This document shows, one piece after another, positions 1 to 64,000 of a stretch of 64,000 nt of DNA (positions within the stretch are counted from its first letter, which is position 1; each line of letters begins with the position of its first letter). Where the stretch lies: positions 29,517 to 93,516 of the forward strand of contig UQVR01000001.1 of the NCBI GenBank assembly GCA_900544625.1, given 5' to 3'. The position numbers were made by a program, and so were the translations under genes. A model generated the notes under the pieces. The model was not told the origin of the DNA and made no database searches. It saw only the letters and a program-made list of their open reading frames with translations. Source of the stretch: an uncultured Mycoplasmatota bacterium. Lineage in GTDB: Bacteria; Bacillota_I; Bacilli_A; RF39; UBA660.

Positions 1-10
1 TGTAATAGGT

Positions 11-1030
11 TTGACATACAAAACAGTGACAGATGGTAAAGGAAATACAATATCTGGATTTGATATAACAAATAAAAACGGATTAATAACCATTTTAAAT
101 AATAGAGAAATTACTACAGCATCAACAACCGAAGAAACATGGAATGTAACAGTAACATTTGTCAATTATAATTTTAATCAAGCAGAAAATGCTGGTAAAA
201 ATTTTAATGCAGAATTAATTATACAAAAAGACGAAATTCCAACTAGTTTATCTAAAGTTTGTACATCTGGTGATCTTTTGGCTGATTGCATTATTGCTTA
301 TGCAAATAAAAGTTTACCATCAGTGTCAGGTATCTATCATCACGATGCAAATTTAACAAATGGTGCGAATGATAATTCATATAGATTTTCTGGTTCAAGT
401 CCATTGAATTATATTTTAATTAATAAAAATTATTATAGAATAATCGGAGTAATAAATGGAAGAGTAAAGCTTATAAGTCTTGCAACGATTGACAATATGC
501 CTTGGAATAATAGCGCTACAGGCACTTGGGCTCAATCGAGTGTAAATGCTTATTTGAATGACACATATTTAAATCAACTTGGTGATTTAAAAAATAATAT
601 TGATACCACTGTCTGGAAAGTTGGAGAAAATATAAATCATATATTGCATAGTAATCCATATGATACGTATCAAAATGAGGTTATAAAACCAACAGATACT
701 ACAACATATAGTGCAAAAATTGGATTAATGTATGTAAGCGACTATGGATTTGCAGCTCTGTCTAAGGCATGGACGTTATCGATGAGTGATTATAATGATG
801 CTCTAGCAACAAAAAACAATTGGATGTATTTAAAAAAGAATGAATGGACAATTTCATCTTTAAATTTATCAGAAAAATATTATATTAATGCTGCTGGAGG
901 TATTAGAGAAAATGTTGCTCCGGATGATTCAACTTTTTCTATTCGACCAGTCTTTTATCTTTCTTCAAATGTTAAATATCTTGGTGGTTCTGGAATACCT
1001 AGACAACAGCCAATTACAATTTCTTACTAG
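11..1030 (+). CDS. Hypothetical secreted or surface protein, 5'-partial (ORF enters from the window edge); Asn/Thr/Ser-rich
   Basis: Open frame from the window start to TAG at 1028-1030. Composition resembles an extracellular protein and there is no recognisable catalytic motif. The true start probably lies upstream of the window. Confidence 0.4.
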   Translation: MTYKTVTDGKGNTISGFDITNKNGLITILNNREITTASTTEETWNVTVTFVNYNFNQAENAGKNFNAELIIQKDEIPTSLSKVCTSGDLLADCIIAYANKSLPSVSGIYHHDANLTNGANDNSYRFSGSSPLNYILINKNYYRIIGVINGRVKLISLATIDNMPWNNSATGTWAQSSVNAYLNDTYLNQLGDLKNNIDTTVWKVGENINHILHSNPYDTYQNEVIKPTDTTTYSAKIGLMYVSDYGFAALSKAWTLSMSDYNDALATKNNWMYLKKNEWTISSLNLSEKYYINAAGGIRENVAPDDSTFSIRPVFYLSSNVKYLGGSGIPRQQPITISY

Positions 1031-1131
1031 AATTAAATTGTTTTGTGTAAAATAAAGTGCTTTTAAAAATGTACTTTATTTTTCTTTAATTAACTTTGTT
1101 ATTGTGATAAAATATTATTAGGGAGTAAATT

Positions 1132-3966
1132 ATGCATATACCATTAAAAGTAACAACAGATTATACATTATTAAAAAGCTTAATTAAGATGCCTGACTTA
1201 ATTAGTTTTTTGTGTGATAATAAAATTAATGCATGTGGTATATGTGATGAAAATTTATACGGAGTGCTAGACTTTTATTTTAGTTGCAAAAAAAATAATA
1301 TAAAACCCATTATTGGATTAAGTATTAAATTAAATAACTTAGAAGTATGTTTATATGCTATTAATTATGAAGGATATAAAAATTTATTAAAAATACATAC
1401 TTTGAAGGAAAAGAATGAATTAAATGTTTTGAATATAAAAGAATTTTGTAAAAACATATTAGTGATATTACCATATGAAAGTAAAGAATTATATAATGAA
1501 TTTAGTTGTTTTGATGTAATTTTTATTGGGTATAAAACTCAATATGAAAAAATTAATGCTTTGGCTATCACTAAAAATATTGTGTTTTTTAAAGATTTAA
1601 AAGTTTTAAAAAAAGAAGAAGTAAGTTATTTAAAGTATTTAGATATATTAAGAAAAGATAATATTGAAGTAAATAGTGATTGTTGCTATTGTGATGATGT
1701 TAGTGATGAAAATATTGAAAAAATAGTTAATTTGATTAATATAGAAATACCTTTAGATAAAAGATATATACCTAAGTATAGTGATAATTCTTATGAATTG
1801 CTTAAAAATCTTTGTGTTAAAGGCTTAAATAAAAGATTAAATGGCAAAGTAAGTAAAGAATATGTTGATAGATTAAAATATGAGCTTGATGTAATAAATA
1901 AAATGGGGTTTGTAGATTATTTTTTAATTGTTTATGATTATGTTTTGTATGCTAAAAAAAATAATATTTTAGTGGGACCAGGCAGAGGATCTGCGGCAGG
2001 GTCTTTGGTAAGTTATTCAATAGGCATAACAGAGATTGATCCAATTAGTTTTGGGTTGATGTTTGAAAGATTCTTAAATCCAGAGAGAATTACAATGCCT
2101 GATATTGATATAGATTTTGATGCTTATAAAAGAGAACAAGTAATAGATTATGTAAGAAGTAAATATGGAATGAGTAATGTTGCTTTAGGTTTAACTTTTA
2201 CAACTTTTAAAAGTAAATTAGTATTAAGAGAAGTAGGTAAAATGTTAAATATAAGTAATAATTTATTAGATAGTTTTATTAAAAGTATTAATGGAAGTTT
2301 AAGTTTAAAAGATAATTTAAAAAATGAAATTGTAAAAAAATATATTAATAATTATAAAGAAATAAAAAATTTGTATGTTATTTCGATGCATCTTGAAGGT
2401 CTTAAGAAAAATACTTCTACTCATGCTGCTGGTGTTGTAATATCAAGTGAGAAGCTAGATGAAATAATACCAATTCATTGTGAAAATAATACTTTAATTA
2501 CAGGCTGTACAATGGATTATATGGAAAGTATTGGTTTACTTAAGATGGATTTTTTGGCTGTTAAAAATTTAAGTACAATTGCTAATATTCTTGATGTAAT
2601 TGGGCATGATAAACTTAAAAATATTAGCTTAGATGATAAAGAGGTATATAAAATATTTTCTTCTGGAAAAACTGAAGGAATCTTTCAATTTGAAACACCT
2701 TTACTTAGAAGCGTTATAAAAAAAATTGAACCAACATGCTTTCAAGATTTAGTGGCAGGTATTGCTTTGGGTAGACCTGGTGCTATTGATGAAGTTGATA
2801 CATATGTACTTAGAAAAAAAGGTAAAAAAAAGGTAGATTGTATTGATAAAACACTTGCTGTTATCTTAAAAGAAACATATGGTATTATAATCTATCAAGA
2901 ACAGATTATGGCAATACTTAGAGTTGTAGCTGGCTATACTCTTGCAGAAGCAGACTTAATAAGAAGAGCTATATCTAAGAAAAAAGAAAATATTATCAAT
3001 GAAGAAAAAGAAAAGTTTATAAATAAGTCATTAAAAAGAGGTTATAAACTAGATGTAGTTTTAAAAATATATGATTTAATTGTTAAATTTGCAAATTATG
3101 GCTTTAATAAATCTCATTCAGTTGCTTATGCATATATTGCTTATCAAATGGCTTATTTAAAATTTAAATACCCAGAATATTTTATTATAGAAATGATTAA
3201 TGGTAAAGATAGTGATAAAATTAGAGACTCAATTAGTTTTTTGAAAAGTAAAGGTTTTAGAATAATTAAGCCTGATATAAATTTAAGTAAAAATGGATTT
3301 TATGTAAGAAATAAAGATGTTATGATGCCATTTATTCAAGTAAAAGGAATTAATGAAGATGTTGCTAAAAAAATAATTGAAGTAAGAGATATTGGATTTA
3401 AAGATATATTTGATTTTGCATATAAAACTAGGGATTTTATAAATGAAGATATATTTAAAAAGTTAGTTAAAGCAGGCTTGTTTGATACATTTATGATTAA
3501 TCGTCATACTTTAATAGAAAATATGGAAAGTATTATGAATTATGCTAATTTAAGTGATGGAACTGATATAATAAAAAAACCAGTATTAATTGAAGTAAAT
3601 GAGTATGATGAAGTAGATCTTAGAAATGATGAATTGGAAGCATATGGTATGCTTATTAGTAATCATCCTTCAAGTAAATATAAAAATGCAGTTAAGTTAT
3701 GTGAAATAGAAAAAAAATTATTTAAAAATGTAAAATGTATAGTTTTGGTAGATAAAATTAGAAGTATTAAGACTAAAAAGAATGAAGATATGGCATTTAT
3801 GTTATGTAGTGATGAAACTAAGTCTGGAGATTTTACTGTTTTTCCAAATAAATATGAAATAATAAATAATATCCATGAAGGTGATCTTGTGGAAATAATG
3901 GGAAGTGTTTCAAAAAGATTTGACAAAGTGAGTATAATTGTTAATAATATAAAGAAGGTGGTTTAG
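1132..3966 (+). CDS. dnaE: DNA polymerase III alpha subunit, DnaE type (944 aa, compact)
   Basis: GPGRGSAAGSLVSYSIGITEIDPI and PDIDIDF (Pol III alpha palm aspartates) are present, followed by a C-terminal OB-fold-like segment. The N-terminal PHP region is degenerate (HIPLKVTTDYTLL instead of HxHxHSxYSxLDG). A ribosome-binding site GGGAG lies 8 nt upstream. Confidence 0.9.
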   Translation: MHIPLKVTTDYTLLKSLIKMPDLISFLCDNKINACGICDENLYGVLDFYFSCKKNNIKPIIGLSIKLNNLEVCLYAINYEGYKNLLKIHTLKEKNELNVLNIKEFCKNILVILPYESKELYNEFSCFDVIFIGYKTQYEKINALAITKNIVFFKDLKVLKKEEVSYLKYLDILRKDNIEVNSDCCYCDDVSDENIEKIVNLINIEIPLDKRYIPKYSDNSYELLKNLCVKGLNKRLNGKVSKEYVDRLKYELDVINKMGFVDYFLIVYDYVLYAKKNNILVGPGRGSAAGSLVSYSIGITEIDPISFGLMFERFLNPERITMPDIDIDFDAYKREQVIDYVRSKYGMSNVALGLTFTTFKSKLVLREVGKMLNISNNLLDSFIKSINGSLSLKDNLKNEIVKKYINNYKEIKNLYVISMHLEGLKKNTSTHAAGVVISSEKLDEIIPIHCENNTLITGCTMDYMESIGLLKMDFLAVKNLSTIANILDVIGHDKLKNISLDDKEVYKIFSSGKTEGIFQFETPLLRSVIKKIEPTCFQDLVAGIALGRPGAIDEVDTYVLRKKGKKKVDCIDKTLAVILKETYGIIIYQEQIMAILRVVAGYTLAEADLIRRAISKKKENIINEEKEKFINKSLKRGYKLDVVLKIYDLIVKFANYGFNKSHSVAYAYIAYQMAYLKFKYPEYFIIEMINGKDSDKIRDSISFLKSKGFRIIKPDINLSKNGFYVRNKDVMMPFIQVKGINEDVAKKIIEVRDIGFKDIFDFAYKTRDFINEDIFKKLVKAGLFDTFMINRHTLIENMESIMNYANLSDGTDIIKKPVLIEVNEYDEVDLRNDELEAYGMLISNHPSSKYKNAVKLCEIEKKLFKNVKCIVLVDKIRSIKTKKNEDMAFMLCSDETKSGDFTVFPNKYEIINNIHEGDLVEIMGSVSKRFDKVSIIVNNIKKVV

Positions 3967-6900
3967 ATGAGCGAAGAATTAAATAGATTTTTTAAGAGTA
4001 TTTCTTTTAATGATGATGCATTTAATGAAGCATTATTAGATAGAGTTGTTTTTAAAAAAGGGGAAAATAAATTTTTAGTATATATAAAAAATAAAAATGT
4101 GTTGCCAGTTGGTAGTGTAAATAGATTGTTTTTGTGTGCTATGAATGGAATAAATGGAGAAAAAAACTGTGATATAAATATTAGTTATGATGAAGTAACA
4201 AATGAAGATATAATATCATATTTAGATTATTTGATAAATGATATTATATTAAAAAGACCATCTTTAATAAGTGTTAAAAAAAGTAGTATTGAAGTAATAG
4301 ATAATACTATATATTTTCATGTATTAAATGATTTTGAAAGAAGTGATTTATTACATGAATCAAAAGGAATCCTTAATAATTTAAATAGATATGGATTAGG
4401 TAATTTTAATATTGAAGTAAATATAAGTGAAGATGAAAGAAAAAATATTCAAGAAGAAATAGAATTAGAAAAACAAAGTGTATCATCTAAGAAAGAAGAA
4501 GAAAGTCCCATTATTTTAGGAGTACATAAAGATGGCGATGTAATAAAATTAAATAATATTTTGGGAGAAATGAAAAATATTATTGTGGAAGTATATATAT
4601 TTCAAAAAGAAGTGACAGAAAGGCAAGGAAAAAAAGGCCCAGTATTTATCATGAATATGAAAGTTAGTGATAAAACTGATAGTTATTTAATGAAACTGGT
4701 TAGGTTTAATGAAGAAGAGTTTGCTCATTTAAATAAAAAGCTAAATGTAGGCTCTTGGTATAGAGTTCATGGACATATGGAAATGGATGAATATTTACAT
4801 CAAATGGTTATTAATGCAAGAAATATTGAAATAATTCCATCTAAGGATGTAAGTGTTAAAGATGATTGTAAAGAAAAAAGAGTGGAACTTCATGCTCATA
4901 CAATGATGAGTATGATGGATGGTGTAGTTCCAACTGCAGGTCTTGCTAAATTTGCTATGAAACTTGGACATAAAGCCGTTGCTGTAACCGATCATAATTC
5001 ATTACAGGCTTATCCAGATATATATAACGCTTTGCAAAAAGCTAATAAGGGTAAAGAGGATGCTGATAAATTTAAAGCCTTATACGGAGCAGAACTTAAT
5101 GTTGTTGATGTTGAGTCTAATATAGTTTTTAAAAATAAAGAATATCCTTTGTTTGACCAAGAATATGTTGTGTATGATACTGAAACTACGGGGTTAAATA
5201 GTGGTGTTGATCAAATGATTGAAATCGGGGCAGTTAAAGTAAAAAATGATGAAATTATTGATAGGTTTGATGAGTTAATTGCTTGTCCAACACCTTTACC
5301 TAAGATTATAACAGAACTTACTAATATTACTGATGAAATGTTAGTGGGAAAAGATTCAGAAGAAAATGTAACCAAAAGGTTTTTAGAATTTTGCGGAGAT
5401 TTGCCTTTAGTTGCTCATAATGCTCAATTTGATATTTCTTTTGTAGCAAGTGCATGTAAAAAATATAATCTAGGCGAATTTAATAATACGGTTGTAGACA
5501 CTATGGGACTTGCTAGAAACATGTATCCAACATGGAGAAATCATAAGTTATCTACTTTGGTTAAAAATCTAGAAGTTGAATGGGATGAAGATAAACATCA
5601 TAGAGCAGATTATGACTGCGAAGGAACTAGTAAATGTTTTTATAAAATGCTATATGAATTAAAGCGTCAAAATATTAATACCACGATAGATTTAGAAACT
5701 TTAGCAGATAAAGAAAATGCTATTAAATTTGCTAGACCTTTTCATTTAACTGTAATTGCTAAAAACCCTGTGGGATTAAAAAACTTATTTAAGATAATTA
5801 GTTTAGCTAATACAAAATACTTATTTAAGGGTAAAGATGCTAAGATTCCTCGGACTGATTTGATAAGTTTGCGTGATGGGTTAATCGTTGGTAGTGGTTG
5901 TGTTAATGGTGAAGTTTTTGATAAGGGCTACGGTATGAGTGATGATGACTTAAAAGATTTAATGAATTTTTATGATTATATTGAGGTTCAACCAGCTTCT
6001 GTTTGTTCACATTTAATTGGAGAAGATAAAAAATTTCATAGTGTAATGGAATATAATGGTTACGTTTCAAGATTAGTTAAACTTGCTAAAAGTATAGGAA
6101 AACTAGTTTGTGCAACCGGGGATGTTCATAATTTAAGACCGGAAGATTTAATTTATCGTAAAGTCATTGTTCATCAAAAAACTAATGGTAAAATTCATCC
6201 TTTAAATAGAGAAGGGATTGAACTACCTAATATGTATTTTATGACTACTGAGGAAATGCTTGATGCATTTTCATTTCTAGGTGAAGATTTAGCTAAAGAA
6301 ATAGTTATTACAAACACAAATAAAATTGCTGATATGGTTGAACATTTACAAATAATTAGAGATAAATTGTATACCCCAGTTTTGGAAAATAGTGCAGAAG
6401 TAACTAAAGAAATGGTTTATAATAAAGCACATGAAATATATGGTAATCCCCTTCCTAAAAATATTGAAGAAAGGTTGGAAGCGGAACTTGCAGGTATCAT
6501 TGGTGGTGGGTATGATGTTATTTATCTAATTGCTGAAAAATTGGTTAAAAAATCAAATGAAGATGGATATTTTGTAGGTTCTCGTGGATCTGTTGGTTCA
6601 AGCTTAGTTGCTACGATGATGGGAATAACTGAAGTTAATGGACTTCCTCCACATTATGTTTGTCCAAATTGTAAGAAATCTTATTTTGAAGACGAAGCTG
6701 GTGAGAGTCTGGCAAGCCTTTATCCGTCAGGTTATGATATGCCTGATAGGACTTGTAAATGTGGTACAAAACTAAAAAAAGAAGGACAAGATATGCCATT
6801 TGCAACATTCTTGGGATTTAAAGCTGAAAAAGTTCCAGACATCGACCTTAATTTTTCAGGGGATAATCAAGCTGATGCTCATAACCATGTAAAGGTATTA

Positions 6901-8280
6901 TTTGGTGAAGATCATGCTTATCGTGCAGGAACTATTTCAACAGTTGCTGAAAAAACTGCATTTGGTTATGTAAAAGCATATTGTGAAGATAAAGGTATTA
7001 TTTTAAATAATACGGAAATCGAAAGAATTTCTATTGGGTGTACGGGAGTAAAAAGAACAACAGGTCAACATCCCGGAGGTATTATTGTTATTCCTCAGTA
7101 TATGGATGTATTTGATTTTACACCATATCAATATCCAGCGGATGAACCTGATAGTACATGGTATACAACACATTTTGATTTCCATGCTATTCATGATAAT
7201 GTTTTAAAACTTGATATACTTGGACACGATGATCCAACAATGCTTAGATATCTAGGAGATACTACAGGTATTGATATCAAAAATGAAATACCTTTTGATG
7301 ATAAAAATATTATTAGTTTATTTACATCACCGAAGGCACTTGGGGTAACGGAAGAACAAATATTGTGTAAAACTGGTACACTTGGTATTCCTGAGTTTGG
7401 TACAAACTTTGCTATTAATATGCTTTTGGAGATTAAACCAACTCATTTTGCAGATTTAGTTAAGATTGCAGGTTTATCACATGGTACCAATGTATGGCAA
7501 GGTAATGTGCGTGATTTGATTGTTAATAATGTTGCATCATTTAATGAAGTTGTAGGTTGTCGTGATGATATTATGGTTAGTTTAATTAACTATGGACTTG
7601 ATCCATCTAGAGCCTTCAAGATATCTGAGTTTGTTCGTAAAGGAAAAGCCAAAAAAGAACCCGAGACTTGGAATGAACATGTTGCATATATGAGAGAATT
7701 TAGTGTACCAGAATGGTTCATTGAATGCTGTAGAAAAATAGAGTACATGTTTCCAAAAGCTCACGCTTGTGCTTATGTTATGATGGCATATCGTGTTGCA
7801 TGGTTTAAAGTTTATTATCCTTTATATTATTATTCAGCTTATTTTAGTATTAGAAGAAGTGACTTTGATGTTAATGCAATGCTTAAAGGATATGATGGAA
7901 TAAAACGCAGACTTATTGAAATAAAGGAAAAAGGCTTTGGCGCATCTGCGAAAGAGTCTGCAGTGGGTGATACACTAGCAGTTGCTTTAGAAATGCTTGC
8001 TCGAGGTTTTTCATTTAAGAATATTGATATTACTAAGTCATTAGCTAAAACATTCTATATTGATGAAGAAAATAAATGCTTATATTTACCTTTTATGGCA
8101 TTAGATGGTTTAGGAGAAAACGTTGCAAATAAAATAATTGAAGAAAGAGAAAAGAAACCGTTTTATTGTGTTGAAGACTTCCAAAATCGTGGAAAAGTTA
8201 ATCAAACTACTATCAATGCTTTAAAGGAATTAGGTGTTTTTGAAGGAATGCCTGAATCTGCTCAACTTAGTTTATTTTAG
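3967..8280 (+). CDS. polC: DNA polymerase III PolC (Gram-positive replicative polymerase with 3'-5' exonuclease)
   Basis: The 1437 aa product has the exonuclease motif YVVYDTETTGL...HNAQFDISF, a PHP domain HAHTMMSMMDGV, a Zn-finger CPNCKKSY...CKCG and the polymerase core PDIDLNFSGD. Its ATG follows the dnaE TAG directly. Confidence 0.95.
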   Translation: MSEELNRFFKSISFNDDAFNEALLDRVVFKKGENKFLVYIKNKNVLPVGSVNRLFLCAMNGINGEKNCDINISYDEVTNEDIISYLDYLINDIILKRPSLISVKKSSIEVIDNTIYFHVLNDFERSDLLHESKGILNNLNRYGLGNFNIEVNISEDERKNIQEEIELEKQSVSSKKEEESPIILGVHKDGDVIKLNNILGEMKNIIVEVYIFQKEVTERQGKKGPVFIMNMKVSDKTDSYLMKLVRFNEEEFAHLNKKLNVGSWYRVHGHMEMDEYLHQMVINARNIEIIPSKDVSVKDDCKEKRVELHAHTMMSMMDGVVPTAGLAKFAMKLGHKAVAVTDHNSLQAYPDIYNALQKANKGKEDADKFKALYGAELNVVDVESNIVFKNKEYPLFDQEYVVYDTETTGLNSGVDQMIEIGAVKVKNDEIIDRFDELIACPTPLPKIITELTNITDEMLVGKDSEENVTKRFLEFCGDLPLVAHNAQFDISFVASACKKYNLGEFNNTVVDTMGLARNMYPTWRNHKLSTLVKNLEVEWDEDKHHRADYDCEGTSKCFYKMLYELKRQNINTTIDLETLADKENAIKFARPFHLTVIAKNPVGLKNLFKIISLANTKYLFKGKDAKIPRTDLISLRDGLIVGSGCVNGEVFDKGYGMSDDDLKDLMNFYDYIEVQPASVCSHLIGEDKKFHSVMEYNGYVSRLVKLAKSIGKLVCATGDVHNLRPEDLIYRKVIVHQKTNGKIHPLNREGIELPNMYFMTTEEMLDAFSFLGEDLAKEIVITNTNKIADMVEHLQIIRDKLYTPVLENSAEVTKEMVYNKAHEIYGNPLPKNIEERLEAELAGIIGGGYDVIYLIAEKLVKKSNEDGYFVGSRGSVGSSLVATMMGITEVNGLPPHYVCPNCKKSYFEDEAGESLASLYPSGYDMPDRTCKCGTKLKKEGQDMPFATFLGFKAEKVPDIDLNFSGDNQADAHNHVKVLFGEDHAYRAGTISTVAEKTAFGYVKAYCEDKGIILNNTEIERISIGCTGVKRTTGQHPGGIIVIPQYMDVFDFTPYQYPADEPDSTWYTTHFDFHAIHDNVLKLDILGHDDPTMLRYLGDTTGIDIKNEIPFDDKNIISLFTSPKALGVTEEQILCKTGTLGIPEFGTNFAINMLLEIKPTHFADLVKIAGLSHGTNVWQGNVRDLIVNNVASFNEVVGCRDDIMVSLINYGLDPSRAFKISEFVRKGKAKKEPETWNEHVAYMREFSVPEWFIECCRKIEYMFPKAHACAYVMMAYRVAWFKVYYPLYYYSAYFSIRRSDFDVNAMLKGYDGIKRRLIEIKEKGFGASAKESAVGDTLAVALEMLARGFSFKNIDITKSLAKTFYIDEENKCLYLPFMALDGLGENVANKIIEEREKKPFYCVEDFQNRGKVNQTTINALKELGVFEGMPESAQLSLF

Positions 8281-8328
8281 ATAAATCAAGGAAAAACCAG
8301 TCTGTCTTTTGTAGTTTTGAAAGAAAAA

Positions 8329-8360
8329 TTTGACAAGCGTTGTCGATTATGTTATAATTT
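8329..8360 (+). promoter_or_regulatory. Sigma-A-like promoter (TTGACA-17-TATAAT), first of two in tandem
   Basis: Sequence tttgacaagcgttgtcgattatgttataatt. Confidence 0.45.
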
Positions 8361-8407
8361 AGCTCCAATGTGGAAATACTATGAACAATATGATAAATTT
8401 ACACAAA

Positions 8408-8440
8408 TTTGACAAAAAATGTAGTTTGTGGTATAATGTA
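8408..8440 (+). promoter_or_regulatory. Sigma-A-like promoter (TTGACA-17-TATAAT), second of two in tandem
   Basis: Sequence tttgacaaaaaatgtagtttgtggtataatg, followed by the ribosome-binding site AGGGGG and ATG at 8471. Confidence 0.5.
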
Positions 8441-8470
8441 ATTGTTCGAGTAATTAGGGGGTATGGAAAA

Positions 8471-8890
8471 ATGAAAGGATATGTTTTAGAATACGTCTGT
8501 GAAAATGAATTTAAAAAACTAGAAAGAGCGTTAAAGAAGTATAATATGTTAGCGTTTAAGAAATTGAATTTTGATTATTATCCTGCTTTAAGAAATGGTA
8601 ACTTTGTTGGGGAATTAATTTCAGTAAATAAAAAAAATGGTACTGAAACTTATGAACTTAAATTACCAAGTGATAAGATGTTTGCTCAAATTCATGGCGA
8701 AGTTAAATTAGTTTATACTGTTCATAAAAAAGACGAAGTTGTTGTTTTGGAAACTATTACACCATCTGATATTTTATTAGAAGGTCATAGATCTGAACTT
8801 ACAACTTATAAAGGAATTATGATTTCTAAAGCTAATGCTTCAAAAGATATGTTTAAGATTGATTTACTTAATATGTTACAAGATAAATAA
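8471..8890 (+). CDS. Hypothetical protein (139 aa). The start was moved from the ORF-track TTG/ATG at 8381 to the ATG at 8471.
   Basis: The ribosome-binding site AGGGGG lies 7 nt upstream of ATG 8471. The segment upstream of 8471 carries two promoters rather than coding sequence. The core VKLVYTVHKKDEVVVLETI...GHR faintly recalls the RelE/ParE fold, but this is unproven. Confidence 0.5.
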   Translation: MKGYVLEYVCENEFKKLERALKKYNMLAFKKLNFDYYPALRNGNFVGELISVNKKNGTETYELKLPSDKMFAQIHGEVKLVYTVHKKDEVVVLETITPSDILLEGHRSELTTYKGIMISKANASKDMFKIDLLNMLQDK

Positions 8891-8898
8891 TTGTTTAT

Positions 8899-8940
8899 AA
8901 AACTTAAGCTTCGGGGGTTGCTTAAGTTTTTTGTGTTTTT
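8899..8940 (+). terminator. Rho-independent terminator
   Basis: AACTTAAGC-ttcgggggtt-GCTTAAGTT followed by a T-run. Confidence 0.7.
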
Positions 8941-8954
8941 TATTAAAAAATACT

Positions 8955-8983
8955 TGTCAGAATAAAAATTTTGTGATAATATT
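8955..8983 (+). promoter_or_regulatory. Putative promoter for the tRNA pair (TTGTCA-17-TAATAT)
   Basis: Sequence ttgtcagaataaaaattttgtgataatat, 12 nt upstream of the first tRNA. Confidence 0.4.
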
Positions 8984-8994
8984 AATATTGTCAT

Positions 8995-9071
8995 GGACCT
9001 CTAGCTCAGTTGGTTAGAGCCCTCGGCTCATAACCGAGTTGTCATAGGTTCGAGTCCTATGAGGTCCACCA
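8995..9071 (+). tRNA. tRNA with anticodon CAU; the 5' end GGACC and overall sequence resemble Bacillus tRNA-Ile2 (lysidine) more than elongator Met. Encoded CCA.
   Basis: Cloverleaf: acceptor GGACCTC/GAGGTCC, D arm AGCTCAGTTGGTTAGAGC, anticodon stem CTCGG-CTCATAA-CCGAG, T arm GGTTCGAGTCC. Confidence 0.85.
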
Positions 9072-9077
9072 TTTTAG

Positions 9078-9162
9078 GCAAGCGTGGCGGAACTGGTAGA
9101 CGCGCTAGACTTAGGATCTAGTGGAATATTCCGTGGGGGTTCAAGTCCCTTCGCTTGCACCA
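9078..9162 (+). tRNA. tRNA-Leu (anticodon UAG), type II with a long variable arm, encoded CCA
   Basis: Acceptor GCAAGCG/CGCTTGC, anticodon stem CTAGA-CTTAGGA-TCTAG, variable arm TGGAATATTCCGT, T arm GGGGGTTCAAGTCCC. Confidence 0.85.
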
Positions 9163-9232
9163 ATATTGAAATTAAGCTCGAATGAATAATTCGGGCTTTA
9201 TTGTATATAAAAAATATAAAGGGAGAATTTGT

Positions 9233-10210
9233 ATGGGATTATTTGATAAAGTTAAATATTATTTTTTTACCATTAAGGAAAATAAAAGATATAAGAAAAT
9301 AAAGTCTTGTAATTTACCATATCCTTTTTGGAATAAGAAAAGACAAACCTTTGAGTGGGTGAGATATTCTAAAGATTATAAATGTTATTGTGTGGAGCCA
9401 AGTTTAGTTTATTCTATTGGTGAAGTTGCAAGAACTGGGGTTACATATCATTATAAAGCAAAACTTTATGGAAGAGAGTTTCCTACCCAAACAATAAAAT
9501 ATAGATTGATGGTTAATCATTGTCATAGTTTTGAGGAAGTTGTCAAGGCTTTATATGATTATCCGGAAACATTCTCTGTTCCTGATGAATTTTTGGATGA
9601 ATATAGTAAACAAGAATTATCTTATATAAAGGATATTAAAAATTATTTGCTTTTAATTGGGTTAAAGGATATTAAAGAAAGTAAAGAAAGAAAATTGCTA
9701 GATGAAAAATGGGATATTATTTATAATAAAAAACATAAGAATATTAAAGACAGAATTTTTATGATGACTTATTCAAAAAGATGGAAAAAATTAGAACGTG
9801 AAGAATATTTGGAAAGATATTCAAATCCAAAGGTTTTAGAATTCTCTTCTGATCGTCATTTGGATTTTAATAATGAAAATATAGCTAACGCTATAATAAA
9901 TGGAGAAAAGAATTATAAAATAAGTGTAAAATATTCTTTCTTGCCAGCAGTAAAGGGTATAAAATATTTAGTTTCTTATGATGGCAAATATTTAGGAATC
10001 GTACAAGTTGTAGATGAAAAAGTAATTAAATTTAAAGACTTAAGTGAAGATATGGTAAATTATAAATTAACTGGTTTTAAAAGTTTTAAAGAATATAAAA
10101 ATAGTATGAAAAAAGATTTTATAGAAGATGGTAAGATATATAATGAAGAGTTTACAGATGAATCTTTAATTTGTTATGAAACTATAAAAGTAATAGAAAG
10201 ATTCAAGTAA
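9233..10210 (+). CDS. Hypothetical protein, possible C-terminal ASCH-like domain (start at ATG 9233 rather than 9182)
   Basis: The ribosome-binding site AAAGGGAG lies upstream of ATG 9233. The C-terminal segment NGEKNYKISV...GIVQVVDEKVIKFKDL resembles the ASCH GxK core; this is weak. Confidence 0.5.
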   Translation: MGLFDKVKYYFFTIKENKRYKKIKSCNLPYPFWNKKRQTFEWVRYSKDYKCYCVEPSLVYSIGEVARTGVTYHYKAKLYGREFPTQTIKYRLMVNHCHSFEEVVKALYDYPETFSVPDEFLDEYSKQELSYIKDIKNYLLLIGLKDIKESKERKLLDEKWDIIYNKKHKNIKDRIFMMTYSKRWKKLEREEYLERYSNPKVLEFSSDRHLDFNNENIANAIINGEKNYKISVKYSFLPAVKGIKYLVSYDGKYLGIVQVVDEKVIKFKDLSEDMVNYKLTGFKSFKEYKNSMKKDFIEDGKIYNEEFTDESLICYETIKVIERFK

Positions 10211-10213
10211 AAA

Positions 10214-10243
10214 AACAGTGAAAAAATCACTGCTTTTTTTTGG
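10214..10243 (+). terminator. Rho-independent terminator
   Basis: CAGTGA-aaaaa-TCACTG followed by T8. Confidence 0.7.
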
Positions 10244-10499
10244 TTTATATATTTTTTACATCATTTTCTATATTTTTTTAATCTGTCTATTTTGTGGTAT
10301 TGATGCAATTACTTGTGAAAATGGTTATTATCTTTTGAATAAATACTAAAAAATATGTGCAAAGTATTAGTCGTTAAATAAATTTTTAGAAACTTTTGAA
10401 AATTTTTTTGCTAGTTAAGTTATCTATTAAAAAATGATTGAGGTATTTGCTTTTTATTGGAATTTATGGTATATTACTAACTAGAAAGGAGTTGCTATC

Positions 10500-10913
10500 G
10501 TGAATAAAAATGAATATTTAAGTGAAGAAAAGTATCAAAAGATAAAAAAACTATTAATTACTTTAGGATTTATTTCACTTGCTGTTGGTATTATATTATT
10601 AATTTTGGCTATCATAGTAAAAATTCCTGATAATAATTCGGCTTTAGCAGATCCAAATTGGTGGAAAAATAGCGAAATCAGAAGTGATGCTGAAAGTAAA
10701 AAAGTGTTATTATTTTTCTTTTCGTTTGTCTTTAGTGTAATGCTTCCTGCTATGTTATTTGGAACGGCTTATAAACGAGAAATAAAAGCGTTTAATACTC
10801 AACAAGAAATGCCTGTTAAACAAGAAACTATTGAAAAAATGGCACCATCTGTTGGAGAAGCTGCAGGTACTGTTGCAAAAGGTATTAAAAAAGGATTGAA
10901 GGACGAAGAATAA
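10500..10913 (+). CDS. Small membrane protein (GTG start, 137 aa, two predicted TM segments)
   Basis: The ribosome-binding site AAAGGAG lies 8 nt upstream of GTG. Hydrophobic stretches LITLGFISLAVGIILLILAIIV and VLLFFFSFVFSVMLPAMLF. An upstream promoter TTGCTT-17-TATATT is present. Confidence 0.6.
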   Translation: MNKNEYLSEEKYQKIKKLLITLGFISLAVGIILLILAIIVKIPDNNSALADPNWWKNSEIRSDAESKKVLLFFFSFVFSVMLPAMLFGTAYKREIKAFNTQQEMPVKQETIEKMAPSVGEAAGTVAKGIKKGLKDEE

Positions 10914-10923
10914 GTAAATTACT

Positions 10924-10975
10924 TAAACTCAAATTAAAATTTTGAGTTTTTTTCTTTTTTGTTATATTATAAATA
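10924..10975 (+). repeat. Copy A of a 50 nt intergenic repeat (terminator hairpin + T-run + gttatattataaat)
   Basis: AACTCAAA-ttaaaat-TTTGAGTT followed by a T-run. A near-identical copy lies at 12060-12110. Confidence 0.6.
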
Positions 10976-11142
10976 TTGTAATAAGAATAAGTATATATAA
11001 TTGTTACAATAGATGTATTAAAAGATGGAAAGAAAGTAATAAAAATTATAATAATGTTGAAAAGATTTTTTGACATTTAGTTGATTAATATTATGTATGC
11101 TGATATAATATTCGAAAGAGTTATGCAAGTGGAGGTTTTGTA

Positions 11143-12072
11143 ATGTTAAAGTATTATTTAGAGTTATTAGGTTTTTCTGATATGCCAGATTTTATTATAA
11201 AATATTTAAACTGTCCATCATTAATTAGGCTTAAAGATGTAGGTTACTTTTGTGGTATGGATTATGCTTCGAAAGATATTTATGATTTTAGAGAATATAT
11301 AAGTAGATATGATCATTCTTTAACTGTTGCTTTGATTGTATATAAACTAACTCATGATAAAAAAGCTACAATAGCAGGATTATTTCATGATATAGCAACA
11401 CCATGTTTTTCTCATGTTATTGATTATATGAATAAAGATCATGAAAAACAAGAAACTACAGAAGAATATACTGATTTTGTTATAGAAAATGATATTTGGT
11501 TATGCCATTGTTTAGAAGAAGATGGTATATATTTAGAGGATATTGTTGATTTTAAAAAATATAGTATAGTTGATAATGATAGGCCAAAAGCGTGTGCAGA
11601 TAGAATTGATGGAGTTGTTTTAACTGGTATTGGTTGGACTAAAAATATTTCCAAAAATGATATTAAAAACATAGTTATGGCGATGAGGCTGTTTAAAAAT
11701 GAAAATGAAGAATTAGAAATTGGGTTTAATTCTTTAGAAGTTGCTAAATTGGTGCTAAAGGTAAGCGAAAGTATAGATTCTTATTGTCATTCAAAAGAAG
11801 ATTTCTATATGATGGAACTACTCGCTAAAATAACTAAATATGCAATTGATATGAACATTATTTGTTATGATGATTTGTATAAGCTAAACGAAAAAGAATT
11901 ATTTAATATACTTGAAGAATCTAGTGATTTGTATTTAAAAGAGTTGATTATGGAATTTAAAACTAAGAAAAAAGAAGATATTGAAGATGTAAAGGTGTCT
12001 AATGTTAAGATTAGAGATTTGAACCCTTTAGTAAATGGTGAAAGATTGAGGTTAGTACGAACTCGAAATTAA
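11143..12072 (+). CDS. HD-domain phosphohydrolase family protein
   Basis: H...HD...D motif pattern: SRYDHSLTVALIV, GLFHDIATPCFSH and ADRIDG. The ribosome-binding site GGAGG lies 8 nt upstream. Confidence 0.6.
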   Translation: MLKYYLELLGFSDMPDFIIKYLNCPSLIRLKDVGYFCGMDYASKDIYDFREYISRYDHSLTVALIVYKLTHDKKATIAGLFHDIATPCFSHVIDYMNKDHEKQETTEEYTDFVIENDIWLCHCLEEDGIYLEDIVDFKKYSIVDNDRPKACADRIDGVVLTGIGWTKNISKNDIKNIVMAMRLFKNENEELEIGFNSLEVAKLVLKVSESIDSYCHSKEDFYMMELLAKITKYAIDMNIICYDDLYKLNEKELFNILEESSDLYLKELIMEFKTKKKEDIEDVKVSNVKIRDLNPLVNGERLRLVRTRN

Positions 12073-12110
12073 AATTTTGTTTTTTTCCTTTTTGTGTTAT
12101 ATTATAAATG
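12060..12110 (+). repeat. Copy B of the 50 nt intergenic repeat
   Basis: About 85% identical to 10924-10975. Contains the stop codon of the HD gene and precedes the NUDIX gene. Confidence 0.6.
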
Positions 12111-12121
12111 GAGATGATTTT

Positions 12122-12547
12122 ATGAAACCTGGATTAGGTGTTGGTGTTATGATATTAAAGGATAATAAGGTGTTACTTGGCCTTCGTAATCCTGATAAAG
12201 TGAAAGCTTCAAGCGAACTAAAGGGAGAAGGTACATGGACTATGCCTGGTGGTAAAGTTGAATTTATGGAAAAGTTAGTTGATGCTGCTAAAAGAGAATT
12301 GGAAGAAGAAACTAGTTTAATTGCCAAAGACTTAAAACTAATATGTGTATCTGATGATATGACTGATACAGCTCATTATGTTACGGCAGGATTTTTAGTC
12401 AATTGCTATGAAGGTGAGATTAAAGCTATGGAACCAGAAACTATTTTGGAGTGGAAATGGTTTGATATTGATAATTTACCTGAAAATATGTATAAACCAA
12501 GTAAAGTGGTAATTGAAAAATATTTAAACAATATTATTTATGAATAA
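12122..12547 (+). CDS. NUDIX hydrolase
   Basis: Nudix box GGKVEFMEKLVDAAKRELEEETSL (Gx5Ex7REUxEExGU). The ribosome-binding site GGAGAT precedes ATG 12122. Confidence 0.85.
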   Translation: MKPGLGVGVMILKDNKVLLGLRNPDKVKASSELKGEGTWTMPGGKVEFMEKLVDAAKRELEEETSLIAKDLKLICVSDDMTDTAHYVTAGFLVNCYEGEIKAMEPETILEWKWFDIDNLPENMYKPSKVVIEKYLNNIIYE

Positions 12548-12610
12548 AAAATACAAATAAACGTTTGCTATTTGTTTATACTTATGATATTATATGTTTA
12601 GGTGGTAATA

Positions 12611-13468
12611 ATGGTTTATTTAAAAGAATTTAATCTGCTTAGTGAAGAATTTGAAAATGGCATATTGATTAATGAACGAAGAAATTATTTTCATAATCAA
12701 TACCCTTTTAGAATTTTTACTGATAAAAAATTAGAGAAAATAGATTTTACAAATATTACAATACTTTATGGCGGTAATGGTTCTGGTAAATCAACAATAC
12801 TAAATATTATTGCAGAAAAGCTTAATGCTAAAGGACTAAATTTTACTGGTGGAGAAATGTTTCAAACTTATGTGGATTATTGTAAGTATGAAACCTCTTT
12901 AGAAATTCCAGATGAAGTAAAAATTATTAAAAGTGATGATGTTTTTGATTATATTTATAATGTTAAAAGAATTAATAATCGAGGATTTAATCAAAGAGAA
13001 GCTTTGTTAAAAGAATATTTTGAATGTAAAAAGACCTCGATTAGAGATATTAATGATTATCAAAGTATTAAAAATGAAGTAGATTCTAAAAGATTGGGAC
13101 CATCTGGTTTTATTCGGAGAAGAATGCTTGATAAGGATGTTTTTGAACAATCAAATGGTGAATCTGCTTTAATGTATTTCATATCTGAAATTAAAGATAA
13201 TGGAATATATTTACTTGATGAACCTGAAAATAGTATGTCAGCTTCAATGCAATTAAAACTTGCTAAATTTTTAGAAGAATCAGCCCGATTTTTTAATTGT
13301 CAATTTATTATTGCTACACATTCTCCTTTTATATTTGGGATAGATAGTGCAACGATTTATGACTTAGATAGTGTGCCTGTTTCTACCAAAAAATGGTGGG
13401 AACTTGAAAATATGAAAATATATTATAACTTTTTTAAAGATAATAGTGAAAAATTCGACAAAAAATAA
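12611..13468 (+). CDS. Stand-alone ABC-type/AAA_21-like ATPase (no transmembrane domain)
   Basis: Walker A ILYGGNGSGKST, signature-like SNGESALM, Walker B YLLDEPENS and H-loop ATHSPF. The ribosome-binding site AGGTGG precedes the ATG. Confidence 0.7.
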   Translation: MVYLKEFNLLSEEFENGILINERRNYFHNQYPFRIFTDKKLEKIDFTNITILYGGNGSGKSTILNIIAEKLNAKGLNFTGGEMFQTYVDYCKYETSLEIPDEVKIIKSDDVFDYIYNVKRINNRGFNQREALLKEYFECKKTSIRDINDYQSIKNEVDSKRLGPSGFIRRRMLDKDVFEQSNGESALMYFISEIKDNGIYLLDEPENSMSASMQLKLAKFLEESARFFNCQFIIATHSPFIFGIDSATIYDLDSVPVSTKKWWELENMKIYYNFFKDNSEKFDKK

Positions 13469-13752
13469 CATTTCACATTTTCTTCACAATTATTTCACAC
13501 TCAATTGTTAGTATTATTTTTAGAGGTTTTAGGAAAAATTGTTTATAAATCATTAACTCTTTTACAAACCTTTCTATAATATAAATTATAGTCTTATAGT
13601 TCCTACAATATTAAGTATTAAAGTTTTCTTTAAAAATATAAACATTTATTGAGTACTTAAGACCTCTATGTTGGATGAAGATTTACTTCATCCTTTTATA
13701 TTGCAATTTACTGATATTTTTGGTAGAATTAATTTGATAGTGGGTGAAGTAA

Positions 13753-13998
13753 ATGGATTACAAAACAACAGTATTTAATGTTAAAGAATTAAGACAAGAA
13801 CTAATACTTATGACTATTAATGAAGTAGTTGAAGCGTTGGAATTTAAAGGTTATAATGCTACGAATCAGTTAGTAGGTTATTTAATAAGTGGAGATGAAA
13901 AGTATATAACTACTTTTAATCATTCGAGAGCTAAACTTTGTAAGTTTGATCGTAGTGAAATATTAATGGCAATATTAAATGCCTACATGGGGCGCTAA
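13753..13998 (+). CDS. ireB: IreB/UPF0297 (YrzL) family regulatory protein
   Basis: The 81 aa protein matches the YrzL family (LVGYLISGDEKYIT). It sits immediately upstream of ruvX as in Bacillus. Confidence 0.75.
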   Translation: MDYKTTVFNVKELRQELILMTINEVVEALEFKGYNATNQLVGYLISGDEKYITTFNHSRAKLCKFDRSEILMAILNAYMGR

Positions 13999-14420
13999 TG
14001 AGATATTTAGGACTTGATTTAGGGACAACTTCTCTTGGAGTAGCCATTAGTGATAAAACCAATACTTTAGTAAGCCCACTGACTTTGATCAAATTTAAAA
14101 AAGAAGATTATAATGATGCATTAAATAAATTGATGGAAATAATAAAAGATAAAAATATTTCAAAAGTAGTCTTAGGACTTCCTAAAAATATGGATAATAG
14201 TTTAGGCTTTGCAGCACAAAGAAGCTTAAATTTCAAGAAAATATTAGAAAGTGCAAATGTTGAAGTAATACTTGAAGATGAAAGATTAACTACAGTTGAA
14301 GCGATTAATATTATGAAAAATAATGGATTAAAAAGAATTAATGAACAAAATAAAACAGATGTATTATCAGCAGTTTTGATATTAGAATCTTATTTAAAGA
14401 GGCAAAATTATGGAAAATAA
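13998..14420 (+). CDS. ruvX: Holliday-junction resolvase-like YqgF/RuvX
   Basis: N-terminus YLGLDLGTTSLGVAISD (RNase H-like fold); 140 aa. Confidence 0.85.
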   Translation: MRYLGLDLGTTSLGVAISDKTNTLVSPLTLIKFKKEDYNDALNKLMEIIKDKNISKVVLGLPKNMDNSLGFAAQRSLNFKKILESANVEVILEDERLTTVEAINIMKNNGLKRINEQNKTDVLSAVLILESYLKRQNYGK

Positions 14421-14688
14421 GTTAGTAGTAGAAGAAGATATAGATAAAAAAGAATATAAAACCATTATAAAGATTACAATGGAAGATGAAGAATTTATTA
14501 TATATACCAAAGATGAAATAAATAAGCTCGGAGATGTAATTTGTTATGTATCAAGTTATTGTTACGAAGATGGAAAACAAGTATTAAAACCAATTAAAGA
14601 TAAAAGGAAGCTAGAAATTCTTGATAATATTTTTTTACAAGTACAAAATTTAATTAATAAAAAGGATTGTGGTAAAGATGAAAAATAA
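14410..14688 (+). CDS. DUF1292 (YrzB) family protein
   Basis: A 92 aa acidic protein in the conserved position between ruvX and mltG. Confidence 0.6.
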   Translation: MENKLVVEEDIDKKEYKTIIKITMEDEEFIIYTKDEINKLGDVICYVSSYCYEDGKQVLKPIKDKRKLEILDNIFLQVQNLINKKDCGKDEK

Positions 14689-15727
14689 AAAACTATTTAT
14701 TGTTTTGGGTGTTATTCTAGGTATAATTATAGCACTTATAGCAACTTATTTTATATTACTTACACCAAGTAGTAAGAGTAATAAAGTAATTACATTTACG
14801 GTTAAAAAAGGTGATGGTAAAGAAAAAATTGTTGATAATTTAAAAGACGCAAAACTTATTAGAAGCAAGTATGCTGCAATAATTTATTTGGTAATTTCTG
14901 GTAATAAGAACTTGCAAGCAGGATCATATGAGTTTAGCAGAGATATGTCAACACAAGATATTATTAAATCTTTAAATAGTGGTGATGTTATTAAAGAATT
15001 TAAACCAAGTGTTAAAATAACTTTAAAAGAAGGTGTTACTTTAAAAGAATACATGAAGCTAATTAGTGATGAAACTAATATAGATTTTGATGAAGCAATA
15101 AAAAAGGTAAATGATAAATCGTTTTTGAAAGGCTTAATTGCCGATTATTGGTTTTTAACTAACGATATACTTGATGATGATATTTATTATGCCTTAGAAG
15201 GTTATTTGTTTCCTGAAACATATGAATTTTATAAAGAAACTACGGTTGAACAAGTGATAAGAAGAATTCTTAATGTAACAAATGAAAAGTTAAGCCCTTT
15301 AAAAGAAGAAATAAAGAAAAGTAAATATAGTGTTCATGAAATATTTACAATAGCAAGTATTGCTGAAAAAGAAGCAAATAAATATGAAGATAGAAAGATG
15401 GTTACTCAAGTAATAAATAAAAGATTAGAATTAAATATGAGTTTAGGAATGGATGTAACTAGTTATTATGGTGTTCAAAAAAGTATGAAGGAAACTTTAA
15501 CAAAAGTTGACTTAAATGATGAAAACCCTTATAATACTAGAGTTACTACATTTATTGGGCTTCCTGTTGGACCTATTTGTAATCCATCTATTGGAAGTAT
15601 AAAGGCTGCACTTGAACCTGCAGATACTGATTATCTTTATTTTGTAGCAGATGTAGATACTGGTAAGGTTTATTTTGCTAAAGATATTGATGGTTTTAAT
15701 GAATTAGTAAGAAGATATATAAAGTAA
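14678..15727 (+). CDS. mltG: Endolytic murein transglycosylase MltG (YceG family)
   Basis: N-terminal transmembrane helix followed by a YceG-like domain. Synteny yrzL-yrrK-yrzB-yrrL. ATG 14678 has the ribosome-binding site AAGGA. Confidence 0.85.
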   Translation: MKNKKLFIVLGVILGIIIALIATYFILLTPSSKSNKVITFTVKKGDGKEKIVDNLKDAKLIRSKYAAIIYLVISGNKNLQAGSYEFSRDMSTQDIIKSLNSGDVIKEFKPSVKITLKEGVTLKEYMKLISDETNIDFDEAIKKVNDKSFLKGLIADYWFLTNDILDDDIYYALEGYLFPETYEFYKETTVEQVIRRILNVTNEKLSPLKEEIKKSKYSVHEIFTIASIAEKEANKYEDRKMVTQVINKRLELNMSLGMDVTSYYGVQKSMKETLTKVDLNDENPYNTRVTTFIGLPVGPICNPSIGSIKAALEPADTDYLYFVADVDTGKVYFAKDIDGFNELVRRYIK

Positions 15728-15739
15728 AGGTGAATTAAA

Positions 15740-16333
15740 TTGAAAGAACAAATATTAGAAATGGAAAGGTATGCTAACGAAAAAAATGTACCAATCATTG
15801 AAAAAAAATCTATTGCATTTATAATGAAATATATTAAAGAAAATAATATAAAAAATGTTTTAGAAATAGGAAGTGCAATTGGTTATTCAGCAATACTTAT
15901 GGCATCTAGTACACAAGATTGTGTAGTTACAACAATTGAAAGAGATGAAGTAAGATATATGGAATGCCTAAAAAATGTGAAGAAATGTGGCATGGAAAAG
16001 AAAATTAATGTTGTTTATCAAGATGCATTAGAGTTAAATTTATCTGATGATTTAAGATATGATTTAATATTTATTGATGCAGCAAAAGGACAATATACTA
16101 AATTTTTTGAAAAGTATAAAAATTTCTTAAATCCAAATGGTACCATTATAACAGATAATATTAAATTTCATGGTTATGTTGGTGAATCTAGTAAGTTAGA
16201 TAAAGGCAATTTAAAAAGCCTAGTGGAAAAAATCGAAAATTATATTGAATTTTTAAAAAGTAATACTGAGTTTGATACCGAGTTTTATGATATTGGGGAT
16301 GGACTATCAGTAAGTACATGGAAACATGAATAA
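15740..16333 (+). CDS. SAM-dependent O-methyltransferase (YrrM/class I OMT family)
   Basis: SAM motif VLEIGSAIGYSAILMA and IFIDAAKGQY. TTG start with the ribosome-binding site AAAGGTGA. Confidence 0.75.
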   Translation: MKEQILEMERYANEKNVPIIEKKSIAFIMKYIKENNIKNVLEIGSAIGYSAILMASSTQDCVVTTIERDEVRYMECLKNVKKCGMEKKINVVYQDALELNLSDDLRYDLIFIDAAKGQYTKFFEKYKNFLNPNGTIITDNIKFHGYVGESSKLDKGNLKSLVEKIENYIEFLKSNTEFDTEFYDIGDGLSVSTWKHE

Positions 16334-17087
16334 ATTAGTAACTGTAACTAATAAAGATTTTATAAGTAATTTAAAGAAAGAGGATGTAACACTAGTTTAT
16401 CCTCTTAGATTTTTTTCCGTAGGTTATGAAGAGTATTTTGATATAAAAGATATAGATGATTTTGTCTTAGTAAATAGAATATTAAATGATGAAGAATTAA
16501 ATAATTTTGAAGAAATTTTAGTATCGAGCGATGTAAAAGGAATTATGTTTGATGATTTAGGTATTTTAGATATTGTTAAGGATATGAATATAACTAAGAT
16601 ATTAATATTAGATCATATAAGTAATAATGTTAGCTCAATTAATAGTTATTTAGAATATGTAGATAGTATAGTTGTTTCTAGTGATTTATCTGAAGAAGAA
16701 ATTAGGAATATAGTTAAAAATGTTAATAAAAAAGTAGTAATATATACATTTGGTTTAAAAGGGCTTATGTTTTCAAGAAGAAATTTATTAGATAATTATG
16801 AGATGTATTATAAATTAGATAAAGAAAAAGTAATAGATAGCCATATCAATAATAAATTTTTTAAAGTAATAGAATCTGATTATGGAACTAAAGTTTATGC
16901 TTATCCATATTATGACGGAACTAGTTTACTTGATTTAGATAATGTTTTATATTTCTGGTATGATCCCATTCTTTTAGATATAAATAATATAAGAAAAGTA
17001 TTAAATAATGATTTAAGTAATATAGATTGTAGTAGAATATTTTTAGATAAAAAAACAGTATATAAGGTAGGTGATTTAGATGCCTGA
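16326..17087 (+). CDS. YrrN-like protein (U32 peptidase family-related, lower confidence)
   Basis: Occupies the position and orientation of Bacillus yrrN, upstream of the U32 peptidase gene. No clear catalytic motif was seen. Confidence 0.45.
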   Translation: MNKLVTVTNKDFISNLKKEDVTLVYPLRFFSVGYEEYFDIKDIDDFVLVNRILNDEELNNFEEILVSSDVKGIMFDDLGILDIVKDMNITKILILDHISNNVSSINSYLEYVDSIVVSSDLSEEEIRNIVKNVNKKVVIYTFGLKGLMFSRRNLLDNYEMYYKLDKEKVIDSHINNKFFKVIESDYGTKVYAYPYYDGTSLLDLDNVLYFWYDPILLDINNIRKVLNNDLSNIDCSRIFLDKKTVYKVGDLDA

Positions 17088-18267
17088 GTTATTAGCACCT
17101 GCTGGTGATTTTGAAAAAATGAAGTTTGCTTACCTATATGGAGCAGATGCTATTTATTGCGGTGGACAAAATTTTAGTTTAAGAGCTAATGCTAAGAATT
17201 TTAGTTTAGAAGAATTAAAAGAAGCAAGTAATTATGCTCATAGGCTAGGTAAGAAGATTTATGTAACTGTTAATATTGTGTTTCATGATGAAAATTTAAG
17301 TGGTTTAGAAGAATATTTGAAATATTTGGATAGTATAAAAGTTGATGGAATAATTGCAAGTGATATAATAGTTATTAAGATGTGTCAAGATTTTAATCTT
17401 GGTTTGAATGTTTGTTTATCTACACAAGCTAGTACTCTAAATAGTAGAGCAGTTAAATTTTGGCAAAAGTTAGGTGTTACAAGAGTGGTTTTAGCACGTG
17501 AGGCATCTCGTCAAGATTTAATTAATATTGCTAAAACTGGTATTGAAATCGAAACGTTTATTCATGGTGCTATCTGTACTTCTTTTAGTGGTAAATGTGT
17601 TTTATCAAATTATATGACTAATAGAGATTCTAATCGTGGTGGTTGTGCTCAAGTATGTCGTTGGGAATTTTTAGTAAACGATAAACCTAATTTAACTATT
17701 ATGCCTAAAGATTTAAATATGGTACCATTTATAAAAGATCAAATTGATTTAGGTGTTGCATCTTTTAAAATTGAAGGTAGAATGCGTTCAATTTATTATG
17801 TATCTACTGTTTTACTAAGTTATAGAAGAATGATTGATGCGGCTTTAAATAATACTTTAACTAAAAAAATGGAAGATTATTATTTAAAAATATTAAATCG
17901 TTGTGCAAATCGTGAATCAACTCCGCAATTTTATGATAAATTACCTGGAGTAAATGAAGAATATTGGAATGGAAGAACAGAAGTATCAAATCAAGATTTT
18001 TTAGGATTAGTGTTAGACTATGATGAAGTAATTAAAGTTGCTACGATTGAGGTAAGAAATTACTTTGAGAGCGGACAAATTGTGCAATTTTTTGGACCAA
18101 ATCATGAAACATTTGATTATCAAATTAATACAATATATGATAATGAAGATAATGTTATCGATGTATGTAGGCATCCAAAAAGTATTATAAAAATGAATGT
18201 GGATGATAAACTACAAGTAAATGATATGATGAGGTTAAAAGTATTTGACAAATTAGATGTTTTATAG
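17080..18267 (+). CDS. Peptidase U32 family protein (YrrO/RlhA-like)
   Basis: N-terminus PELLAPAGDFEKMKFAYLYGADAIYCGG is typical of the U32 collagenase-like family. Confidence 0.8.
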   Translation: MPELLAPAGDFEKMKFAYLYGADAIYCGGQNFSLRANAKNFSLEELKEASNYAHRLGKKIYVTVNIVFHDENLSGLEEYLKYLDSIKVDGIIASDIIVIKMCQDFNLGLNVCLSTQASTLNSRAVKFWQKLGVTRVVLAREASRQDLINIAKTGIEIETFIHGAICTSFSGKCVLSNYMTNRDSNRGGCAQVCRWEFLVNDKPNLTIMPKDLNMVPFIKDQIDLGVASFKIEGRMRSIYYVSTVLLSYRRMIDAALNNTLTKKMEDYYLKILNRCANRESTPQFYDKLPGVNEEYWNGRTEVSNQDFLGLVLDYDEVIKVATIEVRNYFESGQIVQFFGPNHETFDYQINTIYDNEDNVIDVCRHPKSIIKMNVDDKLQVNDMMRLKVFDKLDVL

Positions 18268-18313
18268 TATGATTATGAACTGTAAATTGAAATAAAAAAG
18301 GAGATTGATTTTT

Positions 18314-18781
18314 ATGAAAAAAGAAAATACATTTATAATGACTGCGGAAGGGTTTTTAGAAGCTGAAAATGAATTGAATGAGCTTAAAAATGTTCGTCGT
18401 CCAGAAGTAATTAAAGCGTTAAAAGAAGCAAGAGCTTTAGGAGATTTATCTGAAAATGCCGATTATGATGCTGCTAGAAATGAACAAGCTATAATTGAAG
18501 CAAAGATTCAAGAATTAGAATATAAACTTGAACATGCTGAAATAATAGATAATAAAAAAAAGAATGAAGTTAGTTTGGGTTCAACAGTTACTATTAGCTA
18601 TGATGATGGTGAAGAAGAAGAATATAAAATTGTTGGGTCTATGGAAGCTGATCCATTTGAAAATAAAATATCAAATGAATCACCTTTAGGAATTGCTTTG
18701 CTTAAACATAAAATTGGTGATAGTGTTGAAGTTGCGAGCCCAAATGGTGGTTATATAATAAAAATTAAAAAAATAGCTTAG
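18314..18781 (+). CDS. greA: Transcription elongation factor GreA
   Basis: Segments LKNVRRPEVIKALKEARALGDLSENADYDAA and C-terminal SPLGIALLKHKIGDSVEV match GreA. Confidence 0.9.
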   Translation: MKKENTFIMTAEGFLEAENELNELKNVRRPEVIKALKEARALGDLSENADYDAARNEQAIIEAKIQELEYKLEHAEIIDNKKKNEVSLGSTVTISYDDGEEEEYKIVGSMEADPFENKISNESPLGIALLKHKIGDSVEVASPNGGYIIKIKKIA

Positions 18782-18859
18782 ATTCTAGGAAATTGGTTTA
18801 TTTTCTTGTAAAATGAAGGTAATTATATTATAATAAAGTAGTTAGGAAGGAAGTATTTT

Positions 18860-20104
18860 ATGAAAAATGTACATGAAGTTGAAATTAAATTAGAAAAAGA
18901 ATGGGTAGATTCTTTAGATGCCGTATTCAAAAAGAAAAATAAAGAAGTTAAAATTGATGGTTTTAGAAAAGGAATGGCAAGTAAAGAAATTTATTTAAAA
19001 CATTTTGGAATTGAATCATTATATGCTGATGCTATAGATGCTTGTATAAGTGTTGCATATAAAAAGGCTTTAGATAAAGAAAAATTAATACCAGTTATTG
19101 AACCTCAAGTTGATGTTACTGGAATTAGTGATACAAATGTTATATTTAAATTTACTATTATAACTAAACCAGAAGTTACTCTAGGTGATTATAAAAACTT
19201 AAAAGTTAAAAAAGAAGAAGCTAAAGTAACTGATGAAGAAGTAAATAATGAAATTGAGCACATGAGAGCTCACATGGCTGATGTTGTTGTAAAAGAAGAT
19301 GGCACAGTTGTTGAAGGTGATACCGCAGTTATTAGCTTTACTGGAGTTGTTGATGGTAAAGAGGTTGAAGGTGCCAAAGGAGAAAATTATCCATTAGAAA
19401 TAGGAAGCCATTCATTTATTCCTGGCTTTGAAGAAGGCGTAATCGGAATGAAGACTGGAGAAACTAAAGAATTAAATCTTAAATTTCCTGAAAACTATGT
19501 TGAAGAGTTAAAAGGTATGGATGTAACATTTACTGTAACAGTAAATGAAGTTAAAACTAGGGTTTTACCTGAAATTAATAAAGAATTCTTTGAAGATTTA
19601 GGATATGAAGATGTAAAAGATGAGGCTGGATTAAAAGCTAAAGTTAAAGAAGAATTAATTCATGAAAAAGAACATCATTTAGAAGATGAATTTATGGATA
19701 AGGTATTAGAAGCAGCAGCTAAAAACATGAAAGCTGAAATTAATCCAGAAATTATTGATGAAGAAGTTCATAGAATGATTAATCAATATGCAGAACAATT
19801 AAAGATGCAAGGAATGGATTTCAATGAATTTATGAAAATTACTGGTACTAAAGAAGAAGATTTACATAAACAAATGGAACCAGAAGCTGAAAAACGTGTT
19901 AAATATCGTTTTATGTTAGAAGCTATTGCTGAAAAAGAAGATTTAAAATTTACTAAAGAAGAAGTTGAAAATAGAGCTTCAGAAATTGCAGCATCTTATG
20001 GTGTTGATAAAGCTGAACTTTTAAAAGCTTATGGATCAATGGACGTTATTGAATATGATATGAAGATGCATAAAGCATTAGAAATATTAAAAGAAAATAA
20101 TTAA
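18860..20104 (+). CDS. tig: Trigger factor
   Basis: N-terminus GFRKGMASKEIYLKHFG and an FKBP-type PPIase segment GFEEGVIGMKTGE; 414 aa. Confidence 0.9.
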   Translation: MKNVHEVEIKLEKEWVDSLDAVFKKKNKEVKIDGFRKGMASKEIYLKHFGIESLYADAIDACISVAYKKALDKEKLIPVIEPQVDVTGISDTNVIFKFTIITKPEVTLGDYKNLKVKKEEAKVTDEEVNNEIEHMRAHMADVVVKEDGTVVEGDTAVISFTGVVDGKEVEGAKGENYPLEIGSHSFIPGFEEGVIGMKTGETKELNLKFPENYVEELKGMDVTFTVTVNEVKTRVLPEINKEFFEDLGYEDVKDEAGLKAKVKEELIHEKEHHLEDEFMDKVLEAAAKNMKAEINPEIIDEEVHRMINQYAEQLKMQGMDFNEFMKITGTKEEDLHKQMEPEAEKRVKYRFMLEAIAEKEDLKFTKEEVENRASEIAASYGVDKAELLKAYGSMDVIEYDMKMHKALEILKENN

Positions 20105-20130
20105 AGACCTATATTTGGTCTTTTTTTCTT
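20103..20130 (+). terminator. Rho-independent terminator after tig
   Basis: AGACC-tatattt-GGTCT followed by T7. Confidence 0.7.
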
Positions 20131-20182
20131 GACAATTTATATAAATTTATTATAAAATATTCCTTACCTAAGGAGGGGAAAT

Positions 20183-20806
20183 ATGAAAAAGTATGAAGAA
20201 GCTAAGAAAGACTTAGTGTTAAATGGTTTTGATGAAGCAAAAGTTAATGAACTAACTAATTTATTTGTAGAAGATTTCCTTGATTCTGAATATGAAAAAC
20301 TAGGAGAATCTTTAGATATGTATATTGATGAAGTTAGAGATGGTCAAATATTACCTAATGAATTTGGAGTCGTTAAGTTTGCGGAAATAGTTAACGATAA
20401 CGAAGAAAAACAATCTAAATCTATAGTTGTTTCTACTTTTAGAAATGTTGTAACTAATAAATTTAATGAAATGGCTAAAAGAGAGCCTTTACAAAGCGTA
20501 TTGGTTTTGGGTGGAACAATGGAATATCACCATGATTTTGCAGCGTATGGATTTAATCCTTATGTTTTTGCTAAGGATATTCTTGTATCATTTGATGATT
20601 ATGGTCTTTGTAGTATTCATCCAACTGGATATGAATATGGTTTTATAAAAATATCAGATTTAATAACTTTGCTTAATAACAAAGGTTTAGAAAAAAGTTT
20701 TTTATTAGTTGAAAAGAATAATGGTGTAGGATTTGATTTATTAATTGAATATGATAAAATAATGAGTCTGGGAAAATCTGATGAATTAACTTTAAAGAGA
20801 GTCTAA
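20183..20806 (+). CDS. Hypothetical protein (207 aa, acidic)
   Basis: Promoter TTGACA-16-TATAAA at 20129-20157 and the ribosome-binding site AAGGAGGGG. No recognisable motif. Confidence 0.55.
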   Translation: MKKYEEAKKDLVLNGFDEAKVNELTNLFVEDFLDSEYEKLGESLDMYIDEVRDGQILPNEFGVVKFAEIVNDNEEKQSKSIVVSTFRNVVTNKFNEMAKREPLQSVLVLGGTMEYHHDFAAYGFNPYVFAKDILVSFDDYGLCSIHPTGYEYGFIKISDLITLLNNKGLEKSFLLVEKNNGVGFDLLIEYDKIMSLGKSDELTLKRV

Positions 20807-20824
20807 AAAAAGACTCTCTTTTGA
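20795..20824. terminator. Bidirectional rho-independent terminator
   Basis: AAGAGAGTC-taaaaaaa-GACTCTCTT with T-rich sequence on both sides. Serves convergent transcripts. Confidence 0.7.
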
Positions 20825-20827
20825 GTC

Positions 20828-20920
20828 TTATATAATATATGCAATTATTCCTGCGATAACGCTTGCTACCATGATAAGAAGCATTATCCATACTACAATT
20901 TTTTGTGCTTTTTTATTCAA
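20828..20920 (-). CDS. Putative 30 aa hydrophobic membrane peptide (not in the ORF track)
   Basis: Minus-strand TTG start with the ribosome-binding site GGTGA 8 nt upstream. Encodes LNKKAQKIVVWIMLLIMVASVIAGIIAYII and ends just before the bidirectional terminator. Confidence 0.35.
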   Translation of the reverse strand: MNKKAQKIVVWIMLLIMVASVIAGIIAYII

Positions 20921-21001
20921 AATATTTCACCACTTTCTTTTTTCTATTAATAATTTATCATATTTGTTATAAATTTGCAATATAATTAAGTGGTGATAAT
21001 C

Positions 21002-21577
21002 ATGTGGACAAGCCTAAATAAGAAATTATATGTATTTATGAGTATAATATTAGTAATTGGTTTTATTATAGGAATAGTATTTGTAGTATTACTAGATGAA
21101 GCTACAAAAGAAATATTATTTTTAAATATTAATGAAGTATTACAAAATTTTAGCTATGTAAATACTAATGGTTTAATAATACATTTGGTTATATTGTCTA
21201 GTTTACTTATTTTAAGTATGTTTTTAATTGGTGGTCCTTTAGTTTTGTTTTTTATGTTTTATAATGGTTTTAGTATTGGTTTTATTATAAGCAGTTTAAC
21301 ATGTATTTTTGGTATAAAGGGAATATTGTTTGGTTCAATTTATGTAATAATTTATAAATTGCTGTTTTTAATTATGCTTGTAGTCTTTAGTGTTAATTTG
21401 TTTAAAATAATTAAATGTGTTATTGATAGAATTGTATATAAGAATAACAATAAAGAATCATTGGTTGTATTTATAAAAAGAAGTGTAATATTTATAGGAA
21501 TTGTACTTATACTCGATATAATTTTATATTTTGTAGGTGGAAAACTAGTAAATCTCTTTAATTTTTTGATTAGTTAG
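21002..21577 (+). CDS. Polytopic membrane protein, SpoIIM/DUF95-like
   Basis: Five or more transmembrane helices. The ribosome-binding site GGTGA precedes ATG 21002. Similarity to SpoIIM is weak. Confidence 0.45.
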   Translation: MWTSLNKKLYVFMSIILVIGFIIGIVFVVLLDEATKEILFLNINEVLQNFSYVNTNGLIIHLVILSSLLILSMFLIGGPLVLFFMFYNGFSIGFIISSLTCIFGIKGILFGSIYVIIYKLLFLIMLVVFSVNLFKIIKCVIDRIVYKNNNKESLVVFIKRSVIFIGIVLILDIILYFVGGKLVNLFNFLIS

Positions 21578-21600
21578 TATATAATAGTTATGTGATGTTT

Positions 21601-22713
21601 ATGGAAAAAGTAATTATTGGAATATCTGGTGGTGTTGATTCTGCGGTTGGAGCCTTACTTTTAATTAAGCAAGGTTATGAAGTCGAAGGTTTGTTTATGC
21701 GAAATTGGGATAGCAATATTAATAATGATTTTTTAGGAAATCCTAATGATTTTAATGATATTTGTCCTCAAGAAAAAGATTATAATGATGCATTAGAGTT
21801 GTGCAATAAATTAGGAATAAAATTACATAGAATTGATTTTGTTAAGGAATATTGGGATTATGTATTTACATATTTTTTAGAAGAATTAAAAAAGGGAAGA
21901 ACTCCAAACCCTGATATGTTATGTAATAAGTTTATTAAGTTTGATCTATTTATAAAAGAAGCAAAAAGACTAGGAGCAGATTATATTGCTACTGGTCACT
22001 ATGCTAGAATGGAAGATGGCAAATTAAAAAGAAGCATTGATTTAAATAAAGATCAAACATATTTTTTGGCTGATGTAAAAAAAGAAAGCTTAAAAAATGT
22101 TTTGTTTCCAGTTGGAGATTATACAAAACCTGAGATTAGAAAAATAGCTGAAGATAATAATTTAAATGTTGCTCATAAGAAAGATTCAACAGGTATTTGT
22201 TTTATTGGAGAAAGAAACTATCAAAAGTTTATTGAAAATTACTTAAAACCTAATCCTGGAGATATTGTTGATGTATCTACAAAAGAAGTTATTGGTAGAC
22301 ATACGGGCTTAATGAATTATACAATTGGTCAAAGAAGAAATGTAGGTATAAGTGGTAATTTAGAAAGACATTATGTATGTGGTAAGAATGTTAATAATAA
22401 TATTTTATATGTAGCTTTTGGAGAAGACAATAAATATTTAATGAGTGATGAATGCATTATAGATAATGTTAATTTTATAAGTAACTTAAGACCTACATTT
22501 TGTACTGCTAAATTTAGATATAGAGATCAGGATCATGCTGTGGAATTAGAATATTTGGAAAATAATAAGATAAGAGTTAAATACCCTGAAAAAGTAAAAG
22601 CGGTAACACCAGGACAAGCATGTGTTTTATATCTCGGTGAAGAATGTCTTGGGTGTGGATTTATTGATGAAATAAAAAATAATGGAGAATTTTTATGGTA
22701 TTTACATAACTAA
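21601..22713 (+). CDS. mnmA: tRNA-specific 2-thiouridylase MnmA
   Basis: PP-loop motif IGISGGVDSAV with catalytic cysteines (CNKFIKFD, GICFIGE). Confidence 0.9.
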   Translation: MEKVIIGISGGVDSAVGALLLIKQGYEVEGLFMRNWDSNINNDFLGNPNDFNDICPQEKDYNDALELCNKLGIKLHRIDFVKEYWDYVFTYFLEELKKGRTPNPDMLCNKFIKFDLFIKEAKRLGADYIATGHYARMEDGKLKRSIDLNKDQTYFLADVKKESLKNVLFPVGDYTKPEIRKIAEDNNLNVAHKKDSTGICFIGERNYQKFIENYLKPNPGDIVDVSTKEVIGRHTGLMNYTIGQRRNVGISGNLERHYVCGKNVNNNILYVAFGEDNKYLMSDECIIDNVNFISNLRPTFCTAKFRYRDQDHAVELEYLENNKIRVKYPEKVKAVTPGQACVLYLGEECLGCGFIDEIKNNGEFLWYLHN

Positions 22714-22779
22714 ACTTGATTTTTAATGTTAAGTTATGTATAATAAAGGTGTAAAATTAAAGAAGGTAGTGATTAAAAT

Positions 22780-23550
22780 ATGGATAGATTAAATGAATTA
22801 TTACAAGAATTAGGGTTATCTAAAGTAAAGCTAGCTAAATATTTAGGTGTAAGTCGTCAGATGGTATATAACTATTTAGTTTTAGATAGCTTAGATAAAT
22901 GGCCAAAAGAAAAGAAAGTGTTGTTATTACAACTTTTAGATATTAAAGATGGAAGTAAAAAAAGCATTGAAAGTATTGTGGTTGATACTGATTATTTGAT
23001 GGAAGTAGAAAAAAGACTTAATACTGCTATTAAACAAACTAATAGTATTGAGTCTGTAATCGATATGAATGGATTAACAAAAGAAAATAAACAATTATTA
23101 AATGATTTTATATTTTTATTAAAAGAAAAATTAGAAGATAATGAGTCAGAAGAAACTGCTGCAATAAAATATATGTATTATATGCTTCAATCAATGGATA
23201 ATGTTCCAGAAATAAAATATATAATGGGTTATATGGCAAAATCTAATTGCTTTATTAAACCAGATGAATATAAGTTTGATGAAGATAAACAGTTTATTTT
23301 TGAAGGAATTTTATATTCAGCTTTAACATTATATAATAATGGTGGAGCATCAAAGAGTAAACTTGCGGAAAGTCATAAAAGATTCATTACTGAAATAGAA
23401 CAAAAAAATGAAGAAAAATTAACCAGAACACAACAACTTAGTACGGTTAAAATTCAAGCTTTAAGAGAACTTGGGTATAATGATATTAATACTGAAAATG
23501 CAGCAGAAGTATTCGAAAAAATGGCAGAAATACAAACAAGAAAGGTATAG
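22780..23550 (+). CDS. HTH (XRE-like) domain protein
   Basis: N-terminal helix-turn-helix LSKVKLAKYLGVSRQMVYNY. Confidence 0.55.
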   Translation: MDRLNELLQELGLSKVKLAKYLGVSRQMVYNYLVLDSLDKWPKEKKVLLLQLLDIKDGSKKSIESIVVDTDYLMEVEKRLNTAIKQTNSIESVIDMNGLTKENKQLLNDFIFLLKEKLEDNESEETAAIKYMYYMLQSMDNVPEIKYIMGYMAKSNCFIKPDEYKFDEDKQFIFEGILYSALTLYNNGGASKSKLAESHKRFITEIEQKNEEKLTRTQQLSTVKIQALRELGYNDINTENAAEVFEKMAEIQTRKV

Positions 23551-23554
23551 TAAA

Positions 23555-24349
23555 ATGAAGAAGAAAAATCTTGTGCTTTTATTAAGTGGAATTGTTGTTA
23601 TCCTTGTTGGTGTGGTAATATCTTTCTTTATAAAAAATGGGATCCCTGTTAATGCAAATGGTAAAACTGTTAAAGAATTGTATTCTTATGTTGGTAATAG
23701 TGATTTAGAAAAATGCGGGGGATTAGTGTTTTATAATGATAGTAAAGTTGATTATAATAGTTTAAGTAATGATACTAAAATTTGTTTAGCTTATACTCAA
23801 GTAAAAAAAGAAGTTAAAGAAGAAATAAAACTTGATAAAAATAAAAAAGGTAATATATGTATTTTAAGCAAAGGCCTTATATTTGCTACAGATAATTATG
23901 AAGATAAGATTTGTACCTTAAGCAAAACAAATAAAGATCTAGTAAATGAAAATTACAAAAAAATATTTGGTGAAGAAATAGATACTTATGATAAATTTCA
24001 ATTAGATAATATAACTGTTTGTTATTTAAATGATGACTCGTATTATTGTGGATTATCTGAAGAATATACTTATACAATCGGAGCTGAACCACATACTTAT
24101 AGAGCAATAAAAGATTCTTTTAAAAAGAATGACGAAATAATTATATATGATTACTTTTTAAAAGTTATTAATAATGAATGTTATACAAGTTATGTTAAAG
24201 ATAGTAAAAATGATAAGTGCACTAAAGCATTAGAAAATAATAAAAATGTAGAATATAAATTTTTGAAAAAATATGGAACTCAGTATAAACATATATTTAA
24301 AAAAGATAATAATGTATATCATTGGGTTTCTAGTGAAAAAATAAATTAA
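23555..24349 (+). CDS. Membrane-anchored cysteine-rich extracellular protein
   Basis: N-terminal transmembrane/signal anchor LVLLLSGIVVILVGVVISFFI and 12 or more Cys in the ectodomain. Confidence 0.5.
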   Translation: MKKKNLVLLLSGIVVILVGVVISFFIKNGIPVNANGKTVKELYSYVGNSDLEKCGGLVFYNDSKVDYNSLSNDTKICLAYTQVKKEVKEEIKLDKNKKGNICILSKGLIFATDNYEDKICTLSKTNKDLVNENYKKIFGEEIDTYDKFQLDNITVCYLNDDSYYCGLSEEYTYTIGAEPHTYRAIKDSFKKNDEIIIYDYFLKVINNECYTSYVKDSKNDKCTKALENNKNVEYKFLKKYGTQYKHIFKKDNNVYHWVSSEKIN

Positions 24350-24383
24350 CTTACATTGATTGGTAATTTCCTAAATTGAAAAT

Positions 24384-24412
24384 TGAACCGCACCACTTGG
24401 GTGCGGTTTTTT
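24384..24412 (+). terminator. Rho-independent terminator
   Basis: AACCGCACC-actt-GGTGCGGTT followed by T6. Confidence 0.8.
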
Positions 24413-24453
24413 GATATAATAAGGGAGCCAAATCCCGGCAAGGAGGCTCCTAT

Positions 24454-24591
24454 ATGAATTATAAACAATTAACGGAAAAAAAGAAAGTAGAAATTGCAAA
24501 AAACACGTTAAAAGAAAAGCGTAGTCCGAAGTTTATAAGTAAAATAACTAACTTATCAATATCTGAGATAAATAAGTTAAAAGTTAACTAA
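24454..24591 (+). CDS. Small 45 aa HTH-like protein (not in the ORF track)
   Basis: Extended -10 promoter TGATATAAT at 24411-24419. The ribosome-binding site AGGAGG lies 8 nt upstream of the ATG, inside a GC-rich hairpin GGGAGCC...GGCTCC. Product is MNYKQLTEKKKVEIAKNTLKEKRSPKFISKITNLSISEINKLKVN. Confidence 0.45.
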   Translation: MNYKQLTEKKKVEIAKNTLKEKRSPKFISKITNLSISEINKLKVN

Positions 24592-24679
24592 TAATCAAAT
24601 TAAGATAATGTTTAAAAAATGTTATCTTTTTATATGCATAAATGTTATAATATTTATGTATGAATAAATGAGGTATTTT

Positions 24680-26998
24680 ATGAATTTGATAATTACTAAT
24701 GAATTTAATAAAATGGATATATTAAAAAAATTAACTAATGAAAAGAAGTTTAACAATTATAAATTTTATAGTTTTAACGAGTTAAAGAGAAAACTGTTTT
24801 TTGATTATGATAATAAAACAATAGAATATGTAATGAAAAAATATAATGTTAATTTATCGATAGCAAAAATTTATATTGAAAATTTATATTTTCTAAAAGA
24901 AATAAGAAATAAAAAAATAGAATTTTTAAATAATTTGAAAAAAGAATTAGATAATAATAAATTGCTTATTTATAATAATCAATTTAAAAACTATTTACTT
25001 GGTAAAAAAATAATAGTTTATCAAAATGAAGAATTATCTAAAGAAGAAAAATATATTTTAAAGGATTTTAATTATGAAGTAAAGAAAAATCAAAATAGTA
25101 TATATAGTCCTGAAATATTTGAAGCAATTAATATAAATGAAGAATTAGAATTTGTTATATCAAGTATAAAAAAATTAATTCATGAGGGAATTGATATTAA
25201 TAATATAAAATTAATTGCTAATAGTGAGTACAATAAGTATTTAGAATATTATTCACAAATTTTTGGTTTGCCTCTTAATACTAATGATGGCAATTCATTT
25301 TTTAGTACAGGTGTTTCAAATTTGTTTTTGCGTATGTATGATGAATATGATATACCTGTGATTATTGAAAAATTAAAGGAAAAGTATGAAAATATAAATG
25401 AACTAATATCTGTTATAAATAAATCTGTATTAGTAAGTGATAAAAAAATTAGAAAAGAATTTATTATAGATGATTTAAAAAAAAGTATTGTATCTAATGT
25501 TTCATATAAAAATGCTATAGATATTCATTCTTTGCATGAAAACTATGGGGATGATGATTATGTCTTTTTACTTGGCTTCAATATAGGAAATTACCCTAAA
25601 ATTTATATGGATGATGATTTTTTAAGCGATAAAGAAAAAAAGATGTTAGATTTAGATACTTCCATAGAAAAAAATAAAATGGAAAGAGTAAATGTTATAA
25701 GTGCTATTAAAAGGATTCCTCATTTGATAATAACATATCCTTTACATGATGGTAGCAAAGTAAGATATCCATCAGTTTTAATTGATGACTTACAAGTAAC
25801 TTCTCAGAAAATAAAGCTTAATAGATCAATATCATATTCTAAAAAATATAGTAATCTTTTATATGCTATTGATTTAGATAATTTTTATAAATATAATGAT
25901 GAAAGTAAATATTTAAAAATGTATCAAAAGAATTTAAATATTCCTTATCGAGAATACAATAATAAATATAATATGATTGATACAGATTTATTAAAAGAAA
26001 GACTTAATGATAATTTTACTTTATCTTATACAAGTTTAGAATCTTTTAATGAATGCGGGTTTAAATATTATTTATCTAGAATAATGAATTTAGATATTTA
26101 TGAAGAAACTTTTAAAATTATTATTGGAAAAATTGTTCATCATATATTAGAAAAAGGATTAGAAAAATGTATTGATATAGATATGGAAATAAGTGAATTT
26201 ATGAAAACATTAGACTTTTCATTTGGCCCCAGAGAATTATTTTATGTTCACAAATTAAGTGCTGAACTTGATTATTTGCTTAAATATTTACATAAACAAG
26301 AAAAAAATTCGAAGCTTACAAATTATTTGTTTGAAACTGAGCTTGCTGTAGAAAAAAAATATAATGATATAAATGTAGTGTTTAAGGGATTTATAGATAA
26401 AGTAATGAGTACAGAGTATAAGGGCAAAGAAGTTATTGCTGTTGTAGATTATAAAACTGGTGATAAAAATATAAAGTTAGATACTTTAGAATATGGATTA
26501 AACATTCAATTACCAATTTACTTATATTTACTTAAAAATTCTGAAAGATTTAAAGATTCCGTTATTGCTGGATTTTATATTGAAAAAGTATTGAACAATG
26601 TTTTTAACATAACAAAGAATAAATCTTTGGAAGAACTAAAAAATGAAAATTTAAGATTACAAGGATATACTAATAGTGATGAAAATATAATTTCTTTAAT
26701 AGATACAAATTACTTAAATAGTAAAATGATTAAAGGTTTAAAATTTAAAAAAGATGGTTCTTTTTATTCTACGAGTAAGGTGTTAAGTAATAAAGAAATG
26801 GATGATATGATTGTTAAAGTTCAAAATATTATTGATGATACAATAAAAAATGTTATTACTGGGAAGTTTTTTATAAATCCAAAAGTTTTAAAAGGTAAAA
26901 ATATTTCTTGTACTTATTGTAAATTTAAAGATATATGTTTTAAAACAAAAAGTGACGAAGTAATTATCGGAGGTGAAGATGATGGATTTAACGCCTGA
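24680..26998 (+). CDS. addB: Helicase-nuclease AddB/RexB (compact)
   Basis: C-terminal PD-(D/E)XK nuclease with the Fe-S cysteine cluster CTYCKFKDIC. Immediately upstream of addA. Confidence 0.8.
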   Translation: MNLIITNEFNKMDILKKLTNEKKFNNYKFYSFNELKRKLFFDYDNKTIEYVMKKYNVNLSIAKIYIENLYFLKEIRNKKIEFLNNLKKELDNNKLLIYNNQFKNYLLGKKIIVYQNEELSKEEKYILKDFNYEVKKNQNSIYSPEIFEAININEELEFVISSIKKLIHEGIDINNIKLIANSEYNKYLEYYSQIFGLPLNTNDGNSFFSTGVSNLFLRMYDEYDIPVIIEKLKEKYENINELISVINKSVLVSDKKIRKEFIIDDLKKSIVSNVSYKNAIDIHSLHENYGDDDYVFLLGFNIGNYPKIYMDDDFLSDKEKKMLDLDTSIEKNKMERVNVISAIKRIPHLIITYPLHDGSKVRYPSVLIDDLQVTSQKIKLNRSISYSKKYSNLLYAIDLDNFYKYNDESKYLKMYQKNLNIPYREYNNKYNMIDTDLLKERLNDNFTLSYTSLESFNECGFKYYLSRIMNLDIYEETFKIIIGKIVHHILEKGLEKCIDIDMEISEFMKTLDFSFGPRELFYVHKLSAELDYLLKYLHKQEKNSKLTNYLFETELAVEKKYNDINVVFKGFIDKVMSTEYKGKEVIAVVDYKTGDKNIKLDTLEYGLNIQLPIYLYLLKNSERFKDSVIAGFYIEKVLNNVFNITKNKSLEELKNENLRLQGYTNSDENIISLIDTNYLNSKMIKGLKFKKDGSFYSTSKVLSNKEMDDMIVKVQNIIDDTIKNVITGKFFINPKVLKGKNISCTYCKFKDICFKTKSDEVIIGGEDDGFNA

Positions 26999-29900
26999 AC
27001 AACAATTGGCGGTTGACTTAGAGGGAACAAATATTATAGTTTCTGCAGGTGCTGGGTCTGGTAAAACCGCAGTATTATCAGAAAGGGTTATTAGAAAATT
27101 AAAAGATGGAATAGATATTAGAAACATTTTAATGTTAACATTTACTAATGAAGCTGCTGGAGAAATGGCTAATAGAATTAGAAAAAAAATAAAAAAAGCA
27201 GGATTAACTAATCAACTAGAGTTTTTAGATCAAGCTTATATTACAACATTTGATGCTTTTGCCTTAAGTTTGGTAAAAAAATATCATTATGTTTTAAATA
27301 TTGATAAATCAATTGATATTATAGATTCTTCAATTATTGATTTAAAAAGAAATGAATTTTTAGAAGAAATATTTTTAAGTCTTTATGAGGCAAAAGATGA
27401 AAAATTTTTAAAGTTAATTGGAGATTTTACTACACGTGATGATGAAGTTATTAAAAAAGCTATTTTAAGTATTAATAAAAGTCTAGATTTGAAATACGAT
27501 AAAGAAGATTATATCGATAATTATATAAATAACTTTTATAATAATAAATATATAGAGCAATTATTTGCTGAGTATTTTAATTATTTAAAAAAAATATCTT
27601 TAGAACTTGAAGATTCTGTTTTAATATTAGAAAACTTTATGGATTCATCAAGTTATGAAAACATTTATAATTCCTTAAATAAATTATTTAGACCAAATAG
27701 TTATAATGATTTATATAAAAATAATAATATTATTTTGCCTAGATTTACAAAGGTAGATTCAAGTGGCATAAGTGTAAAAGAAAATATTCAAGAACTGTTT
27801 AAGGAGTTAAATGAATTAATTATATATAGTGAAGATGAGCTCAAAAACAATTATTTTTGCACTAGAGATTATGTGGAAGTAATATTAAAAATAATTAAAA
27901 TGTTAGATGAAAAAATAAGCTTATATAAGAAAGAACATAATTCTTATGAATTTACAGATATTGCTAAAATGGCTATATCAATAGTTAAAGACAATGAAGA
28001 TATAAGATTAGAATTGAAAGATAAATTCAATGAGATAATGATAGATGAATATCAAGATACTAATGATTTACAAGAAACATTTATTAAATTATTAGAAAAT
28101 GATAATGTTTATATGGTTGGAGATATTAAACAATCTATTTATAGATTTAGAAATGCAAATCCATTAATATTTAAGGATAAATATGATAGATATGGTATTA
28201 ATAATGGTGGAAAAAAGATTGATTTACTTAAAAATTTTAGATCTAGAGAAGAAGTATTATATAATATAAATGAAATTTTTGCACCATTAATGACACAAGA
28301 TATTGGGGGAATAAACTATAAAGAAAGTCATGCTATGGTATATGGTAATAAAGCCTATATTGAAAAGGGTGCTAATGATTATAATAACTATTTAGATATT
28401 TTAACCTATAATAATGAAGATAAAAAATATACAAATGATGAAATAGAAGCGTTTATAATAGCTAAGGATATTAAGAAGAAAATAGAAGAAAAGTATTTAG
28501 TTTTTGATTTTGATAAAGAATGTAATAGAGATGTAACTTATAATGATTTTTGTATTATTCTAGATCGTGGAAGCAAGATGAGCTTGTTTAAAAAAGTTTT
28601 TGAGTACCTAGATATACCAATGGAGGTGTATAAGGATAATAATTTGATAGAAGAAAATGATATTTTTATAATTAAAAATATTATTGGACTAATTTTATCT
28701 ATTAAAGATGGGATATATAATAAAAATTTAAAATATTATTTTACAAGCGTTGCCAGAAGTTATATTGGTAATTTATGTGATAATGAAATATTTAAATGCT
28801 TTGAAGAAAATAAAATTTTTAAAACAGATATATATAATAAATGTTATGAAATAAGCAAAGATATTGATATTATGACTCCGAATATATTACTTAAAAGAAT
28901 TATTAAAGACTTTGATTTTTATGATAAATTTATTTTGGTAGGTAATGTTGATGCTGCGATTAAAAGAATTAATTATTTGCTTGAATTATCTAAGAATGTC
29001 GAAAATTTAGGCTTTTCTATTATTGATTTTAGTAATTATTTAAATGAAATGATAGATAGTGATCAAGAAATTAAATATAAAGAGGGTAAGAGTAATAGTA
29101 TTTCTGTAAAGATTATGAATATTCATAAATCTAAAGGGCTTGAATTTCCTATTTGTTATTTTGCAGGTTTTCCTAAGACATTTAATATAAGTGATTTAAA
29201 AAATAAATTTATGTTTGATAATAAATATGGAATTCTCACTCCATTTTATAAGGAAGGTATTGGAGAAACATTTGTTAAAACTTTGGTTAAAAATAATTAT
29301 TATTTAAATGAAGTAGCAGAAAAAATAAGATTATTTTATGTAGCTTTAACTCGCGCTAAAGAAAAAATGATTATGGTTATGCCTAATATTGAAGATAAAA
29401 AATATGTTAAAGATGAAATATCTTTTATGGATGGAATTAAATTTAGATCTTTTTATGATTTTATAAAATCTATATCAGGAAATTTAGCAAAATATATGAT
29501 TAATGTTGATTTAAATAATGTTGGAGTTACTAAAGATTATGAGTTTAGTAAAAGTTTAAGTAAAAATATGGTTAATAATGAAGAGGCTAATATGTTATTT
29601 ATTGAGGATGAAATACCTTTTATTGAAATTGAAAAGAAACATGCATCAAAAACTATTAAAGAGATATTATCTGTTAGTGATGAAAAAACTTTAGAGTTTG
29701 GGACTAAGATTCATGAATTACTTGAACTTACTGATTTTGAAAATGCCAATACAGACAATAAATATGTGAATCATTTACTTAATACATTTGATTTTAACAG
29801 TGCTAAAATTTATCAAGAACTAGAGTTTTCATATGAACTGGATGATGTTTTATATCATGGGATTATTGATTTAATGTTAGAATATGAAGATAAAATATTT

Positions 29901-30050
29901 ATAATTGATTATAAATTAAAAAATATTGATGATGAAAATTATATAAAGCAATTAAATGTATATTATAATTATGTTAAATGTATAAGTAATAAAGATGTTC
30001 ATATGTACTTATATTCTATACTTGATAATGTTACTAAGGAAATTATATAA
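26979..30050 (+). CDS. addA: ATP-dependent helicase/nuclease AddA (UvrD-like + RecB nuclease)
   Basis: Walker A VSAGAGSGKT, UvrD motifs, DEYQDTN, and the C-terminal nuclease segment GIIDLMLEY...IIDYKL. The ribosome-binding site GGAGGTG precedes the ATG. Confidence 0.85.
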   Translation: MMDLTPEQQLAVDLEGTNIIVSAGAGSGKTAVLSERVIRKLKDGIDIRNILMLTFTNEAAGEMANRIRKKIKKAGLTNQLEFLDQAYITTFDAFALSLVKKYHYVLNIDKSIDIIDSSIIDLKRNEFLEEIFLSLYEAKDEKFLKLIGDFTTRDDEVIKKAILSINKSLDLKYDKEDYIDNYINNFYNNKYIEQLFAEYFNYLKKISLELEDSVLILENFMDSSSYENIYNSLNKLFRPNSYNDLYKNNNIILPRFTKVDSSGISVKENIQELFKELNELIIYSEDELKNNYFCTRDYVEVILKIIKMLDEKISLYKKEHNSYEFTDIAKMAISIVKDNEDIRLELKDKFNEIMIDEYQDTNDLQETFIKLLENDNVYMVGDIKQSIYRFRNANPLIFKDKYDRYGINNGGKKIDLLKNFRSREEVLYNINEIFAPLMTQDIGGINYKESHAMVYGNKAYIEKGANDYNNYLDILTYNNEDKKYTNDEIEAFIIAKDIKKKIEEKYLVFDFDKECNRDVTYNDFCIILDRGSKMSLFKKVFEYLDIPMEVYKDNNLIEENDIFIIKNIIGLILSIKDGIYNKNLKYYFTSVARSYIGNLCDNEIFKCFEENKIFKTDIYNKCYEISKDIDIMTPNILLKRIIKDFDFYDKFILVGNVDAAIKRINYLLELSKNVENLGFSIIDFSNYLNEMIDSDQEIKYKEGKSNSISVKIMNIHKSKGLEFPICYFAGFPKTFNISDLKNKFMFDNKYGILTPFYKEGIGETFVKTLVKNNYYLNEVAEKIRLFYVALTRAKEKMIMVMPNIEDKKYVKDEISFMDGIKFRSFYDFIKSISGNLAKYMINVDLNNVGVTKDYEFSKSLSKNMVNNEEANMLFIEDEIPFIEIEKKHASKTIKEILSVSDEKTLEFGTKIHELLELTDFENANTDNKYVNHLLNTFDFNSAKIYQELEFSYELDDVLYHGIIDLMLEYEDKIFIIDYKLKNIDDENYIKQLNVYYNYVKCISNKDVHMYLYSILDNVTKEII

Positions 30051-30069
30051 TAAAAGAAAGGAGTTTTTT

Positions 30070-31254
30070 ATGAGGGTAGCAGTAATTGGAGCTGGAGCTT
30101 CAGGTTTAATGGCAAGTTTGTTTGCATCCAAAAGTAATGATGTAGTAGTTTTTGACGGAAATAGTGATGCTGGAAAAAAATTATTACTTACTGGTAATGG
30201 AAGATGTAATATTGGTAATGTAAATAATGATTTAAGTAAATTTCATTCTAGTAATGATGAATTAATTAAACAAGTAATTAGTGAACAAAATATAAATATT
30301 ATTAAAAATTTATTTGAAAATATTGGACTTGTTATAAAAAATAAAAATGGCTATTTGTATCCATATAGTGAAAAGTCTAGTAGTGTTTTATCTGTTTTAA
30401 AAAGTGCTTGTATTAATAATAATGTAAAGTTTAAATTTAATTCAATTATTGATAAAATAGAAAAACTAAATGAAAAATTTTTAATAAATGATGAAGAATT
30501 CGATAAAGTAATTATTACTACTGGAGGGTGTAGTTATCCTAAGACTGGTAGTACTGGTATTGGCTATTTTTTTGCATCTTCTTTTGGTCATAACATTGTG
30601 CCTTTAAATCCAAGTTTGATGCCCGTTATAACTAATACAGGTCTTGAAAAAGACTGGGCTGGAAAAAGGTGTGAAGTTCTTGTTACACTTTTAGAAAATA
30701 ATAAAAAAATAAAACAGGAACATGGAGAAATACAATTTACTAATTATGGCTTAAGTGGAATTTGTGTTTTTAATTTAAGTAGAAATATTTGCATTGGATT
30801 AAAAAATGGTTCGAAAGAAGAAATATCTATTAACTTTATCCCTTGGTTAAATAATGAAACTTTAGAAACTTTTATAGAAAATAAAAATATATCTAAGAAA
30901 ACTATTTTCGAAGCATGTGATGGATTTCTTGATTATAAAATAACTGAAGTATTACTAAAATATTTAAAAATTAATAAAAATAAAAAATGGAATGAATTAA
31001 GTTATTTGGAAAAAAATAATTTTTGTAATACTTTAAAAGACTTTAAAATTGAAGTGGTTGGAACAAAGGATTTTTTAGATGCTCAAGTTACTAGTGGTGG
31101 TATTTGTTTAAATGAAATTAATCTAAATACTATGGAATCCAAGTTGGTTAAAAACTTATATTTTGCCGGTGAAGTGCTTGATTTAGATGGTGATTGTGGT
31201 GGCTATAATTTAACAATAGCTTTTATAACAGGTATGTTAGCAGGTGAAAAATGA
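30070..31254 (+). CDS. HI0933/BaiN-family flavoprotein (NAD(FAD)-utilising)
   Basis: Motifs VAVIGAGASGLMASL and TGNGRCN. The ribosome-binding site AAAGGAG lies 7 nt upstream. Confidence 0.8.
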   Translation: MRVAVIGAGASGLMASLFASKSNDVVVFDGNSDAGKKLLLTGNGRCNIGNVNNDLSKFHSSNDELIKQVISEQNINIIKNLFENIGLVIKNKNGYLYPYSEKSSSVLSVLKSACINNNVKFKFNSIIDKIEKLNEKFLINDEEFDKVIITTGGCSYPKTGSTGIGYFFASSFGHNIVPLNPSLMPVITNTGLEKDWAGKRCEVLVTLLENNKKIKQEHGEIQFTNYGLSGICVFNLSRNICIGLKNGSKEEISINFIPWLNNETLETFIENKNISKKTIFEACDGFLDYKITEVLLKYLKINKNKKWNELSYLEKNNFCNTLKDFKIEVVGTKDFLDAQVTSGGICLNEINLNTMESKLVKNLYFAGEVLDLDGDCGGYNLTIAFITGMLAGEK

Positions 31255-32807
31255 TAATAATTAAAAATATTAGAGTGTGTCCAAAAGAAAATATTGACAT
31301 AAAATACTTAGCTTCGAAAAAACTAAAAGTAAATCAATATGATATAAAAGATGTAACTATTCATAAAATGTCTATTGATGCTAGAAACAAGAAAATGTTT
31401 GCTTATGTATATGATTTGGATGTAACTATTGATAATGAGAATAAATATGTTGGTAAAGATGTAATTTTGGTAGAAAATGAAGATTATGTTTTACCTCAGA
31501 TGGGTAATAATATTTTAAGCAACAGGCCAATTGTAGTTGGGTCTGGTCCAGCAGGTCTTTTTTGTACTTATATGCTTGCTAAATACGGTTATAAGCCAAT
31601 ATTAATTGAACGTGGGGAAAAAATTGAAGATCGTGTTAAAAGCGTTGGAGAATTTTGGCAAAATAATAAATTTACTAAAAATAGCAATGTTCAGTTTGGA
31701 GAAGGAGGAGCTGGTACCTTCAGTGATGGAAAATTAAATACTTTAGTTAAGGATAAGGAAAATAGAATGCGGGAAGTATTTAAAATATTTGTGGAATGTG
31801 GGGCACCACAAGAAATTATGTATGATAGTAAGCCTCACATAGGTACAGATATATTAAGAAGTGTAATTATTAATATAAGAAAAAAAATATTATCTTTTGG
31901 GGGTGAAATTTATTATAATTCATTACTAGAGGATATAGTTATTAATAACGGAAAAGTTAGCCAAGTAAAAATAAATGGAAAATTAATTGGTACAGATATA
32001 TTAGTTTTAGCAATTGGACATTCTGCTAGAGACACATTTAAAATGCTTGTTAAAAATAATTTGAATTTAGTATCAAAACCTTTTGCTGTTGGAGTAAGGA
32101 TTATTCATCCTCAAGATATGATAAATGAAAATCAATATCCAATTAATTACCCTTTTTTGCCTCCGGCATCTTATAAACTGACTTATAAAAGTAAAAGTGG
32201 CCGTGGGGTTTATAGTTTTTGTATGTGTCCTGGAGGCTATGTAGTTAATGCTAAAAGTGAAAACGATGGCATTTGTGTTAATGGAATGAGTAATTATAAA
32301 AGAGATACAAAATACGCTAATAGTGCAATTGTGGTTACCGTTGGACCTAACGACTACGGTGTAAATATATTAGATGGTATGTATTTTCAAGAAATGATAG
32401 AAAAAAGAGCATATAAGATTTGTGATGGATTGATACCTGTTCAAGGTTATGAAGATTATAAAAATAATGTTGTTTCTAAAAATATTGATATAGATGCATT
32501 TAAAGGAAATATTGGCTATGGTAATATTAATGATATTTTTCCAGAGTTTATTAATGATAGTTTAAAAGAAGGAATAGATTATTTTGATAATAAAATTAAA
32601 GGCTTTAATGGTAAAGATGCAATTATAGCTGCTCCAGAAACTAGAACGAGTAGTCCAATAAGAATTTTAAGAGATGAAAATTTGGAAGCAAGTATTAAAG
32701 GAATATATCCATGTGGTGAAGGTGCTGGTTATGCCGGAGGAATTACCACAAGTGCTATGGATGGCATGAAAATATTTGAAAGTATCTATAAAACCTATAA
32801 AAATTAG
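31251..32807 (+). CDS. FAD-dependent protein (COG2509-like)
   Basis: Rossmann motif IVVGSGPAGLFCTYMLA. Confidence 0.7.
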   Translation: MIIIKNIRVCPKENIDIKYLASKKLKVNQYDIKDVTIHKMSIDARNKKMFAYVYDLDVTIDNENKYVGKDVILVENEDYVLPQMGNNILSNRPIVVGSGPAGLFCTYMLAKYGYKPILIERGEKIEDRVKSVGEFWQNNKFTKNSNVQFGEGGAGTFSDGKLNTLVKDKENRMREVFKIFVECGAPQEIMYDSKPHIGTDILRSVIINIRKKILSFGGEIYYNSLLEDIVINNGKVSQVKINGKLIGTDILVLAIGHSARDTFKMLVKNNLNLVSKPFAVGVRIIHPQDMINENQYPINYPFLPPASYKLTYKSKSGRGVYSFCMCPGGYVVNAKSENDGICVNGMSNYKRDTKYANSAIVVTVGPNDYGVNILDGMYFQEMIEKRAYKICDGLIPVQGYEDYKNNVVSKNIDIDAFKGNIGYGNINDIFPEFINDSLKEGIDYFDNKIKGFNGKDAIIAAPETRTSSPIRILRDENLEASIKGIYPCGEGAGYAGGITTSAMDGMKIFESIYKTYKN

Positions 32808-32837
32808 TTGATAAATTATTATTTGTTATGATATAAT
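32808..32837 (+). promoter_or_regulatory. Promoter TTGATA-18-TGaTATAAT
   Basis: Sequence ttgataaattattatttgttatgatataat. Confidence 0.5.
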
Positions 32838-32863
32838 CTTTAAGAAAGAAGTGAGGTGCGTTT

Positions 32864-32974
32864 ATGAAAACATTTAAGAAAAATTTACCTGAAGGTGTAA
32901 AAAAACAATTTGCTTTATATAAAGGTGTAAAAGTAAGATTAATTAACAAAAATAATAAAAAGAAAAGTAAATAA
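32864..32974 (+). CDS. 36 aa lysine-rich small protein (not in the ORF track)
   Basis: The ribosome-binding site GAAGTGAGGTG lies 6 nt upstream of the ATG. Product MKTFKKNLPEGVKKQFALYKGVKVRLINKNNKKKSK. Has its own promoter and terminator. Confidence 0.45.
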   Translation: MKTFKKNLPEGVKKQFALYKGVKVRLINKNNKKKSK

Positions 32975-32995
32975 TATATTTTCGATCAATTTTGA

Positions 32996-33024
32996 CAGGA
33001 AGAATGAAAATTCTTCCTTTTTTG
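32996..33024 (+). terminator. Rho-independent terminator
   Basis: AGGAAGAAT-gaaa-ATTCTTCCT followed by T6. Confidence 0.8.
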
Positions 33025-33087
33025 ATAAAATAATTTATTTATATAAAGAAGTGGATGTGGTAAAGTAGTGGGCAGGGAGTTGATTTA

Positions 33088-33561
33088 ATGAAGATTGTTA
33101 TTATAGTGTTTTTTTGTTTGTTATTATGTGGATGTAATTATAATATAGAAGCAATTGAAGAAAGTAATTATCATGAAGAAATACTAACTTATTATGGAGT
33201 ACTTATTATTCCTAAAATAAATATGTATTTAGGTTTTTATGATGAAAATAATAAAAATAATGATGTAAATAAAAATGTAATGTTGATTAATACTAATATA
33301 AAAAATACGTATTTATTAGCTGCTCATTCAGGAACAGGAAAATTAGCGTATTTTAATGATTTAAGATATCTTGATATTGGTGATGAAATTATTTTGAAAT
33401 TTAATAATAAAGTAAATCATTATATTGTAAGTAGTATTAGAAATGAAGTGAAAAATGGTAAAATTAATATAAAAATGGAAGAAAATCAAGTTATTTTAAC
33501 TACTTGTAATCAAATAAAGAAAGGATACCAATTAATTGTTGAAGGAAATTTAGTAAATTAA
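33088..33561 (+). CDS. Sortase-family transpeptidase-like protein with a lipoprotein signal
   Basis: Lipobox LLLCGCN. Catalytic-like His in LLAAHSGTG and Cys in ILTTC. Confidence 0.55.
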   Translation: MKIVIIVFFCLLLCGCNYNIEAIEESNYHEEILTYYGVLIIPKINMYLGFYDENNKNNDVNKNVMLINTNIKNTYLLAAHSGTGKLAYFNDLRYLDIGDEIILKFNNKVNHYIVSSIRNEVKNGKINIKMEENQVILTTCNQIKKGYQLIVEGNLVN

Positions 33562-33621
33562 TTGTTTTAACTATTAATTTTTTTAAATATTTGATATAAT
33601 TAACTGCAAGGAGATGTAGTT

Positions 33622-34017
33622 ATGGCAAAATCTAGAAGTGAACTTAGAAATATTATTATGGTTATTTTATATCAAATTGATATATATGAAACTCGTGGGG
33701 TCCCGTTTAATATTGATGAAGTAATAAAAGAGAATTTGAATGTGGATAATGAATTTGTTAAAGATATAGTTTATGGCGTAGCTACATATAAAAATAGTTT
33801 AGATGAAATTGCTAATAAATATATTGAAGGGTGGACCATTGATAGAATAGATAAAACTGGAGCTGCAATATTAAGAATGGGATTATATGAATTAAAATTT
33901 ACAGATACTCCAGAAATTGTTGTTATTAATGAAGCTATTGAATTAGCTAAGAAATATTGTGATGATTCTGTTAGAAAAATAATTAATGCAGTTTTAGATA
34001 AATATATTAAGGAATAA
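33622..34017 (+). CDS. nusB: Transcription antitermination factor NusB
   Basis: A 131 aa helical protein with NusB family motifs DRIDKTGAAILRMGLYEL. Confidence 0.85.
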   Translation: MAKSRSELRNIIMVILYQIDIYETRGVPFNIDEVIKENLNVDNEFVKDIVYGVATYKNSLDEIANKYIEGWTIDRIDKTGAAILRMGLYELKFTDTPEIVVINEAIELAKKYCDDSVRKIINAVLDKYIKE

Positions 34018-34018
34018 T

Positions 34019-34819
34019 ATGTTAATACCAATGAAAATAAAAAGAAATTTGGCTCATTATGATGGTAAGTTCATAAAAATTAAAGGTAAAGAATATTATT
34101 GTAAAAATGCTATGGATCCAGGAGATCAATTATTTGCTAATGCTATTGCAGAAAAACTTGGTATTATATGTGCAAAAGACTATATTATTGAGGTTGATGG
34201 AGATTATTATTATTTAAGTTATAGTTTTAATAATGATGGAATTTTTAAAGATGGAAATCGATTAGGGATTAAATCTAATGGATTATATGATATATGGATG
34301 TTCTTTGAAAAGAATTATCCAAATGATAGTGAAAAACTTACTTATCAATTAATTAGAGTTTATCTTTTTGATATTTTTATGATGAATAGTGATCGTAACC
34401 TAGGAAATTTAGGTATATTAATTCGTGATGGTGTAGCAGATTTATGCATTTTAGATAACGAATATGTTTTTAGTGATTTCGGAGCAAATTTATTACCAAA
34501 GTTATTTTTTGATGATAGGTTAAAAAGTTATAAGTGTGCTGATAGTTTAGATAATAGATTGCCTATATGTGTACTTAAAAATATTGAGTCTTTAGAGTAT
34601 TTTCTTGCAACTTCTGCTCAGGAATTTTATGATATTGTTTTAGAATTTTATAATACTTTAACTCCAGATTTAATTCTTTTGGAAATGAAAAAACTTAATA
34701 AAATGGGCTTTACTCTAGAAAATCAAGAACATTCTTTAATACTTTATAAAAAATATTATGAATTGATTGGAAACTTACTTTTAGAAAGGGGTATTTTAGA
34801 TGGAAAAAGACTATCTTAA
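34019..34819 (+). CDS. PI3K/PI4K-like (HipA-like superfamily) putative kinase, paralogue 1. Its catalytic loop reads SDRNLGN (His replaced by Asn).
   Basis: Alignable across its full length with the ORF at 36988-37797 (YYLSYSFNN, FDIFMxNxDRxxGN, FLxTS, YNxLTPD). Sits between nusB and xseA and overlaps both. Confidence 0.55.
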   Translation: MLIPMKIKRNLAHYDGKFIKIKGKEYYCKNAMDPGDQLFANAIAEKLGIICAKDYIIEVDGDYYYLSYSFNNDGIFKDGNRLGIKSNGLYDIWMFFEKNYPNDSEKLTYQLIRVYLFDIFMMNSDRNLGNLGILIRDGVADLCILDNEYVFSDFGANLLPKLFFDDRLKSYKCADSLDNRLPICVLKNIESLEYFLATSAQEFYDIVLEFYNTLTPDLILLEMKKLNKMGFTLENQEHSLILYKKYYELIGNLLLERGILDGKRLS

Positions 34820-36059
34820 TATTAGTGATTTAAATAATTATATAAAAAACATTTTAGATAAAGATTCTTTTTTAAATAAAGTTTATTTAAAAGGTGAAAT
34901 TAGTAATTTTAAAAATCATACCAGAGGACATTTATATTTTACTTTGAAAGATGATAATTCTAGAATAAGTGCTGTTATGTTTCAAAATAGTGCAATTAAA
35001 CTTACATTTGTACCTGAAGATGGGATGAATGTTTTAGTTGAAGGAAGAATAAGTGCTTATCCTGCACAAGGCAGTTATCAGATTTATATTGAAAAAATGG
35101 AACCTGATGGACTTGGTGCTTTATATATAGAATATGAAAAGTTAAAGAAAAAGTTAGCAAGTGAAGGATTATTTAACCCAGAACATAAAAAAGCAATTCC
35201 TAAATTTCCTGAAAAGATTGGAGTTATTACAGCATCAACTGGGGCAGCTGTTCGAGATATAATGAGTACAATTAGAAGAAGATATCCAATTTGTGAAGCA
35301 ATTTTATTTCCATGCTTAGTACAAGGATGTGATGCTGCGCCGGATATTGTTAGACAAATTAAAAAAGCTGATGCATTTGGTGTTGATACTATTATAGTTG
35401 GCCGTGGTGGTGGTTCTATTGAAGATTTATGGGCTTTTAATGAAGAAATAGTTGCGAAAGCAATTTATGAATGTAATACCCCGATTATAAGCGCTGTTGG
35501 ACATGAAATAGATTGGACGATTGCGGATTTTGTGGCTGATTTAAGGGCACCAACTCCAACAGGAGCTGCTGAAATGGCCGTACCCACTGTTATTGATATT
35601 AATACACTTTTAAATAATTATAAAATTAGACTTAATAAAAATATTAAAAATATGATAAATACTAAATTCATTAAATGGAGAAGCTTAAAAAATAGTTTTG
35701 TATTAAAAAATCCTATGAGTATGTATGAAATTAAAGAACAAAAATTAGATGCTTTGCTTGATAAATTAAATAAAGATATTAAAGTAATATTACAAAATAA
35801 TGAAATGAAACTAAATAAAATAAAAATGTCATACGTAATTCAAAATCCAATGAGTTTGATTGATAAGAAGAAAAATGAATATAATTTACTTATTAATACT
35901 TTGAAACTAGTAAATCCTCTTGGTATTTTAGAAAAAGGTTATTCTTTAGCAACTATTAATGATAAGGTAATTAAGTCAAGTAATGATGTAAATATTGATG
36001 ATATTATTAATATTAAATTACATGAGGGGAATATTAAAGCAAAGGTTGTAGAAAAATAG
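34800..36059 (+). CDS. xseA: Exodeoxyribonuclease VII large subunit
   Basis: N-terminal OB fold VYLKGEISNFKNHTRGHLYFTLKD and the catalytic core GRGGGSIEDLWAFNEE. Confidence 0.9.
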   Translation: MEKDYLNISDLNNYIKNILDKDSFLNKVYLKGEISNFKNHTRGHLYFTLKDDNSRISAVMFQNSAIKLTFVPEDGMNVLVEGRISAYPAQGSYQIYIEKMEPDGLGALYIEYEKLKKKLASEGLFNPEHKKAIPKFPEKIGVITASTGAAVRDIMSTIRRRYPICEAILFPCLVQGCDAAPDIVRQIKKADAFGVDTIIVGRGGGSIEDLWAFNEEIVAKAIYECNTPIISAVGHEIDWTIADFVADLRAPTPTGAAEMAVPTVIDINTLLNNYKIRLNKNIKNMINTKFIKWRSLKNSFVLKNPMSMYEIKEQKLDALLDKLNKDIKVILQNNEMKLNKIKMSYVIQNPMSLIDKKKNEYNLLINTLKLVNPLGILEKGYSLATINDKVIKSSNDVNIDDIINIKLHEGNIKAKVVEK

Positions 36060-36146
36060 GCTTGTGATACATTTTTGAACAAAAAATAAAAATAATATAC
36101 CAAAATAAAAATATGTAAATACAATTTAATTTAAGGGGGAATAAAA

Positions 36147-36974
36147 ATGAATGAATTAATATTAAATAATAGTATTTTTGAAAATATAAAACATATTGAT
36201 GAAAATGGTAATGAATATTGGTTTGCAAGAGAACTTCAAAATGTTTTGGAATATAAAAGATGGGATAAATTTAATAATGTAATTACTAATGCAACAATTT
36301 CTTGTAAGAATAGCAATTATGCTATTGATCACCATTTTTCCCAAGTGGGAAAAATGGTCGACATCGGATCAAAAACTTCCAGAAGTATTTCTGATTATAA
36401 ATTGTCCCGTTATGCATGTTACTTAATAGCTCAGAATGGTGATAGTAGAAAGAAAGTTGTTGCACTTGCTCAAACATACTTTGCTGTTCAAACTAGAAAA
36501 ATGGAAATTACTGAAAGAGAATATTCTACTTTAACTGAAGATGAGAAAAGATTTTATCAAAGAAATTTAACTAAAAGAGGAAACTATTCTTTAAATCAAA
36601 CTGCTAAAGGTGCTGGAGTTAAAAACTTTGATAAATTTCATAATTCTGGTTATAAGGGGTTATATAATGGTGAAACTGCTAATGATATAGCTAAAAGAAA
36701 AGGTTTAAGATATAGAGAAGATATCTTAGATAACATGGGTAGTGATGAACTTATTGCTAATTTGTTTAGAATATCTCAAACGGAACAAAAATTAAAAAGG
36801 GATAATGTAAAAGGAGAAACTAAAGCTAATGATGTTCATTATGAAGTTGGAAAAAAGGTAAGAAAAGCTATTGCTGATATTGGTGGAACCATGCCTGAAG
36901 AGTTTCCAACACCTGAAAAAAGTTTAAAAACATTAGAAAAAGAAAGTAAGAATAAATTAATAAATCATAGATAA
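36147..36974 (+). CDS. DinD/Bro-N-like (DNA-damage-inducible protein D family) protein
   Basis: The segment WFARELQNVLEYKRWDKFNNVI...SCKNS...DHHFSQ...DYKLSRYACYLIAQNGD follows the pattern of the DinD/phage antirepressor Bro-N family. Confidence 0.55.
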   Translation: MNELILNNSIFENIKHIDENGNEYWFARELQNVLEYKRWDKFNNVITNATISCKNSNYAIDHHFSQVGKMVDIGSKTSRSISDYKLSRYACYLIAQNGDSRKKVVALAQTYFAVQTRKMEITEREYSTLTEDEKRFYQRNLTKRGNYSLNQTAKGAGVKNFDKFHNSGYKGLYNGETANDIAKRKGLRYREDILDNMGSDELIANLFRISQTEQKLKRDNVKGETKANDVHYEVGKKVRKAIADIGGTMPEEFPTPEKSLKTLEKESKNKLINHR

Positions 36975-36987
36975 AGAAGGAATAAAT

Positions 36988-37797
36988 ATGAAACTAACTG
37001 AAAAGCAGAAAGCAGAATTATTATCTAAAGAGCATAATTATGTTGATATAGATGGTGTTCAATACTTTTGTAAAGTTGCTAAAAATGATTGTAATGAAAT
37101 ATTAGCGTATAGATTAGCAAGTCTTGTTGGTATTAATTGTCCACTTTATCACATTGTTAGAGTAAATAAAGACTTATATTATTTAAGTTATAGTTTTAAT
37201 AATTTAGGAAATTTTAAACGTGGAAAAGATTTAATTGGAATAGATTACTTTTCTAATACTATATATAATTTGTGGTATGTAGTAGAAAAAGAATATCCCA
37301 AAGAATGTAAAGATTTAATATTTGATTTAGTAAAAGTATTTATTTTTGATATATTTATGCTTAATGGAGATAGACATGCTGGCAATTATGCAATTGTAGA
37401 AGAAAATGGTAAACCTAACATTTATATATTTGATAATGAATCGATATTTGAATCTATTTTTAGAGTTGAATTAAGTCCTAAATATAGTAAAAGAGATTTT
37501 TTGGGAAATGGTACAAGAATAATAAATGATCCTAGTGCCACAATTGGAATGAAGCAAAATATGGAATTGTTAGAATATTTTTTAATTACTTCTTCTAAAT
37601 TATTTTGCGATTTAGTTATAGATTTTTATAATAAACTTACTCCTGATGTTGTGTATAATGTTATTTTAGAAGTAGAGAAGTTTACTGGAATAACTAATTA
37701 TGATAAAGATTATAATATGAAACTTTACAAGAAGAATTATGAGTTAATTGGTGATTTATTAAAAGATATGAATTTTATTAAAAAGGAAGGGAGATAA
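36988..37797 (+). CDS. PI3K/PI4K-like putative kinase, paralogue 2 (intact GDRHAGN catalytic loop)
   Basis: LNGDRHAGNYAIVEENGKPNIYIFDNESIF parallels the PI3K pattern GDRHxxN...IDFG. The conserved Lys lies in YFCKVAK. Confidence 0.55.
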   Translation: MKLTEKQKAELLSKEHNYVDIDGVQYFCKVAKNDCNEILAYRLASLVGINCPLYHIVRVNKDLYYLSYSFNNLGNFKRGKDLIGIDYFSNTIYNLWYVVEKEYPKECKDLIFDLVKVFIFDIFMLNGDRHAGNYAIVEENGKPNIYIFDNESIFESIFRVELSPKYSKRDFLGNGTRIINDPSATIGMKQNMELLEYFLITSSKLFCDLVIDFYNKLTPDVVYNVILEVEKFTGITNYDKDYNMKLYKKNYELIGDLLKDMNFIKKEGR

Positions 37798-37799
37798 AA

Positions 37800-38336
37800 A
37801 TGAATGATTTAAAATTAGTTATACCAGATAATAATGATAAGAAAAGCGCTCTTTTAATGCTTGATGAAATTAAAGCTGTTGATGCTGGGCTTCCATGGCA
37901 ATATTCAGGCCTTGCTAATTTGGAAGAGGCAACATCTTATGAAGATTGGGTTAAAGAAAAAACAAATGAAAAAAATGGTATTGATTTAAGAGATGGTTAT
38001 GTTCCGTGTACAACATTATTTTTAAAAAGAATGAGTGATAATAAAGTATGTGGTTCTATTAGTATTAGACACGAGTTAAATGACTTTTTATTTAAGTTTG
38101 GAGGTCATATTGGATATTCGATTACTCCGAGTGAACGTGGTAAAGGTTATGGTAAATTACAACTTAAAATGGGTTTAGAAATAGCTAAAAGTTTAGGTAT
38201 AAAAAATTGTTTAATAACTGCAGATGTTGAAAATATTGTAAGTAATAAGACTATTATTTCTGAAGGTGGAATTTTAGAAAATACTGTTATGTGGAATAAT
38301 GATCCTTTAAATAGGTATTGGATTAATTTAAAATAG
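37800..38336 (+). CDS. GNAT-family N-acetyltransferase
   Basis: Motif A HIGYSITPSERGKGYGKLQLKMGLEIAK. Confidence 0.7.
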   Translation: MNDLKLVIPDNNDKKSALLMLDEIKAVDAGLPWQYSGLANLEEATSYEDWVKEKTNEKNGIDLRDGYVPCTTLFLKRMSDNKVCGSISIRHELNDFLFKFGGHIGYSITPSERGKGYGKLQLKMGLEIAKSLGIKNCLITADVENIVSNKTIISEGGILENTVMWNNDPLNRYWINLK

Positions 38337-38367
38337 TTGGTATAATAATGATGAAAGGAAATAAGTT

Positions 38368-38586
38368 ATGGAAGAAAATAAGAATTTTGAAGAATCTTTA
38401 CAAGAATTAGAATGTATTGTAAAAGAACTTGAAAGCGGAAATGTTAATTTGGATGATGCAATAAATAAATATACACAAGCTATGAAATTGGCTAAATATT
38501 GTGGAGAAAAATTAAATGATGCCACTAAAAAAGTTAATAAAATCTTAACTGAAGATAATGAATTAAAAGAATTTAATGCAGAATAA
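38368..38586 (+). CDS. xseB: Exodeoxyribonuclease VII small subunit
   Basis: FEESLQELECIVKELESGNVNLDDAINKYTQAMKLAKYCGEKL is the canonical XseB coiled-coil motif. Confidence 0.85.
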   Translation: MEENKNFEESLQELECIVKELESGNVNLDDAINKYTQAMKLAKYCGEKLNDATKKVNKILTEDNELKEFNAE

Positions 38587-38595
38587 GGTGAGAAT

Positions 38596-40008
38596 ATGGA
38601 AGTAAAAGATATTACAAATAGAGATGTAGATTTTGCTAAATGGTATACAGATGTATGTAGAAAAGCAGATTTAGTAGATTATTCAAGTGTAAAGGGAAGT
38701 ATGATAATTAGACCTCTTGGATATGCCATTTGGGAAGAAATACAAAAAAATATGGATAGAATGTTTAAAGAAACTGGTCATGAAAATGTACAAATGCCAA
38801 TGTTTATCCCTGAGTCACTTCTTAACGTTGAAAAAGAACATGTTAAAGGATTTGCTCCAGAAGTTGCATGGGTTACATATGGAGGACAAGAAAAACTTGA
38901 AGAAAGAATGTGCGTAAGACCAACAAGTGAAGTATTATTTTGTGACCATTATAAAAAAATAATTAACACTTATAGAGATTTACCCATTCTTTATAATCAA
39001 TGGTGTACAATAGTTAGATGGGAAAAAACAACAAGACCTTTTCTTAGAAGTCGTGAGATATTATGGCAAGAAGGTCATACAATGCATAGAACTGCCGAAG
39101 AAGCAAGAGAAGAAACTTTAAGAATGTTTAACGTCTATAAAACTTTTCAAGAAGATTATCTAGCTTTACCCGTAATTACAGGAAGAAAAACTGAAAAAGA
39201 AAAATTTGCAGGTGCTGAAGAAACTTATACTTTAGAAGCTATGATGTACAATGGTTATGCTCTTCAAAATGGTACAAGTCATTATTTTGGTAATCATTTT
39301 GCTAAAGCGTTTGGTATTAAATTTACGGATAGTGATAATACACTTAAAACTCCATATCAAACTAGTTGGGGAGTTTCAACTAGAATGATCGGAGCAATAA
39401 TTATGACTCATGGTGATGATCATGGGTTAGTTCTTCCACCAATGATTGCACCATTTAAAGTTATAGTTATTCCTATCGGAGATGTTGCCACTGAATTAGA
39501 AAGTTTAAAAAACACTTTAAAAGAAAATGGTATTACTTTTAAAGTTGATGAATCTAATAAAACTCCTGGATTTAAATTTGCAGAAGCGGAAGTTAAAGGA
39601 TATCCAATTAGAATAGAACTTGGTAAAAGAGATTTAGAAAATAATCATGTAACTTTAGTAAGAAGAGATACTTTAGAAAAAATAATTGTTACTTTTGATG
39701 AAATAATACCTAGAGTTAAGGAATTACTTGTGATGATTCAAAATGATATGTTTGAAAGAGCAAAAGCAAGAAGAGATTCTATGATTTATGATGCAAAAAC
39801 TTATGATGAACTAAAAGAAATAGCCACAACAAAAGATGGTGGTTTTACCAAGATTAATTGGTGTGGCGATGTTGCCTGTGAAAATAAAATTAAAGATGAT
39901 TTTGGAATAAAGTCAAGATGTTTAATCGAAGATGAAGAGGTAACTGGACCATGTACTGTATGTGGCAGGAAAGCTAAAACAAGATTATATATTGGAAGAC
40001 AATATTAA
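38596..40008 (+). CDS. proS: Prolyl-tRNA synthetase (archaeal/eukaryote-like short form with a C-terminal Zn-binding domain)
   Basis: Class II motifs, an anticodon-binding domain and the C-terminus CGDVACEN...CTVCG; 470 aa without the bacterial editing insertion. Confidence 0.9.
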   Translation: MEVKDITNRDVDFAKWYTDVCRKADLVDYSSVKGSMIIRPLGYAIWEEIQKNMDRMFKETGHENVQMPMFIPESLLNVEKEHVKGFAPEVAWVTYGGQEKLEERMCVRPTSEVLFCDHYKKIINTYRDLPILYNQWCTIVRWEKTTRPFLRSREILWQEGHTMHRTAEEAREETLRMFNVYKTFQEDYLALPVITGRKTEKEKFAGAEETYTLEAMMYNGYALQNGTSHYFGNHFAKAFGIKFTDSDNTLKTPYQTSWGVSTRMIGAIIMTHGDDHGLVLPPMIAPFKVIVIPIGDVATELESLKNTLKENGITFKVDESNKTPGFKFAEAEVKGYPIRIELGKRDLENNHVTLVRRDTLEKIIVTFDEIIPRVKELLVMIQNDMFERAKARRDSMIYDAKTYDELKEIATTKDGGFTKINWCGDVACENKIKDDFGIKSRCLIEDEEVTGPCTVCGRKAKTRLYIGRQY

Positions 40009-40029
40009 AAATTTTTTTAAGCATTATAA

Positions 40030-40075
40030 TAAAAGTAGATAGAATGTAAACTACCTACTTTTTTATTTAAATTAT
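40030..40075. terminator. Bidirectional terminator between proS and the convergent flippase gene
   Basis: AAAGTAG...CTACTTT stem with T-runs on both strands. Confidence 0.5.
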
Positions 40076-41361
40076 TAAATGTATTTTTTTAAATATTTAA
40101 AGTTTAATAATACTACAAATAAAATGTTTACTATTTCAGCAATAACTAAACTATAAATACCAATGTGACATAAAGATAGAATAGACATAACAATTAGTTT
40201 TAATATAACACCCCATAAAGTTATATTCATAGTAATTTTAGCATAACCTAGTGCTTGAAGTGCTGATGTAAGAACACCTTCTAAGTAAAATAGAACAAAG
40301 AATGGAGAAAGTATTTTGATGTAATTTGAACCGTTCGTGGTGTTATATAAAGAAAATAAAAGATTATCTCGAAAAGTAAATATAATAAATGAGAAGAATG
40401 TACCAATAATTAATGAAAATATAAGTGCTTGGTGTATTCTTCTTTTTACCATTATGTTGTTTTTTTCACCATGAAACTTACTTATTTCTGGTAATAAAGA
40501 AGTTGATATTGCTGCAATAAAAAAACCAGGCATAGTTAAAAGGGCAAGCGAATAAGCATTGTAAGCTCCATATTCACGAAGTATGTAGGAATTTGTGTAT
40601 CCTGAAAAAAGGAGTAAATTTGTAAGAATAATTGGTTCTAAGAAATAACCAATATTTCCAATTATTCTACTTGATACGGTAGGTAGGGATATATCTAATA
40701 TATCTTTAGTATGCTTTTTACTAGGTAGTAATTTTGTTTTATAATTAATATGTTTTGGTAAGAAAAATAAAAATACTATTATTGAAGAAATTTCTGATAA
40801 AATAGTTAGAAGTATTAAACCTAGTACAGCATGCATAACTGAATTTTTCATTAATATGGGTAATACTGTAATAATAATTATTAATCTTATAATTTGTTCT
40901 ATAATATTACTTGTAGCATGAGGTATCATGTTTTGCTTGCCTGCAAAATATCCTTTTAAAACAGATGAGATAGATACAAATGGTAAAGTTAGAGAAAAAG
41001 CAAGTAATATTGGAGATGCAAGAGGTTCTTTAAGCAAGTTAATAGCTATAAAATCTTTAGTTAGTAAAATAAGTAAAATAAGTAAAAAATTAATAGATAA
41101 AATTAAGAATGTTGCTGATGTAAGAATTCTTATGGAACGCCCTTTATTTTCTGATACTAATTTAGAGATAGAAATAGGAATAGCAAGAGTAGATATGGTA
41201 AGTAATAATGAGTATGTTGGAGTTGCTATAGTAAATAAACTAATACCATATTCTCCGATTATTCTGGTGTAAATTACTTTGATTATAAAACCTAAAATTT
41301 TAGTAAGAAAACCACTTAAAATAAGTATTAAAGTTGATTTTATAAATAAGTTTTTTTTCAT
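40075..41361 (-). CDS. MOP-superfamily flippase (polysaccharide biosynthesis/Wzx/SpoVB-like)
   Basis: A 428 aa protein with about 12 transmembrane helices and the N-terminus typical of oligosaccharide flippases. Confidence 0.7.
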   Translation of the reverse strand: MKKNLFIKSTLILILSGFLTKILGFIIKVIYTRIIGEYGISLFTIATPTYSLLLTISTLAIPISISKLVSENKGRSIRILTSATFLILSINFLLILLILLTKDFIAINLLKEPLASPILLAFSLTLPFVSISSVLKGYFAGKQNMIPHATSNIIEQIIRLIIIITVLPILMKNSVMHAVLGLILLTILSEISSIIVFLFFLPKHINYKTKLLPSKKHTKDILDISLPTVSSRIIGNIGYFLEPIILTNLLLFSGYTNSYILREYGAYNAYSLALLTMPGFFIAAISTSLLPEISKFHGEKNNIMVKRRIHQALIFSLIIGTFFSFIIFTFRDNLLFSLYNTTNGSNYIKILSPFFVLFYLEGVLTSALQALGYAKITMNITLWGVILKLIVMSILSLCHIGIYSLVIAEIVNILFVVLLNFKYLKKYI

Positions 41362-41431
41362 GTAATGTGATTTCTCCTTTATTTAAATGCAATTTTGTTA
41401 TATAATAAATATATGTTGGAAGGTGGTTATT

Positions 41432-43558
41432 TTGCCAGATACAATTAATTTTGAAGAATTAGTTCCAAGACTTGAAAAAAGAGAACAATTTGAAACGATA
41501 AAAAAAGCATATTTATACGCTTATAATGAACATAAGGGGATGAAAAGACTTACTAAAGATGACTTTATTACACATCCTTTAGAAGTTACTAAAATTCTTA
41601 TGGATTTAAATGTTGATGATACTACAATTATTGCCTCATTGTTACATGAAGTTATTAACAATGGTAATAAGACTTATGATGATTTGGTTAATGATTTTGG
41701 AGAAGATATAGCTAAGATTGTTTTAAGCGTGTCTAAAATTAATAAATTAGAATTACCAGATAATAATGAATCTAGTGTAATATATTTAAGAAAAATACTT
41801 GTTGGACTTGCCCAAGATGTTAGAGTTTTATATATTAAGCTTGCAGATAGACTTCATAATATGAGAACTAATTGGGCAATTAATCCTCAAAAACAAAAAC
41901 AAAAAGCTGAAGAAACTATGTCTGTTTTAGTACCAATTGCTCATAGACTTGGTATTAATTCTATTAAAAGCGAACTTGAAAATTTATCACTTTATTATTT
42001 AAAACCAGATGTATATAATGATATTTTAGAAAAACTAAATGAAACTGTAGATGAACTAAATGGTTACTTAGAAGAAATGAAAGAAAGTATTATTGATATC
42101 TTAACTGATGCTGGTATTAAATTTGAAATAAAAGGACGAGTTAAAAGTGTTTATAGTATATATAATAAGTTATCTAATGGTAAAGAATGGAATAAAATAT
42201 ATGATATTTTAGCTTTAAGAATATTTGTGGAAGAAGAATCTGATTGTTATCAAGTTATTGGTTTAATACATTCAAGATTTAGACCAATGCCAAAAAGATT
42301 TAAAGATTATATAGCGAGTCCAAAAGAAAATATGTATCAAAGTCTACATACCACTGTGTTTGGAATAGAAGGACATGTTTTTGAAATTCAAGTAAGAACT
42401 TATGAAATGGATGAAATAGCTGAAAAAGGTATTGCGAGTCATTGGTCATATAAGGAAAAAGGTACTAAAAAGATTCAAAACGTTATGGAACAAAAATTAG
42501 AAATGTTTAGAAATGTTATTGAATCAAGTAATAATGATACTGATGCAGATTTTGAAAGTAAGGTTAACGCTGATATATTTAGTGATTTAATATATACATA
42601 TACTCCGAAGGGTGATGTTGTGGAACTTCCAATTGGTTCTACACCGATTGACTTTGCTTATAGAATTCACTCAAGAGTTGGAGATACGACGGTCGGAGCA
42701 ATTGTAAATGATCAAATTGTACCACTTTCATATGAACTTAAAAATGATGATGTTGTAAATATTAAAACAAATAACAATAGCACACCAAATAAAGATTGGC
42801 TTTCTTTTGTTAAAACAAGTCAAGCAAAAAATAAAATTAAAGCATTCTTTAGTAAACAAGATAAGGAAGAATATATTGAAAAAGGTAAAAATATTTTAGA
42901 AGCAGAACTTAGAAAAAGAAAAATGGCTTTTAATGAAGTATTAACTCCAGAAGTAATTGAAAAGTTAATTAAAGATTTGAAAGTAAAAGATTTGGATGAA
43001 ATATATTTAAGTATTGGATCTTTAAGATTTACTGCTGGTTATATAATTAATCTAACAAAAGCTGATAAGCACGAAGTTGATGATGCTTTGTTTGAAAGAA
43101 AATTATCGATTCCTAAGATTAATTACAAAAGCGATATTTTAGTTGAAGGTAATTCAGATATTATGGTTAATATTGCTAAATGTTGTATGCCTATTAAAGG
43201 TGATGAAATAGTGGGCTTTATTACAAAAGGACAAGGTATCAGTGTCCATAAAAAAGGATGTTCTAATGTACCTGATAATAGTGAAAGAGTAGTGGATGTA
43301 TCATGGAATATGGATGCAAGTAATTATTATTTTACTAATATTTATGTTTATGTTACTGCTGGTTTTGATTTACTTGTAAATATTATTACAGAAGTTGGTA
43401 AACTTGGTTGTATTGTAAGGTCTTGTAATACTAAAGAATTTGATAATAAAACTATGTATGAAATAAATATAAGAATAAAGGATAAAGTAGAACTAGATAA
43501 TGTTATGAAAAATATTAGAAAAATACATAATGTTATAGATGTTAAGGAGGAAATATAG
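41432..43558 (+). CDS. relA: Bifunctional (p)ppGpp synthetase/hydrolase RelA/SpoT (Rel)
   Basis: HD hydrolase HPLEV...DTTIIASLLHE, synthetase segment RVKSVYSIYNKL...ALRIFV, and TGS and ACT domains. TTG start after the ribosome-binding site GGAAGGTGG. Confidence 0.9.
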   Translation: MPDTINFEELVPRLEKREQFETIKKAYLYAYNEHKGMKRLTKDDFITHPLEVTKILMDLNVDDTTIIASLLHEVINNGNKTYDDLVNDFGEDIAKIVLSVSKINKLELPDNNESSVIYLRKILVGLAQDVRVLYIKLADRLHNMRTNWAINPQKQKQKAEETMSVLVPIAHRLGINSIKSELENLSLYYLKPDVYNDILEKLNETVDELNGYLEEMKESIIDILTDAGIKFEIKGRVKSVYSIYNKLSNGKEWNKIYDILALRIFVEEESDCYQVIGLIHSRFRPMPKRFKDYIASPKENMYQSLHTTVFGIEGHVFEIQVRTYEMDEIAEKGIASHWSYKEKGTKKIQNVMEQKLEMFRNVIESSNNDTDADFESKVNADIFSDLIYTYTPKGDVVELPIGSTPIDFAYRIHSRVGDTTVGAIVNDQIVPLSYELKNDDVVNIKTNNNSTPNKDWLSFVKTSQAKNKIKAFFSKQDKEEYIEKGKNILEAELRKRKMAFNEVLTPEVIEKLIKDLKVKDLDEIYLSIGSLRFTAGYIINLTKADKHEVDDALFERKLSIPKINYKSDILVEGNSDIMVNIAKCCMPIKGDEIVGFITKGQGISVHKKGCSNVPDNSERVVDVSWNMDASNYYFTNIYVYVTAGFDLLVNIITEVGKLGCIVRSCNTKEFDNKTMYEINIRIKDKVELDNVMKNIRKIHNVIDVKEEI

Positions 43559-43992
43559 TGAAAGTAGTAGTACAAAGAAGTAAAAAAAGTAGTGTTAGTG
43601 TTTCAGAAAAGATAGTAAATGAAATAGATAATGGCATGGTTTTATTAGTTTCTTTTACTCAAGGAGATACAATTGATAATATTTTAAAAATGACTAAGAA
43701 AATTGCTAATTTAAGAATATTTGATGATGAAAAAGGTGTTATGAATAAGTCAATTTTAGATGTTGGTGGAGAAATATTATCAATATCACAATTTACTTTA
43801 TATGGTGATACCACCAAAGGAAATAGACCCTCATATGTTAAGGCTTTAAATGGAGAAGAAGCAATAAAGTTATATGAAACATTTAATGAAGAAATGAATA
43901 AGTATGTTGTAACTAAACCAGGTATTTTCGGAGCTGAAATGATGGTTAATATTTCTAATGATGGACCAGTAACTTTAATTATGGAGTTTTAG
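43558..43992 (+). CDS. dtd: D-aminoacyl-tRNA deacylase
   Basis: KVVVQRSKKSSVSV...SQFTLYGDTTKGNRPS is the Dtd signature. GTG start overlaps the relA stop. The relA-dtd pairing is conserved. Confidence 0.85.
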   Translation: MKVVVQRSKKSSVSVSEKIVNEIDNGMVLLVSFTQGDTIDNILKMTKKIANLRIFDDEKGVMNKSILDVGGEILSISQFTLYGDTTKGNRPSYVKALNGEEAIKLYETFNEEMNKYVVTKPGIFGAEMMVNISNDGPVTLIMEF

Positions 43993-44400
43993 ATGAAAAA
44001 TTTTTTAAATAAGTATAAAACTATATTTACTTATTTATTATCTAGTGGTTTATCTTTTGTTGTTGATATTATATCATTTTCTATAATACTTTATTTTATA
44101 AAGGATAGATTTCTTGATGCGATATTATTGTCTTCTTATGTTGCTAGAGTTATTTCTAGTGTAGTTAATTATATTGTAAATAAAAAATATGTATTTAAAA
44201 ATGAAAAAAAGAAAAATTATAAAGCTTTTATAGAGTATTTCTTACTTGTAATAATTAATATTACAATCTCCGGTTTACTTGTAACTAAAGTTTATAATTA
44301 TATACATTTAAATGCTACATTCATAAAAGTTATTATAGATTCTATAATATTTGTTGTAAATTATTTCTTGCAAAAGTTAATTATATTTAGGAAAAACTAA
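43993..44400 (+). CDS. GtrA-family membrane protein (polysaccharide glycosylation accessory)
   Basis: A 135 aa protein with four transmembrane helices and GtrA-like topology. Confidence 0.6.
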   Translation: MKNFLNKYKTIFTYLLSSGLSFVVDIISFSIILYFIKDRFLDAILLSSYVARVISSVVNYIVNKKYVFKNEKKKNYKAFIEYFLLVIINITISGLLVTKVYNYIHLNATFIKVIIDSIIFVVNYFLQKLIIFRKN

Positions 44401-44436
44401 AAACTACAAGGTGCTGTGACACATTGTAGTTTTTAT
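44400..44436 (+). terminator. Rho-independent terminator
   Basis: AACTACAA-ggtgctgtgacaca-TTGTAGTT followed by T5. Confidence 0.6.
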
Positions 44437-44593
44437 AATTGTAAAACTAAAAAACATCTAAATCAACGAGGTTGGTTTAGATGCAAAACAAATATTTGGT
44501 AGCATCCAATCTCGCGAAAAAACTGGATGTTCCTTTTTTAATTTATGCAAATTTTATTTGCTATATACATCGTACCACAAAACATGGTTATTG

Positions 44594-47497
44594 TCAATTT
44601 TGTTTTTTTCTAATTAGTTTTTGGTTTTTATTAGCATCAAGTTCAAGAGTTTTGCATTCCTCAGGCTCATAGTTAAAATTATGATTATATAGCTTAGATT
44701 TAGCAGATTTATATATAAGAGATAAATCATCAAGATAGGCATTAAAAGTAAAATTATTTTTTGATGGAGTAGATATGTTTCCATTTTTTATAATAATTTC
44801 CATCAATTGAAGATAAGAAATACAATCTTCTTGATTTTTTGTTTTTACCTTATCCATTATTTCTTTAGGTATTTTTACTTTATGTTTTTTAAACACATCC
44901 AATATAGTATCATGATAATTAGGGTCTTCAATTGACAATTTTAGATTTAATAAAAATGGATTTCTTAACAAGTATTCAAAATAACTATAGTCTCCATGAT
45001 ATTTTTCAATTATATCTTCTATTTTTTTTGATAATTCTTTATCTTTATAAATATAAATTGCAAAATTTTTCAAATAATCAATTAATAAATCTTTAAATAA
45101 TTCCGCTTCATCTTTTGGCGTGTCATCATCAATAAGTGGTTCATTTGACTCAGAAAGAGTACTAATTAACAATTTAAATTTTATTTTTAAAAATGATTTA
45201 ACATAATCCGCAAATTTATGTTTTTCACCCATATCAATTGGTAATGCTTCACTAAGATAAGTGTATTTTAAAATTTTATTTTTTAATATTTTTAATAATT
45301 CATCTCGTTTACTGTAATCATTATTTTTAATAAACTCAAGAAACCAAATATACATCCCATCATTAAAACTTGTTAATTCTTCATAATGTGATTGCACATA
45401 ATTATATAATTCATTTTCTAACTTTTTTAAATTATCAAAATTTGCTTCTTCTTTAGGAATTTCAAACTCAAATGCTTGAACTACTTTATATAGTTTTTCG
45501 TACATTTCTTTTACTTTATTTTGAAAATCATTATATATTGTTTCACGTTCAAATTTACGACCAAATACAAGTTTTCTAATATTAAGACTAAAAGTTGTAA
45601 TAGATGATTTTCCTTTGAATTCTATAGTTTTAATTAGTGGTAATTCATTGGGTGTTAATAATCTTTGGGCATGCATTATATTTTTCAAAAAATTTTTAAA
45701 TCTTATTTCGCTTACTAATAATTTTGAATTTGTATAATCTCTAAATCTTATAGTTTCTGGCCTTATAGTTATCTCACAGTGTTCAAGAGTAGAAGGTAAC
45801 TCTAATACTTTTGGTGGTGTTGCATAGGTAGGTGTTTCTAAAATAAATAAATCTTCAAGCCCTTCATTTAGTTCAAATTCGTAATATTTTAAAAATTCTC
45901 TATCATAGTTATCTACTCTAATAGTTAGTTTTTTTAATGATTTAGGAAATACTAACTTTCTTCCTTGCGCCATTTCTTTGTTATAAATTTTTATTAATTC
46001 TGGATAAAATAAAATTTTTTGATCGGTAATTGTAATTTTTGAAACATTTTCAAAAACGTGAGATGGGGATTTGGGCTTTATTACAGAATATAATAAGCAA
46101 TCATATATCTTATATAAATCATAAAGTTCTTTATCTTCTAAAATCTTTTCTTTATGATGAGGATTTTTTAAAAACACTCCGGTTAATCGCATTATTGTTT
46201 CAAGTGGAATATATTCTTCAAACTCAAACATATTTCTTCTTAAAGATGTAACAGCAAGATATGTACAATCACTTACTTGAAAGTTTTTAAAGAAACTTTG
46301 TATTTTATAAGGATTATTAATAGAAAATAATAACATTGTTAGTTCGGGAGAACATAATATTCTACCATAATCAAAAACACCATATTTATTTTTTACAGCA
46401 TCATTTATTAAGTTAGCTAGGGTTCTATAGTCTCTTTTTGAAAAATCAAATCTTTTATATTCTTCAAAAACACAATTACTTTGCATAAATGTACTTACTT
46501 TTTTAAAGAATACCTCTTTCATTATTTCTTTTTCTTCTTTAGACATTGCACAATCATGTAAAATTTCTCTATGGTTACCATAATCTATTTCGTAAGAATT
46601 TACTTTAAATTCTACGAGTTTATAAAGAAGTTTTTTATCTTCAATTCTTTTATATTCTTTGATTGCCATATATTTTGTAATTAATCTATTTATAGAATGT
46701 ATTCTTGCTGTTCTATCTAAATGTGTAAATTCTAAAAGATTATCAAATTCTTTTTCTAAATCTTTTAATATATTTTTATTTTTAAAAAGTAATACTTCTA
46801 ATTTTATTTGCATTAATGAAAGATAATTTTTATCTTGATAATTTTCTACATATTCTTTTAATGAATCAGGTATAAATTCAGGAATATAACCAATAAGTCT
46901 TCCACGTAAATCATTATAATATTTAGGATCTTTTTCTAAATTTAAATTTTCTATTATTGATAAACATGAGTTAGTTTGTAAATTTATTAATTCAATATCT
47001 TTCTGCGCATTAAATATTTGAATTTGTAATCTAGATATTTCATTATCTATAGCATTCTTTTTGTTATTAGATAAAAATGGAATAGATTTTAGACTTGATA
47101 AAGCTGCCATTCTTAAGAAAGATTCTTCTTCGATAGCCTTTAAAATGTGAGCATAACCATTAAGTCTTGCAAGTAAATTGGTTACATATTCATTGTTATA
47201 TCCTTTGCTATTTGAATTACTTAAAATATCATGAATATGTATTTCTAAACTAGTTAAAATATCTATATAAACTCTGATATCATCAGTTTCAGTACTCTTT
47301 AAATGAGTACTTAATATTGTCTTTTTATTAGATAAAATTCTTTTATATTCTTGATAATATTGTTCACAAAGTTCTTTATTTTTAACGTTGTCAAAAAAGC
47401 TATTCGGAGGCATGATAATACTATCTTGTAAGTTAACAAGACATAAAACCTCTTGGTTTAATTTAGATTTTTTGAAAAACTTAGAAAATAAACTCAT
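44594..47497 (-). CDS. Large hypothetical cytoplasmic protein (967 aa), ORF A of the novel cluster
   Basis: Strong ribosome-binding site AGGAGGGGG before the ATG (minus strand). Has its own TTGACT-17-TATAAT promoter. No known motif, signal peptide or transmembrane segment was seen. Confidence 0.7.
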   Translation of the reverse strand: MSLFSKFFKKSKLNQEVLCLVNLQDSIIMPPNSFFDNVKNKELCEQYYQEYKRILSNKKTILSTHLKSTETDDIRVYIDILTSLEIHIHDILSNSNSKGYNNEYVTNLLARLNGYAHILKAIEEESFLRMAALSSLKSIPFLSNNKKNAIDNEISRLQIQIFNAQKDIELINLQTNSCLSIIENLNLEKDPKYYNDLRGRLIGYIPEFIPDSLKEYVENYQDKNYLSLMQIKLEVLLFKNKNILKDLEKEFDNLLEFTHLDRTARIHSINRLITKYMAIKEYKRIEDKKLLYKLVEFKVNSYEIDYGNHREILHDCAMSKEEKEIMKEVFFKKVSTFMQSNCVFEEYKRFDFSKRDYRTLANLINDAVKNKYGVFDYGRILCSPELTMLLFSINNPYKIQSFFKNFQVSDCTYLAVTSLRRNMFEFEEYIPLETIMRLTGVFLKNPHHKEKILEDKELYDLYKIYDCLLYSVIKPKSPSHVFENVSKITITDQKILFYPELIKIYNKEMAQGRKLVFPKSLKKLTIRVDNYDREFLKYYEFELNEGLEDLFILETPTYATPPKVLELPSTLEHCEITIRPETIRFRDYTNSKLLVSEIRFKNFLKNIMHAQRLLTPNELPLIKTIEFKGKSSITTFSLNIRKLVFGRKFERETIYNDFQNKVKEMYEKLYKVVQAFEFEIPKEEANFDNLKKLENELYNYVQSHYEELTSFNDGMYIWFLEFIKNNDYSKRDELLKILKNKILKYTYLSEALPIDMGEKHKFADYVKSFLKIKFKLLISTLSESNEPLIDDDTPKDEAELFKDLLIDYLKNFAIYIYKDKELSKKIEDIIEKYHGDYSYFEYLLRNPFLLNLKLSIEDPNYHDTILDVFKKHKVKIPKEIMDKVKTKNQEDCISYLQLMEIIIKNGNISTPSKNNFTFNAYLDDLSLIYKSAKSKLYNHNFNYEPEECKTLELDANKNQKLIRKKQN

Positions 47498-47523
47498 GAG
47501 TACCCCCTCCTAAAGTAGTTTTT

Positions 47524-47588
47524 ATTATAAGATAATTAATAATTGAAGTCAATATTTTCTTGCAAAATCAGGCATTTTGTGGTAAGAT
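47524..47588. promoter_or_regulatory. Back-to-back divergent promoters
   Basis: Minus strand: TTGACT(47552-47547)-17-TATAAT(47529-47524) for ORF A. Plus strand: TTGCAA(47560-47565)-17-TAAGAT(47583-47588) for ORF B. Confidence 0.6.
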
Positions 47589-47617
47589 AGAAAAACACTT
47601 GTTTAAGGGGGATATAT

Positions 47618-49057
47618 ATGTTTATTAAATTTAAAAAATATATGAAAAATGTTAAAAGTAATATGATTAGTGATTTGCAAGGTTATAAAAATATTGTAAA
47701 TATGTTAGAACTTTGGCCATTAGATTTTCAAAAGTATGTTGAAATGCTAAAAGACACTAAATCAGATGAAGTAATAGACATGCTAAATGAAGTTCTTGGA
47801 GATTTAACAAAATATGATATTAAAAGTGCTAAAGAAAGACTAAAAAAACATATTGGAATGTTAAATACACAAATTTATATATGTGATAGCCAAATTAGGG
47901 CTTTTGATAACGAAAAAGCTATCGGCGCAATTGAAGACTTTCCACTATTTTATGTAACACTAATATCAATAATTTGTAAAAATTGCCTAACAAACAAAGA
48001 AGCTATTAAAATTTTTGGAAGTGCCATTTCCTTTAAAGGTAAGAAAACTGGTGAAAATAAAACTCCCGAAGATTTATGGAAATGTGATTTTGAAAGTTTA
48101 CGACCACTAAGTAATTATTTTGATATTTATGGTAATTTTCAAAATGGGGGAGATGCTGAATTATTTATGATTTTATTTAATCAATTAAGTAAAGCTACAA
48201 GGCTAAAAGAACTTGGTATAAATAATGATGAATTAAAATTAATAAAGTATACTTCTTTATCTAACAAATTAATGATTGAATTAAGAAGTAGTTATGAAGA
48301 ATATTTAAAAACTGCTATAAAAAGAGAAGTGAAACCTGAAATGAAAAAAGAAAAGAAGTCTGAGGTAAGAAAAGAAGCTCTTGGCCCAATTATAGTAGAA
48401 TCTGAAAAGTTAAGTTTTTTAACTAATGAAGATAAAGAAATATATCTTGGAGCATGTAACCTTATAAGCTCTCTTGTTGGCAGAAGTGATTATGACTATT
48501 ACATGGAAGCTTTATTAGATATTCAAAGCCTTGAAGAATTATATAATGATGAAGATAGAGAATATTTTGATGAAATAATAAATGATGCCATTAATAAATT
48601 AAAAATATTATTAAATATGTTTCATATAGATAAAAAGATTAGAAAACCAGAAGTTGTTTTCTTAAATGATATTAAAGGTAATTGCTATTTTAAAGAAGAC
48701 TTAGATAATGTTGATAATAGTTTAAAAAGTAAAATAGATTTATTACTTGAAAAAGTTAAAAGTGGTAATAATCATCGTACAGTTTTAGATGGAAACTTAA
48801 AAGCTGGAGAATTACTATTTATAAATGGTTCTAATCTATCAATTAGTTTTTGTAAAATAGCTTTTGATACATATCTAATTATTGGAGTTCACTCTATAAA
48901 TGAAGGTTTTAACTTAGATATAAATAGATATCATTTAAATAAAAAGTATATTGAAGAATTAAAAGAACTAATGAAAAATGCTGAAGATAGAAATAAAATG
49001 GTTTTAGATGGAAATTTAGTAATTGAAACATCAGTTCCAAGGAAGAAAGTTAAGTAA
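47618..49057 (+). CDS. Hypothetical protein (479 aa), ORF B of the cluster; internal repeat VLDGNL
   Basis: The ribosome-binding site AAGGGGGA precedes the ATG. No known motif. Confidence 0.7.
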   Translation: MFIKFKKYMKNVKSNMISDLQGYKNIVNMLELWPLDFQKYVEMLKDTKSDEVIDMLNEVLGDLTKYDIKSAKERLKKHIGMLNTQIYICDSQIRAFDNEKAIGAIEDFPLFYVTLISIICKNCLTNKEAIKIFGSAISFKGKKTGENKTPEDLWKCDFESLRPLSNYFDIYGNFQNGGDAELFMILFNQLSKATRLKELGINNDELKLIKYTSLSNKLMIELRSSYEEYLKTAIKREVKPEMKKEKKSEVRKEALGPIIVESEKLSFLTNEDKEIYLGACNLISSLVGRSDYDYYMEALLDIQSLEELYNDEDREYFDEIINDAINKLKILLNMFHIDKKIRKPEVVFLNDIKGNCYFKEDLDNVDNSLKSKIDLLLEKVKSGNNHRTVLDGNLKAGELLFINGSNLSISFCKIAFDTYLIIGVHSINEGFNLDINRYHLNKKYIEELKELMKNAEDRNKMVLDGNLVIETSVPRKKVK

Positions 49058-49069
49058 AGGAGAAAAGTT

Positions 49070-50380
49070 ATGAGTGATAATGAAAGATTTACGTTATATA
49101 AATATTACGAATGTTTAGTAAACAAACTAATTAAAATAAGGGGTAGTAGAAAATATTTAAGTGATTCCCTAGAAGAAAAATATGCTACATCTATTAATAG
49201 ATTAATTGATAGTTTTGATTTTTTTGAAGATCCAAAAAAATTAGAGGAAGAATATAGCATTTTAATAAATAATTTAAAAATAAAGTTCAAAGAATATGCT
49301 AATGAAATATTTGCAAGTCATAAAATAACGGCACATATTGATTTAAATTTTGATTGTAATTTTGATACATTTGTTGATCAAGTGCATGAAATAATAAAAG
49401 TTTATGTTAGAAATAGACGTTTAGTATTTAAAACAGAAAAAAGAATCCAAGAATTAACTGAAGGAAAAGAAAAGAACTTAGTAATAATTAATTTTATTGA
49501 TGAAATAAAACGTAAATTAATTGAAATTGATAGTTCTATAGATTTTAATAAAAATATAGATGAAATAAGAAGAATGTTAAAAGAATTATCTACTATGATG
49601 AATAAACATCAAGTATATTGTGAAACAGTTTTAAAAATAGAAAATATAATCGGAGATTGTGCACCAGATTCATTAATAATTTTTCTAAACAATATTAATC
49701 TAGCTCTTTGGGAAGGACGTTATGCATATTTAGATTCATTAGTTTTTGGTATGAATTTATCTTTAGAAAAATTTCAATCAAGAAAAAGTGACGTTTTTTC
49801 TAGTTTAGCTTTAATTAAAGAAAATTATAATACTAGAATAAATTCATTAGGTAAAAATGATTTAAGTAAAATAGATGTTGCCAATAAAATGCTTGCAATG
49901 ATAAAAGAAATATTAAAAAGAGTATTAAAAGATCAGGAAAGTAGAGATATTTTAAGAACTCTTACAAGTATTAAGTTTGAAAATGTCGAAGAAATATATG
50001 ATATAGTTCAATCTAAAACGAAAAATGTTTTTGTTAAAATAAACGAAAAATATGATGGTGAAAATATCTTACTTAAAACAGATTATGCTAATAGTAAACT
50101 TTATTGTACAGGTTTTACATCATTTGGAGAAGAAACATTTGAATTTCATAGATCAACATTTATTAGAAATTATATTAGTTTATATGATTTGTTAACTTCA
50201 GGAAAAATTGATAAAAAATATTTATTAGAATTTGCTAGTATGATTGGAATGCCTTTAGATGAAGATTTGCAAAATTCTAGTGAAATAAGTATAATTAATA
50301 AAGCTGTAGATTATCTTGATGCTAAAAGAGCAATTAATAAAAGCAATCAAAATGTTGTTTTAAAAAGAGAAAAAATTTAA
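49070..50380 (+). CDS. Hypothetical protein (436 aa), ORF C; its C-terminal domain is distantly related to that of ORFs D and E (LKT..., F..Y.S..DLL, ...LKREK tail)
   Basis: The ribosome-binding site AAAGGAG precedes the ATG. It follows the stop of ORF B after a 12 nt gap. Confidence 0.7.
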   Translation: MSDNERFTLYKYYECLVNKLIKIRGSRKYLSDSLEEKYATSINRLIDSFDFFEDPKKLEEEYSILINNLKIKFKEYANEIFASHKITAHIDLNFDCNFDTFVDQVHEIIKVYVRNRRLVFKTEKRIQELTEGKEKNLVIINFIDEIKRKLIEIDSSIDFNKNIDEIRRMLKELSTMMNKHQVYCETVLKIENIIGDCAPDSLIIFLNNINLALWEGRYAYLDSLVFGMNLSLEKFQSRKSDVFSSLALIKENYNTRINSLGKNDLSKIDVANKMLAMIKEILKRVLKDQESRDILRTLTSIKFENVEEIYDIVQSKTKNVFVKINEKYDGENILLKTDYANSKLYCTGFTSFGEETFEFHRSTFIRNYISLYDLLTSGKIDKKYLLEFASMIGMPLDEDLQNSSEISIINKAVDYLDAKRAINKSNQNVVLKREKI

Positions 50381-50392
50381 ATGGAGTAAATC

Positions 50393-51817
50393 ATGGATTA
50401 TAGTGAAGCATTAAAGTTATTTGGATTTACAGGTAATTTTACAAAAGAAGAATTAAAGAAAAGATACTTGGAATTATCTAAAAAATATCATCCAGATTTA
50501 AATGGGGATGAAGAGATGATGAAGAAGATTAATTCCGCATATGAAGTATTAAAAAGTCATAGTGTGTCAAGTGATTTAGTAAAATACTATGATAGTTTAA
50601 AAGAAAGATTGAAATTTTTTGCAAGTAAAACTGTTTATTTGCCTGATACTTTAGAATTTAAATATGCAAAAGAAATTGATGAAGTTATTGAAAAATTTAA
50701 TTTTAATATGTCTAAATCTGCGTTAGATTTATTTTATAATGTTATTTTAGATCATATAAAAGATATATTTGCAAAGTACAAAAAAGAAGTATTAAAAAAT
50801 GTACCCGTATTTTTTGTGAGTAAATTTGAACCAATTAATGATGATTGTTCTTTTGATGATTATGTAAAGAAAGTAAATGAAATTAGAAATAAATATGAAA
50901 AAATTGATAAAGGCTTAAATCAAATTATATTATCTATGTTTAAAGATAAAAATGTTAATAGTAAAATATTAGAAGAGATTTTTGATGTAAAAGAAATAAT
51001 AATTAAAGAAATTATTGATAAAAAAATTACATTAGATGATGGTATATATAAATTACAAGCTGAAATAAAGACAAGAATTTTAAAAATAGAAGCATTAAAT
51101 AATAAAATTTGGAATACTTATAAAGCAATAATGAATAACTTTAATAGAAGAATGAAGGAATTAAATCCTACGGATATAGAAGATATTGATGTTGCTATGA
51201 AAGCGTTTAATAAAGCTATGGCTACATTAAAATCTGTTCAATTAGGTACTGAAGATGAAAAAGTTTTAGGCACTCTTGAAAATTTAACATTTACAAATAG
51301 TGATGAACTTAAAGAAAATGAATATGAATTATATATTACCGCAAATTTTTCTGATGGTGAGGAACCTGAGATTGTTTTGAAAACTGGTGAAAATGGAAAT
51401 CTTGTATCCTTTTTAAAGAAAATTGCTGATATGACAGAAGAAGTTTTTGTGGCTAAAGAAGTGTTTTATAAAAAATATAGTAGTTTTAAAGATGTTTTAA
51501 AGAATTTGGATTTTTTAGGTGATAAAGGTTATGTTCAATATTTAAATACAAAATCTATGGCTACAGCATTATATTATTATGAAAATGCGGGTTGTTATAT
51601 TGTTTTGACAAAAAATAATGAAATAATAATAGTTAGATATAATAAATTTGATTCATTAAGTCCTTTTGTAACGGATATTGCTAGTAGAACGTATAAAGAT
51701 AAGCAAGTACTATACGATAAAATCTATAATAGTTTCTTAAAAAGCAAAAAAGAAATAAAGTTTAAAAATAATGAAAATAATATATTAAAAAGAGAGAAAA
51801 ATAAAGAAAATATCTAG
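50393..51817 (+). CDS. J-domain (DnaJ-like, HPD motif) protein with a roughly 400 aa C-terminal domain of unknown function, ORF D
   Basis: N-terminus LFGFTGNFTKEELKKRYLELSKKYHPDLNGDEEMMKKINSAYEVLK is a canonical J-domain helix II-HPD-helix III. The ribosome-binding site GGAG lies 6 nt upstream. Confidence 0.8.
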   Translation: MDYSEALKLFGFTGNFTKEELKKRYLELSKKYHPDLNGDEEMMKKINSAYEVLKSHSVSSDLVKYYDSLKERLKFFASKTVYLPDTLEFKYAKEIDEVIEKFNFNMSKSALDLFYNVILDHIKDIFAKYKKEVLKNVPVFFVSKFEPINDDCSFDDYVKKVNEIRNKYEKIDKGLNQIILSMFKDKNVNSKILEEIFDVKEIIIKEIIDKKITLDDGIYKLQAEIKTRILKIEALNNKIWNTYKAIMNNFNRRMKELNPTDIEDIDVAMKAFNKAMATLKSVQLGTEDEKVLGTLENLTFTNSDELKENEYELYITANFSDGEEPEIVLKTGENGNLVSFLKKIADMTEEVFVAKEVFYKKYSSFKDVLKNLDFLGDKGYVQYLNTKSMATALYYYENAGCYIVLTKNNEIIIVRYNKFDSLSPFVTDIASRTYKDKQVLYDKIYNSFLKSKKEIKFKNNENNILKREKNKENI

Positions 51818-51844
51818 ACAAAAAACAAAGAAAGAAGAGAGAAA

Positions 51845-52537
51845 ATGAAGGAAAATATGTACAGAGACATTTATAAAATGTTGGTAGATAAATTAAAAAA
51901 TAGATTGATGGAATTGCAATCAACCGATTTAGAAGAAATTAATAATGCTTTGCAAACATTTAATAAAGCTATGGTTATATTAAAAGCTGTTCAATTTGGT
52001 GCTGAAGATGAAAAAGTTTTAGGTACCCTTGGAAATTTAAAATTTATAGGTAAAGACGAAATACATGAAGATTATAAATATGAATTATATATATCAGCTA
52101 AAGTTTCTGAAGATGAGGTTCCAGAAATTGTTTTAAAAACTGGCAGAGTTGGTAATTTTGTATCTTATTTAAAGAAAAGCGATAATGGTACGGAACCAAC
52201 AGAGACATTTTATATGTCTAGTGATAAATTTTATGAAAAATATCGTATGTTTACAGAATATTTAAAACAAGCTTATTTTCAAGGAAAACGTTGTTTCGTA
52301 AAAGAAACATCAAGTGATGCAACATTGTTATATTTTTTTGAAGATATAAGTATTGTTTCGATTTTAAAGAATGCAAATGTAATTGTTGCAAAATATAGCG
52401 ATATTTCGATTGAACCCCCTAATAATTGTGATGTAGCTGCTAGAAAATATAAAGATGAACGAATACTTTATTATAAAATCTATAATAGTTTCTTTGAAAG
52501 AGAAGAAGAAATAAAGTTAAAACGCGAAAAAAAATAA
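51845..52537 (+). CDS. Truncated paralogue of the ORF D C-terminal domain with an N-terminal 10 codon leader identical to aspS (chimeric ORF E)
   Basis: Residues 1-10 (MKENMYRDIY) match the aspS start, and 28 of the first 30 nucleotides are identical. The remainder is about 65% identical to ORF D residues about 270-340 and about 35-40% identical thereafter. Confidence 0.55.
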   Translation: MKENMYRDIYKMLVDKLKNRLMELQSTDLEEINNALQTFNKAMVILKAVQFGAEDEKVLGTLGNLKFIGKDEIHEDYKYELYISAKVSEDEVPEIVLKTGRVGNFVSYLKKSDNGTEPTETFYMSSDKFYEKYRMFTEYLKQAYFQGKRCFVKETSSDATLLYFFEDISIVSILKNANVIVAKYSDISIEPPNNCDVAARKYKDERILYYKIYNSFFEREEEIKLKREKK

Positions 52538-52547
52538 ATAAAATATC

Positions 52548-52576
52548 TAGACAAATGATTAAAAAAGTAGTATATT
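52548..52576 (+). promoter_or_regulatory. Promoter of the aspS leader (TAGACA-17-TATATT)
   Basis: Sequence tagacaaatgattaaaaaagtagtatatt. Confidence 0.45.
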
Positions 52577-52584
52577 CTACTTAT

Positions 52585-52800
52585 GATTTATTTGGTAAAC
52601 CAGTAGGTAACTGATAGTTTATAGAGAACTAGTGGATGGTGAAAACTAGTAACTTAAGTTAGTGAAGATAGTACCTTGAAAGTAAACGGGTAAGCCCGAT
52701 ATAGCAAATTAAGATGCATAGAATTCTATGAATTAAGGTGGCACCGCGGGTTATACTCGTCCTTAAGCTAAATTAATTTATAGAATTTTTTATATTTATG
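52585..52800 (+). promoter_or_regulatory. T-box riboswitch leader, Asp-specific (GAU specifier; discriminator-pairing C)
   Basis: Stem I AGAGA element. Specifier-loop candidate GAUA at 52663-52666. Conserved T-box sequence AATTAAGGTGGCACCGCGGG at 52731-52750, followed by an AT-rich hairpin and a U-run before aspS. Confidence 0.7.
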
Positions 52801-52814
52801 GAGGAGTTAAGAAT

Positions 52815-54554
52815 ATGAAAGAAAATATGTACAGAGATATTTATTGTGGAGAAGTAAATTCTTCATATATTGGTAAAAATATTAGATTAGCTGGATGGGT
52901 TAATAGTATTAGAAATCTTGGTAATTTAGTATTTATTACACTAAGAGATGAAACAGGTATTGTGCAATTAATATCTGAAGATGTAGAAAAATATAAGAAT
53001 TTACATCGTGAAGCAACAGTTACAATTACTGGGGTAGTTGAAGCTAGAACACCAGATATGGTTAACAAAAACATGAAAACCGGAGAAATTGAAGTTAGAC
53101 TTGAGACACTTGAAGTTCTTGGTGATTGTATAAATGTTTTACCATTTGAAATTAATAAATCTAAAGAATCTAATGAAGATACAAGACTTAAGTATCGTTA
53201 TCTAGATTTAAGAAATAAAGAAGTTCATGATAATATTATATTTAGAAGTAAGATTATGGATTTTTTAAGAAAAACTATGAAAGAAATGGACTTTTTAGAA
53301 GTGCAAACACCAATTATTACAGCAACAAGTCCAGAAGGAGCCAGAGACTTTATAATTCCTTCTAGAAAATTTGCAGGTAAGTTTTATGCGTTACCTCAAT
53401 CACCACAAATATTTAAACAATTATTAATGGTATCTGGATTTAATAAATATTTCCAAATAGCACCATGTTTTAGAGATGAAGATCCAAGAAGTGATAGATT
53501 GTATGGTGAATTTTATCAACTTGACTTTGAAATGAGTTTTGCAACTGATGAAGATGTATATAAAGTGGGAGAAAAAGTATTTTATGATGTATTTAGTACA
53601 TTTAGTGAAAAATATGTAAGTCCAGCACCTTTTAGAAGAATTAAGTTTAAAGATGCAATACTAAAATATGGTAGTGATAAACCAGATTTAAGAAACCCAT
53701 TAATAATCGAAGATATTTCTGATATAATGGGTAAAAGTGATTTTGCACCATTTAAAGATACAGTTGTTAGATGTATTAAAGTAGAAAACATTGAAAAATC
53801 TAATTCATGGTATAAAACAATGGAAGAATATGTAAAAGGTCTTCATGGTAATTTAGGTTATATTCAAGTAAAGGAAGGTATGGAATTAAAATCATCTTTG
53901 ACTAAGTTTATGAGTGATGAAGTAAAGAATGAATTGATTGAAAAAATGAATTTACATGAAAATGATGCATTATTTATTGTAGCAGATAAAAACAGATGTG
54001 CAAGAATAATGGGTAATCTACGTACTAAATTAGGTAATGAGCTAGATTTAATTGATAAGAATAGATATGAATTTTGTATTATTAATGATTTTCCATTTTA
54101 TGAAGAAAATGAAGAAACTGGAGCAATTGAATTCTCTCATAACCCATTTAGTATGCCAAAAGGTGGGTTAGATGCTTTAAATAATAAAAATCCATTTGAA
54201 ATTGAAGCATTCCAATATGATTTTGTGTGTAATGGGTATGAAATGGCTTCTGGTGGAGTTCGTAACCATTCTCCAGAAATACTTAAAAAAGCTTTTGAAC
54301 TAGTTGGTTATGGTGAAGATATTGTAAGAAGTAAATTTCCAAGTTTATATGAAGCGTTTAAATATGGAGCTCCTCCACATGCTGGTATGGCTCCGGGTAT
54401 TGACAGAATTATAATGCTTTTAAAAGATGAAGAAAATATTAGAGAAATTGTACCATTCCCAATTGGTGCTAATGGGGCAGATGCTATGATGGGGTGCCCT
54501 AGTGAAGCATTCCCAGAACAATTAAAAGAAGCACATATAAAGTTAGATTTATAG
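52815..54554 (+). CDS. aspS: Aspartyl-tRNA synthetase (bacterial type)
   Basis: The 579 aa product has an N-terminal OB fold, class II motifs FRDEDPRSDR and QLDFEMSF, a GAD insertion and motif 3 GMAPGIDRIIM. Confidence 0.95.
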   Translation: MKENMYRDIYCGEVNSSYIGKNIRLAGWVNSIRNLGNLVFITLRDETGIVQLISEDVEKYKNLHREATVTITGVVEARTPDMVNKNMKTGEIEVRLETLEVLGDCINVLPFEINKSKESNEDTRLKYRYLDLRNKEVHDNIIFRSKIMDFLRKTMKEMDFLEVQTPIITATSPEGARDFIIPSRKFAGKFYALPQSPQIFKQLLMVSGFNKYFQIAPCFRDEDPRSDRLYGEFYQLDFEMSFATDEDVYKVGEKVFYDVFSTFSEKYVSPAPFRRIKFKDAILKYGSDKPDLRNPLIIEDISDIMGKSDFAPFKDTVVRCIKVENIEKSNSWYKTMEEYVKGLHGNLGYIQVKEGMELKSSLTKFMSDEVKNELIEKMNLHENDALFIVADKNRCARIMGNLRTKLGNELDLIDKNRYEFCIINDFPFYEENEETGAIEFSHNPFSMPKGGLDALNNKNPFEIEAFQYDFVCNGYEMASGGVRNHSPEILKKAFELVGYGEDIVRSKFPSLYEAFKYGAPPHAGMAPGIDRIIMLLKDEENIREIVPFPIGANGADAMMGCPSEAFPEQLKEAHIKLDL

Positions 54555-54561
54555 GTTTGTT

Positions 54562-55284
54562 ATGTTAAGACGCGTAAAATTGTGTGATTTAGATCCTGAT
54601 AGAGCATATTTTCATTTTACAAAGACAATTGATTTATCTCGTATTGAAAAAAATAATTTAACTTCAGAGATTAGTGCCAGTCTTGCAATGGCTGATAATA
54701 CTAAAAGAATTCATTTTTCTACTGGTGTAGGTAGTATTTTAAAGTATCATGATGTCTATCTTAAATGGATGATGAATACTATGTATGGAGAAAAAAGTTT
54801 AAGAAAAAAATATGATGATGATGTATTTAAGCGTAAAATGTATGAATGGACTAAAGAATTTTTAACTGATAATTATAAAAGTGATCAATATAAAAAAAAT
54901 GCTGTTTTTACAAAATATTATCACGATATGTTAGAATGTATGTATTTAGTTATTAATGTTTCTAATGCATGTGATTATAATAAAGATGAATATGATGAGA
55001 TAAAAGTTAAATATAATTTAGATAAGAATTCTACAGATTATCTAATTATGAAGAAAATATATGGCGATTATAGTGATTTTGATAGTAAAGTAATGGAATT
55101 GTGGAATATGAGTACGTTTAGAAGAAGATATGTTATGACAAAAGACATTAGAGTGGTAATATTAGATACCTTAGATGTTAATGTAATTGATATTTTAAAA
55201 TATGTATATGAAAATTACAAAAATATAAAATATGATTTATTAGATGATTTTATGCTTTGGTTAAAATTAAATGAAGGAAAGTAG
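54562..55284 (+). CDS. Hypothetical protein (240 aa)
   Basis: Tightly follows aspS. No recognisable motif. Confidence 0.55.
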   Translation: MLRRVKLCDLDPDRAYFHFTKTIDLSRIEKNNLTSEISASLAMADNTKRIHFSTGVGSILKYHDVYLKWMMNTMYGEKSLRKKYDDDVFKRKMYEWTKEFLTDNYKSDQYKKNAVFTKYYHDMLECMYLVINVSNACDYNKDEYDEIKVKYNLDKNSTDYLIMKKIYGDYSDFDSKVMELWNMSTFRRRYVMTKDIRVVILDTLDVNVIDILKYVYENYKNIKYDLLDDFMLWLKLNEGK

Positions 55285-55404
55285 TGATACTTTCTTTTTT
55301 TTACTAAAAAAGTAAATTTATTTTTGTAAAATTTTAGGAAATAGTATTCTATTTCCCTTTTAAATATGGTAAAATAAAGGGTAATTGAAAGGAATGTTAA
55401 ATAT

Positions 55405-56112
55405 ATGATATTATGTGGAAAGAAAGCAAGATTGTATAATTGTTTAATAGAAATTTTAAATCAACATATGGATAATTATAATTATGAATTTATCATCGGA
55501 AAGAAAGATGGTAATAAATATTATACTAATAATTTGGAAAATATTGAAATTCATAAAAAAAATTCTGATGATTTAGTTAGTGATGTAGAAGTAATAAGTT
55601 TAGGATATAATTTATTTAAAAGATTTGGATTAGATGATATAGAATTAAGTATTAGTTGTAATGAGGAAGTATTAAACTTACTTGAAGCATTAGAAATATA
55701 TTGTATAAATGATATTGAAAGTAATGAATTAAATTGGAATTATATTTATGAAGATGTAATAGTAGGTGTTGGATGCAAAAATAATAATGAAATTAATATT
55801 AAAATAAATATTGAAACATTGATAAATGAAGTAATGAATATTATTAGAGATAATGCTTTGGATATGAACATTGATGTATGTATTATTGGAGTAAGTGAAG
55901 AAGAAAGTTATCATGCTTTAAAAATAGCACAAGAATTAAGAATGAATAATATTAATGTTGTATTGAATGAAAAAGTAAATAGTAAATTTAATATAAATTT
56001 AGATGATGAAACTTTAAGTAAAGGTATTGTTAGTATAAAAGATAATTATACTAATGAAGAAATTAAATTAGATGAAGCAGATATATTAGAATATGTTTTA
56101 GGAAATATATAG
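55405..56112 (+). CDS. HisRS-like fragment: histidyl-tRNA-synthetase-derived protein retaining the post-motif-2 linker and the anticodon-binding domain but lacking class II motifs 1-3
   Basis: FGLDDIELSISCNEEVL resembles the HisRS LGL..V.L.INSLG segment. The C-terminus IDVCIIGVSEEESYHALKIAQELRMNNINVV...LSKGIVSIKDNYTNEEIKLDEADILEYV resembles the HisRS anticodon-binding domain with a roughly 20 aa deletion. Confidence 0.5.
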   Translation: MILCGKKARLYNCLIEILNQHMDNYNYEFIIGKKDGNKYYTNNLENIEIHKKNSDDLVSDVEVISLGYNLFKRFGLDDIELSISCNEEVLNLLEALEIYCINDIESNELNWNYIYEDVIVGVGCKNNNEINIKINIETLINEVMNIIRDNALDMNIDVCIIGVSEEESYHALKIAQELRMNNINVVLNEKVNSKFNINLDDETLSKGIVSIKDNYTNEEIKLDEADILEYVLGNI

Positions 56113-56120
56113 GAGAGTTT

Positions 56121-57134
56121 ATGGATTATATTAAAAAAATAGTACTTAATTGGATACTTTATAGTAGTGATCTGGTATATACATATAAAACTAAATGTAA
56201 AATTGTAAGATATGTAAAAGAAAATCCGAATGATGCACTTTTGGTAGCTTCAGGATTATATTTTCTAGATAAAAATAGTGAAAAAATTATTGTTAGTGCT
56301 AAAGGACATAACTTTTTGGAAGATATGAATAGATATAAATATGCTTTTTTTAAAAGAAGAGATTTAATGATAGAGAAATTCTTAAGTGAAAATGCAAATA
56401 GATATAAAAATACAGATATGCATATAAGTGGTAGTTATTTGGAAAATTTATTATTAAAAATGCTAGCTTCTTTTAATATGTACGATAAAAATTCAAATGA
56501 ATATGAACTATTAAGCAACATTATTAGAAAAAGGCCTAATGATGTTTTGGAAGCAATATTTATATGTAATTGGCAAGGAAAGAATATAAATGAAATAATA
56601 GCTGAAGCAATAAAGAAAAATTCTTTTGATAAAGAAATTGATAAATTATTAGTTATTGCAAGAAATTTAAAAATACTATTTAAAGATAAATATAAAAAAA
56701 TAACAAATGATTTTATTTTAGGAATAGAAGATAATATTAATATAACACCTGTTGATATAGAAGAAGAAAAATTAATTGATGAGTGGTTATATCTTCATAC
56801 TGATGAACACGAATATGATGATTTATTGTTAACATGGTGGGATAATATAAGCGACTTTTCTAAAGATTGTGAAGAGCATAAAAAAGTTATTAATTATATT
56901 TTAAATGATTCTGATACTTTTTTAGACATGTTAATGGCGATGAATATATTAGGGGTTAATATTGAGAATACCATTAATATGGCTTTAAGAGGAGATGATT
57001 TTGAATTTGATGATTTATTTAAAAAATATACATTTGCAGGAATTAATTTAAAAATATATTTTAAAGATGACTATAAGAAAGATGACTTTGTTAAAAGTTT
57101 AAATAATAGTTTAAAAAGAGAAAGAAGGAATTAA
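56121..57134 (+). CDS. Hypothetical protein (337 aa)
   Basis: No recognisable motif. Acidic and Lys-rich. Confidence 0.55.
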   Translation: MDYIKKIVLNWILYSSDLVYTYKTKCKIVRYVKENPNDALLVASGLYFLDKNSEKIIVSAKGHNFLEDMNRYKYAFFKRRDLMIEKFLSENANRYKNTDMHISGSYLENLLLKMLASFNMYDKNSNEYELLSNIIRKRPNDVLEAIFICNWQGKNINEIIAEAIKKNSFDKEIDKLLVIARNLKILFKDKYKKITNDFILGIEDNINITPVDIEEEKLIDEWLYLHTDEHEYDDLLLTWWDNISDFSKDCEEHKKVINYILNDSDTFLDMLMAMNILGVNIENTINMALRGDDFEFDDLFKKYTFAGINLKIYFKDDYKKDDFVKSLNNSLKRERRN

Positions 57135-57136
57135 AG

Positions 57137-58513
57137 ATGACTGTTAAAGAATTACAAAAAGAAAGTGAAAAATATTTAGATAAAGAAATTAAGATTAGTG
57201 GTTGGATTAGAAACCATAGACCTCAAAAAGAATTTGGTTTTATTGATTTTTCTGATGGAACCAGTTTTAAACATTTACAAGTGGTTTATACAAACAAATT
57301 AGAAGGTTTTAATGAACTTGTAAAACTACATAATGGATCAAGCATTGAGGTTACTGGAGATTTTGTTAAATCTGAAGGTAATGGACAAGATTATGAATTA
57401 AAAGCTAAAAACATTAAATTATTAGGAGATTGTTCTGAAGATTATCCATTACAACCTAAGAAACATAGTATGGAATTTTTAAGAAGTATTGCTTATTTAA
57501 GACCTAGAGCTAATACTTTCCAAGCTGTATTTAGAGTAAGGAGCGTTGCTGCTTATGCCATTCATAAGTATTTTCAAGATAGAAACTATATTTATGTTCA
57601 TACACCACTTTTAACAACTGCAGATTGTGAAGGTAGTGACCAAATGTTTAAAGTAACTACATTTGATTTTGATAATTTACCTAAAAAAGATGGTAAAGTA
57701 GATTTTAGTAAAGATTTATTTAACAAAAAAACATTTATAACAGGTTCTGGTCAATTACATGGAGAAACTTTTGCTCTTGCGTTTAGTAAAATCTATACTT
57801 TTGGACCAACATTTAGAACGGAAAATTCAAATACTAAGACACATGCAAATGAATTTTGGATGATTGAACCTGAAATTGCTTTTGCTGATATTAATGATTT
57901 AATGGATATTGAAGAAGATTTCTTAAAATATATTGTTAAATTTGTTTTAGAAAATTGTCCTGATGAAATTGATTTCTTTGATAAATTTGTAGAAAAAGGG
58001 TTAAAAGAAAAATTAGAAAATGTTGTAAATAGTACTTTTATAAGAATTGACCATAAAGAAGCAATTGATTTACTTAAAAATAGTGGTGAAAAATGGGAAT
58101 TTGAACCATCTTATGAGGAAGATATTGCTAAAGAACATGAAAGATGGTTAACAAATTATTTTAGTGTTCCAGTATTTATTAAAAATTGGCCAGCAGGAAT
58201 TAAAGCATATTACATGAAATTAAATGAAGATGGAAAAACTGTTGCTGGGGTTGATTTAGAAGTTCCTGGGGCTGGAGAACTTATTGGTGGTTCACAAAGA
58301 GAAGAAAAATTGGATGTTTTACTTGATAGAATGAAAGAACTAGGAGTAGAAGAAGAAAGCATTGAATGGTATGTTAATTTAAGAAGATATGGAGGATGTA
58401 TTCATTCCGGATTTGGAATGGGATTTGAAAGACTTATAATGTATCTGACTGGTATTGAAAATATTCGTGATGTTATTCCTTATCCTAGAACACCTGGTTC
58501 ATGTGAATTTTAG
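57137..58513 (+). CDS. asnS: Asparaginyl-tRNA synthetase
   Basis: N-terminal OB fold and class II motifs (FRVRS..., HTPLLTTADCEGSDQMF, GGSQREE, GFGMGFERLIMYLTG); 458 aa. Confidence 0.9.
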   Translation: MTVKELQKESEKYLDKEIKISGWIRNHRPQKEFGFIDFSDGTSFKHLQVVYTNKLEGFNELVKLHNGSSIEVTGDFVKSEGNGQDYELKAKNIKLLGDCSEDYPLQPKKHSMEFLRSIAYLRPRANTFQAVFRVRSVAAYAIHKYFQDRNYIYVHTPLLTTADCEGSDQMFKVTTFDFDNLPKKDGKVDFSKDLFNKKTFITGSGQLHGETFALAFSKIYTFGPTFRTENSNTKTHANEFWMIEPEIAFADINDLMDIEEDFLKYIVKFVLENCPDEIDFFDKFVEKGLKEKLENVVNSTFIRIDHKEAIDLLKNSGEKWEFEPSYEEDIAKEHERWLTNYFSVPVFIKNWPAGIKAYYMKLNEDGKTVAGVDLEVPGAGELIGGSQREEKLDVLLDRMKELGVEEESIEWYVNLRRYGGCIHSGFGMGFERLIMYLTGIENIRDVIPYPRTPGSCEF

Positions 58514-58521
58514 AGGTTGTT

Positions 58522-59064
58522 ATGGGAAAAATTATTGCGATTGTTGGAATGTGTGGAAGCGGTAAATCTGTTGCTAGTGAGTATTTGATTGGATTAGGTT
58601 ATAAAAGGGTTTATTTTGGTGGAGTTACAATGGATAAATTAAAAGAAAGTGATCTAGATGTAAATCCAGATAACGAAAAGATGATGAGAGAAAAACTTCG
58701 TAGTGAACTTGGAATGGGAGCTTATGCTAAAATTTTACTTCCAACTATTAAAGAGTTATCATTAAATAATGATGTTGTTCTTGATGGACTTTATTCATGG
58801 GATGAATTAGTTATTTTAAATAATGAATTTAAAATAACTACAATAGCTGTTGTTGCAGATAAAAAAATAAGATATGATAGACTTTCTAGAAGAACTGTAA
58901 GACCTTTTGGTAAATCCGATGCTATAAAACGAGATATTTCAGAAATTGAGAATATTGCTAAGGCAGGGCCAATAGCTTATGCTGATTATTATATTTTTAA
59001 CAATGGTACAATTAATGATTTTCATAATAGATTAGATGAAATTTTAAATAATATAAAGGAGTGA
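58522..59064 (+). CDS. P-loop nucleotide/nucleoside kinase-like protein
   Basis: Walker A IIAIVGMCGSGKS; 180 aa. Specific family not resolved. Confidence 0.5.
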   Translation: MGKIIAIVGMCGSGKSVASEYLIGLGYKRVYFGGVTMDKLKESDLDVNPDNEKMMREKLRSELGMGAYAKILLPTIKELSLNNDVVLDGLYSWDELVILNNEFKITTIAVVADKKIRYDRLSRRTVRPFGKSDAIKRDISEIENIAKAGPIAYADYYIFNNGTINDFHNRLDEILNNIKE

Positions 59065-59071
59065 AGAACTT

Positions 59072-59368
59072 TTGAATAAATTTACAAAAGAAATGATTGA
59101 CGATTATGCTGATAAGTTACTTATTGGTTTAACTGATGATGAGAATAATATGGTTTTAAAAGAGTTTGATGTTATTGAAAAATCAATGGAAAAAATTGCA
59201 AATATGCCTGACATAGAAAAAGTTGAACCGATGACACATGCTCTAGATGATTTTTCTTTTACATTAAGAGAAGATGTTGTAGAGGAAAGTATACCAGTTG
59301 AAAATCTATTGCAAAATTGTGATGCTTCAGAAGATGATTTTGTTAGTGTTCCAAAGGTGGTGGGATAA
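59072..59368 (+). CDS. gatC: Asp/Glu-tRNA amidotransferase subunit C
   Basis: A 98 aa protein. TTG start with the ribosome-binding site AAGGAGTGA. Immediately upstream of gatA. Confidence 0.8.
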   Translation: MNKFTKEMIDDYADKLLIGLTDDENNMVLKEFDVIEKSMEKIANMPDIEKVEPMTHALDDFSFTLREDVVEESIPVENLLQNCDASEDDFVSVPKVVG

Positions 59369-60825
59369 TGAAAAAACCAGGTATTATTGAATTACATGAA
59401 ATGTTAAAAAATAAAGAAATTACAAGTGAAGAATTAATTAGAGAAGCAATAAATAATGCTCATGAATTACAAGAAAAATGCAATGCATTTGTTACTATTA
59501 TGGATGATGCAAATAGTGATTTTTATAAAAATACGTATTTAAGTGGTATTCCTTATGGTATTAAAGATAATTATTCTACGAAAGATATTTTATCTACGGG
59601 TTCTAGTAATACACTAAAAGATTATGTGCCATTTTTTGATGCTACTGCAGTTATTAATTTAAAAAATAATGGTGCTGTTGGAGTTGCTAAAACGGCTTTA
59701 GATGAATTTGGAATGGGCGGTACTGGTTTAACTGCTCACACAGGAATTATTAAAAATCCATGGGACAATACAAGAATTTGTGGGGGATCTTCAGCTGGAT
59801 CTGCTTGTAGTGTGGCGGCGGGTGTTTTTCCATATGCTTTAGGTAGTGATACTGGAGATTCTATTCGTAAACCGGCTGCTTATTGTGGAATTGTAGGCTA
59901 TAAACCAACTTATGGAATGATTTCAAGATATGGTTTATTTCCATTTGCATCTAGTTTAGATACTTGCGGAGTTTTGACAAGAAGTGTAAGTGATGCGGCG
60001 TTAGTAGTTGATGCTATGAAAGGTATAGATGAAAATGATCAAACTTCTTGGGATTCAAGCAATATAAATTTATTTAGGAATTTGAATAAAGACGTAAAAG
60101 GAAAGAAATTATTTTATATAAAAGAAATTGTTGATATTAGTAATTATCCTAATGCAAATGCTGAATTGAAAATACATTTAAATAACTTTAATAATTCAAT
60201 AGAAAAACTAAAGAATATTGGTGTTATAGTTGATGAAGTATCTATAGATAAAACTCTACTTAGTACAATTCCTAGTGTTTATGTTTGTATTTCTTGTGCT
60301 GAAGCTACTAGCAACATGTCTAATTTAACTGGGATTTCTTTTGGTCCTAGAGGAACTGGAGATAATATCATGGATATGATTAAAGATTATAGAACAAAAG
60401 GATTTTCACCCCTTATTAAAAGAAGATTTGTAATAGGTTCTTATGTATTACAAAAAGAAAATCAAGAAAGATATTTCTTAAACGCTTGTAGAGTAAGAAG
60501 ATTGATTGTAAATAAATTTAAAGATTTATTTAATGAATATGATGCATTTATTTTACCGGTTGGTAGTGGAGTTGCTCCTTTAATTAAAGATGTTATGGAA
60601 CAAGTTTCTGATGATGAATTATCCATTTTAGAAAATCATTTGCAAATTGGCAACTTTGGAGGATTTCCATCTATTACAATTCCGAATGGATTTATAAATG
60701 GACTTCCGGTTGGGGTTAACATTACAGGCAATTGTTATGATGATCAAACTGTTTTAAATTTGGCATATGCATTAGAATCTGAAATGAATTATAAAGATAT
60801 GGTAGTAGGTGATAATAATGAATAA
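59368..60825 (+). CDS. gatA: Asp/Glu-tRNA amidotransferase subunit A (amidase)
   Basis: Amidase signature GGSSAGSACSVAAG...GSDTGDSIRKPAAYCG. Confidence 0.9.
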   Translation: MKKPGIIELHEMLKNKEITSEELIREAINNAHELQEKCNAFVTIMDDANSDFYKNTYLSGIPYGIKDNYSTKDILSTGSSNTLKDYVPFFDATAVINLKNNGAVGVAKTALDEFGMGGTGLTAHTGIIKNPWDNTRICGGSSAGSACSVAAGVFPYALGSDTGDSIRKPAAYCGIVGYKPTYGMISRYGLFPFASSLDTCGVLTRSVSDAALVVDAMKGIDENDQTSWDSSNINLFRNLNKDVKGKKLFYIKEIVDISNYPNANAELKIHLNNFNNSIEKLKNIGVIVDEVSIDKTLLSTIPSVYVCISCAEATSNMSNLTGISFGPRGTGDNIMDMIKDYRTKGFSPLIKRRFVIGSYVLQKENQERYFLNACRVRRLIVNKFKDLFNEYDAFILPVGSGVAPLIKDVMEQVSDDELSILENHLQIGNFGGFPSITIPNGFINGLPVGVNITGNCYDDQTVLNLAYALESEMNYKDMVVGDNNE

Positions 60826-62245
60826 GTATAAAGCAGTAATTGGTCTTGAAATGCATTGTGAAATGAATTGTAATACCAAAGTATTTTCAAGTGCTAAAAA
60901 TGATTTTAGTGAAATACCGAATATAAATGTTAGACCTGTTGATATGGGATTTCCTGGAACTCTTCCTACGGTAAATAAAGAAGCTATTAAAAAAGCCATA
61001 ATGGCTGCTTTAATACTTAATTGTAAGATACCTGAATATATGTATTTTGATCGAAAGAATTATTATTATCCAGATTTACCTAAAGGATATCAAATTACCC
61101 AAATGCATAATCCAGTCGGTGTTAATGGAAAAATAAAAATAGATTTTAATGGAACAACCAAAGAAATCCTTATTCATGATATTCATCTTGAAGAAGATTC
61201 TGCTTCGATGGATCATTTTACAGATGTATCTTTAATTAACTATAATAGAGCAGGTGTTCCTTTGCTTGAACTTGTTACTGAGCCTTGTATAGAATCACCT
61301 GAAGAAGCAGTTGCTTTTTTGGAAGAGATGAGAAGGATATATCAATATGCTGATATATCTGAGGCTGATACTAAAAAAGGTCAAATAAGATGCGATGTAA
61401 ATGTTTCTATAATGGATGTAGATTCTAAAGAGTTAGGTACTAAAGTTGAAGTTAAAAATGTTAATTCATTTGGTAATGTTTATGAAACTATTAAGTATGA
61501 AATTGAAAGACAAAGTAAATTAAAAGATGAAGGAAGATATGATGAAGTAGTACAAGAAACTAGAAGATGGGATGAAGAAAGTGGCACTACAAAAAGAATG
61601 CGTACTAAAGCTGATGCAATAGACTATAAATATTTTGTTGAACCTAATATTCCTAAATATAAAATAGATCAAAGTTGGATTGAAGAAATAGAAAAATGTA
61701 TTCCAATTCTTCCCAATGAAAGAAAGATTAAATATATAAATGAGTATGGATTAAGTGAATATGACGCTAATATAATTATTAAAACTAAGGAATATGCTGA
61801 TTATTTTGAAGTATGTGTAAGTTTAGGAATGGATAAAAAAATTGCTGCTAATTATTTAATTGTAAATATAATTGCATACTTAAATAAAGAAGCTGTTAGT
61901 TTAAATGAATTTTACTTAAAACCTAAGTTATTAAATCAAATTATTACTGAGTTAGAAAATGGAAATATTTCTTCTAAACAAGCTAAAGAAATATTTAATA
62001 AGTCTTTAGATGAACAAAAAGAACCTAAAAACTTTATTAGTAAAGATAATGTTCAATTATCTGATAGTAATGAACTTGAAAGTATTATAGATAATATATT
62101 AAATAATAATACAAGTCAAGTTGAAGCATATAAAAATGGAAAAACCAATCTTTTTGATTACTTTGTTGGTCAAGTAATGAAAGAAACAAAAGGTAAAGCT
62201 AATCCAAACTTAACTAAAGAAATATTAAAAGACAAGCTAGGTTAA
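60818..62245 (+). CDS. gatB: Asp/Glu-tRNA amidotransferase subunit B
   Basis: N-terminus KAVIGLEMHCEMN and a C-terminal YqeY-like domain. The ribosome-binding site AGGTGA precedes ATG 60818. Confidence 0.9.
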   Translation: MNKYKAVIGLEMHCEMNCNTKVFSSAKNDFSEIPNINVRPVDMGFPGTLPTVNKEAIKKAIMAALILNCKIPEYMYFDRKNYYYPDLPKGYQITQMHNPVGVNGKIKIDFNGTTKEILIHDIHLEEDSASMDHFTDVSLINYNRAGVPLLELVTEPCIESPEEAVAFLEEMRRIYQYADISEADTKKGQIRCDVNVSIMDVDSKELGTKVEVKNVNSFGNVYETIKYEIERQSKLKDEGRYDEVVQETRRWDEESGTTKRMRTKADAIDYKYFVEPNIPKYKIDQSWIEEIEKCIPILPNERKIKYINEYGLSEYDANIIIKTKEYADYFEVCVSLGMDKKIAANYLIVNIIAYLNKEAVSLNEFYLKPKLLNQIITELENGNISSKQAKEIFNKSLDEQKEPKNFISKDNVQLSDSNELESIIDNILNNNTSQVEAYKNGKTNLFDYFVGQVMKETKGKANPNLTKEILKDKLG

Positions 62246-62475
62246 TTGCTTGTCTTATTTTGATTCTATATGTTTTTTCGATTTTGATATTAATTGTGAA
62301 TTGAAGAATGATGATAGTGTATAGTAGAAGTAGTTACTATAATAAATAAAATGTTTATATTGAAACAATTAAATTTATATTTAAAAATTGCTTATTATTA
62401 TGTAAATGATAAAAAATCTTTTACTTTTTTCTTTATCGTGATATAATTTTAATATACTAAAGGGATGTGTGATAT

Positions 62476-64000
62476 ATGTTTGGGAAAATTATATATATTG
62501 GAGAGTCTGAAGCTCACGTTGAAAATTTAATTAAAGATGCTAATACAGCAGATTTAATGAATGTAAATGTTGTATTTGAAGATAATAATCAAAGAATACT
62601 TGGTGAAGTTCAAGAGTTAAATAGTGATATTATAAAAATAAGATTTCTTGGAGAATATATAAATGGAAAATATATAAATGGGGTCTTAAGAAAACCACTG
62701 TTATCATCTAAGATTAGAATGATTACTAAAGATGAATTAACAGAATTAGTTGGAACATATAATGCAAGCAGTTTTATTCTTGGGGAAAGTGCTATATATA
62801 AAGGATTTAATATACATCCAAGTATTAATAGTTTATTTTCTAATCATCTAGCTATATTTGGTAATAGTGGATCAGGAAAATCGTGTGGAGTGGCTAGAAT
62901 TGTCCAAAATTTATTTTCATCAATATATCAAGTGCAATATAATGCTAATATCTTTATATTTGATGCATTCGGAGAATATAAAAATGCCTTTGGTAAACTA
63001 AATGAAATAAATAGTAATTATTCTTATAAATTTATTACAAGTAATCCTCATGAAGAAAGTGATAAATTACTTAAAATACCAGTTAGTTTATTAACTTTGG
63101 ATGATATGGCATTATTACTTCAAGCAAGTAATCATGCACAATTACCAATTATAGAAAATACTATTAAACTAGCAAAAATATTTTCTACGAATACTGATGA
63201 AGCAAATGATTATAAGAATCATTTAATTGCTAAAGCCTTACTTGCTGTATTATTTAGTAATGAAACTATATCAAGTAAAAAAAATGAAATATTTACTATT
63301 ATAGAAGTATGTAATACTAAAGAGTTTAATTTTGATACAGTTATTCCTGGTCTAGGTTATACTAGAACTTTTAGTGAATGCTTTGAAATCGATTCAAATG
63401 GTAATTTTGGTGAATCAGTTTTAATTACTAATTATATATTAAGTAAAATAAATGATAATTTAGATAGTATTAAGGCTCCGGAGAATGCCAGTTATTCATT
63501 AAAAGATTTTGCTAAAGCAATGGAATTTACTTTAATTAGTGAAGGCTTTTTACATAATCAAAATCTACATGATGATGCAGTTATTTTAAGAGTTAGACTT
63601 AATACAATCATTAATAGTAAACTAGGGGAGTATTTTTCTAGTGAATATATGCCTGTGGAAGATTATATTAAATCATTAATTGATAATGATGGAAAGAAAG
63701 CTCAAATTATAAATATTAACTTAGAAGATGTAGATGATATATATGCAAAGGTATTTGTTAAAATTTTTTCAAGAATTATATTTGACTTTGCAAAAGGTAG
63801 TGCTAAAAGAGCCTCAATGCCATTTCATTTATTCTTAGAAGAAGCTCATAGATATATTCAAAAAGATAATGATACATTCTTACTTGGATATAATATATTT
63901 GATAGAATAGCTAAAGAAGGAAGAAAATATGGGGTTATGCTTGATATTATTAGCCAAAGACCTGTTGAAATAAGTGATACTGTTATAGCACAATGTAATA
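62476..64000 (+). CDS. HerA-family (FtsK/HerA superfamily) ATPase/helicase, 3'-partial (runs off the window)
   Basis: Not in the ORF track because it has no stop within the window. Has an N-terminal HAS-barrel-like region, Walker A FGNSGSGKSCGVARIV, Walker B HLFLEEAHRY and the hallmark AKEGRKYGVMLDIISQRPVEISDTVIAQCN. Confidence 0.75.
   Translation, partial: MFGKIIYIGESEAHVENLIKDANTADLMNVNVVFEDNNQRILGEVQELNSDIIKIRFLGEYINGKYINGVLRKPLLSSKIRMITKDELTELVGTYNASSFILGESAIYKGFNIHPSINSLFSNHLAIFGNSGSGKSCGVARIVQNLFSSIYQVQYNANIFIFDAFGEYKNAFGKLNEINSNYSYKFITSNPHEESDKLLKIPVSLLTLDDMALLLQASNHAQLPIIENTIKLAKIFSTNTDEANDYKNHLIAKALLAVLFSNETISSKKNEIFTIIEVCNTKEFNFDTVIPGLGYTRTFSECFEIDSNGNFGESVLITNYILSKINDNLDSIKAPENASYSLKDFAKAMEFTLISEGFLHNQNLHDDAVILRVRLNTIINSKLGEYFSSEYMPVEDYIKSLIDNDGKKAQIININLEDVDDIYAKVFVKIFSRIIFDFAKGSAKRASMPFHLFLEEAHRYIQKDNDTFLLGYNIFDRIAKEGRKYGVMLDIISQRPVEISDTVIAQCN

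What the first reader, a model, noticed from the sequence alone, without database searches (positions are those of the whole stretch)
34019..37797. Two paralogous PI3K/PI4K-like putative kinases inserted into the nusB-xseA-xseB operon
The ORFs at 34019-34819 and 36988-37797 align end to end. Paralogue 2 carries LNGDRHAGNYAIV...IYIFDNESIF, which mirrors the PI3K/PI4K catalytic loop GDRHxxN and activation-loop DFG (DDHxKN in HipA). Both are about 267 aa, much smaller than eukaryotic lipid kinases. Paralogue 1 is wedged between nusB and xseA, overlapping xseA by 20 nt, at the position Bacillus uses for folD. Paralogue 2 lies between xseA and xseB. Small PI3K-like or HipA-like kinases embedded in a core transcription/repair operon are not a described arrangement.
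Basis: partly seen in the sequence, partly recalled or inferred. Interest (0 to 1): 0.7.

Follow-up and report, generated by a model that had tools for sequence, protein, structure and literature searches.

The report
HipA/CtkA-like kinases inside nusB-xseAB operon
Two small HipA/CtkA-type protein kinase genes with no antitoxin partner sit inside the nusB-xseA-xseB operon of an uncultured low-GC gut bacterium; the first slot is kept across a whole clade, which hints at an untested link between such kinases and this transcription/DNA-repair operon.

Summary
ORFs 34019-34819 (266 aa) and 36988-37797 (269 aa) are paralogues (41% identity, E 2e-54). The first overlaps xseA by 20 nt.

A kinase of this family sits between nusB and xseA in every related lineage sampled, with xseA 67-99% identical and the kinase 25-98%. 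Nine of 11 sampled family representatives have this context. Some lineages carry tandem or fused copies. dN/dS is about 0.2, so the genes are functional but less constrained than their neighbours (0.01-0.12).

The xseA-xseB slot is accessory. The dinD+kinase block is absent from a same-species relative and is bounded by a 19-nt direct repeat.

There is no HipB/HipS-like antitoxin, and I found no literature on this arrangement. The function is unknown. I infer antitoxin-less Ser/Thr protein kinases co-expressed with the operon. This is a new variant of a known kind, of moderate interest.

The parts
32997..33018 (+). Terminator-like hairpin upstream of the gene string. It is the only such site on the + strand between here and the end of proS.
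   Evidence: No + strand terminator-like site lies between 33019 and 40008, which fits one transcription unit. This is a consensus scan only.
33088..33561 (+). Sortase gene, the first gene after the terminator-like site
   Evidence: Pfam Sortase 1.8e-11. It is syntenic in relatives.
33622..34017 (+). nusB
   Evidence: Pfam NusB 9.6e-32. Its stop codon lies 1 nt before the kinase start.
34019..34819 (+). Kinase paralogue 1 (slot A, 266 aa), a HipA/CtkA-like kinase. It has K29, D128, R129, N133 and D149, but E37 is Q and H130 is N.
   Evidence: The slot is conserved in all related loci. dN/dS is 0.20-0.27.
34800..34819 (+). 20-nt overlap of the kinase 3' end with the xseA start, consistent with translational coupling. 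The xseA Shine-Dalgarno sequence AAAGGGG lies inside the kinase gene.
   Evidence: Overlaps of 4-23 nt are kept in L001, L011, L014, L016, L017, L019 and L020.
34800..36059 (+). xseA (exonuclease VII large subunit)
   Evidence: Pfam Exonuc_VII_L 2e-92 and tRNA_anti_2 1.8e-31
36141..36159 (+). Left copy of the direct repeat ATAAAAATGAATGA(A/T)TTAA, spanning the dinD start codon
   Evidence: family D3, spacing 1653 nt
36147..36974 (+). dinD (DNA damage-inducible protein D, with a BRO-N domain). It is accessory cargo of slot B.
   Evidence: NCBIfam NF008573 1.3e-105; Pfam Bro-N; PADLOC PDC-S13 4e-104. It is absent, truncated or a pseudogene in relatives.
36988..37797 (+). Kinase paralogue 2 (slot B, 269 aa), a HipA/CtkA-like kinase with the full conserved set K29, E37, D128, R129, H130, N133, D149
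   Evidence: dN/dS is 0.215 against L005. It is absent in L010 and reduced to a remnant in L009.
37794..37812 (+). Right copy of the direct repeat, spanning the kinase 2 stop codon and the GNAT start codon
   Evidence: L010 has a single hybrid copy at the empty site.
37800..38336 (+). GNAT acetyltransferase, starting 2 nt after kinase 2. It is accessory cargo of slot B.
   Evidence: Pfam Acetyltransf_1 3.2e-6 and Acetyltransf_3 1.4e-5. It is present without kinase 2 in L010 and absent in L007, L008, L011, L014 and L017.
38368..38586 (+). xseB (exonuclease VII small subunit)
   Evidence: Pfam Exonuc_VII_S 3.7e-19
38596..40008 (+). proS (prolyl-tRNA synthetase), starting 9 nt after xseB and probably co-transcribed
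   Evidence: for the ORF. Homologues in L001 carry tRNA-synt_2b, HGTP_anticodon and ProRS-C_1. No terminator-like site lies upstream.

Best explanation
Both ORFs encode compact (about 265 aa), cytosolic, HipA-superfamily Ser/Thr protein kinases of the CtkA/HipT-like core-kinase type (Pfam HipA_2). They lack the HipA N-terminal subdomain and have no HipB/HipS-type antitoxin gene. They are transcribed as part of the sortase-nusB-kinase-xseA-(dinD-kinase-GNAT)-xseB-proS string. The slot-A copy is coupled to its neighbours at both ends: 1 nt after the nusB stop, and a 20-nt overlap with xseA. Shown: the fold and family; conservation of the ATP-binding Lys, the catalytic Asp-Arg-x-x-x-Asn and the Mg-binding Asp-Asn; purifying selection (dN/dS about 0.2); long-term retention of slot A across a clade of uncultured low-GC gut Bacilli (relatives of 'Firmicutes bacterium CAG:460'); and presence/absence variation of slot B. 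Inferred: they phosphorylate a protein substrate that controls growth, translation or DNA metabolism, as HipA (GltX) and HipT (TrpS) do. Also inferred: their activity is restrained by operon-coupled low expression, by autophosphorylation, or by a partner encoded in the operon, and not by a dedicated antitoxin. Paralogue 2, with dinD and the GNAT gene, is a dispensable duplicate in an accessory slot. Paralogue 1 (E37Q) and the degenerate halves of fused or tandem copies in other lineages may be weakened or regulatory (pseudokinase-like) versions.
Against: No biochemical data exist and no substrate is known. Paralogue 1 misses the Pfam HipA_2 cutoff on its own and carries E37Q at a position that is Glu in 120 of 126 family members, so it may be inactive. 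The canonical HipA/HipT Gly-rich loop with autophosphorylated Ser is not recognisable: only about 28 residues precede the Lys, and the HipT alignment starts at HipT residue 79. Stable retention in one slot with dN/dS about 0.2 is not typical of toxin or defence genes and fits a lineage-specific housekeeping role equally well. Co-transcription is inferred from gene spacing and a consensus scan only. The synteny sample was mostly ascertained through the kinase, apart from L026 and L032.
Confidence: 0.5

Rival explanations
1. The kinase is functionally tied to its operon partners. It either regulates exonuclease VII (or NusB) by phosphorylation, or acts as a 'guard' toxin that XseA/XseB (or NusB) holds inactive and that is released when a phage or stress disables ExoVII. 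On this reading the operon partner plays the antitoxin role.
For: The same family sits at the nusB-xseAB locus in three configurations: between nusB and xseA, between xseA and xseB, and divergently upstream of nusB (L032). The stop/start overlap with xseA is kept across lineages whose xseA is only 67-86% identical. No dedicated antitoxin is present. Other Hip kinase families are fused or paired with DNA-end-binding HIRAN domains (PMC8262856).
Against: XseA is highly conserved (dN/dS 0.01-0.08) while the kinase drops to 25-35% identity. That is hard to reconcile with a tight conserved interface unless it involves only the conserved core. Slots B and the L032 position can arise by local duplication or inversion, so they are not independent evidence. 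More distant family members occur elsewhere, after secA in L022 and in an unknown context in L025. No interaction or phosphosite evidence exists, and no multimer prediction tool was available.
Confidence: 0.2
2. The kinases are anti-phage or conflict genes, either single-gene abortive-infection kinases or remnants of toxin-antitoxin systems. On this reading they have colonised junctions of a core operon as a safe, expressed harbour, and the operon neighbours are irrelevant to their function.
For: PADLOC candidate-defence profiles match: PDC-M03A at 1.9e-9 and PDC-M66A at 5.9e-6 for paralogue 2, and PDC-M66A at 1.4e-5 for paralogue 1. The phage family phrog_3162 matches at 4.5e-12. The neighbouring dinD hits PDC-S13 at 4e-104. 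Slot B shows presence/absence variation, pseudogenes and a mobile-element insertion within one species. Copies are duplicated in tandem or fused. Allele classes are discordant with xseA divergence: L005 slot A is 48% identical while xseA is 93%.
Against: Slot A is always filled by the same family, whereas defence hotspots usually carry varied cargo. dN/dS is a uniform 0.2 or so, with no sign of gene-wide positive selection. The partner genes of the PADLOC candidate systems, such as DUF3037 for PDC-M66 (PMC12548924), are absent. tblastn against 50,697 phage genomes found nothing. nusB, xseA and proS hit no PADLOC model.
Confidence: 0.2
3. They are PI3K/PI4K-like lipid kinases or other small-molecule kinases with a metabolic role, filling the slot that folD occupies in Bacillus. 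This is the reading in the first reader's title.
Against: PF00454 scores 13.7 bits against a cutoff of 27.1. All closer structural and sequence relatives are protein kinases: CtkA, HipA, HipT, CotH and actin-fragmin kinase. The His of DRH is not conserved in the family (41 of 126). No lipid-binding or membrane segment is evident.
Confidence: 0.05

Closest known systems
CtkA (JHP0940), the Helicobacter pylori Ser/Thr kinase encoded on the tfs3 ICE
   Different: CtkA has 325 aa against 266-269 here. It lies on a mobile ICE and is linked to a type IV secretion system and host-cell signalling (PMC5536186). The kinases here are chromosomal, inside a core operon, and come from a different phylum. 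Identity is only 13-14%.
HipT of HipBST (E. coli O127, Legionella Lpg2370) and HipA of HipBA
   Different: HipA and HipT are encoded next to HipB and/or HipS, which neutralise them (PMC8262856; PMC9325769; PMC10627512). No such gene exists here. HipA and HipT carry a Gly-rich loop with regulatory autophosphorylated Ser about 30 residues before the Lys, and the proteins here are too short for it. Their targets (GltX, TrpS) are known, and none is known here.
Monocistronic Hip kinases (HipH/YjjJ, HipL) from the Gerdes et al. 2021 census
   Same: They are HipA-homologous kinases with no separately encoded antitoxin (PMC8262856).
   Different: HipH carries an N-terminal HTH domain, and HipL carries HipS-like and HIRAN domains. 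The proteins here are a bare kinase core. That census does not list an operon with nusB and xseA among its 10 gene organisations.
Type II PI4-kinases and PI3K catalytic domains
   Different: The proteins here fall below the family threshold, lack lipid-kinase accessory elements, and have closer relatives that are all protein kinases.

Membership tests
Pfam PF20613 HipA_2 (HipA-like kinase) | Whole-protein score at or above the Pfam gathering cutoff (27 bits) | tested here: met
   Paralogue 2 scores 27.9 bits and just passes. Paralogue 1 scores 22.6 bits and fails alone, but it is 41% identical to paralogue 2. 44 of 63 members of the wider family hit HipA_2 at E <= 0.01, with a best E-value of 2.5e-10.
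HipA kinase superfamily (HipA, HipT, CtkA) | HipA-type kinase fold | tested here: met
HipA kinase superfamily (HipA, HipT, CtkA) | ATP-binding Lys, catalytic Asp...Asn loop and Mg-binding Asp | tested here: met
   K29, D128, R129, N133 and D149 are present in both paralogues and in 121-125 of 126 family members. They align with CtkA D155 and D179 and with the HipT Lys.
HipA kinase superfamily (HipA, HipT, CtkA) | Conserved Glu that pairs with the ATP-binding Lys | tested here: inconclusive
   Paralogue 2 has E37. Paralogue 1 and its slot-A orthologues (L001, L005, L009, L010, L026) have Q37, and L011 has A37. The family has Glu in 120 of 126 members. The effect on activity is unknown.
HipBA / HipBST toxin-antitoxin modules | Adjacent antitoxin gene (HipB HTH protein and/or HipS) | tested here: not met
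   The flanking genes are nusB, xseA, dinD and GNAT. Intergenic gaps are 1, -20, 13 and 2 nt. No HTH or HipS-like ORF is present.
HipBA / HipBST toxin-antitoxin modules | Gly-rich loop with regulatory autophosphorylated Ser upstream of the Lys | tested here: inconclusive
   Only 28 residues precede K29. The alignment to HipT(Lp) starts at HipT residue 79, and no S-x-S-G-x-Q-x-K motif is seen. No structural superposition output was available.
HipBA / HipBST toxin-antitoxin modules | Growth arrest by phosphorylation of an aminoacyl-tRNA synthetase | not testable with these tools
   This needs expression and phosphoproteomics. proS is co-located here, but the linkage is not kept in L017.
Pfam PF00454 PI3_PI4_kinase | Score at or above the gathering cutoff (27.1 bits) | tested here: not met
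PADLOC candidate defence systems PDC-M03 and PDC-M66 | Kinase subunit together with the system's partner gene(s), for example DUF3037 for PDC-M66 | tested here: not met
   The kinase subunit profiles match (PDC-M03A 1.9e-9; PDC-M66A about 1e-5). No neighbour matches a partner profile or DUF3037. The composition of PDC-M66 is taken from PMC12548924.

The most novel reading that the evidence does not exclude
A lineage-wide, antitoxin-less HipA-like kinase is a working partner of the exonuclease VII/NusB operon. Either it is a guard toxin restrained by XseA/XseB and released when ExoVII is disabled, or it is a kinase that switches ExoVII/NusB activity. In either case, tandem or fused degenerate copies (and possibly the E37Q paralogue 1) would serve as pseudokinase regulators. 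This would be the first link between Hip-type kinases and ssDNA exonuclease or antitermination machinery.
Probability: 0.2. Interest if true: 0.75.

Novelty: new variant of a known kind. Interest (0 to 1): 0.5.

Why it matters
Hip-type kinases are known mainly as toxins of toxin-antitoxin modules, where a dedicated antitoxin controls them. Here a minimal Hip/CtkA-like kinase is kept under purifying selection without any antitoxin. It is coupled to nusB and xseA across a clade of abundant, uncultured human-gut Bacilli. If the linkage is functional, it points to a new regulatory or surveillance connection between protein phosphorylation and exonuclease VII or NusB. It would also show a new way to restrain a toxin-type kinase. 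If the linkage is not functional, it is still a clear example of accessory genes living inside a core operon of a reduced genome. The family has about 500 representatives at 50% identity clustering, all unnamed or called 'hypothetical protein', so the sequences are at hand for expression and testing.

Tried and rejected
1. Hypervariable gene or arms race. The large gap between kinase identity (25-50%) and xseA identity (80-93%) suggested diversifying selection. Nei-Gojobori estimates give a uniform dN/dS of 0.18-0.27, so this is relaxed purifying selection. The sharp divergence step at the kinase/xseA junction between L007 and L008 is a recombination breakpoint: dS is 0.82 for nusB, 1.12 for the kinase and 0.28 for xseA. 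Gene-wide positive selection is rejected. Site-level selection was not tested.

2. ProRS as the target. The idea came from analogy with HipA/GltX and the adjacency of proS. The proS linkage is absent in L017 and ProRS is a class II enzyme, so this is kept only as a speculation.

3. Phage origin. tblastn against 50,697 phage genomes gave no match. The BFVD fold search gave only distant PI3/4-kinase-like phage proteins. phrog_3162 is the only phage link.

4. The search for related loci with the broad family alignment A2 failed because no conserved 7-10-column stretch exists. Contexts were sampled one by one instead.

5. The xseA-centred metagenome scan returned mostly distant xseA loci. Only L026 belonged to the clade, so an unbiased occupancy estimate was not obtained.

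6. The afdb50 fold library was unavailable.

7. The Rfam scan of 32000-41500 found nothing. The promoter scan was not above chance.

8. Literature searches for PF20613/HipA_2, PDC-M03, and HipA-like kinase with exonuclease VII found no description of this arrangement.

9. NCBIfam has no model for the kinases. The GNAT protein has no sequence relative in the PDB.

10. The taxonomy look-up for the CAG:460 name failed.
Full report
**1. What is in the sequence**

The region lies on the + strand of a DNA with about 25% G+C and reads as follows:
- sortase, 33088-33561
- nusB, 33622-34017
- kinase paralogue 1, 34019-34819 (266 aa)
- xseA, 34800-36059
- dinD, 36147-36974
- kinase paralogue 2, 36988-37797 (269 aa)
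- a GNAT acetyltransferase, 37800-38336
- xseB, 38368-38586
- proS, 38596-40008

The two kinase ORFs align end to end at 41% identity, E 2e-54. Only these two copies occur in the 64-kb window.

Paralogue 1 starts 1 nt after the nusB stop and overlaps xseA by 20 nt. The xseA ribosome-binding site lies inside the kinase gene. The only terminator-like hairpin on this strand is at 32997-33018, upstream of the sortase gene, and none follows until after proS. No Rfam element is present.

It omitted dinD and the GNAT gene, which share the xseA-xseB gap with paralogue 2.

**2. What the proteins are**

Sequence profiles point to the HipA-like kinase family:
- Pfam HipA_2 (PF20613) scores 27.9 bits for paralogue 2 and 22.6 bits for paralogue 1, against a cutoff of 27.
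- HipA_C is sub-threshold, and PI3_PI4_kinase reaches only 13.7 bits (E 0.061).
- NCBIfam has no model, and public records call the protein 'hypothetical protein'.

An AlphaFold2 model of paralogue 2 (pLDDT 75.4, pTM 0.78) confirms the fold:
- Foldseek finds Legionella HipT, H. pylori CtkA and HipA as top hits (E 2.5e-6 to 1e-4).

A profile of 63 diverse family members hits CtkA at E 5.2e-8 and HipT(Lp) at 3e-4. It aligns K29 with the HipT ATP-binding Lys, E37 with the following Glu, D128 with CtkA Asp155 and D149 with CtkA Asp179.

An exhaustive profile search finds 513 cluster representatives at E < 1e-3. Most are 245-295 aa, and a few are fused doubles of 520-560 aa. Across 126 full-length members, K29, E37, D121, D128, R129, N133, D149 and N150 are each conserved in 113-125 members. 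The His of 'DRH' is not conserved (41 His, 36 Asn).

So these are compact HipA-superfamily protein kinases of the CtkA/HipT core type. They are not PI3K/PI4K lipid kinases, although they share the remote fold.

**3. Differences between the two paralogues**

Paralogue 2 has the complete conserved set. Paralogue 1 and its slot-A orthologues in L001, L005, L009, L010 and L026 carry E37Q and H130N, and L011 has E37A.

In fused or tandem arrangements elsewhere, the upstream copy is degenerate. The L017 N-terminal half has D128E, S67N and E37D. The L107 upstream copy has D128Y. Both classes are under purifying selection, so the Gln37 form is maintained and is not decaying. Whether it is catalytically weaker is unknown.

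**4. Genomic distribution**

Close relatives are 'Firmicutes bacterium CAG:460' and uncultured Bacilli MAGs from Hadza gut samples.

A family kinase sits between nusB and xseA in every locus of this clade that I examined. It almost always overlaps the xseA start (by 4-23 nt where gene calls show it). These loci are L001, L005, L007-L011, L014, L016-L021, L024, L026 and L107. Their xseA is 67-99% identical to the window's, while the kinase is 25-98% identical.

Of 11 sampled family representatives, 9 have this context. Two more distant ones do not: P0137 follows secA, and P0100 lies among unknown genes.

Variants include:
- tandem kinase-kinase-xseA (L016, L019);
- fused doubles (L017/L018 at 539 aa, and L107);
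- a copy divergently upstream of nusB-xseA-xseB (L032).

In outgroups with xseA at 59% identity or less, nusB and xseA are directly adjacent or separated by unrelated genes.

**5. Evolutionary rates**

Nei-Gojobori estimates give the following dN/dS values:
- slot-A orthologues: 0.20-0.27, with the L007-L008 pair at 0.18;
- slot-B orthologues: 0.215;
- xseA, xseB and proS: 0.01-0.12;
- GNAT: 0.17-0.30;
- sortase: mostly 0.27-0.45 (0.14 against L008).

The kinases are therefore functional genes evolving about 3-5 times faster at the protein level than their core neighbours. There is no gene-wide positive selection.

Kinase and xseA identities correlate across loci (Spearman 0.77), with outliers. 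L005 slot A is 48% identical to the window's copy although xseA is 93% identical. The L007-L008 comparison shows a sharp recombination breakpoint at the kinase/xseA junction. Some allele replacement therefore occurs on top of vertical descent.

**6. The second slot (xseA-xseB) is accessory**

Its content differs between relatives:

| Locus | Content of the xseA-xseB slot |
|---|---|
| L001 | kinase + GNAT |
| window, L005 | dinD + kinase + GNAT (dinD N-terminally truncated in L005) |
| L007 | N-terminally truncated dinD only |
| L008 | dinD only |
| L009 | dinD pseudogene + 44-aa kinase remnant + GNAT |
| L010 (same species; xseA 99.5% identical, dS 0.085) | GNAT only |
| L011, L014, L017 | nothing |

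The 1653-bp dinD+kinase block of the window is bounded by the direct repeat ATAAAAATGAATGA(A/T)TTAA at 36141-36159 and 37794-37812. L010 has a single hybrid copy at the empty site. This fits either deletion or insertion through the repeat.

Other strains of the same species show further changes:
- dinD carries an in-frame stop (L109).
- The GNAT gene carries an in-frame stop (L111).
- An element with a large serine recombinase is inserted in dinD at about 36488 (L115).

**7. Relation to known systems**

Canonical Hip kinases are encoded with HipB and/or HipS antitoxins. Ten gene organisations are described, none with nusB or xseA (PMC8262856). Here no antitoxin-like ORF exists.

The proteins also lack the HipA N-terminal subdomain. 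They probably lack the regulatory Gly-rich loop as well, because only 28 residues precede the Lys. Monocistronic Hip kinases (HipH/YjjJ, HipL) and CtkA show that stand-alone versions exist.

PADLOC candidate-defence profiles match the kinases (PDC-M03A at 1.9e-9, PDC-M66A) and dinD (PDC-S13). The partner genes of those candidates are absent, and nusB, xseA and proS match nothing. No paper in the searchable library links HipA-like kinases with exonuclease VII.

**8. Interpretation**

Shown:
- HipA/CtkA-type kinase fold and catalytic residues;
- purifying selection;
- tight operon embedding;
- clade-wide retention of slot A;
- dispensability of slot B.

Inferred:
- They are Ser/Thr protein kinases that act on a cellular protein and are co-expressed with nusB-xseAB.
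- They are restrained by something other than a dedicated antitoxin.

I give this general reading 0.5. A specific functional partnership with ExoVII or NusB, as guard or regulator, gets 0.2. A pure defence or selfish-gene reading gets 0.2. A lipid or small-molecule kinase reading gets 0.05.

The finding is a new variant of a known kind: a known kinase superfamily in an undescribed, conserved, antitoxin-less operon context. Interest is moderate (0.5). The context association is robust and testable, but no evidence on function or mechanism exists yet.

Noticed in passing
window 36141-36159 and 37794-37812; L010 8100-8170: The 1653-bp dinD+kinase-2 block is flanked by a 19-nt direct repeat (14 nt exact) that spans the dinD start codon on the left and the GNAT start codon on the right. 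A same-species relative (L010) lacks the block and has one hybrid copy of the repeat. This fits deletion or insertion through the repeat.
   Followed up: partly
L115 1-3001, joining window homology at about 36489 (inside dinD): In another strain of the same species, an element inserted inside dinD encodes a large serine recombinase (562 aa; Resolvase, Recombinase and Zn_ribbon_recom domains) and an HTH_36 protein. dinD may therefore be an attachment site for an integrative element.
   Followed up: partly
L109 2660-3487 (dinD) and L111 4313-4849 (GNAT): Within the species, dinD (L109) and the GNAT gene (L111) are each split by an in-frame stop while remaining about 99% identical to the window. 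The accessory genes of the second slot are being inactivated in some strains.
   Followed up: partly
window 34213-34234 and 37182-37203; protein P0018: The two paralogues share a 22-nt exact DNA match (encoding YLSYSFNN) within otherwise about 70% identical DNA. The database protein P0018 is a chimera that switches from paralogue 2 to paralogue 1 exactly there. This reflects either real recombination or an assembly artefact.
   Followed up: no
L007 and L008, locus coordinates about 6800: DNA identity jumps from about 72% to about 97% exactly at the kinase/xseA junction. dS is 0.82 for nusB, 1.12 for the kinase and 0.28 for xseA. This indicates a recombination breakpoint at the gene overlap.
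   Followed up: yes
L017 4001-5620 (P0024, 539 aa); L107 2-1240 (P0092, 412 aa); L016 and L019: Some lineages carry tandem or fused double kinases upstream of xseA. The upstream half is degenerate at catalytic positions (D128E, S67N and E37D in L017; D128Y in L107). This looks like a pseudokinase-kinase pair.
   Followed up: partly
L032 2606-3487 (minus strand): In a more distant lineage (xseA about 55% identical), a family kinase lies divergently upstream of nusB-xseA-xseB instead of inside the operon.
   Followed up: partly
window 38596-40008 versus L010 8949-10358: proS has a much higher synonymous divergence (dS 0.25) than the neighbouring genes (0.01-0.09) in the same-species comparison. 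This suggests mosaic recombination in this region.
   Followed up: no

Follow-up and report, generated by a model that had tools for sequence, protein, structure and literature searches.

Open reading frame E (51845–52537, plus strand) encodes a 230-residue chimera in which the first ten codons of the aspartyl-tRNA synthetase gene, aspS, are fused to a copy of codons 244–474 of D, the gene for a J-domain protein, as judged by BLASTP to D and by the register of the repeats between them. E is highly likely to have arisen as a gene where the two copies of a short-junction tandem duplication meet. The evidence comes from the window, by which we mean the whole 64 kb stretch of DNA that was analysed, and from related loci in gut metagenomes, one of which retains the duplicated unit in full.

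The head of E (51840–51874, plus strand) consists of 5 nt of untranslated sequence and codons 1–10, all derived from aspS. The first 30 nt of the two genes, 51845–51874 (ATGAAGGAAAATATGTACAGAGACATTTAT) in E and 52815–52844 (ATGAAAGAAAATATGTACAGAGATATTTAT) in aspS, match at 28 of 30 positions, both mismatches are synonymous and both products begin MKENMYRDIY. With the 5 nt in front of the ATG included, 51840–51874 and 52810–52844 are identical at 32 of 35 positions (repeat family D8). The source of this head, aspS (52815–54554, plus strand), codes for a 579-residue enzyme with an OB fold, a GAD domain and a Pfam tRNA-synt_2 match of 339 bits. The ten shared codons precede the conserved YCGE start of the OB fold and are all that E has of the synthetase, for which the OB fold and the class II core would be required.

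The body of E derives from D (50393–51817, plus strand), a protein of 474 residues with a Pfam DnaJ match (PF00226) of 43.6 bits against a cut-off of 27.8. The J domain, at residues 11–55, contains the HPD motif (KYHPDL) and is followed by a helical middle region and a lineage-specific, beta-rich C-terminal domain; in the AF2 model (mean pLDDT 84.4) helices are found up to residue 296 and strands between 312 and 423. BLASTP aligns E to D with 45% identity over 226 residues (E = 2e-57; D 237–458 with E 4–226) and the two copies in the window, compared as DNA in register (repeats D1–D3), are 72–75% identical. The homology to D begins at codon 11 of E, which corresponds to D codon 244; residues 4–10 of E apparently align to D 237–243 because of microhomology at the junction. 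A sequence-only reading of the window had described E as the first ten codons of aspS fused to a C-terminal paralogue of D, and the alignments and the junction bear this out, although it had the paralogy start at about residue 270 where the alignment and the breakpoint codons place it at 244.

D resembles J-domain co-chaperones with lineage-specific client domains (PF00226) in joining a J domain with its HPD motif to a C-terminal module peculiar to it. In E this module is copied, but E has no J domain or HPD motif and no match in Pfam or NCBIfam, and would therefore be unable to stimulate DnaK itself. The AF2 model of E has a pLDDT of 82.6. Searches of Pfam, NCBIfam and PADLOC gave no match for the C-terminal module of D and E, nor did any PDB fold match it significantly, and PADLOC and NCBIfam returned nothing for ORFs A, B, C or E. 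The module is restricted to a narrow group of gut Bacilli, with about 19 representatives at E < 1e-30 among 1.84 billion; J-domain matches dominated this exhaustive profile search because full-length D made up most of the rows aligned, so that it is informative only for the restricted range of the C-terminal domain. The locus marks a fast-evolving, recombining family of J-domain proteins in an uncultured lineage of human-gut Bacilli with a genome of about 1.2 Mb. A distant homologue of D, with 37% identity, is present in an unrelated context, and the arrival of the D family is therefore a separate question.

At the junction, TTAT/AAA (51871–51877, plus strand), aspS codon 10 (Tyr) is joined in frame to D codon 244 (Lys), as seen on comparing aspS, E and eight D alleles. 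In aspS, codons 8–10 read GATATTTAT and are followed by TGT, in D, codons 241–243 read GATACTTAT and are followed by AAA, and E has GAYATTTAT followed by AAA. The aspS and D sequences agree at 8 of 9 nt, with TTAT exact. The counterpart of the duplicated unit within D (51122–51822, plus strand) extends from codon 244 through the stop codon to a −35 motif, on the register of repeats D1–D3 and D7, the protein alignment and the breakpoint codons; its left end falls within a long helix predicted by the model at residues 214–256. The motif at its right end (51807–51822, plus strand), AAAATATCTAGACAAA, is a relic copy of the −35 region of the aspS leader promoter. It is invariant in 6 of 6 aligned intergenic regions, and the TAG stop codon of D (51815–51817) sits within it.

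The copy of the −35 motif taken as functional and its promoter-like site precede aspS at 52540–52576 (plus strand), where the motif copy at 52540–52555 carries the TAGACA of the site TAGACA-17-TATATT (52548–52576; 10 of 12 positions match). This site is 10 nt upstream of the start of the T-box model and conserved in all lineages, and it is on this position and conservation that we regard it as a candidate aspS promoter, since this AT-rich region shows no enrichment of promoter-like sites. The T-box leader that follows (52586–52767, plus strand) belongs to RF00230, with a score of 100.8 bits against a gathering score of 93 (E = 4.7e-21), and its specifier loop reads GAA-GAU-A in the family alignment, giving GAU (Asp) as the specifier. 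The leader ends in a predicted intrinsic terminator (52720–52795, plus strand; inverted repeat I21) in which a run of U follows an AT-rich outer stem of 17 bp and for which the fold has an energy of −24.5 kcal/mol (z = −4.4) with none of 200 shuffles as good. The ribosome-binding site of aspS, GGAGGAG, is read directly at 52800–52806 (plus strand). With its GAU specifier and terminator the aspS leader is of the standard transcription-attenuating type.

In a contig from a sister lineage, L013, the −35 motif, a further T-box leader, GGAGGAG and the ten codons stand in front of E, with a start-to-start repeat period of 963 nt. The sequence-only reading had taken the 30-nt repeat as the trace left by a duplication or recombination junction at the start of aspS, and here the complete duplicated unit is present. 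Over 271 nt the upstream leader in L013 shares 90% identity with the leader next to aspS. Its specifier and T-box sequence are retained, along with a terminator that is weaker; one stem shows decay, and the match (positions 43–225, E = 6.5e-17) scores 84.4 bits, below the gathering score of 93. It departs from the norm for RF00230 in preceding a gene unrelated to amino-acid supply, and the window has no such second copy. The intermediate is known from this single 1.7-kb contig of 2.6x coverage, which ends short of where D would show. It is the only example, because a metagenome scan for the junction alone gave 20 loci, all of the window type, and a scan for the ribosome-binding site together with the aspS head and the E junction gave none.

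Aligned to L013, the whole D–E spacer of the window, 27 nt, corresponds to the two ends of the unit with approximately 245 nt missing, namely the −10 box, the T-box leader and the GGAGGAG ribosome-binding site. Its purine-rich 22 nt (51823–51844, plus strand), identical in 20 further loci, are read as the deletion scar. Upstream of E in the window there is no GGAGGAG, nor any GG core or canonical ribosome-binding site. The spacer is predicted to pair with the assumed 16S tail at −7.3 kcal/mol, in a comparison of duplex energies with 34 other genes. Creation of an AAGGA ribosome-binding site for a start at Met5, by the A-to-G change in codon 2 of E, was considered and rejected, as the common alleles have Lys at codon 5.

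The 30-mer at the start of aspS is identical in every lineage examined, including L011, L118, L122 and L123, which lack E, and the N-terminus of AspS is of this type (MKGNIYRDIYCGEV, MANIYRNIYCGNV) also in more distant Bacilli, in which the D/E cluster is absent. Both fixed and polymorphic changes in the 30-mer are confined to the E copy. At the level of sequence these comparisons establish that the head is native to aspS and that the copying ran from aspS to E. The 2–4 differences between the 30-mers need no special explanation, because the E copy alone can vary freely; the redundant leader copy in L013 has diverged to a similar extent, by 10–14%. Gene conversion or selection holding the 30-mers alike is unneeded, given this similar divergence, the fixed differences and private polymorphisms of the E copy and the invariance of aspS.

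The history that we propose would begin with the order D, aspS promoter, Asp T-box leader, ribosome-binding site and aspS, with the stop codon of D within the −35 box. An illegitimate exchange at the 9-nt near-repeat of aspS codons 8–10 (GATATTTAT) and D codons 241–243 (GATACTTAT) would then have duplicated a segment of about 960 nt, from D codon 244 to aspS codon 10. The product would have been D, promoter/T-box/ribosome-binding site, aspS(1–10)::D(244–474), which is E, a second promoter/T-box/ribosome-binding site and aspS. In this state, represented by L013, aspS would supply E with a promoter, an Asp-responsive T-box attenuator, a ribosome-binding site and a start codon. In the lineage of the window about 245 nt, with the −10 box, T-box leader and ribosome-binding site, would subsequently have been lost from the upstream copy, leaving the −35 relic, 22 nt of purine-rich spacer and, from aspS, the start codon and ten codons. 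This deletion may have placed E in the transcription unit of D, to be read through from D without attenuation, and may also have removed a long direct repeat through which E could have been lost again by recombination.

Three features of a short-junction tandem-duplication chimera are present: a head-to-tail unit that takes in the upstream gene's 3' portion, the stretch between the genes and the 5' portion of the gene downstream, two intact parents and an in-frame fusion at microhomology. The un-duplicated order, D followed by promoter/T-box and aspS, is found in L118, L011 and L122, and this clean arrangement without E fits either a precise loss or never having had the duplication.

From 35 complete loci we obtained 24 nucleotide haplotypes of E, 21 of them of the window type, and all 21 of these are intact, with 230–234 codons. 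They carry 29 synonymous and 43 nonsynonymous changes which, at approximately 4.4 nonsynonymous sites per synonymous site, gives a ratio of about 0.34; some 13 synonymous changes would be expected if E were neutral. Pairwise dN/dS is 0.3–0.4 where there are sufficient changes, and near 1 in some pairs where there are few. E therefore appears from its variation to be a maintained, moderately constrained gene, and the word fossil, used in the sequence-only reading, undersells it. Its most plausible role would be as a partner or competitor of D for whatever the C-terminal domain binds.

It is rather unlikely that E is a remnant of no function, with a reading frame that is still open only because the duplication happened recently, and that the 30-nt identity has no present role. 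In favour of this, E lacks a canonical ribosome-binding site and a match to any known domain or fold, its head tolerates M5K, R7S and D8N, some pairwise dN/dS values are near 1 where changes are few, and D-to-E conversions and truncated database entries do occur. Against it, every window-type haplotype is intact, the synonymous excess is clear, E is under constraint similar to that of its neighbours B, C and D, its AF2 model is confident and it persists across lineages that differ by 5% in aspS. One further locus, L112, has E fused to a helicase-like tail and was judged to be a chimeric low-coverage contig.

Distinctly improbable, in our estimation, is an origin in two steps, in which the E-type C-terminal domain was an older paralogue in the cluster and gained the aspS head and leader by a larger duplication or recombination. 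E is about equally distant from every D allele (67–69% at the nucleotide level), while the D alleles are 84–96% alike, and dS between D and E is 0.60, greater than the 0.44 for aspS between the window and L011. Therefore either the duplication predates the split from the lineages without E, with E then lost there, or the early divergence of E was rapid. Any dating is blurred by gene conversion between the two genes, as in L010, P0010 and the mosaic E of L013. In L011 an E-type C-terminal domain with a different head lies upstream of D, in an arrangement of J-domain head plus E-type domain. The 173-residue remnant ORF of L011 shares with E a 13-residue C-terminal gap and the FFEREEEIKLKREK tail; by eye its last 60 nt or so are near-identical to those of E, with 66% identity by blastn over the whole 510-nt alignment. 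The one-step history does not explain this domain with its different head, and attempts to derive the L011 arrangement in few steps from either the one-step or the two-step model did not work. The cluster shows a clear tendency to duplicate and convert repeatedly. Against a two-step origin, the 3' end of E in both L013 and the window meets the −35 motif exactly as that of D does, and most E alleles end in KNKENI with the TAG inside the motif, as predicted by a contiguous unit from D to aspS. Two steps would also require several extra duplications and deletions, and the 3' tract shared with L011 could be a recombination patch between closely related species.

The single short-junction duplication is also to be set against the earlier proposal that the junction is a fossil of the insertion or rearrangement of the whole cluster at a hisS–aspS locus, which is very improbable and already contradicted. 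The cluster A–E does lie between relA-dtd-gtrA and aspS, and relatives with about 60–77% AspS identity have neither D nor E near aspS. Among species-representative genomes with AspS, D or E was near aspS in 0 of 80 loci, a scan in which this species was absent and the best match, at 77% identity, was an uncultured Bacilli MAG. By the gene order of Bacillus subtilis we would presumably expect hisS beside aspS in the place of the cluster; no complete hisS adjoins aspS, only a HisS-like C-terminal remnant of 235 residues downstream (55405–56112). However, the sister lineages L011, L122 and L118 have the same cluster without the chimera. Because D directly abuts the aspS promoter/T-box in these lineages, the junction would be a later, local tandem duplication in an existing arrangement. 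The duplicated unit, moreover, is only about 960 nt, wholly within the 3' half of D to the 5' end of aspS, and the distant D homologue lies in a different context altogether.

Within the 64 kb window a search with the 30-mer, allowing up to 3 mismatches, found two sites only, 51845–51874 and 52815–52844, and none of 100 dinucleotide-preserving shuffles gave a match. The layout of the window recurs in more than 35 independently assembled human-gut metagenome contigs, and L001–L010, L094–L117 and L120–L121, all independent assemblies, have its arrangement with the identical two fixed differences in the E copy. One member of the 90% protein cluster of E is on record for 398 contigs; with the independent assemblies, this excludes the assembly artefact or collapsed repeat that the sequence-only reading had named as what would overturn it. 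That the 30-nt match arose by chance, by convergence on a favourable start sequence or as an artefact in an AT-rich region of low complexity is next to inconceivable and already refuted by the shuffles and assemblies, by the identity at synonymous sites and in the 5' untranslated region and by the duplication of the whole leader in L013.

The origin of E matches a known mechanism by which bacteria make genes and reveals no new one. In Staphylococcus aureus, short-junction tandem duplications fuse the 5' ends of nusG or rplK to sigH at repeats of 7–8 bp, and the nusG or rplK part brings the promoter, ribosome-binding site and start codon (PMC3486894). As in nusG'-'sigH and rplK'-'sigH, the unit here begins inside the upstream gene and reaches into the 5' end of the gene downstream, an in-frame fusion has formed at a repeat of 4–9 nt, both parental genes are intact and the promoter, ribosome-binding site and start codon are those of the downstream gene, in our case by the sequence of L013. 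The units are of similar size, 1210 and 1888 bp in S. aureus and 963 nt here (PMC3486894). The sigH chimeras, however, occur in the laboratory as rare (≤1e-5) and unstable variants in which a full-length regulator is switched on (PMC3486894), whereas E is fixed in a natural species and truncates its parent, with the J domain and helical region gone. Here, in addition, a riboswitch was duplicated along with the gene, and a later deletion removed the inherited promoter, riboswitch and ribosome-binding site to leave the start codon and ten codons.

It is rather doubtful, on present evidence, that E works without a J domain as a regulator or partner of the D/DnaK system, having arisen together with a copy of the riboswitch, so that in L013 it is under the Asp-specific T-box and in the window the loss of the leader was adaptive and locked the gene in place. 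If this were true, the L013 lineage would tie a chaperone-adaptor module to the charging of tRNA-Asp, and the locus would be a naturally preserved, stepwise birth of a gene by capture and then release of a riboswitch. Chimeras from tandem duplications are well known from laboratory selections and seldom caught in nature with a legible history. Here three stages are found in closely related gut bacteria: the un-duplicated locus, the full duplication including the T-box riboswitch, and the trimmed and fixed form. The locus is thus a compact natural case in which a new gene was very probably assembled from parts of two neighbours and its control may then have been rewired.

ORF E (51845-52537, 230 aa) and aspS share the N-terminus MKENMYRDIY. 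The first 30 nt of aspS (52815-52844) and their copy at the start of E (51845-51874) differ at two positions, both synonymous, and the likeness reaches 5 nt upstream of each ATG, with 32 of 35 positions identical. The 28-of-30 repeat noticed in the sequence-only reading is confirmed: there is no third site with up to three mismatches to this 30-mer in the rest of the window, and none of 100 shuffled sequences gave a match. The body of E is, as had been claimed, paralogous to the C-terminal half of ORF D (50393-51817), the 474-aa J-domain gene with its J domain at residues 11-55, though the homology starts at D codon 244 and not at about residue 270. BLASTP gives 45% identity between E and this half (E-value 2e-57), and the DNA copies in register are 72-75% identical. 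No recognisable domain was found in E.

The interval from E to aspS contains a T-box leader (52586-52767; RF00230, 100.8 bits where the gathering score is 93) with GAU as the specifier codon; its terminator is AT-rich, with a fold of -24.5 kcal/mol (z = -4.4). A promoter-like site, TAGACA-17-TATATT (52548-52576), lies ten bases ahead of the leader, and a 16-nt motif, AAAATATCTAGACAAA, takes in the -35 region of this site. The motif occurs in front of the aspS leader (52540-52555) and again after D (51807-51822), where the TAG stop of D falls within it. The motif, which contains the palindrome TCTAGA, is invariant in all copies examined, including the upstream relic that now lacks a -10 box. 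The gene order is proS, a flippase gene (minus strand), relA, dtd, gtrA, A (minus strand), B, C, D and E, followed by leader-aspS, F, a HisS-like remnant, H, asnS, a kinase-like gene and the gatC/gatA genes. The remnant is a 235-aa ORF downstream of aspS (55405-56112), conserved in the sister species (70% identity). Its similarity to histidyl-tRNA synthetase is limited to the C-terminal, anticodon-binding part and falls far under the family cut-offs (TIGR00442 positions 304-363, 25.5 bits; PF03129 weak); no full hisS adjoins aspS. In some strains a small HTH (XRE-type) gene and extra ORFs (12593-12832 on metagenome contig L007, 10363-10602 on L118) separate the remnant from the 240-aa gene that lies downstream of aspS, an insertion absent from the window.

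The aspS gene is the donor of the head of E, because the 30-mer is identical at aspS in every lineage examined, including the E-less contigs L011, L118, L122 and L123, and varies only in the E copy (AAG2 and GAC8 fixed, K5 and N8 polymorphic). Distant uncultured Bacilli without the D/E cluster, whose AspS is 59-77% identical, have the same type of N-terminus, e.g. MKGNIYRDIYCGEV. That the 30-mers differ at two to four positions calls for no special cause, since selection freezes aspS and the E copy alone is free to vary.

An intermediate is documented on L013, a sister-lineage contig with aspS about 96% identical over the 440 nt available, which lends support to the proposal that E is a chimera from a duplication junction. 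Its E comes after the -35 motif, another T-box leader (43-225; 84.4 bits, E = 6.5e-17), the GGAGGAG ribosome-binding site of aspS and the ten aspS codons, and the same series recurs after E, ahead of aspS, with a start-to-start period of 963 nt. Over 271 nt one leader copy is 90% identical to the other, both with the GAU specifier, and the upstream copy has the weaker terminator; this redundant copy has diverged by 10-14%, similar to the 30-mer. Such a structure is the expected product of a tandem duplication that would have run from D codon 244 to aspS codon 10. The D-E spacer of the window aligns to both ends of the L013 unit, with about 245 nt, comprising the -10 box, leader and ribosome-binding site, absent from the middle. 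At the junction aspS reads GAT ATT TAT/TGT, most D alleles GAT (or AAT) ACT TAT/AAA and E GAY ATT TAT/AAA, a comparison that places the exchange, in frame, within the common TTAT (8 of 9 nt alike). In the structure model of D the breakpoint is inside the long helix 214-256, and in that of E the aspS-derived residues simply prolong this helix. We propose that duplication of this segment gave rise to E and that the roughly 245-nt deletion followed in the window lineage; loss of the control region would have put E inside the D transcription unit and removed the repeat that would permit reversion.

The domain has also been rearranged elsewhere. A second, independent chimera lies between C and D in L011 (7912-8522), L012 and L123, whereas L122, of the same species, does not have it. 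It consists of the first 30 codons of the J-domain gene and then an out-of-frame 173-aa E-type domain, which has the C-terminal tail seen in E and whose last ~60 nt are, by eye, nearly identical to the 3' end of E in the window. This chimera is polymorphic within the sister species and more decayed in L123 (33 + 136 + 36 aa). The E bodies of L010 and of protein P0010 are replaced by D sequence from about codon 63 to the stop, and these alleles point to gene conversion from D to E, in tracts of at least about 540 nt. In L010 (8001-8726, P0009) the replaced part is identical to the D of the same strain. The E of L013 is a mosaic. The locus is thus a hot spot at which copies of the domain are duplicated, deleted and converted. 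A two-step origin of E would fit a locus made rearrangement-prone in the ways that the L011-type chimera, the converted L010/P0010 alleles and the mosaic L013 E illustrate, and we regard it as unlikely.

Two further contigs are of note. A D allele of 363 aa (L007 6873-7964, on a 275-kb contig; its 90% protein cluster, P0072, is recorded on five contigs) has an internal deletion of ~113 residues within the C-terminal domain. L112 (2366 bp, coverage 1.8) has a 526-aa ORF in which codons 1-167 of E lead into the C-terminus of a UvrD/AddA-like helicase; the contig is probably a chimera assembled at low coverage and the fusion not real.

In L118/L119 and L011/L122, with aspS DNA 92-93% identical, D is followed directly by the promoter, leader and aspS. 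The cluster therefore adjoined aspS without the chimera, which counts against the suggestion that the junction is a fossil of the cluster's insertion; that reading is not supported. A D homologue at 37% identity has an unrelated gene context. In DNA, E shares 67-69% identity with each of the D alleles, which are 84-96% identical among themselves; dS is 0.60 between D(244-474) and E, and 0.44 between the aspS of the window and of L011. Either the duplication would be older than the split, with E lost in L118 and L011, or E diverged fast early on. Such a loss would come easily by recombination of the two leader copies.

Comparison of B, C and D of the window (47618-51817) with L011, L118 and L120 shows these proteins to evolve very fast relative to aspS: D has 68-73% protein identity between lineages with aspS DNA 92-93% identical (dN/dS 0.4-0.7), and dN of C reaches 0.6-0.7. 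C and D are themselves distant paralogues (24% identity) that share the tail ...LKREK.

In its anatomy the E locus matches nusG'-'sigH and rplK'-'sigH of S. aureus, chimeras produced by short-junction tandem duplication, where 7-8-bp repeats flank units of 1.2-1.9 kb and the promoter, ribosome-binding site and start codon of the downstream gene drive the chimera (PMC3486894). Unlike those cases, the E chimera is fixed in nature, its duplication included a T-box riboswitch, and a later deletion took away the inherited control region. E is a well-preserved new example of a known process.

Several human-gut metagenomes, assembled independently, have contigs with the exact E protein. A DNA pattern specific to the junction recovered 20 further loci and D-allele look-ups six more, all recovered loci having the order D, 27-36 nt spacer, E, leader, aspS; one member of the 90% protein cluster of E is recorded on 398 contigs. 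The repetition of this layout across independent assemblies rules out an assembly artefact or collapsed repeat behind the 30-nt identity.

The 35 complete loci give 24 nucleotide haplotypes of E. With the hybrid L010, L013 and the evidently chimeric L112 left out, all 21 window-type haplotypes are open (230-234 codons) and differ by at least 29 synonymous and at least 43 nonsynonymous changes, a ratio of about 0.34 when each synonymous site is matched by about 4.4 nonsynonymous ones. For pairs with adequate counts dN/dS is 0.3-0.4, similar to the values of B, C and D and far above the 0.03 of aspS. A GG-containing ribosome-binding site is absent ahead of E in the window; the purine-rich spacer has a predicted 16S pairing of -7.3 kcal/mol, within the range of the neighbours, if the 16S tail is of the Firmicute type. 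The AF2 model of E is confident (pLDDT 82.6), with a beta-rich core between a helical hairpin and C-terminal helices, and has no significant fold match in the PDB; of 1.84 billion representatives, no more than a handful of clusters have the domain. On this sequence evidence E is most likely a maintained gene coding for a J-less copy of the client-side domain of D, and it may act as a partner or competitor of D.
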